The notes below the pieces were generated by a model. That model was not told the origin of the DNA. It did no database searches and worked only from the letters and a program-made list of their open reading frames with translations. From Malacoraja senta (Eukaryota): a DNA stretch of 64,000 nucleotides. Both the position numbers and the translations under genes were made by a program. The stretch lies in assembly GCA_038087875.1 (NCBI GenBank), contig CM075979.1:8866001-8930000 (forward strand), given 5' to 3'. Positions within the stretch are counted from its first letter, which is position 1. Each line of letters begins with the position of its first letter. This document shows positions 1 through 64,000 of the stretch, piece after piece.

Positions 1-1075
1 GAATAAACCCAACTTCTCTCGTCTCCTATAACTGATGACTTTAACCAAGCCTACAATTAATTCGCTAAATTTCTTGGGCACCCTCTTTTAACTCTTGCCA
101 ATCTTTCCAGAGTATTATGACCAGAAAAATATTTAACCCCTTTCTACGTTTAGACATTTCACATATGATGAAGCTGCTACATGGCTTTCATTTTTTGATC
201 CATTCTAGAAACCAAAATTACCACATTAAGTTATCAAAGGCGAAGCAGTCATTAGTGTTTATTTCTAGAGGGATAGAATTGATAAAATGGAGAAGCATTA
301 TTTTAGTTGCAGCTTCTAATACTGGCAACTATATTATAAAGGGGCTATAAAAACACTGAAGAGGTGCTAAAAAGCATTCTTACGAATTATACTAGAACTG
401 TGTGGTTAAGCTGCTAGAAATGGAACAGGCTAGATTGTTTTATATTTTTGAAAACTAAAAGGCTAGGATGTGACCTAAAGTGGAAGTATTGCTGAATGAA
501 ATGCAGAGATTCTATTTGTGGAGAAGAACAAAATTAAAGTCATTAATATTAATATAGTAATTCAGAAGAAATTTCTTATTTGGTGATCGATTTGAATGTG
601 CAACCTTCTGTAGTGGAGTAGTTGAAATAAATAATTAAGATGCATTTAAGGGGAATCTTGGGAAGAAAATGAAGTGGGGAAAATAAATTATAGTGCAAAT
701 GTTAATTGAGGTAGAATGAGAAGAATAAATAAGAATTAGCTAGGTTGAAAGACCTATGTATGCAGCAGAAGTGTGTAATTCTCAGTAATTAAAAAAAAAT
801 GTGCTTAGACATTTCCAGCAACCAATTTACACTGAAAATTAACAGAAGTATTGTGCCCATTTAGCTTGTATGTTGACATTTTAATCCACTAGATGGTGAT
901 ACAGCTTGTCTCATGTTGTAACAAAGTATAGGTTTATACGCGTAATACAAGTTTTGGGTTTGTGTAGATATTTACATTTGTCTGTTTTGGTGGGGGCAAG
1001 TTAAATAGATACATTAACTACCAATTTGAAGAGCAGAGCCCACCTCTGTGGTTAACTGAGGGAGTTAAAAATTCT

Positions 1076-2580
1076 CACAAAATGCTGGAGTAACTCAGCG
1101 GGACAGGCATCATCTCTGGAGAGAAGGAATGGGTGATGTTTCAGGTCGAGACCCTTCTTCAGACTGATATCAGGGGAGAGGGAGATACATAGATAAGGAA
1201 GTGTAAGATATGAAAATAGGACAAAGGGAATGGAGATCAAGGAAAATGTAGAAACGCTCATTGTTAGCTGGGAGAAGATATAACAACAAAACAAACAGAG
1301 GTAAAATGTAGTCGGAGACAGTAAGACTGGTCGGAGAACTGGGAAGGGGGAGGGATGAAGCGAGAGAGGAAAAGCAAGGGTTACTTGATGTTAGAGAAGT
1401 CAATGTTCATACTGCTGGGGAGTAAGCTGCCCAAGCGAAATATGAGGTCTGTTCCTCCAATTTGCACTGGGTCTCACTCTGACAGTGGAGGAGGCCCAGG
1501 ACAGAAAGATCAGTGTGGGAATGGGAGGGGGAGTTAACGTGTTTAGCAACCGTGAGATCAGGCAGGTTTAGGCGGAGGCTTTCAGCGAAACGATCGCAGA
1601 GCCTGCACTTGGTCTCGCCGATATATATAGGAATCCACACTGGAACAGCGGATACAGTAGATGAGGTTGGAGGAGGGGCAAGTTGAAGCTCTGCCTTGCC
1701 TGAAAAGATTGTTGGGGTCCTTGGACGGAGTAGAGGGGGGAGGTAAAAGGACAAGTGTTGCATCTCCTGCGGTTGCAGGGGAAAGTACCTGGAGAGGGGG
1801 TGGTTTGGTTGGGAAGGGATGTGTTGATCAGGGAGTTGCGGAAGGAACGGTCTCTACGGAAAGTGAAAAGGGGTGGAGGTAGGAAGATGTGGCTAGTGGT
1901 GGGATCCCGTTGGAGGTGGCGAAAATGTCGGAGGATTATGTGCTGTATGCGAAGACTGATGGGGTGGAAGGTGAGGACTAGGGGGACTCTGTGTAGTAGC
2001 CATTTAGCTTAACTCAGTATGTTATAAACTAGAACCAGTTACCGTTAAATTTTATCTGCCTGTAATTATGTGGGTGGGATTTATTACGTAGTTGGAGGCG
2101 TGTTTGCGGCTTGGATTCTTGCGCAGACGCTAGTAGTTTTTAGTTTAAGTTTTGAAGAAGCATGGGGGAGAAGGCACAGCTTTCGACCATGCCGGAGTTT
2201 GACCATGCACGTGTTTGACTACGAGTAAGATCAAAATGTACTTAAACAAGAAGAAGTTTGGATGAATATCTCACTGTTTTTACTACAACAATAAAGAAAC
2301 TATTAATTAAGAGACTGTGTTTTGAAGATTTATCTTTGGACGGCTTTGAATGTTTCGTGGAGAGCTTGCATGCGTAACAAAGCTATCTCCTTACCCCTGT
2401 CTTCAATCATAGTGGCTAGAGGAAAAATTCCTTGAACGATATAATAATTTGCCACTACACTCTGTCCCTGTTACGACTGGGGGGAGGGGGAGCAATAGCG
2501 GAGCTGTTGAATAAGAGGAGACCCTAGTGAGGGCCTCATCTATGATGGAGGTGGGGAACTCCCATTCCCTAAAGAATGAG
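1076..2580 (-). mobile_element. Penelope-like element 3' fragment (GIY-YIG remnant + terminal region), interrupted by a solo LTR
   Basis: ORF 1407-1763(-) contains IYIGETKCRLCDRFAE...VAKHVNSPSHSHTDLSVLGL (GIY-YIG-like); sequence resumes after 2464; close copy at 39010-39342. Confidence 0.85.
1992..2459 (+). mobile_element. Solo LTR (468 bp)
   Basis: TGTAGTAGC...GCCACTACA termini (8/9 inverted match), 5-bp TSD CTCTG at 1987-1991 and 2460-2464, AATAAA at 2290. Confidence 0.85.
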
Positions 2581-2919
2581 AATTAAAGATTATATTGTAC
2601 TTGAAGAAAAAGCATGTTACTGTGCAAAGACTGGTGGCAAATCAGAAGATTAAACATAATGGAAAAAAGCAGCTAAGAATGATACCACAATGCTGAGAAT
2701 TTAATTTTGTGCTCTGTAACTTACCCTTTGCTCTATCTATTATACTTAAGTTTGACTTGATTGTATTGATGTATATAGTACATCAGATCTGTTTGGATTG
2801 CATGCAAAACTAAATTTTTCTCTATTTCAGTACACGTGACAATAATAAACCTAAACCTATAAAGAAGAAAACAAATGATTATAATATAAAGTTAACAAGA
2901 AAGATAAAAACAGCTATAA

Positions 2920-3292
2920 GAAGGGTGTCATTAAGCCGGAAAGAGTGCAGAGATTTAGGAGTGCAGGATGTTGCTAGGACTTGAGGAACTGAGTTATAGG
3001 GAGAGGTTGGGCAGGCTAGAACTTTATTCCTTGAAATGCAGGATGCTGAGAGGTGATCTGATAGAGGTGTATAAAATCATGAAAGGAATAGATAGGGTGA
3101 ATGCACAGAGTGTTTTACTCGGAGTAGGGGAGTCAAGAACCAGAAGACACCTGTTTAAAGTGACGGGCATAATTTAATGTGAACCTGAGGAGCATGTTTT
3201 TCACATAGAGGGTGGTGGGTATATGGAACAAGCTGCTAGAGGAGGTAGTTGAGGCAGATACTGTAACAGCATATCAAAGACATTTGGACATG
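2920..3292 (+). mobile_element. CR1 LINE 3' fragment
   Basis: LEELSYRERLGRLELYSL...RGDLIEVYKIMKG, typical CR1 ORF2 C-terminus. Confidence 0.85.
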
Positions 3293-4204
3293 GACATTCG
3301 ACTTCAGAAAATTCAAAACAGGGAGTCTGGTTGACCTAAGAGTTGCATTGAGTACCGCACAGAATATTGATTATTAGTGGAGGCTATGCTTCAGTTATAC
3401 TGATCATTCTTACAACCACATTTATTTATTGTACTAGTCTCTTTATTTAAAAAAGGTTGATTTTTGCATTGGAGATGGGTTACTGGATTAATATCTGGAA
3501 TGGGTGGGTTGTCTTATGAAGAAAAGTTGCACAAGCAGTAAGTTGCAGAACGAAGAGAGGGCCCTTGATTGACATACATAAGATTCTGATGATGGATCTG
3601 GAGAGCATGTGCCTTTCTCTGGGAGAATTTACAACTAGGCGTCATTTACTTTAAAAAATGCATTGCCAATTTAAGTCATAGCTGAGGCAAAATATTTACT
3701 CTCATACAATTGTGAGACTATGCAACTCTCTTGAAGGCAAGTGGAAGTAGAGTCTTTCAATATTTTTAAGGTAGACAGATTCTAGAAAAAAAAGTGTTTG
3801 AGATGAGCAAAATTACATATTAATCTGGAAGGTAGACAAAAAAATTACTAATCTGGAGTTGTTTTTACAGTTATATCAGTATATTGTGGCATAGCAGATT
3901 CACAGGGATGAGTGGCCTACTTCTCTTAATTTGTATGCCTGTATATTAATATATGTTCAACTCTAAAGTGCTTTATTATTATTGTGGGGGCTTGTATACT
4001 TGCTACCTATTGAAATACTACTCCCTTAGCCTTGCATAAACCCTTCAGTCACTGTTGCTATACCACAATAAGAGCAAATGTGAATCTATTGAGGTTTATT
4101 CTTTCACTTTCAAGTGCTTTCAAAGGATTAAAACGTGGATTTCAGCTATCATAATTTTGGGGCTCTGTTAATAATTCAGCATACATTTTTTTGGCATATG
4201 GGGC

Positions 4205-4650
4205 TGGTTCTTAGTGGTTTTCTTAGACTTCAGCAAGGCTTTAGACAAAGTCATATGTGGTAGACTGGTCCAGAACGTTTGGGTATACATAAACCAAGGT
4301 GTGTTGGCAAACAGGATCCAAAGTCAGCTTGGTGATAGGACAAAGGGGATAGTCGTCAAGGGGGGGGGGGGGGGGTCTGACTGGTGGTCCGTAACTAGCG
4401 GTATGCTGCAGGGATTTGTGCTGAGACCAATGAGAATGTAGATCAATTGATGAGTACGTTTGCTAATGACACAAATTGGTGGAGTAGAAATATTGAAGAA
4501 GTTTGTGGAAGGATGCAGAAAGACATGGATCAATTGGGGGAAGGTGGAATACAGTCTGGACCACTATGAGTCTGTGCATTTTGATGCATCGCATATGAAC
4601 AGGAATATCCAATAAAGCAGGGATCTCAGATATGTTGATGTACAGAGAGA
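4205..4650 (+). mobile_element. CR1 LINE RT fragment (decayed)
   Basis: FLDFSKALDKV...VTSGMLQGFVL, FANDT motifs. Confidence 0.8.
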
Positions 4651-7526
4651 TTGTGCTTATTTATTAATGCTTATGAAGTTATTTCCACTCCAATTGAGTT
4701 CAATGGGCACTTACCTGGTGAGTCTACCAAAAAAGAACTTATTCGGAAGACAGGAATTTTGCCATAATTCCCCTGATCTTCATTTAACAACCTAGGCATA
4801 AGAAGCATACATTAAAAACTGTGCATTGGACAGAGTACACATTATTGCCGTTCTGTCTGTTTTTTCTCTTTTATTATGCTGATTGACCATTTGCAATGAA
4901 TGATGTAAATTCAGATTTTAAACATCGACATCCTCCTTTTGACCTTCCGGGTGATACTGATGTAAAATTCCTAATTTGGAAAGCTGTCAGTCTCACTGGG
5001 TTATTATCCGTTTGGAAAATAAATGAGGAGAATGCTCTTGTCACAAAACAAAAATTAAGGGCAGTATTTTATCTACGTCATAAATTCTTTATTAAGCTGG
5101 TGGCCGAGTTTGAACAAATCCAAAAAAAATAGCATGCTATCCTCTTGGAGTACGCTGTATAAGACTGAAAATAAACACATTTTCCACCATATGAATGCCT
5201 TGTGGAGGTCTGTCGACCGAACATTGGAGTAGATATTACATTGGCTTTACTGTTCTGCGGTCCATTACGACTAATTTGTACGGTAGAAATTGATGAACCC
5301 ATGGGTTGTAATAAATGTGTAATTGGATTTAAAATGTATTGAAGACCAAAACCATGTTGCAATATGGAAATATAATAGATGATTCTGTAGCTACATGAAC
5401 TACACACATTGGATTGAGTAGAAATGAAAAATGAAAGAGTACATTTTTTGAGATGGAGAAAGGACATTCTTTCTGATTATGTTTAACATAATCTATTCTC
5501 TTGCAGGCATTATGCCTTTTTGGTGTTGAGTTAGAAATGTTGACTAAATTCTGGTATTATCTATGAATCTTAATTTGGAATTTCAGCGTGGTGTGTGCTA
5601 GTTTGAAGCAAATGGGAAATCAGGCGGCAAAATTCCTCAGTCTGAAAAGTAAGTGAATGAGGTGGTCCAAACTAATTGGAAGTTAGAATTTATTAAGCAG
5701 CTTGCCAATGTCTAATATATCTTGTGATGTACCATAGTGAGCCTCTAGCTCTTTTGATTTATCTATGATATTTGTTACGAATGACCAGTCTGCATTTGAT
5801 ATCCTATTAGAGTCAGCATCAAAGGTCGTATTTAATCTGTCCAGTTAGAGAACATCCAGTTAAATTACAATATAACTTTGCGACTTGTCTGTGTGCTGGA
5901 AACTGAAACCTTGCTTGTATTTGCATGTGTATTTCTCCCATATTTTGGAATCTGAATTGCTAAGTATTCAAATGATTGACCATAACTCATTTTCAAGTCA
6001 GCACCTCATTGTTGCTCTATTAAAACCAATACAGTATGGGTAATGAAAAACTTAATATTTGCTGACCCTCAGCTTGCTATTACCTTGAAAGAGAAGCTTC
6101 ATTCCTGTTGAGGTTGGAGCATTGGTAGTCATAATACCTGTAAATGCTAACAATTCCCAAATGTCTTGATCTATAGTGTTTTGAGGTTACCTATTTCTAA
6201 TAGCCAGGCAGTTTAACTATTAACTCCTAGCTAATTGAATTGAATTGAATACTTTATTGTCACATGTGGCAAGCCACAGTGAAATTATTTGCTTGCCTGT
6301 CCCAATCAGCGTCCTAAAAAGCTTTTGCCTGAGGGTACTACTTATATTGACTCAATAGAATCATCAGTTCCGGTGAATGGATAATGTTCAAATGTGATAT
6401 TATTTCATGGTTAGAATCCAATATTGATAAATTTTAAATACAGTATTTCACACCAGATCAAATAGTACTTGTGAGAAGAATTTCAACTTTTAACTTTTTT
6501 AAAGTTCTATTCCCCTTCATTAACTTGATTAAGGCAGTTTACATCTTGTATGTAAGCACAACATCTTTTGGTTTTGTTCAGTTTCTTTCAAGCCACGTTT
6601 GGTGTTCCAAGGTGACAAATTAAAAATGAGAACCAGGTAGAATTGAAAAATAAATGAGTTGGGTGTAGGAATTTATAACACTCGAAAATACCAATAGAGC
6701 ATCCATGATAAATACATTTATCAAATTCAAATAACTAATTCTAAAGGTTGCCTGGACATTTAAGATATTTATTAAATCTTTGAGTCTTCAGAGAACATTA
6801 AAAATACAACCCTGTTTAATTTTTTTTTGTGTAGCTCTAAAAATGCAGTAAACAATTGGTAAATTGAATGGTGGTAAGTGAGACATGCGTCTATAGGACA
6901 CAAAGGCATAATATTGTATAACATAGAATATATGTTCTAAAACTGTGCATTGTAAAATGTATAGTGTTAATGTTTAATAATTTATCTTTGAAAAAGTTCT
7001 GTGTCTGAAATTTTTAGTTTTTGTTTGTAGAAAATTTATTTTGTTTTTGGACAGATGCAGCTTTTTGGTTGCTTAATAACACGAATTATTTATTAATTTT
7101 CTATTGGACCTAATCAATTTCAGAATAAAAGGGCCATAAATATAGGAAATTCACTAATAAATAATCACAAATTCACTAATCAAGAAATTAAGGAGGTTAC
7201 CCTGATTTGGAATTTCTCCTGATCTGCTCTATAACTTTATCCTTGGAATGATTTTATATGATTTAATTTTCTTAATTTTGAGGACATAGATATAGAACGT
7301 TTTTAGTTAACATTTATTAAATATGAATGTAATTCGGTAAACCAATACAACTTGAAAAGTTGGATAGAGATTTGTTTAATTTGGTTGAAGAAGTGAAACC
7401 ATTTCAATTGGCGGTTTCACTCTTTATTAAAGCAAAAACGTTCAAGCAATTAATAGCCATAAATCCTTTTCTACCCATGTCCTTTCAAATGTTGCACTCT
7501 TGAGTATATTTTCATTGACCCTATAC

Positions 7527-8064
7527 GATACGATACGATAAAACTTTATTCATCCCCGGAGGGAAATTGATCTGCCGACAGTCACAACACACAAGGTACA
7601 CAAAAACTTGAAATTAAAGTGAAAACAAAAAGAAAAAGACAAGCGACTGTTGGCTGGCTGCCGTGTGCACAGCACCTTCACCAGAACAAATGAACAAACA
7701 AACACCGGCTTATCCCCAGGGCAGAGGATTCTAAAGCTAGAGTGCCCCCCTCCCCTCCCCCACACCGGGTCCCTCTTTGTTCTCCCACTGTTCCTCACAG
7801 CGGTCCCCCCATGCTGGGTCCTCCATTGTTCTTCACGGCAGTCCCCTCACACCGGGTCCCCATTGTCTTCCTCTCCCCCCTCACGCTCATCGACCACGAG
7901 GCCCCACTGCCACCAAGGTTCCTGTTGCCGCCGAGGCTCCTGCTACCGCCGAGGCACCCGCTGCCGAGTCTCCCGCTGCCGTTGAGGCACCCGCTGCCGG
8001 CGCCGAGTCTCCCACTGCCGCCGCCGAGGCTCCCATGCCGCCGCCGAGGCTCCCATACTACTCT
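7527..8064 (-). mobile_element. Non-LTR 3' fragment or SINE-like element with (TATCG)n tail and internal GC-rich minisatellite
   Basis: Minus strand ends AATAAAGTTTTATCGTATCGTATC; candidate TSD CCTATAC at 7520-7526 and 8065-8071; GCCGCCGAGGCTCCC-type tandem units at ~7900-8055. Confidence 0.6.
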
Positions 8065-8942
8065 CCTATACCACTTTAGCAAAGCATAGATTGAGCATTG
8101 GAGCGTGGGCTGCTTCTGTATATATTACTATGTTAAATACTTTCATCAATAGAGCAATTAGAGAACCTTTTACACGTTTTATTGAGGTGAACAGAATTTC
8201 ACACTGTTATAGTTTCCAGAGCATAGCTTGTAAGATGATATTTTAATAAAAATATTTCCACTATTCAAATAGATGTATGATGAATTTTTTGAAAAATAAT
8301 ACACTATTCACCATAATCTGAAGTGCAGTCGATGTATTGCTTGGGGCATTATTGTCTAAAGGTTATGTGTATCTGAACTAATGTTTTAACACTTGTCCTA
8401 CAGGCGCTTAACCACATTGTTAGCAATAAAGCATGTCTTTCATGACCTTTACATTTGGGGCCTTCCCTTCACCTTCAGGTCATTATCTTAACCTTGTTTC
8501 AAGTAACCAATTACAAATCCTGAAGGTTTACCATGAGTGTTTTCTACCTTCTAACAATTTGCAGAATTCTTGTAGTACTTTCTTAGCTTCTACAATACTT
8601 GCACAACTGATCGTAATTCTCCTATAAATTTTATCATATTGAAATTAAGTTATATTTTAAATTTGAGGGGTACCAGTTTGTACCACGTACCATCATGGTT
8701 GTAGCAATTGAAGCTTTAAATTTTGAGAAATATACAGTTCTACACCTTTTATGTAATTGCCAAAATATGTTTCCAGACATCAGTATAATGGATTGAAATA
8801 AACATTGTGGAATGAATGAAATAAGGAATAGAGCAGTGAAGTATTATGTTTATTGTATTATTTTTAATATGGTTTGCGAATAATGAGCTTTTGCAAAGTA
8901 TACATTTTGTTAAAGTGGTCTTTACTGCACACTTAGAGATAA

Positions 8943-9123
8943 GGGGGGGGGGGTGTCAAGGAAAGAGCGTTCACGTTGCAGCCCTGATTTCACTAATCTT
9001 TCCACCACCACGCACAAGAAGCACAAGAAGCGCAAGACAGACACCATTGTATGCAGATGCCGAGAAGTGTGTTCAGCTCTGACTGAACAACTTCTAATCT
9101 TGTGTGTGGACTCGATAAGAAGA
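8943..9123 (+). mobile_element. Ribozyme-headed SINE-like retroposon, family 1
   Basis: TSD AGAGATAA at 8935-8942 and 9124-9131; ends GATAAGAAGA; homologous to 60817-60964. Confidence 0.85.
8950..9003 (+). ncRNA. Minimal HDV-like ribozyme, family 1 (weakened P1)
   Basis: GGGGUGUC-AA-GGAAAGA-GCG-UUCACGU-UGC-AGCCCU-G-AUUUCA-CUAA-UCUUUCC. Confidence 0.7.
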
Positions 9124-9529
9124 AGAGATAAAGGAAATACTTATTTTAGAATGAATGCACAGGAACTGGAATGTTTACAAGTACAGGGTTCTTGGAATAG
9201 ACCAAATGTTTATTTGGTTATGTTACAAATAGTGCAGGCTTTGAATTCAGAAATAGATTAACCTAAGTTTTCAGATAAAATAACTAAGAGTTGATTCTAT
9301 CAGGATTGTCAACACTGCAGGGTGGCATTTTAAGAAAAATGTTTAATATATTGGGATGTATTATTCAAGTTTAAAAAAAATCATATTTATATTTTGGGGA
9401 AATGCCCAAGACTGATGCAAATGGCTAATTTCCCTTGAGGAACACAAATCTAAGGGCACTTACATTGACTAGTTAATTTCAAATGTATTTTCAGCAATTG
9501 TGATTAATGTGACAATGGGAAATGTGTGA

Positions 9530-9725
9530 GACACAAGAGACTGTAGATGCAAGAATCTGCAGCAAAAAACAAGCTGCTGGTGAAGATCAATGGGTCAGGC
9601 AGTGTCTGTGGAGGCAAAGGGATAGGTGACGTTTCAGGTCTTGCGTCAGGACTCGGACCTACACCTTTGCCTCCACAGATGCTGACTGGCATATTGAATT
9701 CCTTTAGAAACTTGTTTTTTGCTCC
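9530..9725. repeat. Palindromic (head-to-head) Penelope-derived short element
   Basis: TCTGTGGAGGCAAAGG ... CCTTTGCCTCCACAGA inverted arms. Confidence 0.65.
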
Positions 9726-10225
9726 TGAAATGGAAATGTATGTCTGGTCTGGAAAGGTGCAATCAATGGAATGTTGACATTCAAATACAAGATGTAGTCA
9801 GTGGTGGTGGGGGTGGTATTTCTGAAACGGCATTTAAGATAGCAAAATCTGTGCAATGGCTACTTATTTTCTTTGCACATTGTTTGTCTTGCAGGAGCAG
9901 AGAGAATAGAATATTTGGCATTTCAGTATCTATGTACATTATTCGTCAGGATGCATTTTACACCAGAATGACAAATACTAGTTTAAACATAGAAAGAGGC
10001 ATATTTTGAAATGATTTGGATGTCACCTTGTCCAGTGTATCCAAAATATCATTCACTGTGAGATGGCACACAGTTGTTACACTAACTTATTTGACTGGAT
10101 GATCCTGATCCAGAAGGAGAGTATCATGCGGATGGAAATACTCCTTGACCAGAGCGAAATAGTATTTAAGTACAGTGGAAATAGTTTTCATATCTTATGC
10201 CTAATCCTTTACCCCATACAAAAGA

Positions 10226-10315
10226 ACACAAAGTGCTAGAGTAACACAACAGGTCAGGCAGCATCTCTGGAGAACACGGATAAATGATGTTTCGGGTCAA
10301 GACCATTCTTCAGAC
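10226..10315 (-). mobile_element. Penelope-derived short element with hammerhead-like core
   Basis: Homologous to 1076-1165; ends at CTTCAGAC. Confidence 0.75.
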
Positions 10316-10855
10316 GTCCCTATAAATGGGTGTAAAATGTTTGCACTAAACTTCTTTACATTTTAATTCTCAATCAGATACCTTGAAATAAATTTCAATG
10401 TGGTTTACTTAGTATGTGACGTTCAGTGTACAATAGCTTCTTACTGTAAAAAATCCACGTACGGTCTTCATAAAGAGAGTCCATAACCTGTCGCAGTTTT
10501 GTTTTGCTGTGTAGCATTTTAAAACTCTGCAGTATTTTGAAAATCTGGATCAAATTTTGCAAAAGTAAATTCAGTAAAAATTAACTTAAATAAATCCAGT
10601 TTAAACACTAAATTCAGCAACATTAAAAACTGAACCAAGGAGTATGATATAAATGATGATTTACAAGAAAGGTTGTGGAAAAATTATGTTTGGTTTTGAG
10701 GGAAAAACTCATCATGCCACTTCTCCACCAAATTACTCTGACTAATAAGGTTTTTGAGCTTTTCAGTGTGAACGTGTATCCTGATATTCTGCAAGAATAT
10801 TTAAATTGTCCATATAAAATATATTAGGATTAATGACAGTTTACAATATAATCAT

Positions 10856-10988
10856 GTGTAGGCAAGAACTGCAGATGCTGGTTTAAATCAAAGGTAGACG
10901 ACACAAAATGCTGTAGTAACTCAGCGGGACAGGCAGCATCTCTGGAGAGAAGGAATGGGTGATGTTTCGGGTCGAGACCCTTCTTCGG
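10856..10988 (-). mobile_element. Penelope-derived short element, full unit with TSD
   Basis: 13-bp TSD ACAATATAATCAT at 10843-10855 and 10989-11001; homologous to the Penelope terminal region. Confidence 0.85.
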
Positions 10989-12934
10989 ACAATATAATCA
11001 TTTTGGAAATTATGTTTTTGCTTTGTTCTAATTGATAGTCGTGGTTGCATTGTAAATGACTCACTGATGCATACAGTGATTTAAAAAATTGTTCTGAATA
11101 TTAATTTGAAGACTGCAATATTTGCATATGTTTTTTATGCAAAGGTTATTGCATAATATTTATGCATAATTGCTTTTGACTTGCGTTTTCATGCAGTGTT
11201 TTTATTTAGCATTAATGGATTTTGTAAATCACACGTTTAAAATCATCAAGAAATAGAGAAAGTGAATATTTGAAACTAATCAAAATGTAATGGCTTTATT
11301 AGTAACAGATCATAAATATAGGTTCTCGTAATGTTTGTATAAATTGCAGTTATGATGCTCAGAGTAGGCAAATGTCAGTTCAGATGTCCTGATCTTTGCA
11401 AAAGGGAATACACATACCTTTTACTATTGCTTACATTCAACTCTGGTGATAAATGGGTTTGAGCAATGTGATTAAATGCATATTAGTGTTTGCCTGAGGC
11501 ACTTGATTATTATCATTTTTATTTTCATTACACTGTAAGACCATATAATTCATAAAGATAATACAGAAATCACTTTGTTGCTGCTAGAAATAATTCTGCT
11601 TTATGGATGATGTCCTTTTAATTTTTCCTTTCATGGATTATAAAATTGGTTAATATCCACTGAACTGAACCAGTGGAGAAGCAAATAAAGATGTTGGCCT
11701 CGGGTCACAGTGTCATTTGTGATACTGGCAAATTCTTACGGGCTCATTTATCCCTGTACATGATTGATAACGTTATGGGTTAAATGGAGAATGGTTTGGT
11801 TCCATTAAAGGATCATCTCCAGTGAAGACCTCCCACTTAAAAGTCAGGCATGGAAACATTTGTGATGAGAAGACAAGGGACTATCCACAGGTCAAATTAA
11901 ACAACTTAAATAATTTAACTGGAATGACAGTATAATTTGTCCATTCTGTGTTATTACCTTGACCCCTATCAGACTTGTAGGCCATCTTGCATCCAACCCC
12001 AGGGTGTTTAAGATGTATTTTTTAAATAAAATAAAGTTTAAGATTAGGCATTTAAAGCATTCAGAGCTGCGAACAAAAACCTCTGAAGGAAAATAGAGTA
12101 TAAAGCAACAATGTATCTTTATAGATAAGAAGAATTTAGTTAGGGTATTGTAAAAGGTATTGTTCTAGTTTGAACTACCCACAGAATAGCTACCACCACT
12201 TACAAAAAAAGAAATGGGTCATTCATCTCTGTTGTTTATAGACATTGAGGAAAACAAGCGTTGCTGTGTTTGGATATATAACAATTGCTGCAAGTAAAAA
12301 GTAATTAATTTGGGGTGTTCCTACGTGATAATGTATCATATAAATCTAAATAAATGTGTCTGTTCAACTTCAAGACCCAGGATTGAGGGAATAGCAAATC
12401 AATAACATCCCATTTGACAGTTTTGGCCTGTACCCTATCAGGGATAGCTCCTGCTATTCTCTCCTTCCTGCAACTTAAAATATGCTTGCTTTTTTTTTAA
12501 CTTGAAACAACAACTCTCTTTCCCATTGGATACTCTGTTTTTGTTTCCTATTTACAGGCTTTGCAGTATTTTGTTTCAAATCATGTTTACTTATTGGAAA
12601 AAAATTAACATTGGAAAAAATGTTGAGGTTTGGGGCTAGATTTTTCCCTACCCTGTGTCTGAGAAAGGCAAATTCTACGCTCTTTGGATATTTACTGTAA
12701 TCCAGGAAGTTTCCTTTATGCTAGACATAGCAATTTTCTGTAACCATTGGATACTTAAGTGGGACCCACAAAAGTAAATTGTCTGTTTGACCTCCTAGCC
12801 AAAGTTTCTTGCTAAACCAAAACATAAAAAAATTGATTCCAACTTTGTTGGTTTATTAATCTTCAGTTATGCTTTCACAATTAGTCAGATAGTATAAGAG
12901 ACCTATTCACATATCAAGTTCCATTTGCATACCA

Positions 12935-13480
12935 GGCCAGTCAGATGAGGGATGTGGGGGGGAGGTGTGGGTGTGGGGGGGGTGGGCGGGGTGTGGGGGG
13001 GAGGGAGGATGTGGGAGGGGTGAGGGGGTGATTTGGGGGAGGGGTGTGTGGGAGGGGGGAGTGGTGTGGGGGAAGGGGGAGGGCTGTGGGGGCAGGGGGA
13101 GAGAGCTCGGAGAAAAGACTAGGGAAGAGCCATGGGAGAGAGTGCGGTATCACGGGGAGGGGGGGGGCAAGAGCCAGCGAGGGGGACCAGAGGGGAAGGG
13201 GTTGGCGGTGCAATGGGGACTCACAGCGGTCTGGTCGCTTCTCTGGCCGCTTAGCTGGTCGTTCTCCGCCTGGATCCGAGTCTCCGACTCCGTGCCGGGC
13301 TGGGTTGGGCCGTTTCCGGTCCCTCCCTTTGAAAATTGTGTCCGGTTGGAGACCTCCGCCGGCCATCCAGAGCCTCCCTCAGCTGCAGTAAAGACGTGAT
13401 GGCGCAGGAAGGGGTGGACCGTCCCTCGGAGTGACAATAGAAGGAACCAATCCGCGCGGCGCTGAATGGCAGGAGAGGCA
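12935..13480. promoter_or_regulatory. G-rich tract plus CpG-rich segment; candidate CCDC73 promoter or GC-rich TE
   Basis: G-run low-complexity at 12955-13200, CpG-dense at 13220-13465, CCAAT near 13447; 4.5 kb upstream of the first coding exon. Confidence 0.3.
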
Positions 13481-14399
13481 ATCAATCTGCATGAAAGTTA
13501 TTTCAGAAGATGGATACATAATCAATTGCAGATAACTGAACAGTCGATTTTCCCTTGGCCTTATAGTTTTTAGGCTATGTCTGTACCTTTTTATGGACAT
13601 TATATTATCTAATAGAACCTTGGACACTATTAAATTATAAATTAAAAAATCAGAATTTTTAGACAACTCAGCAATATCAGGTGGTGAACTATCTTCGAGC
13701 AGGAAACCAAGGTTATGCTTTAAGGAGATAAGCAAGGTAACAAAACTAGAGATTCAGGACAGTGTGTGTACTTTAATAACATGAAATTGTTCTTTCATTT
13801 AATAAATGAATTTCTTTGCATCCCTTCAATGATGAGTTCATTTCAGTGAGCTAAATGAGAATACTAAAACACTTTCTCACTCTTCATCCTTGCCATAGCT
13901 GCAAAAAAACACTTTATCATAGGCACTGTTTGCTATTGTTCATAGGGCCATGTTGCTCCATTTAGTAATTCTGACAAAAGCAATGTATAATTTAAACAAA
14001 TAGATCAAATTGGCACTTAAGATTTTTCATCTATTAAAGGCACTGACTCCTTCTAGATTACATTCCATACATACTGGCAATTTACTATGAATCATGTGGC
14101 ATCACACTCTGTATGGTTCTGTCCTAGCATGGGTCACCAAGCAACCTCTGGGAGAGGGAATGCTGCTTTGATTTTCCCTCTCTTAAGGAGCACAGGCCTA
14201 TTGCAGCAATCCTGTCTCTACACTGGTTAAAAACAGCATAATTGTTTTGAGATTGAACTGCTGCCATTGAAGTCAAGGCGCAAACCTTGATGAGTATCGT
14301 GTTTCAGTCATGAAGGTGAGTAGTGACAAAGTAAGGTTTTTTTCCCTATACCTTATGGTCTTAGTCGAAGGAAGTAGTCATAAACGTTATGGAGCCTAG

Positions 14400-15790
14400 G
14401 TTAGAGGTGTGCTCTCGCAGGATGTTGGAGATCAGGGATAGTTCCAATATGCCTGATGATTACACCTGCTGGAAGTGTATTTGTCACAGCCCCTGGCTGG
14501 CCACTTAGGGCAGTTAGAGAAGCAGATGGACTTGCTGTGGAGCACCTGGAATGTAGATAATGCAGTAGATAGTAGATATAGTGAGCTAGTCACTCCACAG
14601 ATATAGAACAAAAGGAGATGGGTGACAATCAGGGAAGGTAGGCAGGTTGTGCAGGAGTCTCCTGTGGTCATTCCCCTCTCTAATATCTATTAAGTGTTGG
14701 ATACTGTCTGGATGGGGATGGGAATGGTGTGGGGGAATGGCCTTCAAGAGAACAACAGCAGCATAACCCCCAGTCTGTGCCACTGTGGTGGGCACTGCTG
14801 TTTAGTAGGTGAGGTGGGGATGGTGTTGGGGGGGGTGGGGGGGGAAGAGTGGGAGGGAGCATGGAGGAATCGGGACTGGGAGAGTGTGATAGGGGATTCT
14901 GTATGGGGATTGGTGAAGCCACCAAAGAGACTCCAGGTTGGTATGTTGCCTCTTTGGTGCTAGAGTCAAGTTTTCCAGAAGAAGAGCTGCAGTACCACTT
15001 CTGTTTCCAATTTAAGTAATATCTGACTTACGCAAGGCTCCAAGGTAAGTAACCCGTATGTAACTTGGTGAGCATCTTTATAGAATCTTTAGGCAAAACA
15101 AAGTGGTGAGTAAAAGGGGAGGGGGCATCGCACTATTAGACAAAGATTGCATTACTTCATTATTGAGGGAGGCTATCCTGGAAGGCTCCTCAAGCGAGAC
15201 TGTGGGTAGAGATTAGAAAGAAAAGGTTCCGTCTGTCACTTTGGTGCAGATCCTATCTGATGGATTTGATTTAATTCTTTTGAAGAGGTACCAATGTATC
15301 GATGAAGGCATGTTAATAGATACGATCTACATGAACTTTAGGAAGGTGTTTGACAAGGTCCCATGTGGGAGACTGGTTCAAAGGATTAGGGCATATACGA
15401 TCCAGGGCATGTTAGCAAACTGAATCCAAACTGGATTGTCAATAAGAGACAGGGTGATGGTAGAAACTTGTTTTTGCGAGTAGGTGCCTGTGGCTTCTTA
15501 TGTACCGCAAGGATCAGTGCAGAGACCCTTGCGGTTGTGATATCCGTGAGTGACTTGAAGTTGGATGTGGGGGGACGTGGGCAGATGACATGGAGATTAG
15601 CAGTTGTTGATAATGGGGAAGGTAGTCTTATGCTGCAGAAAGTTGTCGATGTGTTGGTGAAATGAACAGAAAAATGGTAGAGTTTAATACAAACAAATGA
15701 GGTGATGCATTTTGTGAGTACAAATGAGGCCAGGCCACACACCATGATTGGTAGGGGTTGGGGGAGTATTGTGGAACAGAGGTAGCTTGG
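14400..15790 (+). mobile_element. Decayed CR1 LINE with internal deletions (ORF1 esterase remnant + RT pieces)
   Basis: VIGDS (GDSL-like) at ~14886; IYMNFRKVFDKVPCGRL RT segment at ~15320. Confidence 0.75.
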
Positions 15791-15872
15791 ACTTTCATGT
15801 GCTGTACAATTCTATGACAAACTCTTGTAACCTTTTGTTGTTCATTGATCATAATCACATTGATCCATTAAA

Positions 15873-16599
15873 GACGACCTAATCCTCGAGTCCAGAAGAG
15901 AGTCTTCGACCTTCAAGCTCGAGGGCACTCTCCTGGAAAGCTTCGAGTTGGATCGACCGGCCGCGTTGAAACCGCGAGCTGCATCGACCGAACCGCGAGC
16001 TGCATCTACCGACCACACACACACACACACAAACACATCGCGAAGGTGGGGGCCAGGGAAAGCAGAGGAGCGCTGTCTGCGCGATGAAGAGGAAGGTAAA
16101 CGGCTGCCACAGTGTATGGTAAGTCCTTTAGAGAGCGGAGAGAGAAGTGGAGAGAGGGGGAGAGAAGGGGGGGGGGGGGGGAGAACGAGTAGAGACACTT
16201 TTAATAAGTTTAATAAAGTTTAGCGGGCATTTTACCTACCGGTAGGTCTTCCTAGGTCCTGAAACTCCAGTGAGCCAATCAAAATGCCCGGTCAGCGAAG
16301 GAGATTGCCTACGGCTGCCCTCGACTGCCTGTAACTAAATAGCGACCCCACTCCACTGCACTATGAGTTAAAAAGAACCATGCTGACCAAATTTTACTCT
16401 CGGAAATTTTTTCAATATGCTGAAAAAATTTCCGCGACCTAGATGAGGCCGCGTGTATTCGGGAACTTCCCTCAAGCATGAAGGAGAGTTCCAGCGACCT
16501 CACTGGACCTCCTAGGACCTCGTGTCGAACATGCTGCGAGTTTGAGTCGAGGGCAAACTTCTAAACTCGCAGATTAGGTCGCCCAAGTGGGACAGGCCC
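15873..16599. mobile_element. Non-autonomous DNA transposon, PIF/Harbinger-like, left tip missing
   Basis: Right end GATTAGGTCGCCCAAGTGGGACAGGCCC; left CGACCTAATC is its inverted subterminal counterpart; CpG-rich interior. Confidence 0.6.
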
Positions 16600-17289
16600 G
16601 TTAACCTACAGAAGCATGATAGTAAAATGAGGAGGTCTGCAAAATTAGGACCTTTTAAATCATATTATAAAAACAGTTATAATAGTAATCTTTATCAGGA
16701 ATGAATAAATAAATTAATTAATAATACATTTACAATTGTGATCTTTGCGTATATCCTGCGGTTGCTAATATTTAGTACCTCACTCAGATGAACATTTGTA
16801 ATATGATAACTTGATATGAGTCATGCGTTGTTTTTCAAAAGTCAAGGATAAAGCCAATGTATTTTTTACGTTTTATGGGCTGGTGACAAGTGTAATAAGA
16901 TGTTCCCATCAACTGTGCTGTTTATGTAACTGGTACTTTTATTCTTTGTGTGGTTACTAATTAACTTTTGAGCCAGTTTGGATTTGGCCAACGTCAGCTG
17001 ATTACATTGTTGAGAAAATGGAAATAAGATACACATTAGTAATGCGTTCCTGCATTTTTATTATTTCGCTGGCTATTTTCACATAAAAACACAACTACAC
17101 AGAAAACAAAATGTGATGTTTTTATTATTCAATAGAACAAATATAGGAGCTCCTTGGGTTACGAATGACTTGTGGAACTTTACACAAATTCTCCCATGCA
17201 TTTTAAAGCATTTTCCAATTAGTAATAATAACATTAAAATGTTTTGTGGTACTCTGAAATGACCAAGAAATGTTTAAAAAAAACATTTA

Positions 17290-17465
17290 AATGTTTCTTC
17301 CCACATTGCAAAGGCACGCAGGATTGTAGTTTAATTGGCTTTTATGCATTGTCCCTAGTGTGTAGGATAGAATTACTGTAGTGTATGTGTGATCATTGGT
17401 TGGCGTGGACTCGGTGGCCCAAAGGGCCTGTTTCCATGCTGCATCTCTGAATTAACCTAAGCTAA
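17290..17465 (+). mobile_element. HE1-like SINE 3' part
   Basis: Matches the 3' half of copies at 25285-25590 and 63635-63880. Confidence 0.75.
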
Positions 17466-17933
17466 AATGGTTCATAAAACACTATTCAAATGTGTAATTC
17501 TCCAAAGTATTCAAAACACTTCTATTAGTAGTAAGGACAGTAGAAGAAACAGAGCAACATCAAGGTACGGTATCTCTAAAAGTGAATTAAACTTAAGATT
17601 TGCTCCATCCACCTAGCGGTCATTCCGTGAAACAACAGATTTGGTCTGCTATAACCGAAATTTGTTATAAAGAGGTCTGTAATACTGAGGGTTTACTGTA
17701 CATAGTTTTGAAATTGCATTTATCTGTTTATTTTTTTTGTCATTTTTAGGCTTGAGCCTTAAAACTTGGTCTATTTAATAAATCCCAGTTTTATTTTTTT
17801 CCTTCCGAGATTATGCTTCATTGCTGGAAAAAAATTACATTAGATAAAATTATGTATTTTGGATAAGAATATATAATTTCAGTCCTATTATTTTATTAGA
17901 AAAAAACCGCTAAATAATTTTTTTGTTGCATAG

Positions 17934-18092
17934 ATGGACAACAAAACAACAGGAAAATTAGAAGGTTCAAACACTGGATTACGCATTACCTATAACTTTC
18001 AGAGCCCTGCTCCAGCTGTACTTTGTTCTGTTCATCAGCTGGAATTTAAAACTAGCCTTTTGGAAGTGGTTGAGGAGCTTCATATTTGTCGT
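17934..18092 (+). CDS. CCDC73: CCDC73 coding exon 1 (MDNKTTGKLEGSNTGLRITYNFQSPAPAVLCSVHQLEFKTSLLEVVEELHICR)
   Basis: T-rich tract + tag|ATG; 159 nt open frame; donor CGT|gtaagt. Peptide resembles recalled mammalian CCDC73 N-terminus (LDFKTSLLEALEELRMRR). Acceptor directly before the ATG implies upstream non-coding exon(s). Confidence 0.9.
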
Positions 18093-18199
18093 GTAAGTAA
18101 AGCATTTTAGTGCACAATAATGCAAACTTTTTATATTTCAAGTTTTTGTCTCATATTCTTAATATATGAAAGTGAAAACGTTATGGATTTATTTATTTG

Positions 18200-18510
18200 C
18201 ATTACTCCAGTGCTGACATGTAAGGAATATTATCTTTCTGATGAGACATTAAACTGAAGCCCCTCTGACCTCTTGGTAGACATAAAAGATGATTTTGGAA
18301 CAATCAAAGAAGCAGAAGATTTTGGCTGGTCTCCTGTCCCAGCCATCCCTCAATCAACATCACTAATTATTTGATTATTTAACTCCTGACTTTTTGTGAG
18401 ATTTTGCTGTATGGAAATTAGGAGAGACATTTATTTGATACTACAACAGTTCACATATACTTCACTGGCTTCAAAATCCTTCAAAAATACTTTAAAGGCT
18501 GTTAAATCTT
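18200..18510 (+). mobile_element. Ancient Deu-domain SINE remnant (SacSINE1/AmnSINE-like)
   Basis: TGATGAGACATTAAACTGAAGCCCC...TAAAAGAT...GAGATTTTGCTGT resembles the recalled DeuSINE core. Confidence 0.5.
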
Positions 18511-19554
18511 TGGAATGTCTTGGGGTGATAATGCTTGCTATTTTCCTACCAAGTTAGAAAAATCAAGCTCACTCCATTACTTCAACATCAGTTTGGATAA
18601 AAGGTTATGGGTCTCGTGGCCATACAGGTTTCGTGTAGATGAGCAAAAAGATTGGCATGGGCTTGGTGAGCATAAGGACCCGCTTCTGCTGTGCTGTAAA
18701 AGTCTACGACTCCACGGATATTGTGATGTCTAATGCAATACCTGAATTGATCTGTATTTTGGAGTTGCCATTTTGTTGAAGGAGAGCAGGAAATATTCTT
18801 AACGTCCCTTAGAATATTTAGCTTTTTAACATACACTGCCAGGCAGGTTAATTTACCATTTTCTGATTGCAGTTTCAAAAATGTAATATATTTAAATTAC
18901 CAGCTTTTTGTTTACTTGTGAAATAATGGTCAATAATTGATATTTTAAACGTTATGCTTGGCTGACAGTGACATTCTAGTCTTGTAATTCTGTTTCATTC
19001 TGTTTATAGATTTTCTGTATTCATTGATAATCACTTTTGAATTTGTTCTAAGAAGGTAGATAATGCTTGAAAAACTATATTTACCTAATATTCGTTGATG
19101 TTTAGAAGAATGAATGGTGATCATTGAAATGTCTGAGATTCTGAGGATCATTGACAGTGTAGGTGCTGAGGGGATATTTCTCCTTGTGGAAAAATCTAGA
19201 ACTAGGGACCAGTTTCAGAACAAAGGGTACCCATTTAAGACTGAGGTAAGGACTATTTTCTCCTGAGGAATAGAGATTTTTTGAAATTATTTATCCTGGA
19301 GTACTGTAGAGCCTAAATCATCGAATATATTAATGGCTGGGAAAGACTGATGTTTATAGTATAGGAGTTTTGAGGGTTATGGGGGATGAGCAGGAAACTT
19401 GAGCTGAGGCCAAGATCAGATTACAATCATGATCATATACTGTAGATGTCTCAAGGGCATATTTCTTATGTTCTTATCATTCATTCTTAATTACTCGAGA
19501 AAGTGGTAGTGAACCATTTCTATGAAAGTGACAGTCCTAAAGTTGATGGAGAAT

Positions 19555-22142
19555 TCCAGTACTTTGACCCTTTATGTTACCTGCCCCACCAGATGGGAGA
19601 GAACAATCGATCACTGTTACACTTCAATCAAGAACGCATATCGCTCTGTTCCCCCTGGCGGCTCTGGGTCTCTCTGATCAATGTTTAGTTCACCTTATTC
19701 CGACCTACAGGCAGAAACTAAATTCTGCTAAGCCTGTGGTCAGAACAATGAAAAGGTGGGCAAGCGAGGGCATTGAAAACCTACAGAACTGCTTTGACTG
19801 CACTGATTGGAATATGTTCGGGGAAGCAACCACAAGCCTCGATGAGTATACAGACACTGTGACATCATATGTCAGCTTTTGTGAGGACGGTTGCATTCCC
19901 ACTAGGACTAGGATCTGGTTCAACAACGACAAGCCCTAGTTTACAGCAAAACTCAGACAGCTCCGCCAGTCTAAAGATGAGGCCTACAGGAGTGGGGATG
20001 CAGACCTCTACAGTCAGGCCAAGTACAAGCTAAGAAGAGGAATCAGAGCTGCCAAGAAAAGGTACTCTGAGAAGTTGAGGAGCAAGTTCTCAGCTAGTGA
20101 CTCTTCTTCAGTTTGGAAGGGCTTGCAAAAAAATCACTAGCTACAAGAGGAAAGCCCCTCGCTCCTTGGACAATCGTCAGCTGACCAACGCCCTGAATGA
20201 GTTCTACTGCAGATTCGATAAACATAAACTTAACATCATAATATATAACATCAGTCTGAAGAAGGGTCTCGACCCGAAATGTTGCCTATTTCCTTCGCTC
20301 CATAGATGCTGCCTCACCCGCTGAGTTTATCCAGCATTTTTGTCTACCTTAGAAACGTAATCCTGGTACCTCCTCACCAAACAACACTTCACACCGATTC
20401 ACAGCCTGACTCCAGATTGCAAAGACTGGACCCTTCCCCACCCACTCCCCCCCAACCACCACTTCACACCTACTTACAGCCTGACTCCAGTCTGCAAAGA
20501 CTGGGCCATCGTCCACTACCCACCCCCTCCTTACTGCCCAACATCAATCTGGCCACTTCTCCATCACTAACAATAGAAATGAAGGAGGTGGAGAGGCTGT
20601 TCAGAAGACAGAAAAACGGAAATCTCCAGGTGTTTCCCCCTCTACCCTCAAGCTCTGTGCTGAACAACTGGCACCGGTTTACACAGACATTTTCAACCAG
20701 TCCCTGCAAACCTGTACTGACCCTGCCTGCTTCAATGTCTCCACTATTGTCCCTGTACCCAAAAATACAAGGTTTACTGGTCTTAATGATTACAGGCCTG
20801 TCGCACTGACCTCTGTAGTCATGAAAACCCTTGAAAGACGTGCTAGCTGAACTGAAAAATATCACAAACCTCCTGCTGGACCCTCTGCAGTTTGCAAACC
20901 GGGCCAATATATCGATGGATGATGCAGTGAACCTAGGCCTGCACTTCATCCTCCAGCACCTAGACCGCCAGGGGACCTATGCAAGGATTTTGTTTGTTGA
21001 TTTTAGCTCTGCATTCAACACCATTGTGCCAGAGCTACTACACTCCAAACTCTCCATGTTGACTGTGCCTGAACCCCTCTGTCAGTGGATCACCAACTTC
21101 CTGACAAACAGGAAGCAGCATGTGAAGCTGGGAAAGCACATCTCGGACCCGCAGACCCTCAGCATAGGAGCACCGCAAGGTTGCGTACTCTCTCCTCCTT
21201 TACTCTCTCTGCACCAACGACTGCACCTCCACAGACTCCTCTGTCAAGCTTCTCAAGTTTGCGGATGACACAACCCTGATTGGACTGATCCAGGATGGGG
21301 AGGAATCTGCCTATAGACAGGAGGTGACACAGCTGGCGTCCTGGTGCCTTCGTAACAACCTGGAGTTCAATGCTCTTAAGACAGTGGAATTGATTGTAGA
21401 CTTTCGGAGAGCTCCCCCTCCCCTCCCCCCACTCACCATCAACAACACCACAGTCACATCTATGGAGTCGTTTAATTTCCTTGGAACCATCATTTCCAAG
21501 GACCTGAAATGGGGGTCACCATCAACTCAACAAAGAGGCCCAAGAGGATATACTTCCTGCGGCAGCTGAGGAAACACAATCTGCCACAGGCAAAGATGGT
21601 CTAATTCTATACGGCCATCGTAGAGTCTGTCCTCACCTTCTCCATCATGGTCTGGTTTGGCTCAGCCACCAAGCACAACATCCAGAGGCTGCATCGAATT
21701 GTCCGATCAGCTGAGAAGGCTGTTGGCTGCAACCTTCCCCTCCATTGACGAACTGTACACTGCAAGGGCCTGGAAGCGAGCGGGTAAGATCATCTCTGAC
21801 CTCTCTCACCCTGGCCACAAACTCTTTGAAGCACTTCCCTCTGGAAGGCGACTCCGGACTGTCATAAAAACAGACATTAAAAACATAATGTCCAAACATA
21901 AAAACAGCTTTTTTCCACGAGTAGTAGCTCTACTCAATAACCAAAAGTCTGTAGCCTCGTTTTGCTCTGGTATATTATTTCAATCACATGTTTAAACTGT
22001 AATGTTTTATTATTAATGTTTACAATTTTATGTGTCATTCTTAATTGTTACGGAATGTCGTGTGGTTACTTGTGAGCGGAGCACCAAGGCAAATTCCTTG
22101 TATGTGTACATACTTGGCCAATAAACCTATTCATTCATTCAT
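19555..22142 (+). mobile_element. Rex1/Babar LINE, 5'-truncated, frameshifted
   Basis: LDPLQFANRAN, YARILFVDFSSAFNTI, GAPQGCVLSP, KFADD; AATAAA + (ATTC)n tail; nested Penelope-derived unit at ~20225-20350. Confidence 0.92.
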
Positions 22143-23529
22143 CGAGGAATTTAAAATGTATCTATCAAAACGCTAGGTAATATGGATGGGAACTTGCAAC
22201 TGATAGAGTTCCATTATGTTGCTAAACATGATGCTCTTGTTGGTTAATGTTATTGATAGAAAAAGTGCTGTCAATATAAGCTTGGCTGGCTGTTGTACTA
22301 AATTCTACATTTGGTGCATACTGCAGCCACTATAGTCCTCCCATTGATAGTACATTTGAGGATTAGTGGCAAGAGACCAACCTGATGAATTCTGTTATCC
22401 TAGGCAATTTTGGACTTGAATATTATGTCAGCTTTACATCCAGGCAAGTGGAGAATTTGGCACTGTGATGTTGAAAGTTACTTTATTGGTGATGTGGACA
22501 TGAGTCTTGACCAGATAAACTACCAATGGCCTGGAAACTGAGTACTCCAGGGCAATGTTTGTCATAGTCAGGGATTTCAACCAGAGCAGCCTCACAAGTG
22601 AGCTAGCAAAATATTATTAATATGTCTCCTGTCTCGTCAGAGGCTCAAACACCATCAACCACTGCTGCGTAAGCATTAAAGAAGCTTACCTCTCCGTCCT
22701 CCTGCATTTTGGAAAATCAAACCATACGGCCTTACTCCTGACAAGCTTACAAGTTGAAACTGAAGCAAGAAATTGTGTTATGCTAGTCTGATGGAATAAA
22801 TGACTCCTGTGTGACTGCCTGACGTTGGTGAACAGGTTTACATTCCAGTACCCAGCCAAAATGCAGACTATTATCAGTATATAGAGGACTACATGCCAAA
22901 GAAGTCATTCTGAGTGTTCCACAACTATAAACCACTCCTTATTGACGGCAAAGTCTGAGGCTTTCAAGCCGGGTAACTCTGACCTGTACAGGAAATACGA
23001 CCTTTGCAAAGTCATTAGACTGACCATACAGACACCCATCGATTGTGGTAAGGTTTGAGTGCTGTAATGAGCTGCAAAGCGAAGTTGGGCAGAATCTTTT
23101 GTAACAAAGCATCCCTCCCCGATGAGTCCTATGCATTCAGTGTTCATTTTGAATAGAAACTCAATGGAATGTCATCACCCACCCCAACAGCCTTGCGGTC
23201 ACCTATGCAGATGTCAGATCAACCTTTCCTGAGATTGTATCCTCGTAAAGCAACTAGCCTGGAGTCCCCGGCCGTCTCCTCCGAACCTGCACGGACCAGC
23301 TGAAAGGAGTATTTGCAGATGCATCTAACCTCTCCTTACTCCAATGTGAAGTCCCACATGCTTTAAGAAGAGCACTATCATGGTCCTGAAAAGCGCTATA
23401 TAAATAAAATATATTATTATTATTATTATTATTCTGGTGTCAAAGAAAAAGAATGTCCCTTAATGTAAGAGACATCTTCTTGTGTATGGCATGCACAGCC
23501 TAAAGTTGTAGGTCAACTTGCTCTATTTG

Positions 23530-23750
23530 GCAATAGACAATAGACAATAGGTGCAGGAGTAGGCCATTCGGCCCTTCGAGCCAGCACCGGCATTCAATGT
23601 GATTATGGCTGATCATCCCCAATCAGTACCCCGTTCCTGCCTTCTCCCCATATCCCCTGATTCCGCTACTTTTAAGAGCCCTATCTAGCTCTCTCTTGAA
23701 AGCATCCAGAGAACCTGCCTCCACCGCCCTCTCAGGCAGAGAATTCCACA
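23530..23750 (-). mobile_element. CR1 3' end with (CTATTGT)n tail, nested in the ribozyme SINE
   Basis: WNSLPERAVEAGSLDAFKRELDR on minus strand. Confidence 0.85.
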
Positions 23751-23784
23751 TCTTGTTTGATTGCATTAGTTCCACATCTTGTTT

Positions 23785-23838
23785 GATAGCATTAGTCGAA
23801 ACAGGGTGGACAACGTGAAGGCTGCAATCTCCCACCCC
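23785..23838 (-). ncRNA. Minimal HDV-like ribozyme, family 2 (degenerate P3/P2)
   Basis: GGGGUGG-GA-GAUUGCA-GCC-UUCACGU-UGU-CCACCCU-G-UUUCGA-CUAA-UGCUAUC. Confidence 0.68.
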
Positions 23839-25284
23839 AAAAGAGACATGGTGCACATCAACTCCAGACTCCCAGACAGCCTTGATCCATTGCAATTTGC
23901 CAACTACCACAGCAAGTTTATGGCAGACACCATCTCCCTGGTTCTGTACCCATTCCTGGAACATCAGGATAACAAGGAGGCCTACTTCAGACTCCTATTT
24001 ATTGACAATAGCTCCACCTTGAATACCATAATTTCAATTAAACTCGTATCCAAACTCCTGGACTTAGGATCGGCATCCCCTCTGCAACTGGATCCTCGTC
24101 TTTCTGACCCACAGACAGCAGTCGGGCAGAATAACCAAAAGTTTGAAAGCAAGTACTACGAGATTCATGAGCCGCTTTCTTCTTGCTGTTATCAGACTCT
24201 TCAACAGACCTCTCACATGTTTTCAAACAGATCTCTCAAGGATAAATTCCTGATCTTCCAGCCAACCATGTTGCAACCTTTGTTGTTTTTATCTGCACTT
24301 TAAAAATTTAAATTCATCAATATGTTTCTGATTTTCTCCTGCCTTGACGTACTTGTGTATGGTATGATTTGCCTGGATAGCACGCAATAATTTTTTTTAA
24401 TTGTTTCTCGGTAGATGTGACGATAGTAGACCAATACCAATACTAAGATCACCAAATGGCAAGTATTAGTCAAATGAATTAACTGTTACAAACCACCCCA
24501 ATCAAGGATCTTGCCAGGTCTTGCTGAAAGCTGGTATCGTGAGTTGAACATTGCAAAATCATTGAGTGATTTAAAGAGAAAGAAGGTATTTATGGTACAA
24601 GTTGAGATGTTTGAGCTAAAGTCACAACCCTAAGATACTGTTTCTGTGTTTGCAGAGGGCTGCATGGTTTGCTGTCCTGAATCATGTTTTTTTTTGCTTA
24701 TGTTTGGAAACACTCCAGCCACTGGAAAGATTCTTTATATTTCTGAATAATGTCAGCTGTTGAATGCCATCTTGAAGTATAGGTTTCTGGCGTCTTCTAT
24801 TATTTAGTTCTGCCATCTATGCAAGTAGGTATCATTTGATCTCATCAGATAGTAGGGCTTTCAAAGTATTTTACTGGAAAATATTACTTTCCACTTGGCA
24901 ATGCACAGAACCTCCAGCGTACATATGTGAATGTAAATCTCCTGAAGTGTTGTTCATCGTCACAGTGCTAATGCTCTGTTGCTAAAGGATAGGAATGTTC
25001 AATGTATCATTCGGCTGCTATGAAGTCTAACTGCTTCCAAAAGATCAAAGTTTGGTGGTTGTTTTGATGAGGGAACTTTCCAGAAGTGCTTATCTGCTTC
25101 AAATACAGGATGAAGATAATTAGCAAAACAGTCATAGAGGAAATAAACAAAATTTATTGTATGCTGTTAAATGGTAGTGGAGCTAGATTTGATGTAACTT
25201 TCAATATGGAATTGAATATGTACTGAAATATGAATAGAAAAAGTGTGTCACTATGACTGATATAGCAATGGGACAGGGGATAAT

Positions 25285-25590
25285 TTAGTTTTAGTTTTTT
25301 TTAGTTTTAGATACAACGCAGAAACAGGCCCTTCGGCCCACCGAGTCCGCACCAACCAGCGATCCCAGCATATTAACACTGTCCTACACAAGGGACATTT
25401 TTTTACATTTATTCCAAGCCAATTAACCTACAAACCTATAGGTCATTGGAGTGTGGGAGGAAACTGAAGTTCTCGAAGAAAACCCACGCAGGTCACGGGG
25501 GGCACAAACTCCGTACAGATAAGCCATGATCGAACCCGGGTCTCTGGCGCTGTAAGGCAGCAACTCTACCGCTGTGCCACCGTGCCACCC
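25285..25590 (-). mobile_element. HE1-like tRNA-derived SINE, full length
   Basis: Minus 5' GGGTGGCACGGTGGCACAGCGG (A box), GGTTCGATC (B box), CR1-like tail with TAAAC/A repeats. Confidence 0.85.
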
Positions 25591-27304
25591 GACAATTGGA
25601 TAGTGCTTTCAATGAGCAGGGAACAGTTATGAATTATTTTATAATTCGTTCAAAAGATCCAAATGTTATAACACTATGATGGCAGCACACGTCAGCTATA
25701 CCCTATCATTGAAAACATACTATCAAGAGTGTGGACTTAAAATACCGTTGGTAAACTGTTTTTGGCACAGTTCAGGGTGTTCATAAAAGACTTGACCACT
25801 GGTTCAAAGTCGCAACCTTCTTTAAAATATACGGTAATGGGTATAAAGAGCTCCTTCCTGTCAATGATGGCTTTACATCACCTTGTGATCCTTGTTCTGG
25901 TAAGAATTGTGTTATATTTATTTATTCATTGTATCTTTTTTGACATAGACACTAAAGAGTCTTTACATAATATTCATCATAAACTTGGTTTCTTTGAATC
26001 ATAATATCAATTATTTTCTCCAAAAAAATCTTCTCTTGTTTGTGCCATTTTTAGAGGTGCTATAATTTATTCCCTGAAGTTAAATAGAAGTTTTATAGGT
26101 TGTCAGTGGGCGGTTTATTTACCATAGACCAAAGGTTCTCTCTGGCCCTGTTTCTCATGCACTACTAGTTTGAACAGATAGGCTGAATTCAGCAATTAAT
26201 CTATGCCTCGCCTACATATCGAGCATAGGTTGATGCACAAACAAGAAATAGGCTCTGTCTTCAAAATGTCAAAAAGTGGTAACAGTATTTGAATTACTTC
26301 ATTTCGGATCTTGATAAAAACACATAGGTGTTGCAAAAACTCAATCAATTGCATGTAGGACAGTTTGGCTTCTACAAGTGATTTCTTGTTCAACCTGACA
26401 TAGGGAGAATTCTTTGGATGCCAAATTTAATGAGGTACAGACTTTTTATGTTACCTGGCTTCCAGCTGGCACCTTGTGCACTGTTATCAGAATTTCCGTG
26501 AAACTTTATTTTTGCTGAATAACATCAAGGAAGTTTTATTTGGACTTGAATGGTTGACCTTAGAAACTATGGAGTGGAAATTGTTCATCATGAGTTAAAG
26601 ATCAGTTATAATATTATACGTAAAAGGGACCTACATAAATTAAAGTTGTTTTATAGGATTTTGTCAACTTTTCTCATTGTAAAATGTAGAAAAAGCATCT
26701 TAAAGGGATGCTATTATCAATATGATTTATTTTTTTTGTAAGACGATCATGTTTTTACAACTGATGTTGTGTTGCCAGAAATCTTCTTAAGCTTACCCTT
26801 TGTTTCACCTTTTTTGCTGGGGCATTCTGAGATATCCCAATCAGTGTATCAAAACAGAGGAGGCTGTGAAGTATGAAAACTATTTGGCTCAGAGTCATGA
26901 GAAAGGGAAGATTGCAATTTTGTAGGAGGTAGATTATGAGCAAGTAGAAAAGAGCAAAGTAACCTAACAGCAGTGAAACTTTCTTGACCCAAGCTAGTTT
27001 GGCCCTAAATATGTTCAGGGTCAAGAAGCAGAAGTCCCTCCAATCAAAACATTCTGCTTAGGAAATAACTTTTTGTAACAAATAAAAACGAGGAAGCTGG
27101 TGTTGCATAGTAAACAATCTATTGTCACACTGGTCTGTATTAGCATGAAGCACCTAAATTCTTTCATGAACTTAGGCATTTATTAATTTTCTGTTTGCTG
27201 ACAATTTACATTTTTCAGCCATATTTGATCACTCTGTATGGTGAGGAACATTTTAATGCATGGAGAATTGCAATTAAAGGGATCAGTTTAAAAAAATTCC
27301 ACTT

Positions 27305-27530
27305 GCAGTAAAAAACAAACTGCTGGAACTCAGCGATCTGGCAATATCTGTAGAGGAAAATGGACAGGCAATGTTTCAGATCGGGATCCTTCTTCTGGAC
27401 TTCCGGAAGAACCGTCTTGACCCAAAATGTTGTCTGCCCATTTCCCTCCACAGGTACTACCTGACCTGCAGTTCCTCCAGAAGTTGTTTTTTTAGCTCAA
27501 GATTCCAGCATCTGCAATTTGGTGCATCTC
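27305..27530. repeat. Palindromic Penelope-derived short element
   Basis: Inverted arms meeting at CTTCTTCTGGA/CCGGAAGAAC. Confidence 0.65.
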
Positions 27531-27714
27531 CATTTGTAGTATTGGTCCAGAGTTTAGGACTTAAATTGTTGATGACATTCTCAGGTTTGGAGCAAGGAAA
27601 GTGGAGGAATTCAAGAGACCAGAATTGGATAAGAAAAATATTCATGGAGAGATAGTAGAATGGAAGAGTCGTGTACAGAGATATTCAAACCTAAAAAAAC
27701 TTAAGGCATTGGTA

Positions 27715-28295
27715 GATTGGAAGCTGAGGCTCTATAAGGCACAGGTCAGTTTGCATTTGGAGTATTGTGAGCAATTTTGGGCCATATCTGAGGAAGGATG
27801 TGCTGGCTCTGGAGAGGGTCCAGAGGAGGTTTACGAGAATTATCCCAGGATTGAGTGGGTTAACACATGCTGAGCATTTGACGGCATTGGGCCTTTACTC
27901 GCTGGAGTTTAGAAGGATGAGGGGGATAAACTTACCGAATAGTGAAAGGCCTGGATAGAGTGGATGTGGAGAGGATGTTTCCACTAGTGGGAGAGTCTAG
28001 GACCAGAGGTCATTAAAGAACGTTTCTTTTGGAAGGAGATGAGAAGGAATTTCTTTAGTCTGAAGGTGATGAATCTGTGGAATTCATTGCCACAGAAGGT
28101 TGTGGAAGCCAAGTCAATGGATATGTTTAAGGCAGAGATAGATAGATTTTTGATTAGTACAGGTGTCAGGGGTCATGGGGAGAAGGCAGGAGAATGGGGT
28201 TAGGAGGGAGAGATAGATCAGCCATGATTGAATGGCGGAGTAGTCTCGAAGGGCTGAATGGCCGAATTCTGCTCCTGTCACTTATGAACTTATGA
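27715..28295 (+). mobile_element. CR1 LINE 3' fragment
   Basis: LEYCEQFW, PYLRKDVLALERVQRRFTRIIPG, LGLYSLEFRRMRG and 3'UTR. Confidence 0.9.
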
Positions 28296-29149
28296 AGCTA
28301 ATAGCCAGCTGCCTGATTTTTCACTTGGCTTCACCATTGCATTTCAATGTGTTGGATCAGGTCACGTAATCAATGGTAGAGGGGTGGATCAATCCTTAAA
28401 AGAGGCAGATGTGTTTGGAGATTTCATGGTATTACTTATGCTGATCTAAGGTTTAAAATATAAGTGAGTCGGGAACTATTCCACATTGCAATATAATCAA
28501 CTACTCACTTTGGTACATTGGAAGCATGTGGCAGATTACCTAATGAGAAAATTGTTGATTTCCCATTTCTCTTTTTTGATTTGTTTGTGCTGCCTTTACC
28601 ACTAACTTATTGATATTGATTGTTCATGGAGATTTGTCGTAATCATTATTGAAGAATTATGAAAACTTATTACTATCATATTAAGGGAATGTGTATATAT
28701 TTACCCAAATGTCGTTTCAATTTGGGAACGAGTTGCAGCATTTGAATATTTCATTAAACTAGCTGGATTGAAATTATTATCACTGGTGGAAATTCCTCCT
28801 TGCCATTGTACTTTAGCAACATCTGTTATTTTCATTGGAACTATTTGGTTGGAAATCAGTGATAAAAGTCAAACTGCAACATTCCATACATTTGATGCAT
28901 TCAAAAGTATTCCGCAGGAACAAATGATGACCCATTATCGCAAAATCTTTGATAAATTACTCCTTAATTATTTAAAGGCATAGTTACAAACCACTATTTA
29001 AGGAAACCTTTTGTGGTTGTATCTTGTCTACTACCTTTAAGTTGTTGTTCTTTAATTTGTGAAGTTATTTTAAGAACCTGACCTTGTGTAACTTAATGAC
29101 ATGAGAGATATCCAATTATCCTTTTATGTGAATGAAGAAATTGGGAAGG

Positions 29150-29445
29150 TCCAGTGCATTTTCCACATAAGGGATTAATGTCCAGCCAGTGATGCTGTTA
29201 AGTGAAAATGGCAACCATTAGACATATAGCAGGATTCTAGATAAAAGCCTGAATAATGTCTTGTGACCAGGTGATTGTGGAAAAAATATTGATCACTCTT
29301 CAGTAGATATCTCTATTATTTTTCAAATAGTACAGTGGGGTCTCTTAACATCCATACAAATAAACTGATATAACCTTCTTCAAAGGCCGACACCTGCAAA
29401 TGAGATGTCTTTTCTCAGAATTTGTACTGGTGTTGATCTGGATTT
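29150..29445 (-). mobile_element. Ancient Deu-domain SINE remnant
   Basis: Weak reverse-strand similarity to 18200-18510 and to the recalled DeuSINE core. Confidence 0.4.
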
Positions 29446-30527
29446 TAGGACAAATCATGCCACCTGATAGCTGGAGGTTTCCGTAAGGGGACCATTGCCA
29501 AACAATATTTTGTTCCTTCGATTTCTTGGAATTTCATTGTTGAACCCAGTGGCAGAGGAAGACTATGCTGCAGAGAAAGGGGGTTCGAATACATTTTGCA
29601 TCTGGCCCTCAACATATTGCTAAGACTGGCTGGAATGGTCAAAATGAAGTTAAGTGATTAACTTATTTTAATTTTAATAATATTAATTATTTGTTAGTAT
29701 TTTGATATGCTTTTATTACATTTGTTTTTATTTACAATTTTTTAAAACATGTCTGGGGTCAGAGTCTCAGGATATGCTGCTCGAGGCTGACTATTCACTT
29801 GTAACTTGCTTTACCTTGCAAGATATCGGCCAACTATGGGGGGTCTTCAGATTTTTTGACCCTCCTCATCCGTATAACATAAGCGTTGCTGAGACGTGTA
29901 TGGCCACCATGTTTGGGCAGTGGCTAGGAGCTGGGCAATCTGCTGTTGTATGTTCAAGTCCCATATATTCCATAAAGAAGATTGGCTAGTTTAATGATAA
30001 AACATATTATATTTGTGAAGTTAGAACAAATTTGTAGAAGAAATGTAAGGTCGCTGTTGACTTTTCATTATAAAACTTCAGCAACGAGATATATGACCTT
30101 TGATGCATATTTTTTAACTCTGCACTTGAACTACTTAAGTGCTTTATCTTTTGTGTTATGGTAGCAGTGCTCTCTAATGACATTGTATAAATGACACTGC
30201 ACAAGATTTGTACTCCTACCTCTAGATTTAAAAAAACATCAGGTGCATGAGGTAATTTGCTTTCTTTTTCCACTTTGGGGCTCTGGAGGAGGAATAATTA
30301 CAGTTTTGTATGATGTAGCTTTCAGTAAAAAATATTTTCTTTATAGTATAAATGTTACAAACCTTATTTTATCATCACAATAAAAAGCTGTGTATCCAAT
30401 AAAATATAGTTACAGTCTGTTCAGATTGAATTGTTTTGCCAAATCATGCAGCAGACCAAACTACTGTTGAATAATTAAAGTTTGAGTTTTACTAAGTTTT
30501 TTTTGTACTGATTTATGCATGTTTTAG

Positions 30528-30599
30528 GCTGCAGAAAGTCGGTATGAAGAACAAATCAGTAAACTTGTGGTGGAGAAGCAAGAACTAGAATGGCAAAAG
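30528..30599 (+). CDS. CCDC73: CCDC73 coding exon 2 (AAESRYEEQISKLVVEKQELEWQK)
   Basis: ttttag|GCT...AAG|gtattg; 72 nt, phase 0-0; resembles [24 protein letters not shown]. Confidence 0.93.
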
Positions 30600-32665
30600 G
30601 TATTGTATTGGCACATAAAAAATATGGTATAGTGTTAGAAATCATATAAAATGCATATTTTTCATAAATGGAGGAAGGTTTCTTAAATTGATGCATTTAA
30701 TGAAGCACCATAAAGGATTTGTAATGGTTTTGTTTGGAGATTATCCTTATCATGTAAAGCAAATCGATGATGTTTCTTGCTTATTTGATTGTTCTTTCTA
30801 ATCCAATTTCCTTTTGTTTGCCTCCTCAAAACCTGTATGTACGCTATTATTTGTTGGGAAGTTACAGCGCATTGGACACAACTAGGGAATTTATTTGGTG
30901 TGGTGCTACACTGATCTAAGATAGAAAATGTACACGTTAGTGACGACTTTGATTTTGAGTAATCTCCCAGCTGCAGACTTTACGACCCCATGACTATTGC
31001 GACTTTTGGTAATCTGGTGCTCAGTCATTCTTTCATGTTCTGGAGATTGATCAGAAGAGTAGCACCTTATATTTTTACATTTATTTATTTTTAAACCATC
31101 TTTGTATCAAATACTCTATTCTGCATACAATATTAAGATACAGCTAAACAGATTAGATTGAGAATAGATTATTGTACTGGTGTGATATCCACAACCAATA
31201 GTTGTGGATTAACTGCCGGAACTGTCTGTCATGTTAAAGTACTTGATACTCGTGTAGTGAACAACATTAGTTGTTGGCTTGATCACTATGTACAGAAAAG
31301 AAAACATACCCTGTGCAAACAAATTATTCATGCTGTATCCTAATATGTCTTGTTTGAAAACATCTCTGAAGGCATCCAGATTTATTGGCTGCCTTTGCAT
31401 GCCTCTCCTCCCTCAGCTTCAGTAAGGTTTTCTTTCTTTCTCCTCTGTTAACAGCATATCTCTCTCCCTTTCCTTCCTGCTTGTGCACGTTTTGTTGTCT
31501 CGGAGACCCAGAAAATCCTTTGGCTGGGTGGCTGAAGATCATGAAACACTTGGTAGGGGGTGTACCTGGAGTTTAATATGTTTGAGATCGATGTGGTGCG
31601 GCAAGCTGTCTGAGATAGGTATTGAGACTCGTTGGATTCGAGCCGAGGAACATTATTAATTTTGGTTTGTGTGTTGCTAATAATGTAGCAGTCATGGTTA
31701 CTGCATGTTAGAGTTTGTTTCTGTTGAAATGTTATTGATTAGAAAATTGACATGGAGAGAAAGAGGTTTGAGCTGTATGATTGGTGAATAACAAATGTGA
31801 AATAAGCCACTGAAGATTTTGAATACAGGCAGTAAAATACAGAGGTCATAATGTGTTGACAATAGTGACAGAATTAGATATTAAACAATTGCACATACAT
31901 TCAATTTGCTAACTTTGGAGAACAGGTTAATATTTCAATATATTTTGAACATAATGTAAAATTTGTTCACTAAATAGAAATCATTTATTCCACATATAAA
32001 ATGTGAGAAATGCTTTTTTCTGATTTTATTGCTGTATCCTAGAGAAATGTGTAGGAAGAAAGAACATTAATGATGGACAGTGTACTGTAAGATATTTTGG
32101 AATGTATTTGACAAGACCCATGACAAACAATTCCACTAAGTGACGAGCAGGGACATAATCCAACGTAGATTGTAGTTTTGTATATTTTACATAAGCATTT
32201 ATTAAGATAATGCGTATATTCAGCCATTTCATGAAGAAGATTTTAACCATCTGCTTTTTGGATTCTCCCTTTTTTTCTGCCCTTACCTGCTTTTATCCAG
32301 ATGACTGAACCCTGAAAACGAACTTTCCCTGTAGGCTTTACATTAAAAAATCACATCTAACCATTCTGCAAATTGTGATACTGATCTTGTTATATAAAAT
32401 TTTAACAAGTATATAGAATTTTTTAGGCATTGCAAATGCATTCAAATAATTATATGAAAAATCTAAGCTTGGCTTCAAACTGTATTTCAATTGAAATGCA
32501 AGAAACTAGAAATCATTTTACTGTTCTAATTTCTAATTTTTGGGGGGACAAAAATTCAGATTTATTGATTTAAAAAGTTGTGTTCAAATATTGTAATCGA
32601 TTTTGGGTGTTCTTTTTATTAATTGATAGTATAGTTTGGTTCACTGATGTTTATTTGTAATGCAG

Positions 32666-32737
32666 GAATCATTACAGCATCAATACAATGCACTATCCAG
32701 TCAGCACGAAGAAACCATAATTTCTCTGAAAAAACAG
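32666..32737 (+). CDS. CCDC73: CCDC73 coding exon 3 (ESLQHQYNALSSQHEETIISLKKQ)
   Basis: tgcag|GAA...CAG|gtatat; 72 nt, phase 0-0; resembles [24 protein letters not shown]. Confidence 0.9.
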
Positions 32738-33399
32738 GTATATTTATTTTGCGATCATTTAAGGAAAACATTTTTGACAGTGTAACAGTTTGCGATATAA
32801 TATTAACTTCTTATGATGCGTAAATTCTAATGGTGCAGGAGCTTTCTAATTTAATTTAGCACATATTGTTGGCTAATAGGAGTTTAATTTGTATTGTTAT
32901 TGTATTGTTGTAATGTGTTGTAACTTCTTTAGGACAACTCTTCCATTGTTTACCTTAGATGAATATAAGGCCATACCAAAGACAATGAATTATTGCTGCT
33001 TTCAACATAAATGCGCTATTATAGATTTAAATCCACAATAACGTGCCTTAATTAAAAGTGTTTTAAAATTGTTTAAATTCCTGTTGTTATACCATTTGTT
33101 TTCATATTTAAAGGATCTAATCAACACTACACTATTTATTTTATGCTCACGGTCTTAGGACATTGTTGGGTTTTGTGTGCTATCCAACACTGTTTAAATC
33201 TAGTATTTTGTCATTTATACATTAGTTTAGCTAAAATACTGATAGACATACTTATTCGATGTGTGGATCTTACACAGTATGGCGTTAAGAATTATTTTTG
33301 TGGCCTCAGACTGGAGAGTAAATTGCTGTCAAGTGGAAAGATGTTATGACATAGGCTTATTTTAGTTTTTTTAATATTAACTGGTGATGTTCCTTACAG

Positions 33400-33435
33400 T
33401 TTCAGACACAGGTAAATGCCGCAGAAGAGGAAAAG
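33400..33435 (+). CDS. CCDC73: CCDC73 coding exon 4 (FQTQVNAAEEEK)
   Basis: ccttacag|TTT...AAG|gtaatg; 36 nt; fits the LQMKMCALEEEK segment. Confidence 0.85.
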
Positions 33436-33527
33436 GTAATGCTTATTTTGAATACTAAAAACTACACAAGTATATTGTGTTTTTTATTTATAAAACTTGC
33501 CTATATGACATCTGTCTGGGGGAGGTA

Positions 33528-33972
33528 CAGTGCCCTCCATAATGTTTTGGACAAAGACCCATCATTTATTTATTTGCCTCTGTACACCACAATTTCTGAA
33601 GATGGCTGCAATACAGGCCTGGCAGAGCATCATCAAAGAATCCAAGCTACTGGTGATGTCCATGCATCGCAGACTTCAAGCAGTCATTGCATGCAAAGGA
33701 TATGCAACAAAATACTAAACATGACTACTTTCATTTACATGACATTGCTGTGTCCCAAACATTATGGTGCCCTGAAGTGGGGGGACTATGTATAAACACA
33801 GCTGTAATTTCTACATGGTGAAACCAAAATGTATAAAAATGGCATTTATTAAAATCTGACAATGTGCACTTTAACCACGTGATTTTTTTTCTATTACAAA
33901 TCTCAAATTGTGGAGTACAGAGGCAAATAAATAAATAATGGGTCTTTGTCACAAACATTATGGAGGGCTCCG
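33528..33972 (+). mobile_element. Tc1 deletion derivative
   Basis: TA|CAGTGCCCTCCATAATG...CATTATGGAGGGCTCCG|TA, TIR of about 65 bp; remnant MSMHRRLQAVIACKGYATKY* is a Tc1 transposase C-terminus. Confidence 0.92.
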
Positions 33973-34286
33973 TATGTGCAGAGAGAGGGGAAAAAACTGC
34001 TAGAACTTTGAAATATAGAATACTTCGTTCCTGGAAGTCTGATATGCAGGATAATTCAAGGAAAGCCTAACAGGTCAGGCCATATCTGCTGAGAGACAAA
34101 AAAAGTTGCATTAGAACTGGCCAGGCATTGAAATGCAAAACAACAGGCAAAGGCTGGATGTCTGTAACAACAATGGAAAATGGTGGAAATGCCCACGTTA
34201 ACAGGCAGCATCCAAAAAGGGAAAATGGACTTAAAGCCCTCAAGACTCTGTCTGTCTCTTCTTATGTCTATCTCTGTGTGTATCTC

Positions 34287-34426
34287 NNNNNNNNNNNNNN
34301 NNNNNNNNNNNNNNNNNNNNNNNNNNNNNNNNNNNNNNNNNNNNNNNNNNNNNNNNNNNNNNNNNNNNNNNNNNNNNNNNNNNNNNNNNNNNNNNNNNNN
34401 NNNNNNNNNNNNNNNNNNNNNNNNNN
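34287..34426. other. Assembly gap or masked simple repeat (140 N)
   Basis: N run flanked by TC/CA microsatellite. Confidence 0.95.
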
Positions 34427-35079
34427 TCACTCACACACTCTCACTCTCTCACTCTGCCTTTATTATTTTATGCTGTGATCAGGTTATCACATTTCCATCA
34501 GGTTTTCTCTTCTCTCTTCACTGTTCTGCCTCTATTTACATCTCCTCTGGACAGATTAGCTGACGTTAACAAGCCTGCAGCACCCTCTCCCTTCAGCAGA
34601 AATCTGTGTCATCCATCTTCGTCTCCAGACATTCCCTTTGTTCTTCCCATCCCTCCCTCTTCTCTGCAAGTTTAAACAAGCTTGTTTTTGAAATGTTTCC
34701 AGTATAGAAGCAGGGTCATTGACCTGAAATATTAATTTAATTTCTCTATCCACAGAAACTGCCTGTTCTGCTGAACATTTCCAGTGATTTCTATCTTTTG
34801 CCTTTTGATTATTATATATTTGTTGCTTTGCTGTTGTAGCCATTATTTTGGTCTCATGTTTTTCCTAAATGATAATTTTGGTAATTAATTATCAGTATGT
34901 TGATCTTGAAGGGAGATCTACAAAATTGTTTGTGTCATTAATTTTATCAAAACAATTATTAAATTTAAACAAAAATAATGGAAACGGAATGTGGTTTTAA
35001 TTTTAAATTTCAAAATCCCTTCATTCACTTCAACCTCAACAACAACCCACCAGCAACCACAAACACACAGTACTCCAAT

Positions 35080-36165
35080 CACAACTTGGTCATCTCACCT
35101 GTAGATCAGAGCATTGCCTTGATGGTCTGGTAGCCTTATCTCTACCATGCAGAGGCCAGATGGCAGCTCTCAGATGCCTCCTCATATATTCTCCTGAACC
35201 ATGGCCACACCGGAAACAAAACACCAGGCAACCACATTCTGCACTATCAGAGATTTCATCACAACAGGAGATCTCCCCACCACAACCCACAATCTGATAG
35301 TGCCCCAACCCTGCCTTCCAGCTTCTATCTCTTACCCAAATCCACAATTAGCATTGTCCTGCCAGGCTCATTTTTTCTGCCTGCTGTTGTCCCACTGAAG
35401 TTATCTCCTCATACCTGACACTATCCTGCCTCCCCGCGTCCAGTTCCCTTTCCACCTATATCCGGGACACCTTACAACCCCTCCACCATTTCAATCCTTT
35501 CATATGAGGCAAAACTTCACATGCACCTCTTCCAACCTTGTCTGTTGCATTATGACGTGGCCTTCTCTATATTGCTGATCCAAATGCAGACTGAGCAACT
35601 GATTTACAGAGCACCGGCATTCTATTTGTAATGGTCATCCCGACCTCCCATTTTCATGCCATTTCAAATCCTCTGCCACATCTGATACCCATTCCATCTA
35701 CCAATGAATTATCCCCCTAATGATTCCCATTATCACCATCCTTATCAGATTCCAGCGCCAGCAACATTTGGTGTTCCTGCTTATCACTTTCTAGAACCTT
35801 CTCCCTCCCTTCCACTCACATGGCTCCATCTATTTCCATTTTTTCCTCATTTTCTGATTTTTCTCCATCCATCATCTACCTGCCTCTGCCTCCCAACTCC
35901 ATCCCTTCCCCTCCTTTCCTTGCTCCTTCTGTCCATTATCCTTCACCCCACCTCAGTCCATGTCAGCTCGCTCTTCAGTCTTGCCATTCCTCCTCCCCTC
36001 TTTATACATACTATCTCCCCTCTTCACTCTCAGGCCTGATGCAGGGTTTCCTTAAAATGTTGACCATTCCTTTTTCACCCATGGGGCTGATTGACCCACT
36101 GAGTTTTTACAGAGATTGTTTGTTTGTGCAGACTCCAGCACCTGCGGCTCATTGTGTCTTGCTTT
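35080..36165 (+). mobile_element. Old Penelope-like element remnant
   Basis: Decayed RT pieces, GIY-YIG-like segment at ~35560-35670, pyrimidine-rich 3' region and degenerate terminal unit. Confidence 0.7.
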
Positions 36166-36468
36166 TAATGTGACTATTCACCAAAAAGGATATTTATACT
36201 TGATAATTCACGTAATTTATAACTCCAGTACTAAAGAAGTACACAAAAATCTGCTTCTCTAATAATATTTATATAATTATTCTTTGTGTGCATGACAGTT
36301 ATACAGCACATTAGAACAAAGAAATTTACTATTTGCATGAATTATGTTTAAATTATGTTTGGTTTTAAAATGTTAAATTAAAACATTTTTCATTTTGTTC
36401 AGTATATGCAAATCATTCTCTTTGCATGTGGGTTAGATTAATGTGATAATGTATACTGTCCTTTGCAG

Positions 36469-36543
36469 GGAAAATTCCAGCTTAGCTCAGAGGCAAAAGA
36501 AAGAGAAATCAATGGACTTAAGGAAGAATTAAAAGTACTGCAG
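36469..36543 (+). CDS. CCDC73: CCDC73 coding exon 5 (GKFQLSSEAKEREINGLKEELKVLQ)
   Basis: ctttgcag|GGA...CAG|gtaaca; 75 nt; resembles [25 protein letters not shown]. Confidence 0.93.
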
Positions 36544-36619
36544 GTAACACATGAATGAATGCTCGACATTCTCAAAGTGATGCAACAAGTGAGATATTAA
36601 ATAAGGATGAACACAGCAA

Positions 36620-36960
36620 TAGGCAGCACAGTGGCACACATGTTGGAGTTGCTGCCTCAAAGCTCCTGTGGCCAAGGTTCAAACCTAAATCTGGTGCTGT
36701 CTGTGCCGAGTTTGCAAAATCTCCCAGCAACCATATGGGGTTCCGCTTTGTGCTCTGGTTTCCACCCACACCCCAAAGATATGTGGATCTCTTAATTGGT
36801 CACTCTAAATTGGGTGGTAGTATCTGATGAGGGGTGGCTTGGTGAAAGAGTTGATGTATTTGTGGGGGAAAGGGTAACAGAAAAATTTAGCGGGTAATTG
36901 GGAATGCTTCGTGAGACAGCATACCCTGAAAGGGCCAAATGGTTTCCTTCTTTGCTGTAA
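36620..36960 (+). mobile_element. Old tRNA-derived SINE (HE1/V-SINE-like)
   Basis: GGCAGCACAGTGGCAC...GGTTCAAACC head, V-domain-like body, CR1-like tail. Confidence 0.7.
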
Positions 36961-38827
36961 GGAAATATAGACGTACGGAATTTAATCTGAAAAGCATTTT
37001 ATAGCCTGTTAACTTCAAATGTAATTCGAATAATTCCTAAATTAAACTGGATGTTACACAGCCAATGATTAGTTTATAAACTTTGTAATATCTTAAGGAA
37101 ATTCTGTTGGACAAGATAAAATGAGGTATGCAATCGAGTTTTTAAACAATTTATTGTTGCTTTGCATATAATTTGTCATTAAGCAATGTCAGATTAACAC
37201 AAATGATACATAATTGAAAATGAAACAACTAAACCAGAGGCCTGTAGTACTTTATAATTGTGCAAGTATTATAAAATTGTGCATTTGTTCATTTAGATTA
37301 TCATCCAATTATATGGAGTTTGTTAACAAAGGATTCCATGGTAGATGGTAAATATGCAATTGTTACACATTGCCACAAAAGCAACTGTAACTTTTTCCTG
37401 TTTTAAATAAAATGAGCCTAGTAAGGAAAGGTTAACTGCAACGTTTAAGGAAGCTAGTTTTTCAACCTTAGGTCACGGACGTGCACAGACAGGTTAATAT
37501 GCTATTTTATTTCCAATTATATTAAAAATTGGAATGGACAGTACTTATAATTTTAGATTAACACAGTGACAGCTGTTATTGCTCCATTAATAGAATTCAC
37601 ATCAACATGGACACAAATCATTTATTAACAGTAAATGTTATACAGCAGGACCAGATATATTTACTTAGTTAATTTTTGTAGGAATGGATAAATTCTGAAT
37701 AAAATAGAAGTTACTTCAAGCACAGTAAGTAGAGATAAAGTGCTTCTATGGATAGATTACCTGGGTAATTCGACAGCTGGATCTCAACAAAGCTGTATCC
37801 AAAATGCAGGCAATGACTGGAACCTTTACAATAACTCTTGGACTAGATGCTACTGACCTCATAAGTGCTGGCAAATATCATACTGTCTTATCTATATAGG
37901 TCTCAATATCATTTAATGTAAAAAATTCCATTATCTCACTTAGAGAAGGCCAAGAGTTCTTTTTATTGCTCTACAATACCTATGTGTCATGTGCAGCAGA
38001 GCACAGCAAATCCTATACATCACCTATGCTATGTCACAGACTGAACAAGCCAAACAAATCCTTACAGCCTCAGCGTAAAAGGTCAGGCAAGAGGAGATAT
38101 TTTGTTGGTTTTAAAAGCACATCCTACATTAACTGGATGATTAAAACAAGCAGAAGGTGACACAAATAACGAAGTACTTTGTTTAAAGAGGAATTTTAAT
38201 TAAATCAGAGTATGGAAAACAAAAAAATGGAATACTGAAGTTGTAAAAATAAACTGCTTTTTGCAATGATGCAGTAAGCAAAACATAGCTGTTCACTTGA
38301 GGATCAAGGTTCATCTCGCATTTTAAATTGAAATATTCTGTGCCACTTGCTTTACAGAATTGCCAGTCCCCAAAGGTTTCCTTAAATCACTTTGTGTGAG
38401 ATAGCAGGAAGCCAGCATCTTTAATAAATCTTTCAACAAATACAACTCAGAAGATATGAAGTGTAATAAATATAAATTAACCTTAGTGCTTCAAATTGTC
38501 TCCTGAATTCGAGCATATTATTATAATATATTTAGAAGGTATACGTTAAGTATTGTGTTACAGTCGTATTAACTATAGAAAAGGATAATAGTATTGAGTT
38601 AAATACCATTAAATATGTTAAAAACCATATGTTTTTTCGTGGTGTTTTATGTGTCTTTCCTCGATGTTTTGCAGTACATTACAAAATATATATTAAATAG
38701 ATAATGATGAATCACATTGTGCTTGTAGTTTTTGAAGTGATTTTGTGACAGCTTTTGAACAATTGCATTTCTTTGTTTTTATTGGTTATTTTCAATCTAC
38801 AAAATTATTAACACTAAGTCTCTGTAG

Positions 38828-38866
38828 GTTTCCAGGTATAATCTGGAGAAGAAACTAAGTGAGCTG
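38828..38866 (+). CDS. CCDC73: CCDC73 coding exon 6 (VSRYNLEKKLSEL)
   Basis: tctgtag|GTT...CTG|gtaagg; 39 nt; resembles VSKYSLQKKVSEM. Confidence 0.88.
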
Positions 38867-39009
38867 GTAAGGAAAACTTTGCTGTCCAGTCATTGTCAGG
38901 ACACATGGAGAGGTTGAGGAGTTGCAGGTAGAAAATATTAATGAGATAGGCCAACACTAATAGGTAAGAGGAAAGCAGTGGCTGCGACCTCAAACACTGC
39001 AAGAGAGAG

Positions 39010-39342
39010 TAGACACAAAATGCTAGAGTAACTCAGCGGGACAGGCAGCATCTCTGGAGAGAAGGAATGGGTGACGTTTCGAGTCGAGACCCTTCTTCAG
39101 ACTGATGTCAGGGGAGTGGGCGGGACAGAGATAGAATGTAATCGGACACATTAAGACTGGTGGGAGAACTGGGAAGGGGGAGGGGATGGAGAGTGAGGGA
39201 CAGCAAGGGCTATTTGAAGTTGGAGAAGTCAATGTTCATACCGCTGGGGGTGTAAGCTACCCAAGCGAAATATGAGGTGCTGTTCCTCCAATTTGCGCTG
39301 GGCCTCACTGACAATGGAGGAGGCCCAGAACAGAAAGGTCAA
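39010..39342 (-). mobile_element. Penelope-like element 3' fragment
   Basis: High similarity to 1076-1510. Confidence 0.85.
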
Positions 39343-39614
39343 GTATAGCTTCAATGGCATATAACTGATTGTTCAACTTATTTCAGGCAGTAAATACTGA
39401 TAACCTTTTTATAAATCTGTTTGTACTACAATTGTTGAGATTTTTTGGAGACTGAAATGTAAAAATTAAGATTATCTAGACAATATAAACATTCTGTATA
39501 TTTCTTTGTATTCTCAATATGTCAGTTACTGAACAAACGGTGTAGTTTTATTATGTGTCAAGTGCCTGTTCGTATAGATCATAATCCCACTGCTTCTTGA
39601 CCCCATTGTTTCTC

Positions 39615-41552
39615 CCTCTTCTCCACAGTGTTCAACCTCCTCAAGCCTCGAGCCAACACTCTCCCTACCTCCACTCCGGATCTCTGCAACTCATTCCTCC
39701 ACTTTTTTGCTGACAAAATCAGCACCATCTATCAATCTTTATCCCCTGTACCCGACTCCCCAGCATCTACTCCACCACCTACCAAGGCCCCTCCTTTCAA
39801 CATCTCCGCTGACCTCCTTACCCCTCCTCCTCACTGCTTCCTCTCCCAGTTTGACCCGGTCACCCCTACTGAAATCTCCAAACTCATCAGCTCTTCCAAA
39901 CCCACTACCTGCTCCCTCGACCCTCTCCCCACTCCCCTGCTGAAGTCCTGCCTCCCCGCTCTCTGCCCCTACCTCACTAATCTCTTCAACTCCTCATTGT
40001 CCCAAGGAATTGTCCCCTCTGCTTTCAAAACTGCTGCTGTCACACCAATCTTAAAGAAACCTGGTCTTGATCCCTCCTCTCTCATTAACTACCGCCCTAT
40101 CTCAAACCTCCCCTTTCTTTCAAAAACCCTGGAGCGTATCGTCGCGTCACAACTTCATTCCCACCTCCTCGCGTATAACCTATTCGAACCCCTCCAATCT
40201 GGCTTTTGCCCCCTCCATAGCACAGAAACTGCTCTCCTCAAAGTCCTCAATGACCTCCTTACCTCTGCTGACACTGGCTCCCTCAATATCCTCATCCTCC
40301 TCAACCTGAGTGCAGCCTTCGATACCGTGAATCATAAAATCCTGCTCACCAGACTTAGGGACCTTGGCATTGAAGGTTCTGCACTCAGCTGGCTCCGTTC
40401 CTACCTTTCCAACCAATCCCACTTCATCTCTCTCCACAACCACACCTCTGCCACAGCCACTGTCACTCAAGGCGTTCCCCAAGGCTCCGTTCTTGGTCCC
40501 CTCCTCTTCATCATCTACATCCTCCCCCTTGGTCATATACTCCGTCACTTCAACCTGGACTTCCATTGCTATGCTGATGACACCCAGATCTATCTCAGCA
40601 CCAAGTCCCCCCACCACCCCCCTCTCTCCCATATCAACTCCTGCCTGTCAGCCATCAAATCTTGGGTGCAACTCAACTTCCTTAAATTAAACAGTAACAA
40701 AACATAATTTCTCCTCATTGGCTCCAAATCAACACTCACTAAAATTAACAACCCCACTCTCACTATTGACGGCACCACTGTCTCCCCATCTCCTCAGGCC
40801 CGCAACCTTGGCGTGATCTTTGACTCAACCCTCTCCCTTGAGCCTCACATCCGCCATGTTGTCAAAACATCATTTTTTCACCTCCACAACATTGCCAAAA
40901 TCAGATCCTCTCTCACACCCCCCGCTGCTGAAAGACTCATCCATGCCTTCATCTCCTCCCGACTGGACTACTGCAACTCTCTTCTCTTTGGCATTAATTC
41001 CAGCAACATCAACCGACTCCAACTGGTCCAGAATGCAGCCGCCCGACTCATCACCCACACCAAATCCTGGCACCACATCACCCCAGTTCTCAAAGAACTT
41101 CACTGGCTTCCCATTTCCCACCGGATCATCTACAAAATCCTGGTCCTCACCTACAAAGCCCTCAACCACTTGGCCCCCCCTTATCTCACTGACCTCCTCT
41201 CCCCCTACCAACCCTCACGGTCCCTCAGATCCACATCAGCTGGTCTCCTCTCCATTCCGAAATCAAACCTCTGCACTTTTGGAGGCAGAGCCTTCTCCAG
41301 GGCTGCTCCCAGGCTCTGGAATTCCCTCCCACAACTGATCCGAAATTCTGAGTCCCTCACCATCTTCCAGTCCCGCCTCAAGACCCATCTCTTCACCTCT
41401 GCATACCCTTAGTCCCATGTCCCCCTCCCCTTTGCATCTCTGTCTTACTGCTCTATTTTTTAAATATTTTTTTTTTACTCTCAATGTAAAGCGACTTTGA
41501 GTCCTTGAAAAGCACTATATAAATAAAATGTATTATTATTATTATTATTATT
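39615..41552 (+). mobile_element. L2-clade LINE, 5'-truncated, RT frame with a single stop
   Basis: ORFs 39628-40707 and 40813-41412 are in the same frame; NYRPISNLPFLSKTLE, GVPQGSVLGP, YADDTQIY, SRLDYCNSL; AATAAA + (ATT)n tail. Confidence 0.95.
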
Positions 41553-41769
41553 TCTCGTCCTAAACTTTGTCTTGAAAAAAACAGAATGTTCTCTTGTTCA
41601 TTCTGGTCGATTCCTTTCATGTTCTGTATGTTTCCCTTATCCCAGAGTATTATCTGAAACACTCACATTCATGATGCTTTGCCTCATTCTACCTCCATAA
41701 TCTTTCCAGTCTTTGCTGCTGAGTTTAGCATAAAAACTGAACAATTAGGTTATTGTGTGCAATCTTGGC

Positions 41770-42240
41770 CTCTTAGCTATAGGAAGAATGCCACTAAGCG
41801 TGCAGAGAAGGTTTACAAGTAGTTACTGGGACTGGGGAGCTTGGGTTATATGAGGTCCGGAAAGGATGGAGCTTTTTTCAGTGGAATATCGGAGGCTGAC
41901 AGGCAACCTTGTATGTAAAATCATGAAGGGAATAGATAAGGTGAATGATCAGTCTTTTTCCCAAGGTAGGGGAAGCTAAAACTAGTGGGCACAGTTTTAA
42001 GGTGAGAGAGGAAAGATTTTAAAAGGATTCTGAGGGACAATTTTCTCAACACGCAGGTATATGGAACAAATTGCCAGATGAAGAGGTAGAGCTGGGTACA
42101 ATTGCAACATTTAAAAGACATTTGGTCAAGTGCATAGCTGGAAAGGTTTAGAGGACTAAGGGATAAACTCAGGCAATTGAAACTAGCTGAGTAGGCAACA
42201 TGAATTGGGCCGAAGGGCCTGTTTCTGTGCTGTGGATCTC
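41770..42240 (+). mobile_element. CR1 LINE 3' fragment (old)
   Basis: Similar to 2920-3292 plus tail GGGCCGAAGGGCCTGTTTCTGTGCTGT. Confidence 0.8.
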
Positions 42241-42835
42241 TAATTCCAGTAATTCCCCTGACCAGCCTGTCATCCTCCACATTGTTTAATCGTCAACTCA
42301 TCAAAACTCTGCTATACGTGAATACATGTTTCATCCAACATTCTCTCACTCACCTCTGTGCTTAATGATCTATATTGGTTCCGGATCCATCATTGCCGGA
42401 ATGTTAAAATTCTTAATTCTCATGGTCAGATCCTTTCTGGGTCTTCTCACCCTGCAGTCCTCCATATTCTATCTCTGATCTTCAGTGCATACTCCACTGT
42501 CTATCATTAGTGGTCATGCCTTATGCTCTGGAATTCCCTCTGTAAACCTCTCCGTCTCACTGATCTCAGTGACCACCTTTTCAATCATTCCATTTTATAA
42601 ACACCTGCTCGGTTGTTTTTGTTTTTCTAAATTTCAGCAGAATACCTTGGGATCACTTTAACAACATTGTATACATGCAGGTTTATAATCTATTATTCGT
42701 AATCTTCTTACCCTCACTGCAATCTTCTTATCCCAGTCCTGATCATTGCTGGCCTTCTATCGCTTTTCAAATCCTTCTTGGTACATTTCAATGTACCCGA
42801 GGCCTCACCAAATCTGAGTGTGGTAATATATTACC

Positions 42836-43135
42836 ATTGTTATCAGGCTGATGAATCATCCTACTACAACTAGAGAGCCGTCCTGAACTACTATCTCCCT
42901 CATTGGTGACCCTCGGACTATCTTTGATCGGACTTTACTGGCTTTACCTTGCACTAAACGTTATTCCCTTATCATGTATGTGACAATAAATGAACCTTAT
43001 GAACCTTATGTATCTATACACTTTAAATGGCTAGATTATAATCATGTATTGGCTTTCCGCTGACTGGTTAGCACGCAACAAAAGCTTCACTGTAGCTCAG
43101 TCCACGTGACAATAAACTAAACTGAACTGAACTGA
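42836..43135 (+). mobile_element. LINE 3'UTR fragment with (ACTGA)n tail
   Basis: CACGTGACAATAAACTAAACTGAACTGAACTGA; related tails at ~2710-2860 and ~24340-24440. Confidence 0.6.
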
Positions 43136-43223
43136 AATTATATTATCGTCGGGAATATTTATACTATCTTTAAAATTGTACTAGCAATAGTGTTTAAATG
43201 CATTTTTATCTTTTGTTTTCCAG

Positions 43224-43359
43224 GAGCAAAAAGTACGTTTGCAGAACATAGCAAAGGATAACCAGCTGAGTCAACTGAGTAAAGTCGAGAAACGGTTTGC
43301 AGCAATAAGTCATCAGTGTGGGTTAGTCATACAAGCTCATGGAAAACTAGAGCAGAATG
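43224..43359 (+). CDS. CCDC73: CCDC73 coding exon 7 (EQKVRLQNIAKDNQLSQLSKVEKRFAAISHQCGLVIQAHGKLEQN)
   Basis: ttttccag|GAG...AATG|gtaaat; 136 nt, phase 0-1; resembles EQKVQLHLLAKED...HEKLEQN. Confidence 0.93.
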
Positions 43360-43601
43360 GTAAATAAACTTTGTATATCAACACAACATATTCCTCCATC
43401 TATTTAATTTTAGTACACTGAAAATAACATGATACATTTTGAGATCAAGTAGAAAGTTAAAAGTTATCAGTCTATTTGAATCATCTTAAGATAAAAATTG
43501 TGCTGGTGCGAAATGTTGCAATTTGCCTGTTGCTGCAACAGGTAAGCAGTAGATGCTATCTCACTAGTTCTCCACTCTGTTCTGGAACATATGGATTACT
43601 G

Positions 43602-44127
43602 CAGGGGTCGGCAATCTATGGCCCATGGGCCGAATCCGGCCCGTAACCCAAAATCATCCGGCCCGCAGGCGTATTTTTATTTCCTCGATCATCTGGTCCG
43701 CAGACTTCCGTCAACTCTGGTACTGGGAATGTTTAAGAAAGAACTTCAGATGTTGGAAAAATCGATGGTAGAAAAAAATGCTGGAGTGAGTTTCTTCAGC
43801 ATTTTTTTCTACCTCTGGTACCTGGAAGGTGATTTGGCTGTACCGCATCCTGTGCAAAGCCGCCTGCACGGTGGCACACCTGTGTCTGGGCTTCACTGTT
43901 GGGATCAGGGTTGTCAGTAGGCCGGGGACGAGTTAGTATGATATTTGAGCTCAGTGCTCTGGGTGGCGTCCTCGAAGGGGCAGGATCTATGTGAATACAT
44001 GATTTTATGCCTGCCATCCGGGGCGGGATGGGAGTGGGATCCATGTGTACACGTGATAGATGTGGCCCACACAACTGCTCACAGACATATGTCCTGGCCC
44101 CTTGGCAGAAAAGGTTGCCAACCCCTG
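43602..44127. mobile_element. hAT (Charlie-like) MITE
   Basis: TIR CAGGGGTCGGCAA / TTGCCAACCCCTG; perfect 8-bp TSD GATTACTG at 43594-43601 and 44128-44135. Confidence 0.93.
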
Positions 44128-44317
44128 GATTACTGGAACACATACGTCAGGCAGTTGTTGATCGAGTTTCGTATTCATCATCCCATGAAACTCATCACCA
44201 AGCTCCAAGGCCTGGTCCTCTCTACCTCCCTTTGTAACTCGATCCTTGACTTCCTCATCATCTGACAAAATCAGTTCGGAACAGTTACAGCACCACCTCC
44301 TTTTTGATAGCGGAAAA

Positions 44318-44410
44318 AAGACACAAAGTGCTGGAGTAACTCAGCGAGTCAAACAGCATCTCTGGAGAACAAGGATAGGTGACATTTCGAGTCAGTAACC
44401 TTCTTCAGAC
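44318..44410 (-). mobile_element. Penelope-derived short element
   Basis: Homologous to 10226-10315. Confidence 0.75.
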
Positions 44411-45859
44411 ATTTTAGAGATATAGGAAAAGACCATCTCCTGCAATTTAAAATACATTGGAGTAGGGACAACTGAAGCAACTGATGCAGCCTCTATAAAC
44501 TGTAAATCACCAGTGCAGTACAATAAAATATCTGAGGGCAGCCAAAATATCAGTGTAAATGAGCCACTTGCCACTTGGCATAATAATTGTCTATCGGACA
44601 GTGTGAATCATCATTGCTTACATGCTTGCCAGTCCATCAGCCCCGAACTGTCTAAACAGTAATGTTGAAAAATTTCAAGCAGTTGTAAAACAGATTAGAG
44701 CCTGCTGCCTTCTGGCAGGCTCTACTATAATTTATGTTTTGATTGTTGGCCTACTGGTTTATGTTGCCTTATGCTTAAGGGCAGGGCAGTGAATGTTCTG
44801 TGGATTATATCCTTTCTCATTTCTGCTGCCTTTATAACAAGACTTGGTTGCAGATTTTCTTAGACCAACTCAAAATGCGTACAACAGCTAAGACTTGTTT
44901 GGATTCTTGTCAATGCAGAGTTAAGGATACAGAACAACATTTTCCTTTGTACTATACATTTTTAACTGTTGGGGCTCATTCCCTAGTCTGATCTCACTGA
45001 TGTCTTATATAACTACAACAAAATGAACCAATTCCAGTATTCAGTAGCCTGACTGATGAAGGCTAACAAGCGAAGCGCCTTCTTCACCACCCTGTCAGCC
45101 TGTGACATCACTTTCAGAGAGCTAAGCACTTGAGCACCTAGATCTCACTGTACTACAACGTGTCCCATGACCACATCGTTCACTGTGAAAGTCCTACTTG
45201 TCATTCTGCACGTTAGGAAGGCTGAACTTGGAAGCCATGGTTCCTACATCAATTCTGTCACCTGGAGTTGAATCACTTTGAGTTCACCTAATAGCTCACC
45301 TGTTTTGATGATTCTTTTGTTAACAAAAATGTGGGTGGTTATTCCTTCTGGAATCCTTTTAAATATCTTGTTTTTTCATAAATAGTGTGATGAAAATTGA
45401 TTGGAATGGGAGAATTTGGGGATCATTCTCCCAAAGGAGCCTATGCCTTTGGTGACCATTAGTTTAGTAAGCCTTCACTGAGATGAGGAGAAATTCATTC
45501 ACTCAGAAGAGTGGTGAACTTTTGGAATTTGTTACTTTGAATGACTATGGAAGTTGTAATTAAATTCATTCTGTAGGATTTCTGGGCATTAAGGGAACCA
45601 AGGGATATGAGCATAATGATGGAAAATGGTGTTGAGCTGAAGGATTAGCCGTGATCTTGATGAATGATGGACCACTCTTGCAGGGCCATCTGGCCTCGTA
45701 CTGCTTTTATTTCTTGCATTCTAATGTTTCTTAAAGATGCTTGCACTAGATACACATTCATAAATAAATATTTTTTAATCTTAAATAATTTTGTTTTTAA
45801 TGTAATTTATATTTGTGAAAATCATTTTTTTTTTTTTAATAATAAATTTTATTGAGCCA

Positions 45860-46710
45860 TTAAATAAATGGGTACAGATTATGTTGCCATATCCAAGCTC
45901 ATTTTTTCCAAATGTACATATCAAATCAGAACATTTGAGTATTATACAAACAATATGGACGGGCATGTTTATAAAAACAACATTAAAAAAAATATATCAG
46001 AGGCTAATTTAACTCATACTTTTGTAAATTGTATAAAAATCAAAAATTTCTGGACGGATATTTTTAGAATAATTTCTGAAGTTGTTAATATCCAATTGGA
46101 TCCCGACTCAAAACTAATAATATTAGGAATATCAGAATAAACTTAAAACTTACAACAAGCCAAAGAAACTTCCTTGATTATAGTATAATAACTGGGAAGA
46201 AATTAATATTAAAATTTTGGAAAAATCCAACAACCCCCACAATTAAAATGTGGATTATGGAGACCTTACATTTGGAAAGAACTAGACTTGTCTTAATTGA
46301 CAAACAAGAATTATTTGCTAGAATATGGTCTCCATTTATAGATTTTCTGAAAGGGTAAATTGGTCCGGCACGGAGGCCTGACTGAAACCTGAGCCCAGCA
46401 TTAGATGAATAGTAATGTTTTATAATCTACAGACCTATCTCCAAAGTTGTATTATTGGTAATTTATTCTATTTTTTAAAATCGTTTTTTTTCTCTCCTTT
46501 CTACCTATAAAAAAATAAACAAATAGAAGCTGTGTTAATATGTAATTGATAATTGAGGACCCCAATTACTTTGATAGCTGGGATCCCAACTATTAACAAT
46601 ATGTAATGGATAAACAAAATGTGTTTTGATTATATGTATATGCTTCTAATACAAATATTATTAAATTTTTTAATAAAAAGTAGATAATAAAAATTAAAAT
46701 AAATAAATAC
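45860..46710 (+). mobile_element. L1/Tx1-clade LINE 3' fragment
   Basis: EANLTHTFVNCIKIKNFW...LIILG, LKFWKNPTTP, WSPFIDFL; A-rich tail. Confidence 0.75.
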
Positions 46711-46819
46711 ATAGGTAAAGTGCAGAAGGTGACTACAGTACATAGGGAGCAGTTCAGTGCAATAATTCTTTGTGAAGACTCTTGTTTCTAAAGCTTTTAA
46801 CTCTCTTGTCTTCTATCCC

Positions 46820-48235
46820 CAGGGCCGGCCTTAAGCCGATTGGACCGATTGCTCCCAATTGGGCCCCGCGCTAGAGTAATCCAAAGCTCCGCTCTAGGAT
46901 CTTTGGAGTAATCTACTCTCGGCTCGGGTAGATCTACCCCGGGTGAAGGGGGGAGAGAGGGGTGGAGAGAGAGTAGAAGGGTGGAGGGGGAAGAAAGGGG
47001 TAGACGGGGAGGGGTGTGTGAGGGGGAATGGAGAAGGGGAAGAGGGGGAGGTGGGTCTTCCCTCACGGTCCCGTGCAGCGCCCCCACCCCTCCAGTCGCC
47101 ATGCTTCACGCACACAGCCCCAGCTTCACCCCTCTCTCTCCCCGGGGAGACGCAGTGAACAACAAAGATCCTATAGACAATACAGGGATGGCCGGCCCAG
47201 GGATTGGAGCAACGTTTACAAACCTTGGCCTCAGCTCACACCCGTCCGCCCGGACCCCGGTATCCGCTCCTGCCGCCGGNNNNNNNNNNNNNNNNNNNNN
47301 NNNNNNNNNNNNNNNNNNNNNNNNNNNNNNNNNNNNNNNNNNNNNNNNNNNNNNNNNNNNNNNNNNNNNNNNNNNNNNNNNNNNNNNNNNNNNNNNNNNN
47401 NNNNNNNNNNNNNNNNNNNNNNNNNNNNNNNNNNNNNNNNNNNNNNNNNNNNNNNNNNNNNNNNNNNNNNNNNNNNNNNNNNNNNNNNNNNNNNNNNNNN
47501 NNNNNNNNNNNNNNNNNNNNNNNNNNNNNNNNNNNNNNNNNNNNNNNNNNTCTCTCCTTCCCCCCCTCCCTTCTCGCCTTACCTCCCTCCTTCCTCTCTC
47601 TTCCCTTCTCCTTCCATCCCTCCCTTCTTTCTCTCCTTCCTCTCTCTCTTTTCCCTTCTCTCCCCTCCCTTCTTTCTCTACTTCCCTCACTCCCTTCTCT
47701 CCTTCCTCCCTTCTCTCCCTCCCTCCCTTCTCTCCTTCCCTCCCACACACACACACACACACACACATAACACACAGACAACTAACACACACACACACAA
47801 CTAAGTTAGGATGGGGTAGAAGCCCAAAGGGTAGGATGGGGCTGAAGCCCAAAATTTAATGCCTGGACTGGATTTTCACCAATAGTTATTGGTTTTCCAG
47901 GATCTAGTTAATTAAATTACTTTTTTTTCATTTCACAGTCACTAAAACAAGTGGTATTGTAACTGTACTTTTCAGAGGTGATCTACACATTTTCTTTGTT
48001 ACTTGTAGGCTTACATGTATGCAATTTTATATTAAAATGTAACTTAGATCCGTTTGGTCCATTAACTCGCAGGCACTTTTTAAGCGCACATTTTGATTAC
48101 TTTCCATTCTACCATAGAGATATAAATATAATAGACTTTATCTGTATTTCTATGATTCTACAGACCTTGGCTGGGAACCTGGGGCTCACCAAAATTGTTC
48201 CCAATTGGGCCCCGCACCTCCTAAGGCTAGCCCTG
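46820..48235. mobile_element. Non-autonomous hAT element
   Basis: TIR CAGGGCCGGCCTTA / TAAGGCTAGCCCTG; perfect 8-bp TSD TCTATCCC at 46812-46819 and 48236-48243; subterminal CCCAATTGGGCCCCGC at both ends; contains N gap 47280-47550 and CT/CA repeats. Confidence 0.92.
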
Positions 48236-49672
48236 TCTATCCCTTGCTCATAATTTCATTAAAATTGATAGTTTAGAGTGTAGATGGGTTTGTGTTATGT
48301 GTCAATATTCTACTGTGCAAGAAATTACATAAATGGTTGCCAGATTTTATTAAATTGGTTGACTCTATCCTTTAGAACATATCTTATTATTTCTAAATGT
48401 AATGTACTGGTCAAGTCATGAAGCCACATTCTGGAATTGGGAGCTGTTGTTTTTTTCCATGACATGAGCAGTAGTTTCTTTGCCGTAATGAGACAGTAGG
48501 AGAGGAATTGTTGTTGAACAGTTGTGAGTTGTCTTGATGTTTCAGATACCCCGAGGATGATTAATAAGGACTCAGGGTTTAATGGGATGTTAAGAATGTC
48601 TGAGATATTCTTAAATATATCAGACCAGAAAGAGGTGAGTTTTGGGCACGATGCAAAGTTATGAAAAAGAGTAGCATCTGAGGAGTGACATTTATCTCAA
48701 GTAGGAGAAACATTTGGATATATACTGTGTATTTTTGCCTTGGAGTAGTGAAGTCTATGTATAATTTTGAACTGTATGAGGTAGTGTCTAGCATTGTTTG
48801 AGCACCTATGTATAAGTTTGAGGCTTTCCTCCCATATTTCATCTGGTATTTGCACATTTATGTATTTTTCCCAATTGATCTTATACTTGCTAGAGGATGG
48901 AGAGGTTATTGATAGAAGGACATCATATAGGAGATGAATTTGTCTTTATATGGTGATGTTTTAAGGGAGTCATCTATTTGAGTGCCTCTCAACTTCAAAT
49001 CCCGACAGATGCTTTTGTATATAATCCCTGATTTGCATGTATCTGAAGAAGTTACTATTTGGGAGTTGTGAAAATCACATTTTTATTTGAAATTTTATTC
49101 TTAAACGGTGAGTTGTGATGAGATTATTCTATTAAGCTATAATTGACCCCGATCAAGTGGAAAAGAAGCCAAAGCATAGCTAAACTAGCAGAAATTAGTA
49201 AAGCATGGATAAGGGGGCTTTTTCACTCTTATAGTTGTGCTATTCTCTTTTGAGACATCTGCAGAACTAATCCCTAGCCTCAAGCATTCCTCATTACTTC
49301 ATATTATCATCTGCTTAAAATACTTATTCCTCACTTGAAAGGTGGGGGTGTTTGCCTCATATGTTGACTGAATCAAAGTATTCCACTCAGATTTTCATTT
49401 GTAGCAACCCAGGGCTGTAACAAGAGTTTGATTAAGATCATGATGATATACGTGTTCGTGCAATCTAACAATGACATTACCCGAGTGTAACTTCGATAGC
49501 TGTTGGAGGAATGAAATCAATTCCAGTTACCTTGAAGATACTTTTTATAAAGCCTATCAAATTTAACATGGGCACACAGTTATACAGTAGATAAAAAATG
49601 TCTAAAAGAGGATTATCTTTCAGATTAGCATGTCATTTTGTTCGTGATTTTTCGAAAGACTTTTTGTTACAG

Positions 49673-49752
49673 TGGATGAAGCAACAAGATTGAACAAGAA
49701 GCTAATGACTGTGAATAAAAATCAGGAGAATGCTATACATGACTTAAAACAG
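49673..49752 (+). CDS. CCDC73: CCDC73 coding exon 8 (VDEATRLNKKLMTVNKNQENAIHDLKQ), GC donor
   Basis: ttgttacag|TG...CAG|gcaagt; 80 nt, phase 1-0 restores frame; resembles [27 protein letters not shown]. Confidence 0.88.
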
Positions 49753-52700
49753 GCAAGTAAAATATGGCACCATTGAACTCCTAAAGGGGAATGGATTAAC
49801 AGTTCATCTTCTTACATCTTAAATATAATTGAGAAGATTTATTCTGTTTAATATTACTAATGTTGGAAATGGATTCTTTCAGAATGTGGCTATGATTTCA
49901 TGAGAAATGGTTGCCAGAAAATCTTCAAAAGTGATTTACAATGTCTATGTAATAATTGAGGAATTTTTACAGTAGTGATAACATTCTTGATGTAAGAAAC
50001 AGTGATAGAGTAACTTTTTTTTCTGAGTTAAGGCAGTGATATATATGAACCATTGAACTGCAGTTCTACCTATTTCTTTGATTTCATTTTAAAAGAAACT
50101 TTCTCAACCCTGTCATTCTCTGCCACTTATTTTCTCCTTTTTATTACTTTATTTTCTTGTTAATGGACTTTTAGTACTTTTTTACGGTGTTAGCTATAAA
50201 CTAACCACCAATTGGCATGTAAAAGTTACGTGCATCTTATAGAATGAGGAATCACAAGGGAGGACTTGCATTCCTTTAACTTTGGCAAAGTGTGTCAGTG
50301 GAGCAATACATCAGGTTGCAATGAATAAGTAGATTGTGTCAGATGCACACAGAGGGGGCTAAAAAGGATTTTAACAATGACCTACAAAATTATAGTAGTG
50401 CATTTATTTAAATTGCTCATGGAATACATCATCTAAATTTAGTGTTGATATTTTGTTCTGACATTGTTATAGAAATTAACAATGGTTAATTACTATGGTT
50501 ACCGCTGTGGTAAATTCTCCAGATTAGTGATACAGCAGTGCAGGACTTTACAGTGAAATTAACATCTCTCGGCTCCTGCCCTAAAAATGCTGCAGCAATG
50601 AAACAATAGTAGACAATTCAGTAAAAAACCTCAGTAAGTAACCTACAAATGCTGGAAATTTGAATCAAATACAGATCGAGATTGGTTAGTCAAACAGACT
50701 CAGATTTTGGGCAAAGGTAAATATTTGGAGTTAGGTCACAGATCAGGTGTGATCTCATAGAATGGGGACTTGAAGGTCTGAACTAAATTATATGCTTAAT
50801 TTTATTATTTGTTGCAGAAACTAATAGAATTAAGTGTTTGCCGTTCATGAAATACATGAAATATTTTCACTCAAGATCAATTGGGAGATTATCCGGATCT
50901 AAATTTTATGGAGGCAGTCCTTCAAACAATGTTTTAAGAAAATATTTTCTGTCAAAGGAGACATACATTGTACAATTTAGGGCTTGTCTTTAAGAAATTT
51001 TCTATTTTCTATTTGGATCTATATTTACAAAGAGATAAAACATTGTAAGGGGCTATTTGAACCTTATTTCCAGTGCCTAAACAAGTCAAATTTCCAGATT
51101 CATTGCCCTTTGATCCCCAATTGAAATTACTTTTCTAAATTCTGAACTTAATTTGTCATTAATATTTGAGGGAAAGTATTCCACATTCATATAACTCTTT
51201 CTATGAAAGATTTTTTATAATTTCTAATCGTCACAGACAGAATTGGCCTTCTGTGCCACCTAATTCCATTGGGTCAAATCATACTAGCTGTGACCACTGG
51301 TCCTGAAAAGAACAGCAGGATCTGTTAACAGGTGTGGATACTTTATAAATTTGGAAGTGTTGACTGCTGTATAGTGGCACATGTGTCACCCTGCTTCATA
51401 ACTGGATTCCATGAGGAGGCCATAGGCAGGGTCCTGTCTAGCTTGGAGTCTGCTTCGTTACACTGGGAAATCCACCTTTGCGATCAAATCCAGTCAACCT
51501 GATGTTGGACTGGAGACCCAATTAATTTGAATAGGTCTTGCTATCTTTTTCACTTAATTTATGTTGATGTGGTTAATTATTTCTTAGTGCTTTAAATTAA
51601 TTAATTTTAGGACCCATTTTTAAATAATTCTTATTTCTTTAAAATTTACCACCATTTTAATGGTTTAAATGCCCCTTTAGACTGTAGGTTTTCACGGGTG
51701 ATGAAGCTTCTGCTGAAGGCTTTCCAGGGAGGGGTGGAGTGGTGTGGCCAGTGAGGCCGCAATAGTTCATTGCTTGAGACTTAACTGCTGTGGCCTTACT
51801 TTTCCTCTCAAGTGACGACAGTCAGCTTGATCGGATCTCTGCATCTGGCCCCATGAAGTATAGGCAGCTGGCATAGCTCTGCTGATTATCACCCAGCATT
51901 TGTGCAGCATTTATCATCTTATTTGAGGATGTTAATTTTTTTGTCTTTGATGGAAATAGATTACCATGGCTTTTTATAACCGTAAAATTACAGCATAGCT
52001 ACAGGAGAGCATAGCTCTTTACCTAATAAATACCAATATCTCTTACTGTGTGTGGGAAGAATTTCTAATTATTTGTCTACAAATATTTGAGTTCTTCTGT
52101 TTTGATAAAATCCTTGCTGGTGTAGCTGCAGTGAAGGATTCACCTATTTTATGTACAGTTGAACATCAGTGTCTGGATGCTAAGGGACACCAATCACAGT
52201 TAATAACATTGAGAAAAAATGGAATTTAATTTTGCTCAGAGGGCATGTAATTGTATTGATGGTCAGTATTAATGCATTATAATTATTCTCTGACTGAATT
52301 TTATAGTTGTGTGTTCACAATTATTTATTAAGATTATTATTAATAAATTCTGTTGTGCAATTTGATGTTCTGTGGAGATTTATATGGAGATGTGAAATTA
52401 TCAGTGCTAAAATCTAAATAGCTGGCAATTTGCTATAATTATAGTAATATTTTTAAGAGGCATAACAGCTACTTAATGATTCTGTCACTTGTTAAAAAAA
52501 AACTGATTTACATCCTTTACTGGAATATTTAGATTCAATTATTAACTCTAAATGGTGCTCATTTAAAACCCTAGAGTTCACAATTAATAGATTAAAGCTA
52601 ATATGTTCAAGTAACATTGCCTTCATTGTTATTTTAGTAGAGGCTTTAACTGATTTAAAATAAACCAGTTTTAAATTAGTACGGCAAACGCAGTAAGAAT

Positions 52701-53819
52701 TTTCATTAACAAAACTGTGCACATGCAAGTTTATTATCCTAGTATCGTCATATTTGAAATCCATATGTATATATTTTGTGTGTGCATGTAGTTTTTAAGG
52801 GAAAGTATGTTTATTTAAAAAATATAAGCATAGGCAATAGACCAGATCATGAATATTCATCCATGGTGAGCTCAAATTTATCTCACAAAACTAATTACAT
52901 TTCATCACAATGAAAAATCACTGAAGTAAATTGTACGAGGGGAAAAGTGACAAGATAATTTTCGTCTACAGAAGTAAATTTAACTTCATTCTTTTGGATG
53001 TCTTATTGCTCAAAATAAATTTTAAACATTTACCAACTAGCATTTCCAAACATTTTAGGTTAGATATAATTATTGGCACTGCTGCCTATAATGCTTAATG
53101 CTCTTATGCTAAATTCTTAATCTGATATTTAATGGAGGTGATAACCAGTTTATTTTAATGGAGTTGTTAATGGCTGCATTCCTTTGTTCATTAATGGTAT
53201 ATATGTGCAGATTAATAATATTGCAAACAATTAAAAACTAATTTTCCCATATTTAAATAAGCACACAGTGGTTAGACATTACCCATTTGCCACTAGGAGT
53301 TTGGTTCTTTTGGAAAAGCAGTTTACTTTGTATTCTGACTTGGAGTCTGTTGTGAAATCAGTTTGGCATTTCCAATCCAATTCCTCAGGTGAATGGGTCC
53401 ATAGCATATTAGACCTTTTTTTTGACATTATACGGCCTGCTGAACTGACACTGTTTAATAAAGTTTATTAAAGATTGTTGTTTAAAAGAAGAGTTAGGTG
53501 GAATGATGGAAAGTTGCTGATTGCAGTAGGAGTGTTTTAGTATTAAAAGCAGAACAATGGGCAGATTGGAGGGAACAGCATTATGGATTTGTTGCATGTA
53601 TATGTTCTGAGTAATCCTGTTATTCTGTTCCCAGTTGGCGTTTTCCCCTGTCACTTATCAATAACTTCATTTTCACTTGACTCTTCTCCCCCACTTGGCT
53701 ACATTCCTGAGCTTTCATATCTTCAAGGCCTTCCTTGTGAATGAACAACAAAAATGCTTTCTTCCCATATGTGTTCCCTTCTGAAAAAGCACATGGGAAC
53801 CTGGGTTTTACAAACCGAC

Positions 53820-54330
53820 GTAGTTCAAAAAACAAGGGAGATAATCTCCATAAAACGCTGATTTGGCCACAGCTAGTGCATTGTGTCCATTCTAGTCACT
53901 GCATTAGAGTTTAACAAAAATTCAGTTAGAAGATCTTAAGATATGCAGACAGTCTGGAGAATTTGGGATTGTTCTTGCAACACAGAATTGAGAAATAATT
54001 TTGTACAAGTGTTAAATAGCATCAAATATTTAGACAATATAAATACAGGGAATCATCATTCATGGCAGAAGGGTTGAGAACTAGACACATATTTAAGATG
54101 ATTGGCAAAACACCCAGGGATGACAGGAGAACAAACTTTCAGTCAGGGATGTCACTTTCATTTCACTTCTTGAAGGGGTGGTGGACGTCAGTCACATTTA
54201 AAGGAGGAGTGAATTGGATTGACAAAGGGAAAACAATTGTACGGTTGCTAAAAGTAGCTAGGTCATGGAACTAAGAGTGAAGTGCTTGTGCAGATTGAAT
54301 GGGTTAAATGACATTATTTCATGCTGACAC
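53820..54330 (+). mobile_element. Old CR1 3' fragment
   Basis: Decayed similarity to the other CR1 3' ends. Confidence 0.55.
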
Positions 54331-56730
54331 AATTCAAAGAGTGCTTAAACAAGGTACTAAGTGCCTCTGATAGAAAATATTGTATTCCCTAGTAACATTT
54401 CTCACTTTGGAAAAATCTTTCATGGAAAAAAACCCCAGGTCAATTGATTAAAATTGTTGTTTTGTGTACAAATTGATGCTGGTAATCTGTATATAGACAC
54501 AAACCCTGTTTGTCGTTTTACAATTTCAGTTCTCATTATGTTTAGTTTAGTTATCAGTCTTTTTCTATATATTGTTCAGTTTCTATTAAAGCATGGCTCC
54601 TCCAGGTGCTCCAAAATCCTGTAAATTGTCAAGTCAAGTCAAGTGAGTTTATTGTCATGTGTCCCTGATAGGACAATGACATTCTTGCTTAGCTTCAGCA
54701 CACAGAACATAGTAGGCATTTACTACAAAACAGATCAGTTGTCCCTAAAGTGTAGGTGAGTGGTAGAATCTGGAGGGGTTCATGACAACGTGATAATAAA
54801 ATGGATTTGTATAATTATATTAGGTGTACAAAGGCTGGTATAGTCTTGTTAGGCTGAAGGGTTGCTTCCTAGCTGTATTATTCTTTGACCGAGACAGAAT
54901 CCTATACATGAGGGCATAAGAATAAATGGAAATATTGAAGGAGTTGTATTCTTAAAGAACATTTTTTAGCTAAGTTTACCTAAGAATGTTCGCAGTTCCT
55001 TTGTTGGGATTATGCATTGCATTACACAATGCAGACTTCATTTGATTGCATTAAAGTTGTTAGGTAGAGATATAATATGATTGGGATTAGGTATGGATTG
55101 CAGCATAAATCAGGGAAAAAGTTAATTGTACATCCCAGAAGATTTGCAAGATTAATGGGGTGCATTATGTTCTTTGATATGGAACCGTGTTCCACAATTT
55201 TCTGTTTGTTGTCAGATTGTTTGTCCAGATCCAATCCCATCCCGTCCCATCAATTCATTTTAGAGTCATAGAATCATACAACATGGAAACAGGGCCTGCG
55301 ATCCAACTTGATCATGCTGACCAAGTTGCCTACCTGAGTTACATTTAATTGCCTGCATTTGGCCCATAGTGCTCCAAACCTTCCCTATCCAAGTACCTGT
55401 CCTTGTGTCCTTTAAATGTTGTAATCTATAATTGTTTGTCACAAACTGTAACAAACTTTGTTCATTCATCACCAATTGCTTTCCCTTCTTGGTACCAACG
55501 GGTTGAATTGTGATGGAGGTCATAATGGACCTTGGATTGATTTTTCAACTCAATTTCCTCTCCATTTTAAACATTGTCTGTAACACTATCTGCATCTGGC
55601 CTTGCCTTAGCTTAGCTAGTGCTCAAAGTCTAGGTATTGGTTTCTTCTAAACAAATATTATAATTTTCACTTGGCTGAACTCTCACCTTCCATACTTGTT
55701 AAGTGTCATCTTTAGTTCTTGCATTCTAATGCACATCAAATTAATTCTTTACTCTGTACTCACTCACCAATTTTGTTTTTTAGTCCACCAAGTTATTAAT
55801 TTTACAATGTTTATCCTTGTGTTAAAGTGTTTCCATGGCCTTGCTCTACCCTACCACTGTAATTTCTTCCAGTTTTCTCAAGATCCCTGCAATCTTCAAA
55901 CTCTAGCATCTTAATGCGTGCCAAATCTAGGCACACATGCCTTAAGCTCTCCATTCCTCAGTTCTGGAATGCCATCTGTAAACCTCTTCACCTACCTCTG
56001 AGATTATTCTTGAAGACTCGACGAAAAATATAGCTCCTTGTATAATGAAGAATTTAGTATTTAATAAATGAGGAAGGAAATTGGCATATATATAAAAACA
56101 CATTCTTGAGAATGAATGCTAAATAGTATCATGATTAATAGTATCTGAAGAAAAGCATTCTTCAGTATTTCAGTGTAATATTTGTGCTACAAACATGATG
56201 TATTATAATCTAAATTACTCCCTCATGAACACTGAGTACAGAAAGAACATGCTAAGACAATAATGGCATCTGTACTTAGGAACTAACTTTATAAAATATT
56301 ATTCCTCTCGCAAATATCAACATGCACTTTAAAATTACAACATTTCATTTTCTTTTGAAATGTTATTTGTGTGAGCTAGCATAATTTTAAAAATAGTTGC
56401 AATATTAATATTCTGTTGCTTAATAGCAGATTTTCACAGGACTACAGATTCAGTGGTAATTTTCATTTTGTTTGGAAAATGATAACATTTCTTTCACCTT
56501 AGAATTTGTTTCAGGCAACATCATTTTTAGTTACTTGGGATAAGATTTGGCTGATATTATTAATGCAAGATGAAGGGGATGCATTACTGTTCCTGAAAAA
56601 TATGATACAATTATTAAATGTTGATCCCCATTTTGTAGATTAAGAATTTTTTATGGGCCAAACATTAAAAATAAGGAGCCAAATAAGTAAATGGACTTGG
56701 CCGACTGATCAGCTTGAATTTACTAAATAG

Positions 56731-56860
56731 CTGAAGAAGGGTTTCGGCCCGAAACGTTACCTATTTCCTTCGCTCCATAGATGCTGCTGCACCCGCTGAG
56801 TTTCTCCAGCATTTTTGTGTACCTTCGATTTTCCAGCATCTGCAGTTCCTTCTTTAACAC
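56731..56860 (+). mobile_element. Penelope-derived short element with hammerhead-like core
   Basis: CTGAAGA-A-GGGT-TTCG-GCCC-GAAA-CG-TT; AGCTGAA repeated at both ends. Confidence 0.8.
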
Positions 56861-57677
56861 AGCTGAATATGTTTGATGGACTGAATGGTCTCTTCCTGTT
56901 ACTGTTTACAGTCCTTCTATGTACGTTACCATGTTGGCTACCACTTGCTGCATTGTTATGTTATTATTCACAAATGCAAATATAGTAACATTCTACATTT
57001 CATGTTTTAAATAGAAAATAGATGCAGAAAATGCAGTTGTAGCGCCATACAAAATTAAACTTATTTGTACCATTATTTGATTTAGTCCAGAGCAGTTGAA
57101 CAATTGTAATGCGATAAGAAGGAATTCCAGTTTTTTGGAGAAAAGCTAAACAGACCAAACATTTTCCTGATAAAACTATTACTGTGCTGAATGCTTAGTT
57201 GAATATGATGGCATCATCAAGAATCCTTGATGCTATCAGAGAGCTACATTCATAACCTCTGCCGTTTGTCTGAGTAAATGTCAATGTGCTCAAGGAGAGA
57301 AGGATATAAAGCAGACTACCCTGCTCCAGAAAGGGAGCGGGTGGGGGAGAAAAGGGCAGCATATTTATGGCTTGAAGTTCCATAAGTTGTCATTAATTGA
57401 GATCAAAGCGCAGAGCATTTATTTTTTTACACCCATCAGTTCAAACAGCAGAGTAAATTAATGATTTAAATTTAAATGATTCTTGCGCAATTGAAATGCA
57501 AACAATTGAAGTAGAAGGATTAGGTATAAGCACCGTTAACTTACCACAGACTTTTTTTTTGTTTGGTTGTGCTGATTTGTTTAGATTTTTTCTTTTTATT
57601 CAAAAAAATAAAAGGAATGGCATTTTCAAAGTGGATAATATTCAAATGACCTATTGTACACTTTTGTCTGTATTCAG

Positions 57678-57806
57678 GAACTGGAGAAAGTAACAGCGGA
57701 CTTGATAAGATTGAAGGTCACTTCTCAGTACAATCTGGGCGAAGACAGCATCCATCTTACAACACAGCAACAACAGCTGCAAGAACTGAAGCAGAAACTA
57801 CAGATG
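57678..57806 (+). CDS. CCDC73: CCDC73 coding exon 9 (ELEKVTADLIRLKVTSQYNLGEDSIHLTTQQQQLQELKQKLQM)
   Basis: tattcag|GAA...ATG|gtttca; 129 nt; resembles [27 protein letters not shown]...LNM. Confidence 0.9.
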
Positions 57807-58743
57807 GTTTCATAATAAATTGAAAATTTAATCACTATGTACTCTTTAAATGGCACTAAGTAGATATAAGCGCAAATTATTTTGCAGTGTGTTTCCTCAG
57901 GATTCATTTAATATATATTTTGCTACTTCTAAATATAGAATGGGGATAATTTTGTCTGCGATTCTGGCAGGCAGGTGATGGCAAATAGGCATCTTAATTT
58001 ATTCTCTCTTGTAGTGTCAGAATCACTGTATTCTGAATAGAAATGATTTTTTCAATTCACCCTCATTATGATTTTTAATTTGAGAATTAAAATTATGTCT
58101 AATGCCATGAAAGCAAAATAATATATTATCAGCAACAAATTTAATAATGTTTCTTAAAAAAAAAAATCACCTCCATCTCCAAAAGGAGACCTTATTTACT
58201 GTGGCGCAGGATTTAGGAGCAGGGACTGATGTAGTAAAATAATGACTTTTTTTCTACCACCCTCACTACCCTTATCAAATCTTTTTTTTTATCAACGCAC
58301 TGTCACTGGTGTAGTAGATGCATACCAGTTTCCCATGCCGTCATTTGCCTCCATAAGACTGGCCAAGGGGAGCTCTGGAACCTTTGCAGTTGCTCTTGCA
58401 ATCATAAATTGAGGATATGTAGAAATGATACATGGTGAAAAGTTGGGCAAGGCCCATTTTTGGGTCCTATCTCCCTCCACACTTCCTCAAGGTACTATTG
58501 TCTCAATGAGTAGCGTTGCTGGTTTTAATATGCCTGCATATGCCTGCCACTCTCATGTCTGCCTGCATGGACTACATTTCTCAGATTAGCTCTAAGACTA
58601 GAAACTCTGAGATCTTATCTTGCAACTTTCTGATGCATTGCTTGTTAGACTGGTTCAGAATTATTTAAATAGTAATTTTAGGCTGACCTTGGTCAAACTG
58701 ATTGTGCAAGAATGTATTAACTTTTACATATGTTTTTGTATAG

Positions 58744-58803
58744 GAAATTGAATTAAACAAGAAGCTGTCTAAAGATACATCAGCTGTTCAAGAAGAAAAA
58801 CAG
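58744..58803 (+). CDS. CCDC73: CCDC73 coding exon 10 (EIELNKKLSKDTSAVQEEKQ)
   Basis: tttgtatag|GAA...CAG|gttggg; 60 nt; resembles [20 protein letters not shown]. Confidence 0.9.
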
Positions 58804-58899
58804 GTTGGGTTAAAACCATTTAGTAACTGAATTAATCTTATTTATGAGCTGAAATATTCGTAAAGGGTTACTGCAATTTTAGCATTTAATTTTTAAGCC

Positions 58900-59570
58900 T
58901 GAATTGCCACAAAGAGGACTGTTCAGCAGAGAAACAGGTCATTCGACACACATTGTCCATGCCCAACATACATCTCCTCTGACTGCATGTGTCCATACCC
59001 TACATTTCCTAGTGCCTTAAATGCCACTCTCATGTCTGCTTCCATCATCACCCCTGGCAGCGCATTTCCAGGAACCCATCACACTATGTGTGAAAAAAAA
59101 CTTGCTCCATACATTTCCTTTAAACTTTCCACCCCCCCCCCCCCCCCCTTTCTCAATCTTCAAGTCTTCAGGATTACCAACTTGGGAAAAAGGTTCTATC
59201 TACTCTCTCTATGCTCTCATAATGTTGGGTAGACATAATGTTATATATTTTTAGTTCGTCGCCCCTCAAATTCCAATGCTGCACGGAAACCAATCCGAGT
59301 TTGTCCAACCTCTTTATAGCTAATACCTTCTAATCCAGGCATCATTCTGATAAACCTCTTCTGCACCCTCTCACCCTCTCCAAAGCTTCCAAATCTTTCT
59401 AGTAATGGGGCAACCGGAACGGCATACAAAACTGCAAATAAAGCATAACATGACCTTGTACTCAATGACCTCGATCAATGAAGGCAAGCATGCCTTTCGC
59501 CTTATTTGCCACTCTATGTATTTACATTGCCACTTTCAGGGAGCTATGGACTGCTAACTTATTTGCAAAT
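58900..59570 (-). mobile_element. CR1 LINE 3' fragment
   Basis: ERVQKRFIRMMPGLEGISY on minus strand. Confidence 0.8.
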
Positions 59571-60578
59571 GTAGGTAGACTGATGGACAAACACAGTTGT
59601 ACTTTTTGTTTATCTACCAATACCATCAATAGCAAAAACTTGGCCATGCTTATTCATTCTTTATATTATTCTATTCTTTAATTCAGAGCATTCTTGACCA
59701 CAGCAATAAATAAAATAAATATACACTAACATTCTTCAGAGCCGTGTTACGGCTTTAAGGGTAACAATTGAATCAATATTGTTATGTGCAAGTATATGCC
59801 ATTTGAATGGGAGGGATGTTATAGTGCAGCTAATCAGGTAGCATTCGCTTGAGGTCTTCTTTGTATTTAATTCATTAAATAATTTAGTTGTACAATGATG
59901 TGTCACATGTTAGGAATACAGCACAGTTTTAAACAAATATTTCTGCGTATTCTATTCGTGGTTTCTGTTTATTCCTGACAATTTAGATAGTGCTGAAATG
60001 TTTTTCATGAATGTTCAATGTTAAATTTTACTAAGATTGGTTTAGTCTTGTGGGGGAAATATTGTGTGGAATTCTAAATAATGGTTATTTAGAATAACCA
60101 AGATTTCCATTAAACCTAAGTCAGTTATTCACAAATTAAGCTATCTAATCGGGAATTGTCTGGGATAATTTTGAGCATTTGATGTGCAAAAAGTTTAAAT
60201 GCAGTGACCTGCAGAATATTTCACAAATCCTGCTTTAACTGGCTGGGGCACAGAGTTCCTGTCAGATATTGTGATTGAAATGTGTGCTGAATCTTTTGAG
60301 CCAACAAAGGCGAGGGATGTGGCAAATATCCACAATATGGCATAAACCAACCCATACTGAATAGCTGGAGCCTGGCTCTGCTTTCCCCTGGTAACTGTAC
60401 CCCAACTAACTCCTACTAATAAATTAATTAATCATTTCCAGCAATTGGTCAAGTGATTATATTGTTAAATATAATTGATAATTTGATTAAATTTGATAAT
60501 TTGTTAAATTTACTGGGACAGAAAGATAGCTTAGTTTCCCATCTAAAGCTTGCTTAATGTTGCAAGGTTGAATTGAAT

Positions 60579-60721
60579 CATCTTCTTCTTGCATATGCCG
60601 TGCACAGCCTAACATTGTGGGACAACCTGTTCTATTTGATCTTATTTGATTGTGCATGCCGGGTTGATTGCATTCGTTGAAACAGGGCGGACCACGTGAA
60701 GGTTGCAATCTTCCACCCCAA
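60579..60721 (-). mobile_element. Ribozyme-headed SINE-like retroposon, family 2
   Basis: Direct repeat GTTGAATTGAAT at 60567-60578 and 60722-60733; (AAG)n tail on element strand; homologous copy at 23476-23838. Confidence 0.85.
60666..60719 (-). ncRNA. Minimal HDV-like (CPEB3-type) ribozyme, family 2, intact fold
   Basis: Minus strand GGGGUGG-AA-GAUUGCA-ACC-UUCACGU-GGU-CCGCCCU-G-UUUCAA-CGAA-UGCAAUC gives P1 7 bp with G1.U, P2 7 bp, P3 3 bp, L3 UUCACGU, J4/2 CGAA. Confidence 0.85.
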
Positions 60722-60816
60722 GTTGAATTGAATAATATCAAACAAAGCACAAGGAGTCCATTCAGCCCAACATGCCTATGACGTCTCTCAACAAAATATC
60801 CTGTCTTCCTTGCTCT

Positions 60817-60964
60817 TCTTATCGAGTCCACACACAAGATTAGAAGTTGTTCAGCCAGAGCTGAACACACTTCTCAGCATCTGTCTTGCTCTTCTTGTGC
60901 TTAGTTTTGCGTGGAAAGATTGGTGGAAACAGGGCCGCAACGTGAACGTTCTTTCCTTGACCCC
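60817..60964 (-). mobile_element. Ribozyme-headed SINE-like retroposon, family 1
   Basis: TSD TTCCTTGCTCT at 60806-60816 and 60965-60975; AAG tail; homologous copy at 8943-9123. Confidence 0.85.
60913..60964 (-). ncRNA. Minimal HDV-like ribozyme, family 1 (one P3 mismatch)
   Basis: GGGGUC-AA-GGAAAGA-ACG-UUCACGU-UGC-GGCCCU-G-UUUCCA-CCAA-UCUUUCC. Confidence 0.72.
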
Positions 60965-62803
60965 TTCCTTGCTCTGACCCATTGGTCTTGTATATTCCTT
61001 TTCACAAGTATATTTTGAATAATTCTTTAATGTTAATCAATGTATTATGTGCGTGAAATAAAAATTCTCAGCATTTCACCTCGGGCTATCATTTTCCAAA
61101 TAACCTGGACATTTTTTTTCCCAATCTGAATAAATGTTTTAACATTTTAAAATGTATCCTTTGGTATTGTGTTCTTAGAAGAATACTCGCAAATGATCTT
61201 CTCATAATTGAAGTCCTGTTTCCTAATTTTACTATGGTGAATCACTTTTACTATAGTAAATCACTTGCACTACTATAGTAAAATCTTTCTCCCCTTTCCT
61301 ACCTACTCTAAGTTCAGCTCTCTCGCCATTTTTTTGTTCATGACTGCTTCTGTTCCTGTTCGGTTTAAAGTTATATGGAAATCACTTTCCAGAGACTTGT
61401 GCTGCCAAAAAATGCACACAATATTCTACTGAGGCCTAATCAGTGATTTAGTCAATTTTAGGATTATTTGGTTTTGTGCTTTATTCTTCCATTTATTCAG
61501 CTTAATATCTCATTCCTTTTTCTAAAAGCTGGTTAACATATTGTGCTTCCTTCAAAGATATACATATGTGAAGCTCTGAATCTCACAATTACTCCCCCTT
61601 TTTACTACCAGTGAATGTTTAAGATTCTGCAGTATTCTTTAATGATGAGCACTAAATTCTACAAATCTTCTATCAATATTTATTCAAAAAACACTTTGAC
61701 TTATTCATCTCTTTCCTACTTGCTGTATGTGACATAGGTACCTTTGTCTTGTCTACATAATAGCTGTTTTATTCCGTTGTGAAATATTTTGCAATGTTTC
61801 TGTCAATACAGTTCTCGGTTAAATGAACAGTGAGGTTATTCTGAAAGCAATTAAGTTGTGGGCTTACTTATCAGCTGTAAGTTAAATTCATAGTCTTCAT
61901 TGTGTGAGCTGTCACCACAAGTGGGAGTCAGGTTGTACCAGGAAGAGAGCTGCCAGCAAGAATCGGGTCAGAAGTTGGGTTGGACTACTGAGTTAATAAT
62001 TGGCATTTGGCTGCATCTCTTGCCACCCCCATACGCTCTTTCTCCCCTTTCCTACCTACTTTAAAGTTCAGCTCTTTCGCCATTTTCTGTTCATGACTGC
62101 TATTCCTGTTCGGTTTAAAGTTGAATATTTTCGTTTATAGAATTGGCTTGTGTAATGTTTGGGGATGATTTCAGTGTTTATTTCTCTTCTGCATGGGGAA
62201 TAAATGTAATCAAGATTTAACAATTCTTTTGTGCACAGGTTAACATAACCTGCAAAATTATAGAAAATAAAACTAACCGGTTTCAATCAGTTTTGCTCAG
62301 TTTGTATACTCACATTTGCTTTTTTAGCTATTTGAATGAAATATTGTATTAACACTGTCTAATTCAGAGGTTATTTAGTTTTGTATTCATTTTATCCCTG
62401 ATTTAAAATTTCTTGGGTTTAAATTATATATTTCCCAAATACTCAGTATATGATGGAGCATTTTAAAATAGCTACATCATTGTCTAATTTTGAAATTAGA
62501 TCCTAAGACTTGAGAATCAAATGTCAGCTGGCTAATTATTAATTCAAGAATTTGCCTAAATGTTCGCAAATTATAAAATAATCCGAACCATACATTTTTA
62601 CTGTTCCCTTGGTATCTAAAACTTACAATAACATACCTAAAAGTGCATATTTGAACTATCAAGCTGCATACATACATTTTGATGAATATAAGAAACATGC
62701 TCAGCATAAGAAAACACGTGTTTGTTTGGTTCCAGAGGACATTCTGTGCTCTTCTTGTTACATTAAAAGTAAATGAACATTTAAAGTGATTTGTTTCCAT
62801 CAG

Positions 62804-62908
62804 GAAGTTTTGAAGTTGTTTCAACAAATTCAGCAGCTGCTACAGCGGCAGGAACTGGCTCTAGGGAGAGCTGAAAAGGAGCTGAAACATTTTGGGGAGA
62901 AGCATCAG
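62804..62908 (+). CDS. CCDC73: CCDC73 coding exon 11 (EVLKLFQQIQQLLQRQELALGRAEKELKHFGEKHQ); gene continues beyond window
   Basis: ttccatcag|GAA...CAG|gtcaga; 105 nt; resembles DIIISFQHMQQLLRQQ...ELKVLKENNQ. Confidence 0.9.
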
Positions 62909-63039
62909 GTCAGAATGTTTATAGTATACATTTTTATTGGTGTGTAATTTTCCAACGGTACTTTATGATTGATTAATTGTGCATGGATGTTGAGCACTGA
63001 AAATGGTAGAGAACCATTCTCTGTACCGTTCTCTGTTCA

Positions 63040-63450
63040 CTGAACAGAGAACGGTACAGCACAGGAGCAGGCCCTTCAGTCCACAATGTCTGTGTAGAAT
63101 GTGATGCCAAGGTAAACTAATCGCCTCTGCCTGCACATGATTCATGTTTCTCCATTCCCTGATTATCCATATGTCTATCTAAAAGCCTCTTAAATACCGC
63201 CCCTGGCCAGAGGTTCCAAACACCACCCCCCTGTGTAAAACAACAACTGTTCCGCTCATCTTTGCCCACTTCACATTAAAGGTATGCCCACTAGTCTTTG
63301 ACATTTCCACCCTGGGAAAAAGATTCTGATTGTCTATGCCTCTCATAATTTTATATTCTATCAGGTACCCCGTTAAACTACGGCATTCCAGAGAAAATAT
63401 TCCATGTCTATCAAACCTCTCCGTATGGCTAATACCTGCTAATCATCCCC
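63040..63450 (-). mobile_element. CR1 LINE 3' fragment
   Basis: Tail GGACTGAAGGGCCTGCTCCTGTGCTGTAC on minus strand plus decayed ORF2 end. Confidence 0.75.
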
Positions 63451-63634
63451 AAACATTCTCCTCCCTTCATAGAATAATCAAGGGCAGCGAGCATAATTCT
63501 GAGTCAAACCTATCTTCATCTAACTTCTCATCTGCATGATCATTCATTTCAGCCCATAATTTATTTCTTCCATTTTGTATTAATTTTAAATGGAGTCACT
63601 AACACAAAACTAAATTGTCCATACTATCTAGAGC

Positions 63635-63880
63635 GGGGCAGCGATGCAGCCGTAGAGTTGCTGCTTTACAGTACCAGACACCTGGGTTCTGGCTGTATGG
63701 AGTTTGTACGTTCTCCCTGTGACCACATGGGTTTTCTCTGAGTGCTCTGGTTTCTTCCCACATTCCAAAGACATGCAGGTTTGTAGGTTAATTGACTTCT
63801 GTAAATCCCTAGTGTACAGGGATCGCTGATCGACGCAAACCTGGTTGGCCGAAGGGCATGTTTCCACACTATCTCTAAAC
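63635..63880 (+). mobile_element. HE1-like SINE with internal deletions
   Basis: Homologous to 25285-25590. Confidence 0.8.
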
Positions 63881-64000
63881 GAAAACAAAAAGAAATCACT
63901 CCATAACTTTATCCAACTGTATGACTGTATTAAACCACAGGCGGTTGGGATTAGTGTACATAGGGCATGTTGGTCAGCGTGGGCATTTTGGTCCACAGGG

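Follow-up and report, generated by a model that had tools for sequence, protein, structure and literature searches.

Does a retroposon of only ~140 nt begin exactly where a self-cleaving RNA would cut, and could such a cut explain its 5' end? This question is raised by a short minus-strand element in a stretch of 64,000 nt from Malacoraja senta (GCA_038087875.1, contig CM075979.1, positions 8,866,001 to 8,930,000 of the forward strand), which was analyzed as a whole and is called the window here. A first-pass annotation, made from the sequence alone, had described the element as flanked by a 12-bp target-site duplication (TSD), with an (AAG)n tail and no A or B boxes, and with a 5' head that fits a complete minimal HDV/CPEB3-type ribozyme fold. 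This description is accurate in every detail. The two TSD copies are 12/12 identical and enclose, in minus-strand order, two T, a 54-nt head starting at the predicted first nucleotide after the cut (G1), a ~75-nt body, the tail and two extra bases (Table 1).

Table 1. Positions of the elements and other features in the window. Family 1 is the family of the element at 60721->60579; family 2 keeps the same core with different helices.
Position	Strand	Feature	Details
60722-60733	-	Upstream copy of the 12-bp TSD	ATTCAATTCAAC; identical to 60567-60578
60720-60721	-	Two extra T between TSD and G1	Not part of the fold; may be non-templated or junction bases
60666-60719	-	54-nt predicted P4-less HDV/CPEB3-like ribozyme fold (family 1, copy 1)	G1 at 60719; putative catalytic C44 at 60676; P2 3' strand ends at 60666
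60591-60665	-	3' body	Presumed recognition domain for the reverse transcriptase of a partner LINE (inferred)
60581-60590	-	(AAG)3A microsatellite tail	AAGAAGAAGA
60579-60580	-	Two extra bases	TG
60567-60578	-	Downstream copy of the 12-bp TSD	ATTCAATTCAAC
23475-23840	-	Family 1, copy 2 (older)	TT, G1 at 23838; tail AAGAAGA at 23481-23475; 8-bp TSD TGTCTCTT at 23848-23841 and 23474-23467
23745-23796	-	26-bp tandem duplication in copy 2	23796-23771 and 23770-23745; repeats J4/2 and the P2 3' strand
23531-23744	-	214-bp repeat nested in copy 2	Ends in (ATTGTCT)n-like units
60814-60964	-	Family 2 element	G1 at 60964; tail AAGAAGA ending at 60814; TSD GCAAGGAA at 60972-60965 and 60813-60806
8943-9126	+	Family 2, longer subfamily	11-G run at the 5' end; head ends at 9003; tail (AAG)3A; TSD AGATAA-like; P1 decayed
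39628-41545	+	LINE fragment	RVT_1 reverse-transcriptase ORF at 39628-40707 (E 1.5e-33); (ATT)n tail near 41540; unrelated to the AAG-tailed elements
9588-9696	both	Sub-threshold Rfam mir-3119 hit	41 and 33 bits (gathering score 80); probably a long palindromic hairpin or inverted repeat

First, we focus on the fold itself. Segmentation of the head by script gives P1 GGGGUGG/CCGCCCU with 7 of 7 pairs including the G1.U36 wobble at the putative cleavage site, J1/2 AA, P2 GAUUGCA/UGCAAUC with 7 of 7 pairs, P3 ACC/GGU with 3 of 3 pairs, L3 UUCACGU, G37, which is available for P1.1 with C22, a 6-nt linker UUUCAA in place of P4, and J4/2 CGAA. All 17 helix pairs are standard, and the strand order is that of the HDV-type nested double pseudoknot (P1-P2-P3-L3-P3'-P1'-P1.1-(P4)-J4/2-P2'). 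In contrast, the features of a canonical SINE are missing. ARAGORN finds no tRNA gene in 60300-61100, the best A- and B-box matches have 3-4 mismatches, and the Rfam searches give no small-RNA hit.

The resemblance is unlikely to be due to chance. We wrote a strict descriptor for a P4-less HDV-like fold (perfect P1 of 6-7 bp with G1.U, P3 of 3 bp, L3 of 7-8 nt containing a C, a G after P1, J4/2 of the form C-N-R-A, perfect P2 of 6-7 bp, short linkers), which finds one site in the window, 60719, and 7 sites in 544 first-order Markov simulated windows, or 0.013 per window. A looser descriptor additionally reported 18142 (+) and 43894 (-), but both were rejected because their P1 helices are AU-rich or unconvincing, their 'P4' regions are long and unstructured, and no repeat boundary coincides with them. 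Among all 4227 Rfam families, the HDV ribozyme model RF00094 is the best match to the 201-nt stretch around the head, aligning end to end over 60721->60664 with C44 under the cytosine of the model's J4/2. No hit reaches the gathering threshold, and the score of 21.7 bits is below the gathering score of 50 for RF00094 because the 35 model positions of P4 are replaced by 5 nt. Nested minimum-free-energy folding recovers only P1 and part of P3 of the head and is not better than shuffles, as expected for a pseudoknot. Among the heads and whole elements folded in this way, only the 3' domain of family 2 is notably structured (z -2.8).

BLAST and Rfam searches of the window reveal three more TSD-flanked elements with such a head. 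Copy 2 of family 1 also begins TT-GGGG, is 87.5% identical to copy 1 over the head and 82% over the last 55 nt, and matches the CPEB3 ribozyme model RF00622 at 13.6 bits. P1 pair 5 is U-A instead of U.G, which keeps the pair, while P2 and P3 each have one broken pair. Its tandem duplication lies on one side of the nested repeat and is followed by it at once, so it is not an ordinary TSD. The family-2 element lies only 92 bp upstream of copy 1 on the same strand and begins exactly at the G1 of its own fold (P1 GGGGUC/GGCCCU, J1/2 AA, P2 GGAAAGA/UCUUUCC, L3 UUCACGU, G, UUUCCA, J4/2 CCAA). It is the best CPEB3-model hit in the window, matching positions 1-78 of RF00622 at 24 bits (gathering score 35; E-value 1.8e-4 locally and 0.057 for the whole window), although its P3 is weak (A opposite C, C-G, G.U). 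The longer family-2 copy at 8943 was found only by the whole-window Rfam E-value scan (RF00622, 19.9 bits). It is 80% identical to 60964->60814 apart from a 25-nt indel, reflecting 25 extra nt in its body, and its P3 reads G-C, C-G, G.U. Hence, the HDV or CPEB3 model is the best, full-length but sub-threshold hit at all four heads, and the cytosine at the start of J4/2 aligns to the model's catalytic C in each. The shortfall in score goes with the deleted P4 (35 or 18 model positions replaced by 5). In the three heads aligned to RF00622, the 18-19 model positions of P4 are replaced by 2-6 nt.

Comparison of the two families supports the helices. Of the 7 P2 pairs, 5 differ on both sides and remain paired, and P1 pair 6 is G-C in one family and C-G in the other. 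These counts rest on four sequences, without formal statistics, and on our own segmentation, since a MAFFT alignment misplaced the single-base gaps of family 2. L3, the G after P1, and the C and AA of J4/2 are identical in all four copies, whereas the second base of J4/2 is G, U, C or U. J4/2 is thus CGAA only in copy 1 of family 1, while the others read CUAA or CCAA. The sequence after P1 is CUGU in three of the four heads and CUGA in the 8943 copy.

Does the family as a whole begin at G1? Public runs under at least ten coded organism labels contain 23-77% of the sampled 31-mers of the element, and contigs of four runs were aligned to 60300-61100 at 88% likeness or better. In the DNA-like run X36, 17,303 contigs were aligned, with a word depth of about 60-150 in the flanking single-copy sequence against summed depths of 0.4-11.5 million inside 60570-60731 and 0.07-1.1 million inside 60813-60974. 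Summed depth is not a copy number, yet the order of magnitude (a rough 10^4-10^5) agrees with four copies in 64 kb. The contigs diverge into unrelated sequence (flank agreement 0.33-0.40; 0.33-0.34 in X36) at 60719 (179 contigs in X36) and 60720 (197 contigs). The other three runs show the same two places, and run X17 also shows 60721. Family 2 diverges at 60964, its own G1 (163 contigs), and at 60814 (217 contigs), and contigs of family 1 lose likeness before 60581. Copies that routinely extend upstream of G1 had been named beforehand as grounds for refutation, and the contigs show that they do not.

The same contigs inform on variation within the head. Variants at 10% or more of the depth inside the ribozyme occur at only three positions, namely the second base of J4/2 (G, U or A), linker position 42, where the consensus is G and this copy therefore has a CpG-type change, and position 32, where G to A converts U5.G to U5-A. 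The ribozyme core has 14-28 times the summed depth of the 3' body, and breakpoints with consistent flanks occur at 60643 and 60650, both indicating that the same head is attached to several different bodies. One X36 contig joins 60719 to 60814, so that elsewhere in that genome a family-2 tail abuts a family-1 head, which could be an insertion into or next to an AAG tail or a composite element. Among the runs flagged as possible RNA, X16 and X24 look like DNA, and contigs of X17 continue upstream of G1. As assembled contigs, these runs do not bear on transcription of this locus or on cleavage.

Taken together, we favor, with a probability of about 0.72, that the element is one copy of a very abundant family of non-autonomous non-LTR retroposons, which we read as bipartite LINE derivatives with a P4-less HDV/CPEB3-type ribozyme, a ~75-nt 3' domain and an (AAG)n tail. 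In this view, the element would be transcribed as part of a longer host, intronic or read-through RNA, the ribozyme would fold co-transcriptionally and cut immediately 5' of G1, leaving a 5'-OH, and the endonuclease/reverse transcriptase of a partner LINE would bind the 3' domain and tail and copy the RNA by target-primed reverse transcription, producing the 8-12-bp TSDs and a DNA copy that ends at G1, sometimes with 1-2 extra T. What the analysis demonstrates is the fold as a sequence match, its conservation and covariation, the variable TSDs (12, 8, 8 and about 6 bp), the tails, which end in AAGAAGA in all four copies, the abundance, and the coincidence of family 5' ends with the predicted cleavage site in two families. 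The source of transcription, self-cleavage and mobilization in trans are inferred. This copy keeps every helix and the catalytic-position C and may therefore still be cleavage-competent, as P4-less HDV-like ribozymes self-cleave in vitro (bioRxiv 10.1101/2023.06.13.544163, citing Riccitelli 2014) and HDV-like ribozymes process the 5' ends of R2, RTE, baggins and L1Tc elements (PMC6765202).

Some observations do not fit this reading easily. Both family-1 copies in the window have TT before G1, and about half of the family boundaries in the contigs fall one base upstream of G1, more than AT-rich flanks alone would give. Cleavage alone does not explain this T, which could reflect non-templated A addition to the cDNA end. 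Moreover, BLAST of both families against the window finds only the four mini-elements and no partner LINE, and the only reverse-transcriptase gene in the window was rejected as the partner since it belongs to a LINE with an (ATT)n tail. The first-pass interpretation, a promoter-less SINE class released from host or intronic transcripts by self-cleavage and copied in trans by a LINE that recognizes the AAG tail, is hence supported only in part. The parts open to sequence analysis held, but self-cleavage, the lack of an internal promoter and mobilization through the AAG tail remain inferences, and 'a SINE class' overstates the novelty because bipartite LINE derivatives with a 5' HDV-like ribozyme are already known.

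Of the alternatives, an internal promoter survives best, although we consider it unlikely. The head might be HDV-like by descent while transcription starts at G1 from a promoter within it, the fold serving mainly as a protective or RT- or ribosome-binding 5' structure with cleavage secondary or lost. The first 77 nt of L1Tc/NARTc act as both promoter and ribozyme (PMC3383444), a G start is typical of polymerase initiation, and a promoter of the Pr77 type is not excluded here. However, there are no A or B boxes and no tRNA-like head, compensatory changes keep the whole double pseudoknot, and the catalytic-position C and the AA of J4/2 are invariant in all four copies while the base between them varies freely, a pattern that catalysis would select, but not a promoter. 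It is still less likely that the head is merely a conserved 5' UTR segment of a LINE and its deletion derivatives that can be drawn as an HDV fold. Short helices are easy to find, the Rfam hits are below gathering scores, and minimum-free-energy folding is not better than for shuffles, but the descriptor expectation is low, two families with unrelated P2 sequences share the architecture, the CPEB3-type L3 and a C-N-A-A J4/2, and the 5' ends of both coincide with the predicted cleavage site. That the 143-bp stretch is a 5'-truncated or internal fragment of a longer element is very improbable, for although most LINE-mobilized insertions are 5'-truncated and the head also occurs on other bodies, a perfect TSD brackets the element, copy 2 starts at the same base and hundreds of contigs from four runs diverge at 60719/60720.

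If the consensus cleaves, a 54-nt P4-less HDV-type ribozyme would be enough to drive massive amplification of a promoter-less retroposon in a vertebrate, whereas minimal ribozymes of this kind have so far been tied to gut phages. The family would provide thousands of natural variants for studying ribozyme sequence-function relations and a compact 5' processing module for retroelement-based RNA templates. It also provides a candidate evolutionary source for the CPEB3 ribozyme core, and such elements would escape SINE finders based on tRNA, 7SL or 5S as well as Rfam gathering thresholds. A more speculative and, on present evidence, unlikely reading is that these elements are the largest natural reservoir of HDV-type ribozymes in a vertebrate genome, at a rough 10^4-10^5 P4-less copies, and that their CPEB3-type core (identical L3, usually CUGU after P1, J4/2 of the form C-N-A-A with CGAA in some copies, and a matching P1.1 type) marks the retroposon lineage from which the mammalian CPEB3 intronic ribozyme, for which we found no stated origin, was later exapted.

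How does the element compare with known systems? HDV-like ribozymes at the 5' end of promoter-less non-LTR elements are established, and LINEs and non-autonomous SINEs use them in diverse metazoans (PMC6765202). What differs here is the combination of a vertebrate-type genome, a total length of only ~140 nt, the absence of P4, a CPEB3-type core and very high copy number. In the open-access literature, with Repbase and Dfam outside the search, we found no description of this combination, of such an element in cartilaginous fish or of a P4-less eukaryotic version. The closest precedents are NARTc, RIME and SIDER, the non-autonomous partners of L1Tc/ingi-clade LINEs in trypanosomatids. These are short, ORF-less, high-copy and dispersed derivatives that keep the 5' end of the LINE. 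NARTc shares the ribozyme L1TcRz, within the first ~77 nt, with L1Tc (PMC3383444), the ribozyme-bearing Pr77 hallmark is shared across the clade (PMC4035085), and the ribozyme releases the element from co-transcripts. Those heads double as an internal promoter and their hosts are protozoa. They are also longer, have A-rich tails and retain a P4, whereas the head described here is a 54-nt P4-less fold with a CPEB3-type core and an (AAG)n tail in an animal genome.

R2 SIDEs of Drosophila are internally deleted elements that retain the 5' self-cleaving HDV-like ribozyme and the 3' UTR bound by the RT and are mobilized in trans (PMC3414825). They are, however, specific for 28S rDNA, co-transcribed with rRNA and dependent on a restriction-like endonuclease. 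R2 SIDEs are low-copy, while the insertions here are dispersed, with variable TSDs and very high copy number. RTE, Ingi, Vingi and R2 are listed as the clades that make bipartite non-autonomous LINEs (PMC5786205). Those of the RTE and Vingi clades, such as WALLSI3, Bov-A and the Vingi-1_EE derivatives, likewise consist of only the 5' and 3' ends of a LINE, have microsatellite-type tails and occur in vertebrates, and some RTE families are predicted to carry 5' ribozymes, although this 2018 survey does not list Vingi among the clades with a 5' ribozyme (PMC5786205). These elements are longer than the one described here.

Minimal HDV-like ribozymes, known from metagenomes (drz-Mtgn-1) and as theta ribozymes of gut phages, also lack the P4 domain, retain the rest of the double pseudoknot and are proven active in vitro (bioRxiv 10.1101/2023.06.13.544163). 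They sit in phage genomes, often 3' of tRNAs where they process tRNA trailers, and have no link to retrotransposition. Only the P4-less architecture is shared, as no tRNA accompanies the element and exact-pattern scans of JGI metagenome contigs and IMG/VR for the conserved core gave 0 hits. The mammalian CPEB3 ribozyme (RF00622) has the same L3, the same CUGU after P1 as three of the four heads and the same J4/2 as this copy. Its P1.1 of one G-C plus a U-U pair, its U20.G25 wobble and C22 and A23 in L3 match the positions here, and the family-2 core is 19/22 identical to the Rfam consensus by our count. Yet CPEB3 has an 18-nt P4 hairpin and is a conserved, single-copy intronic ribozyme of mammals, whereas the element described here is a dispersed repeat with the fold at the head of a retroposon, so that the similarity is one of the core only.
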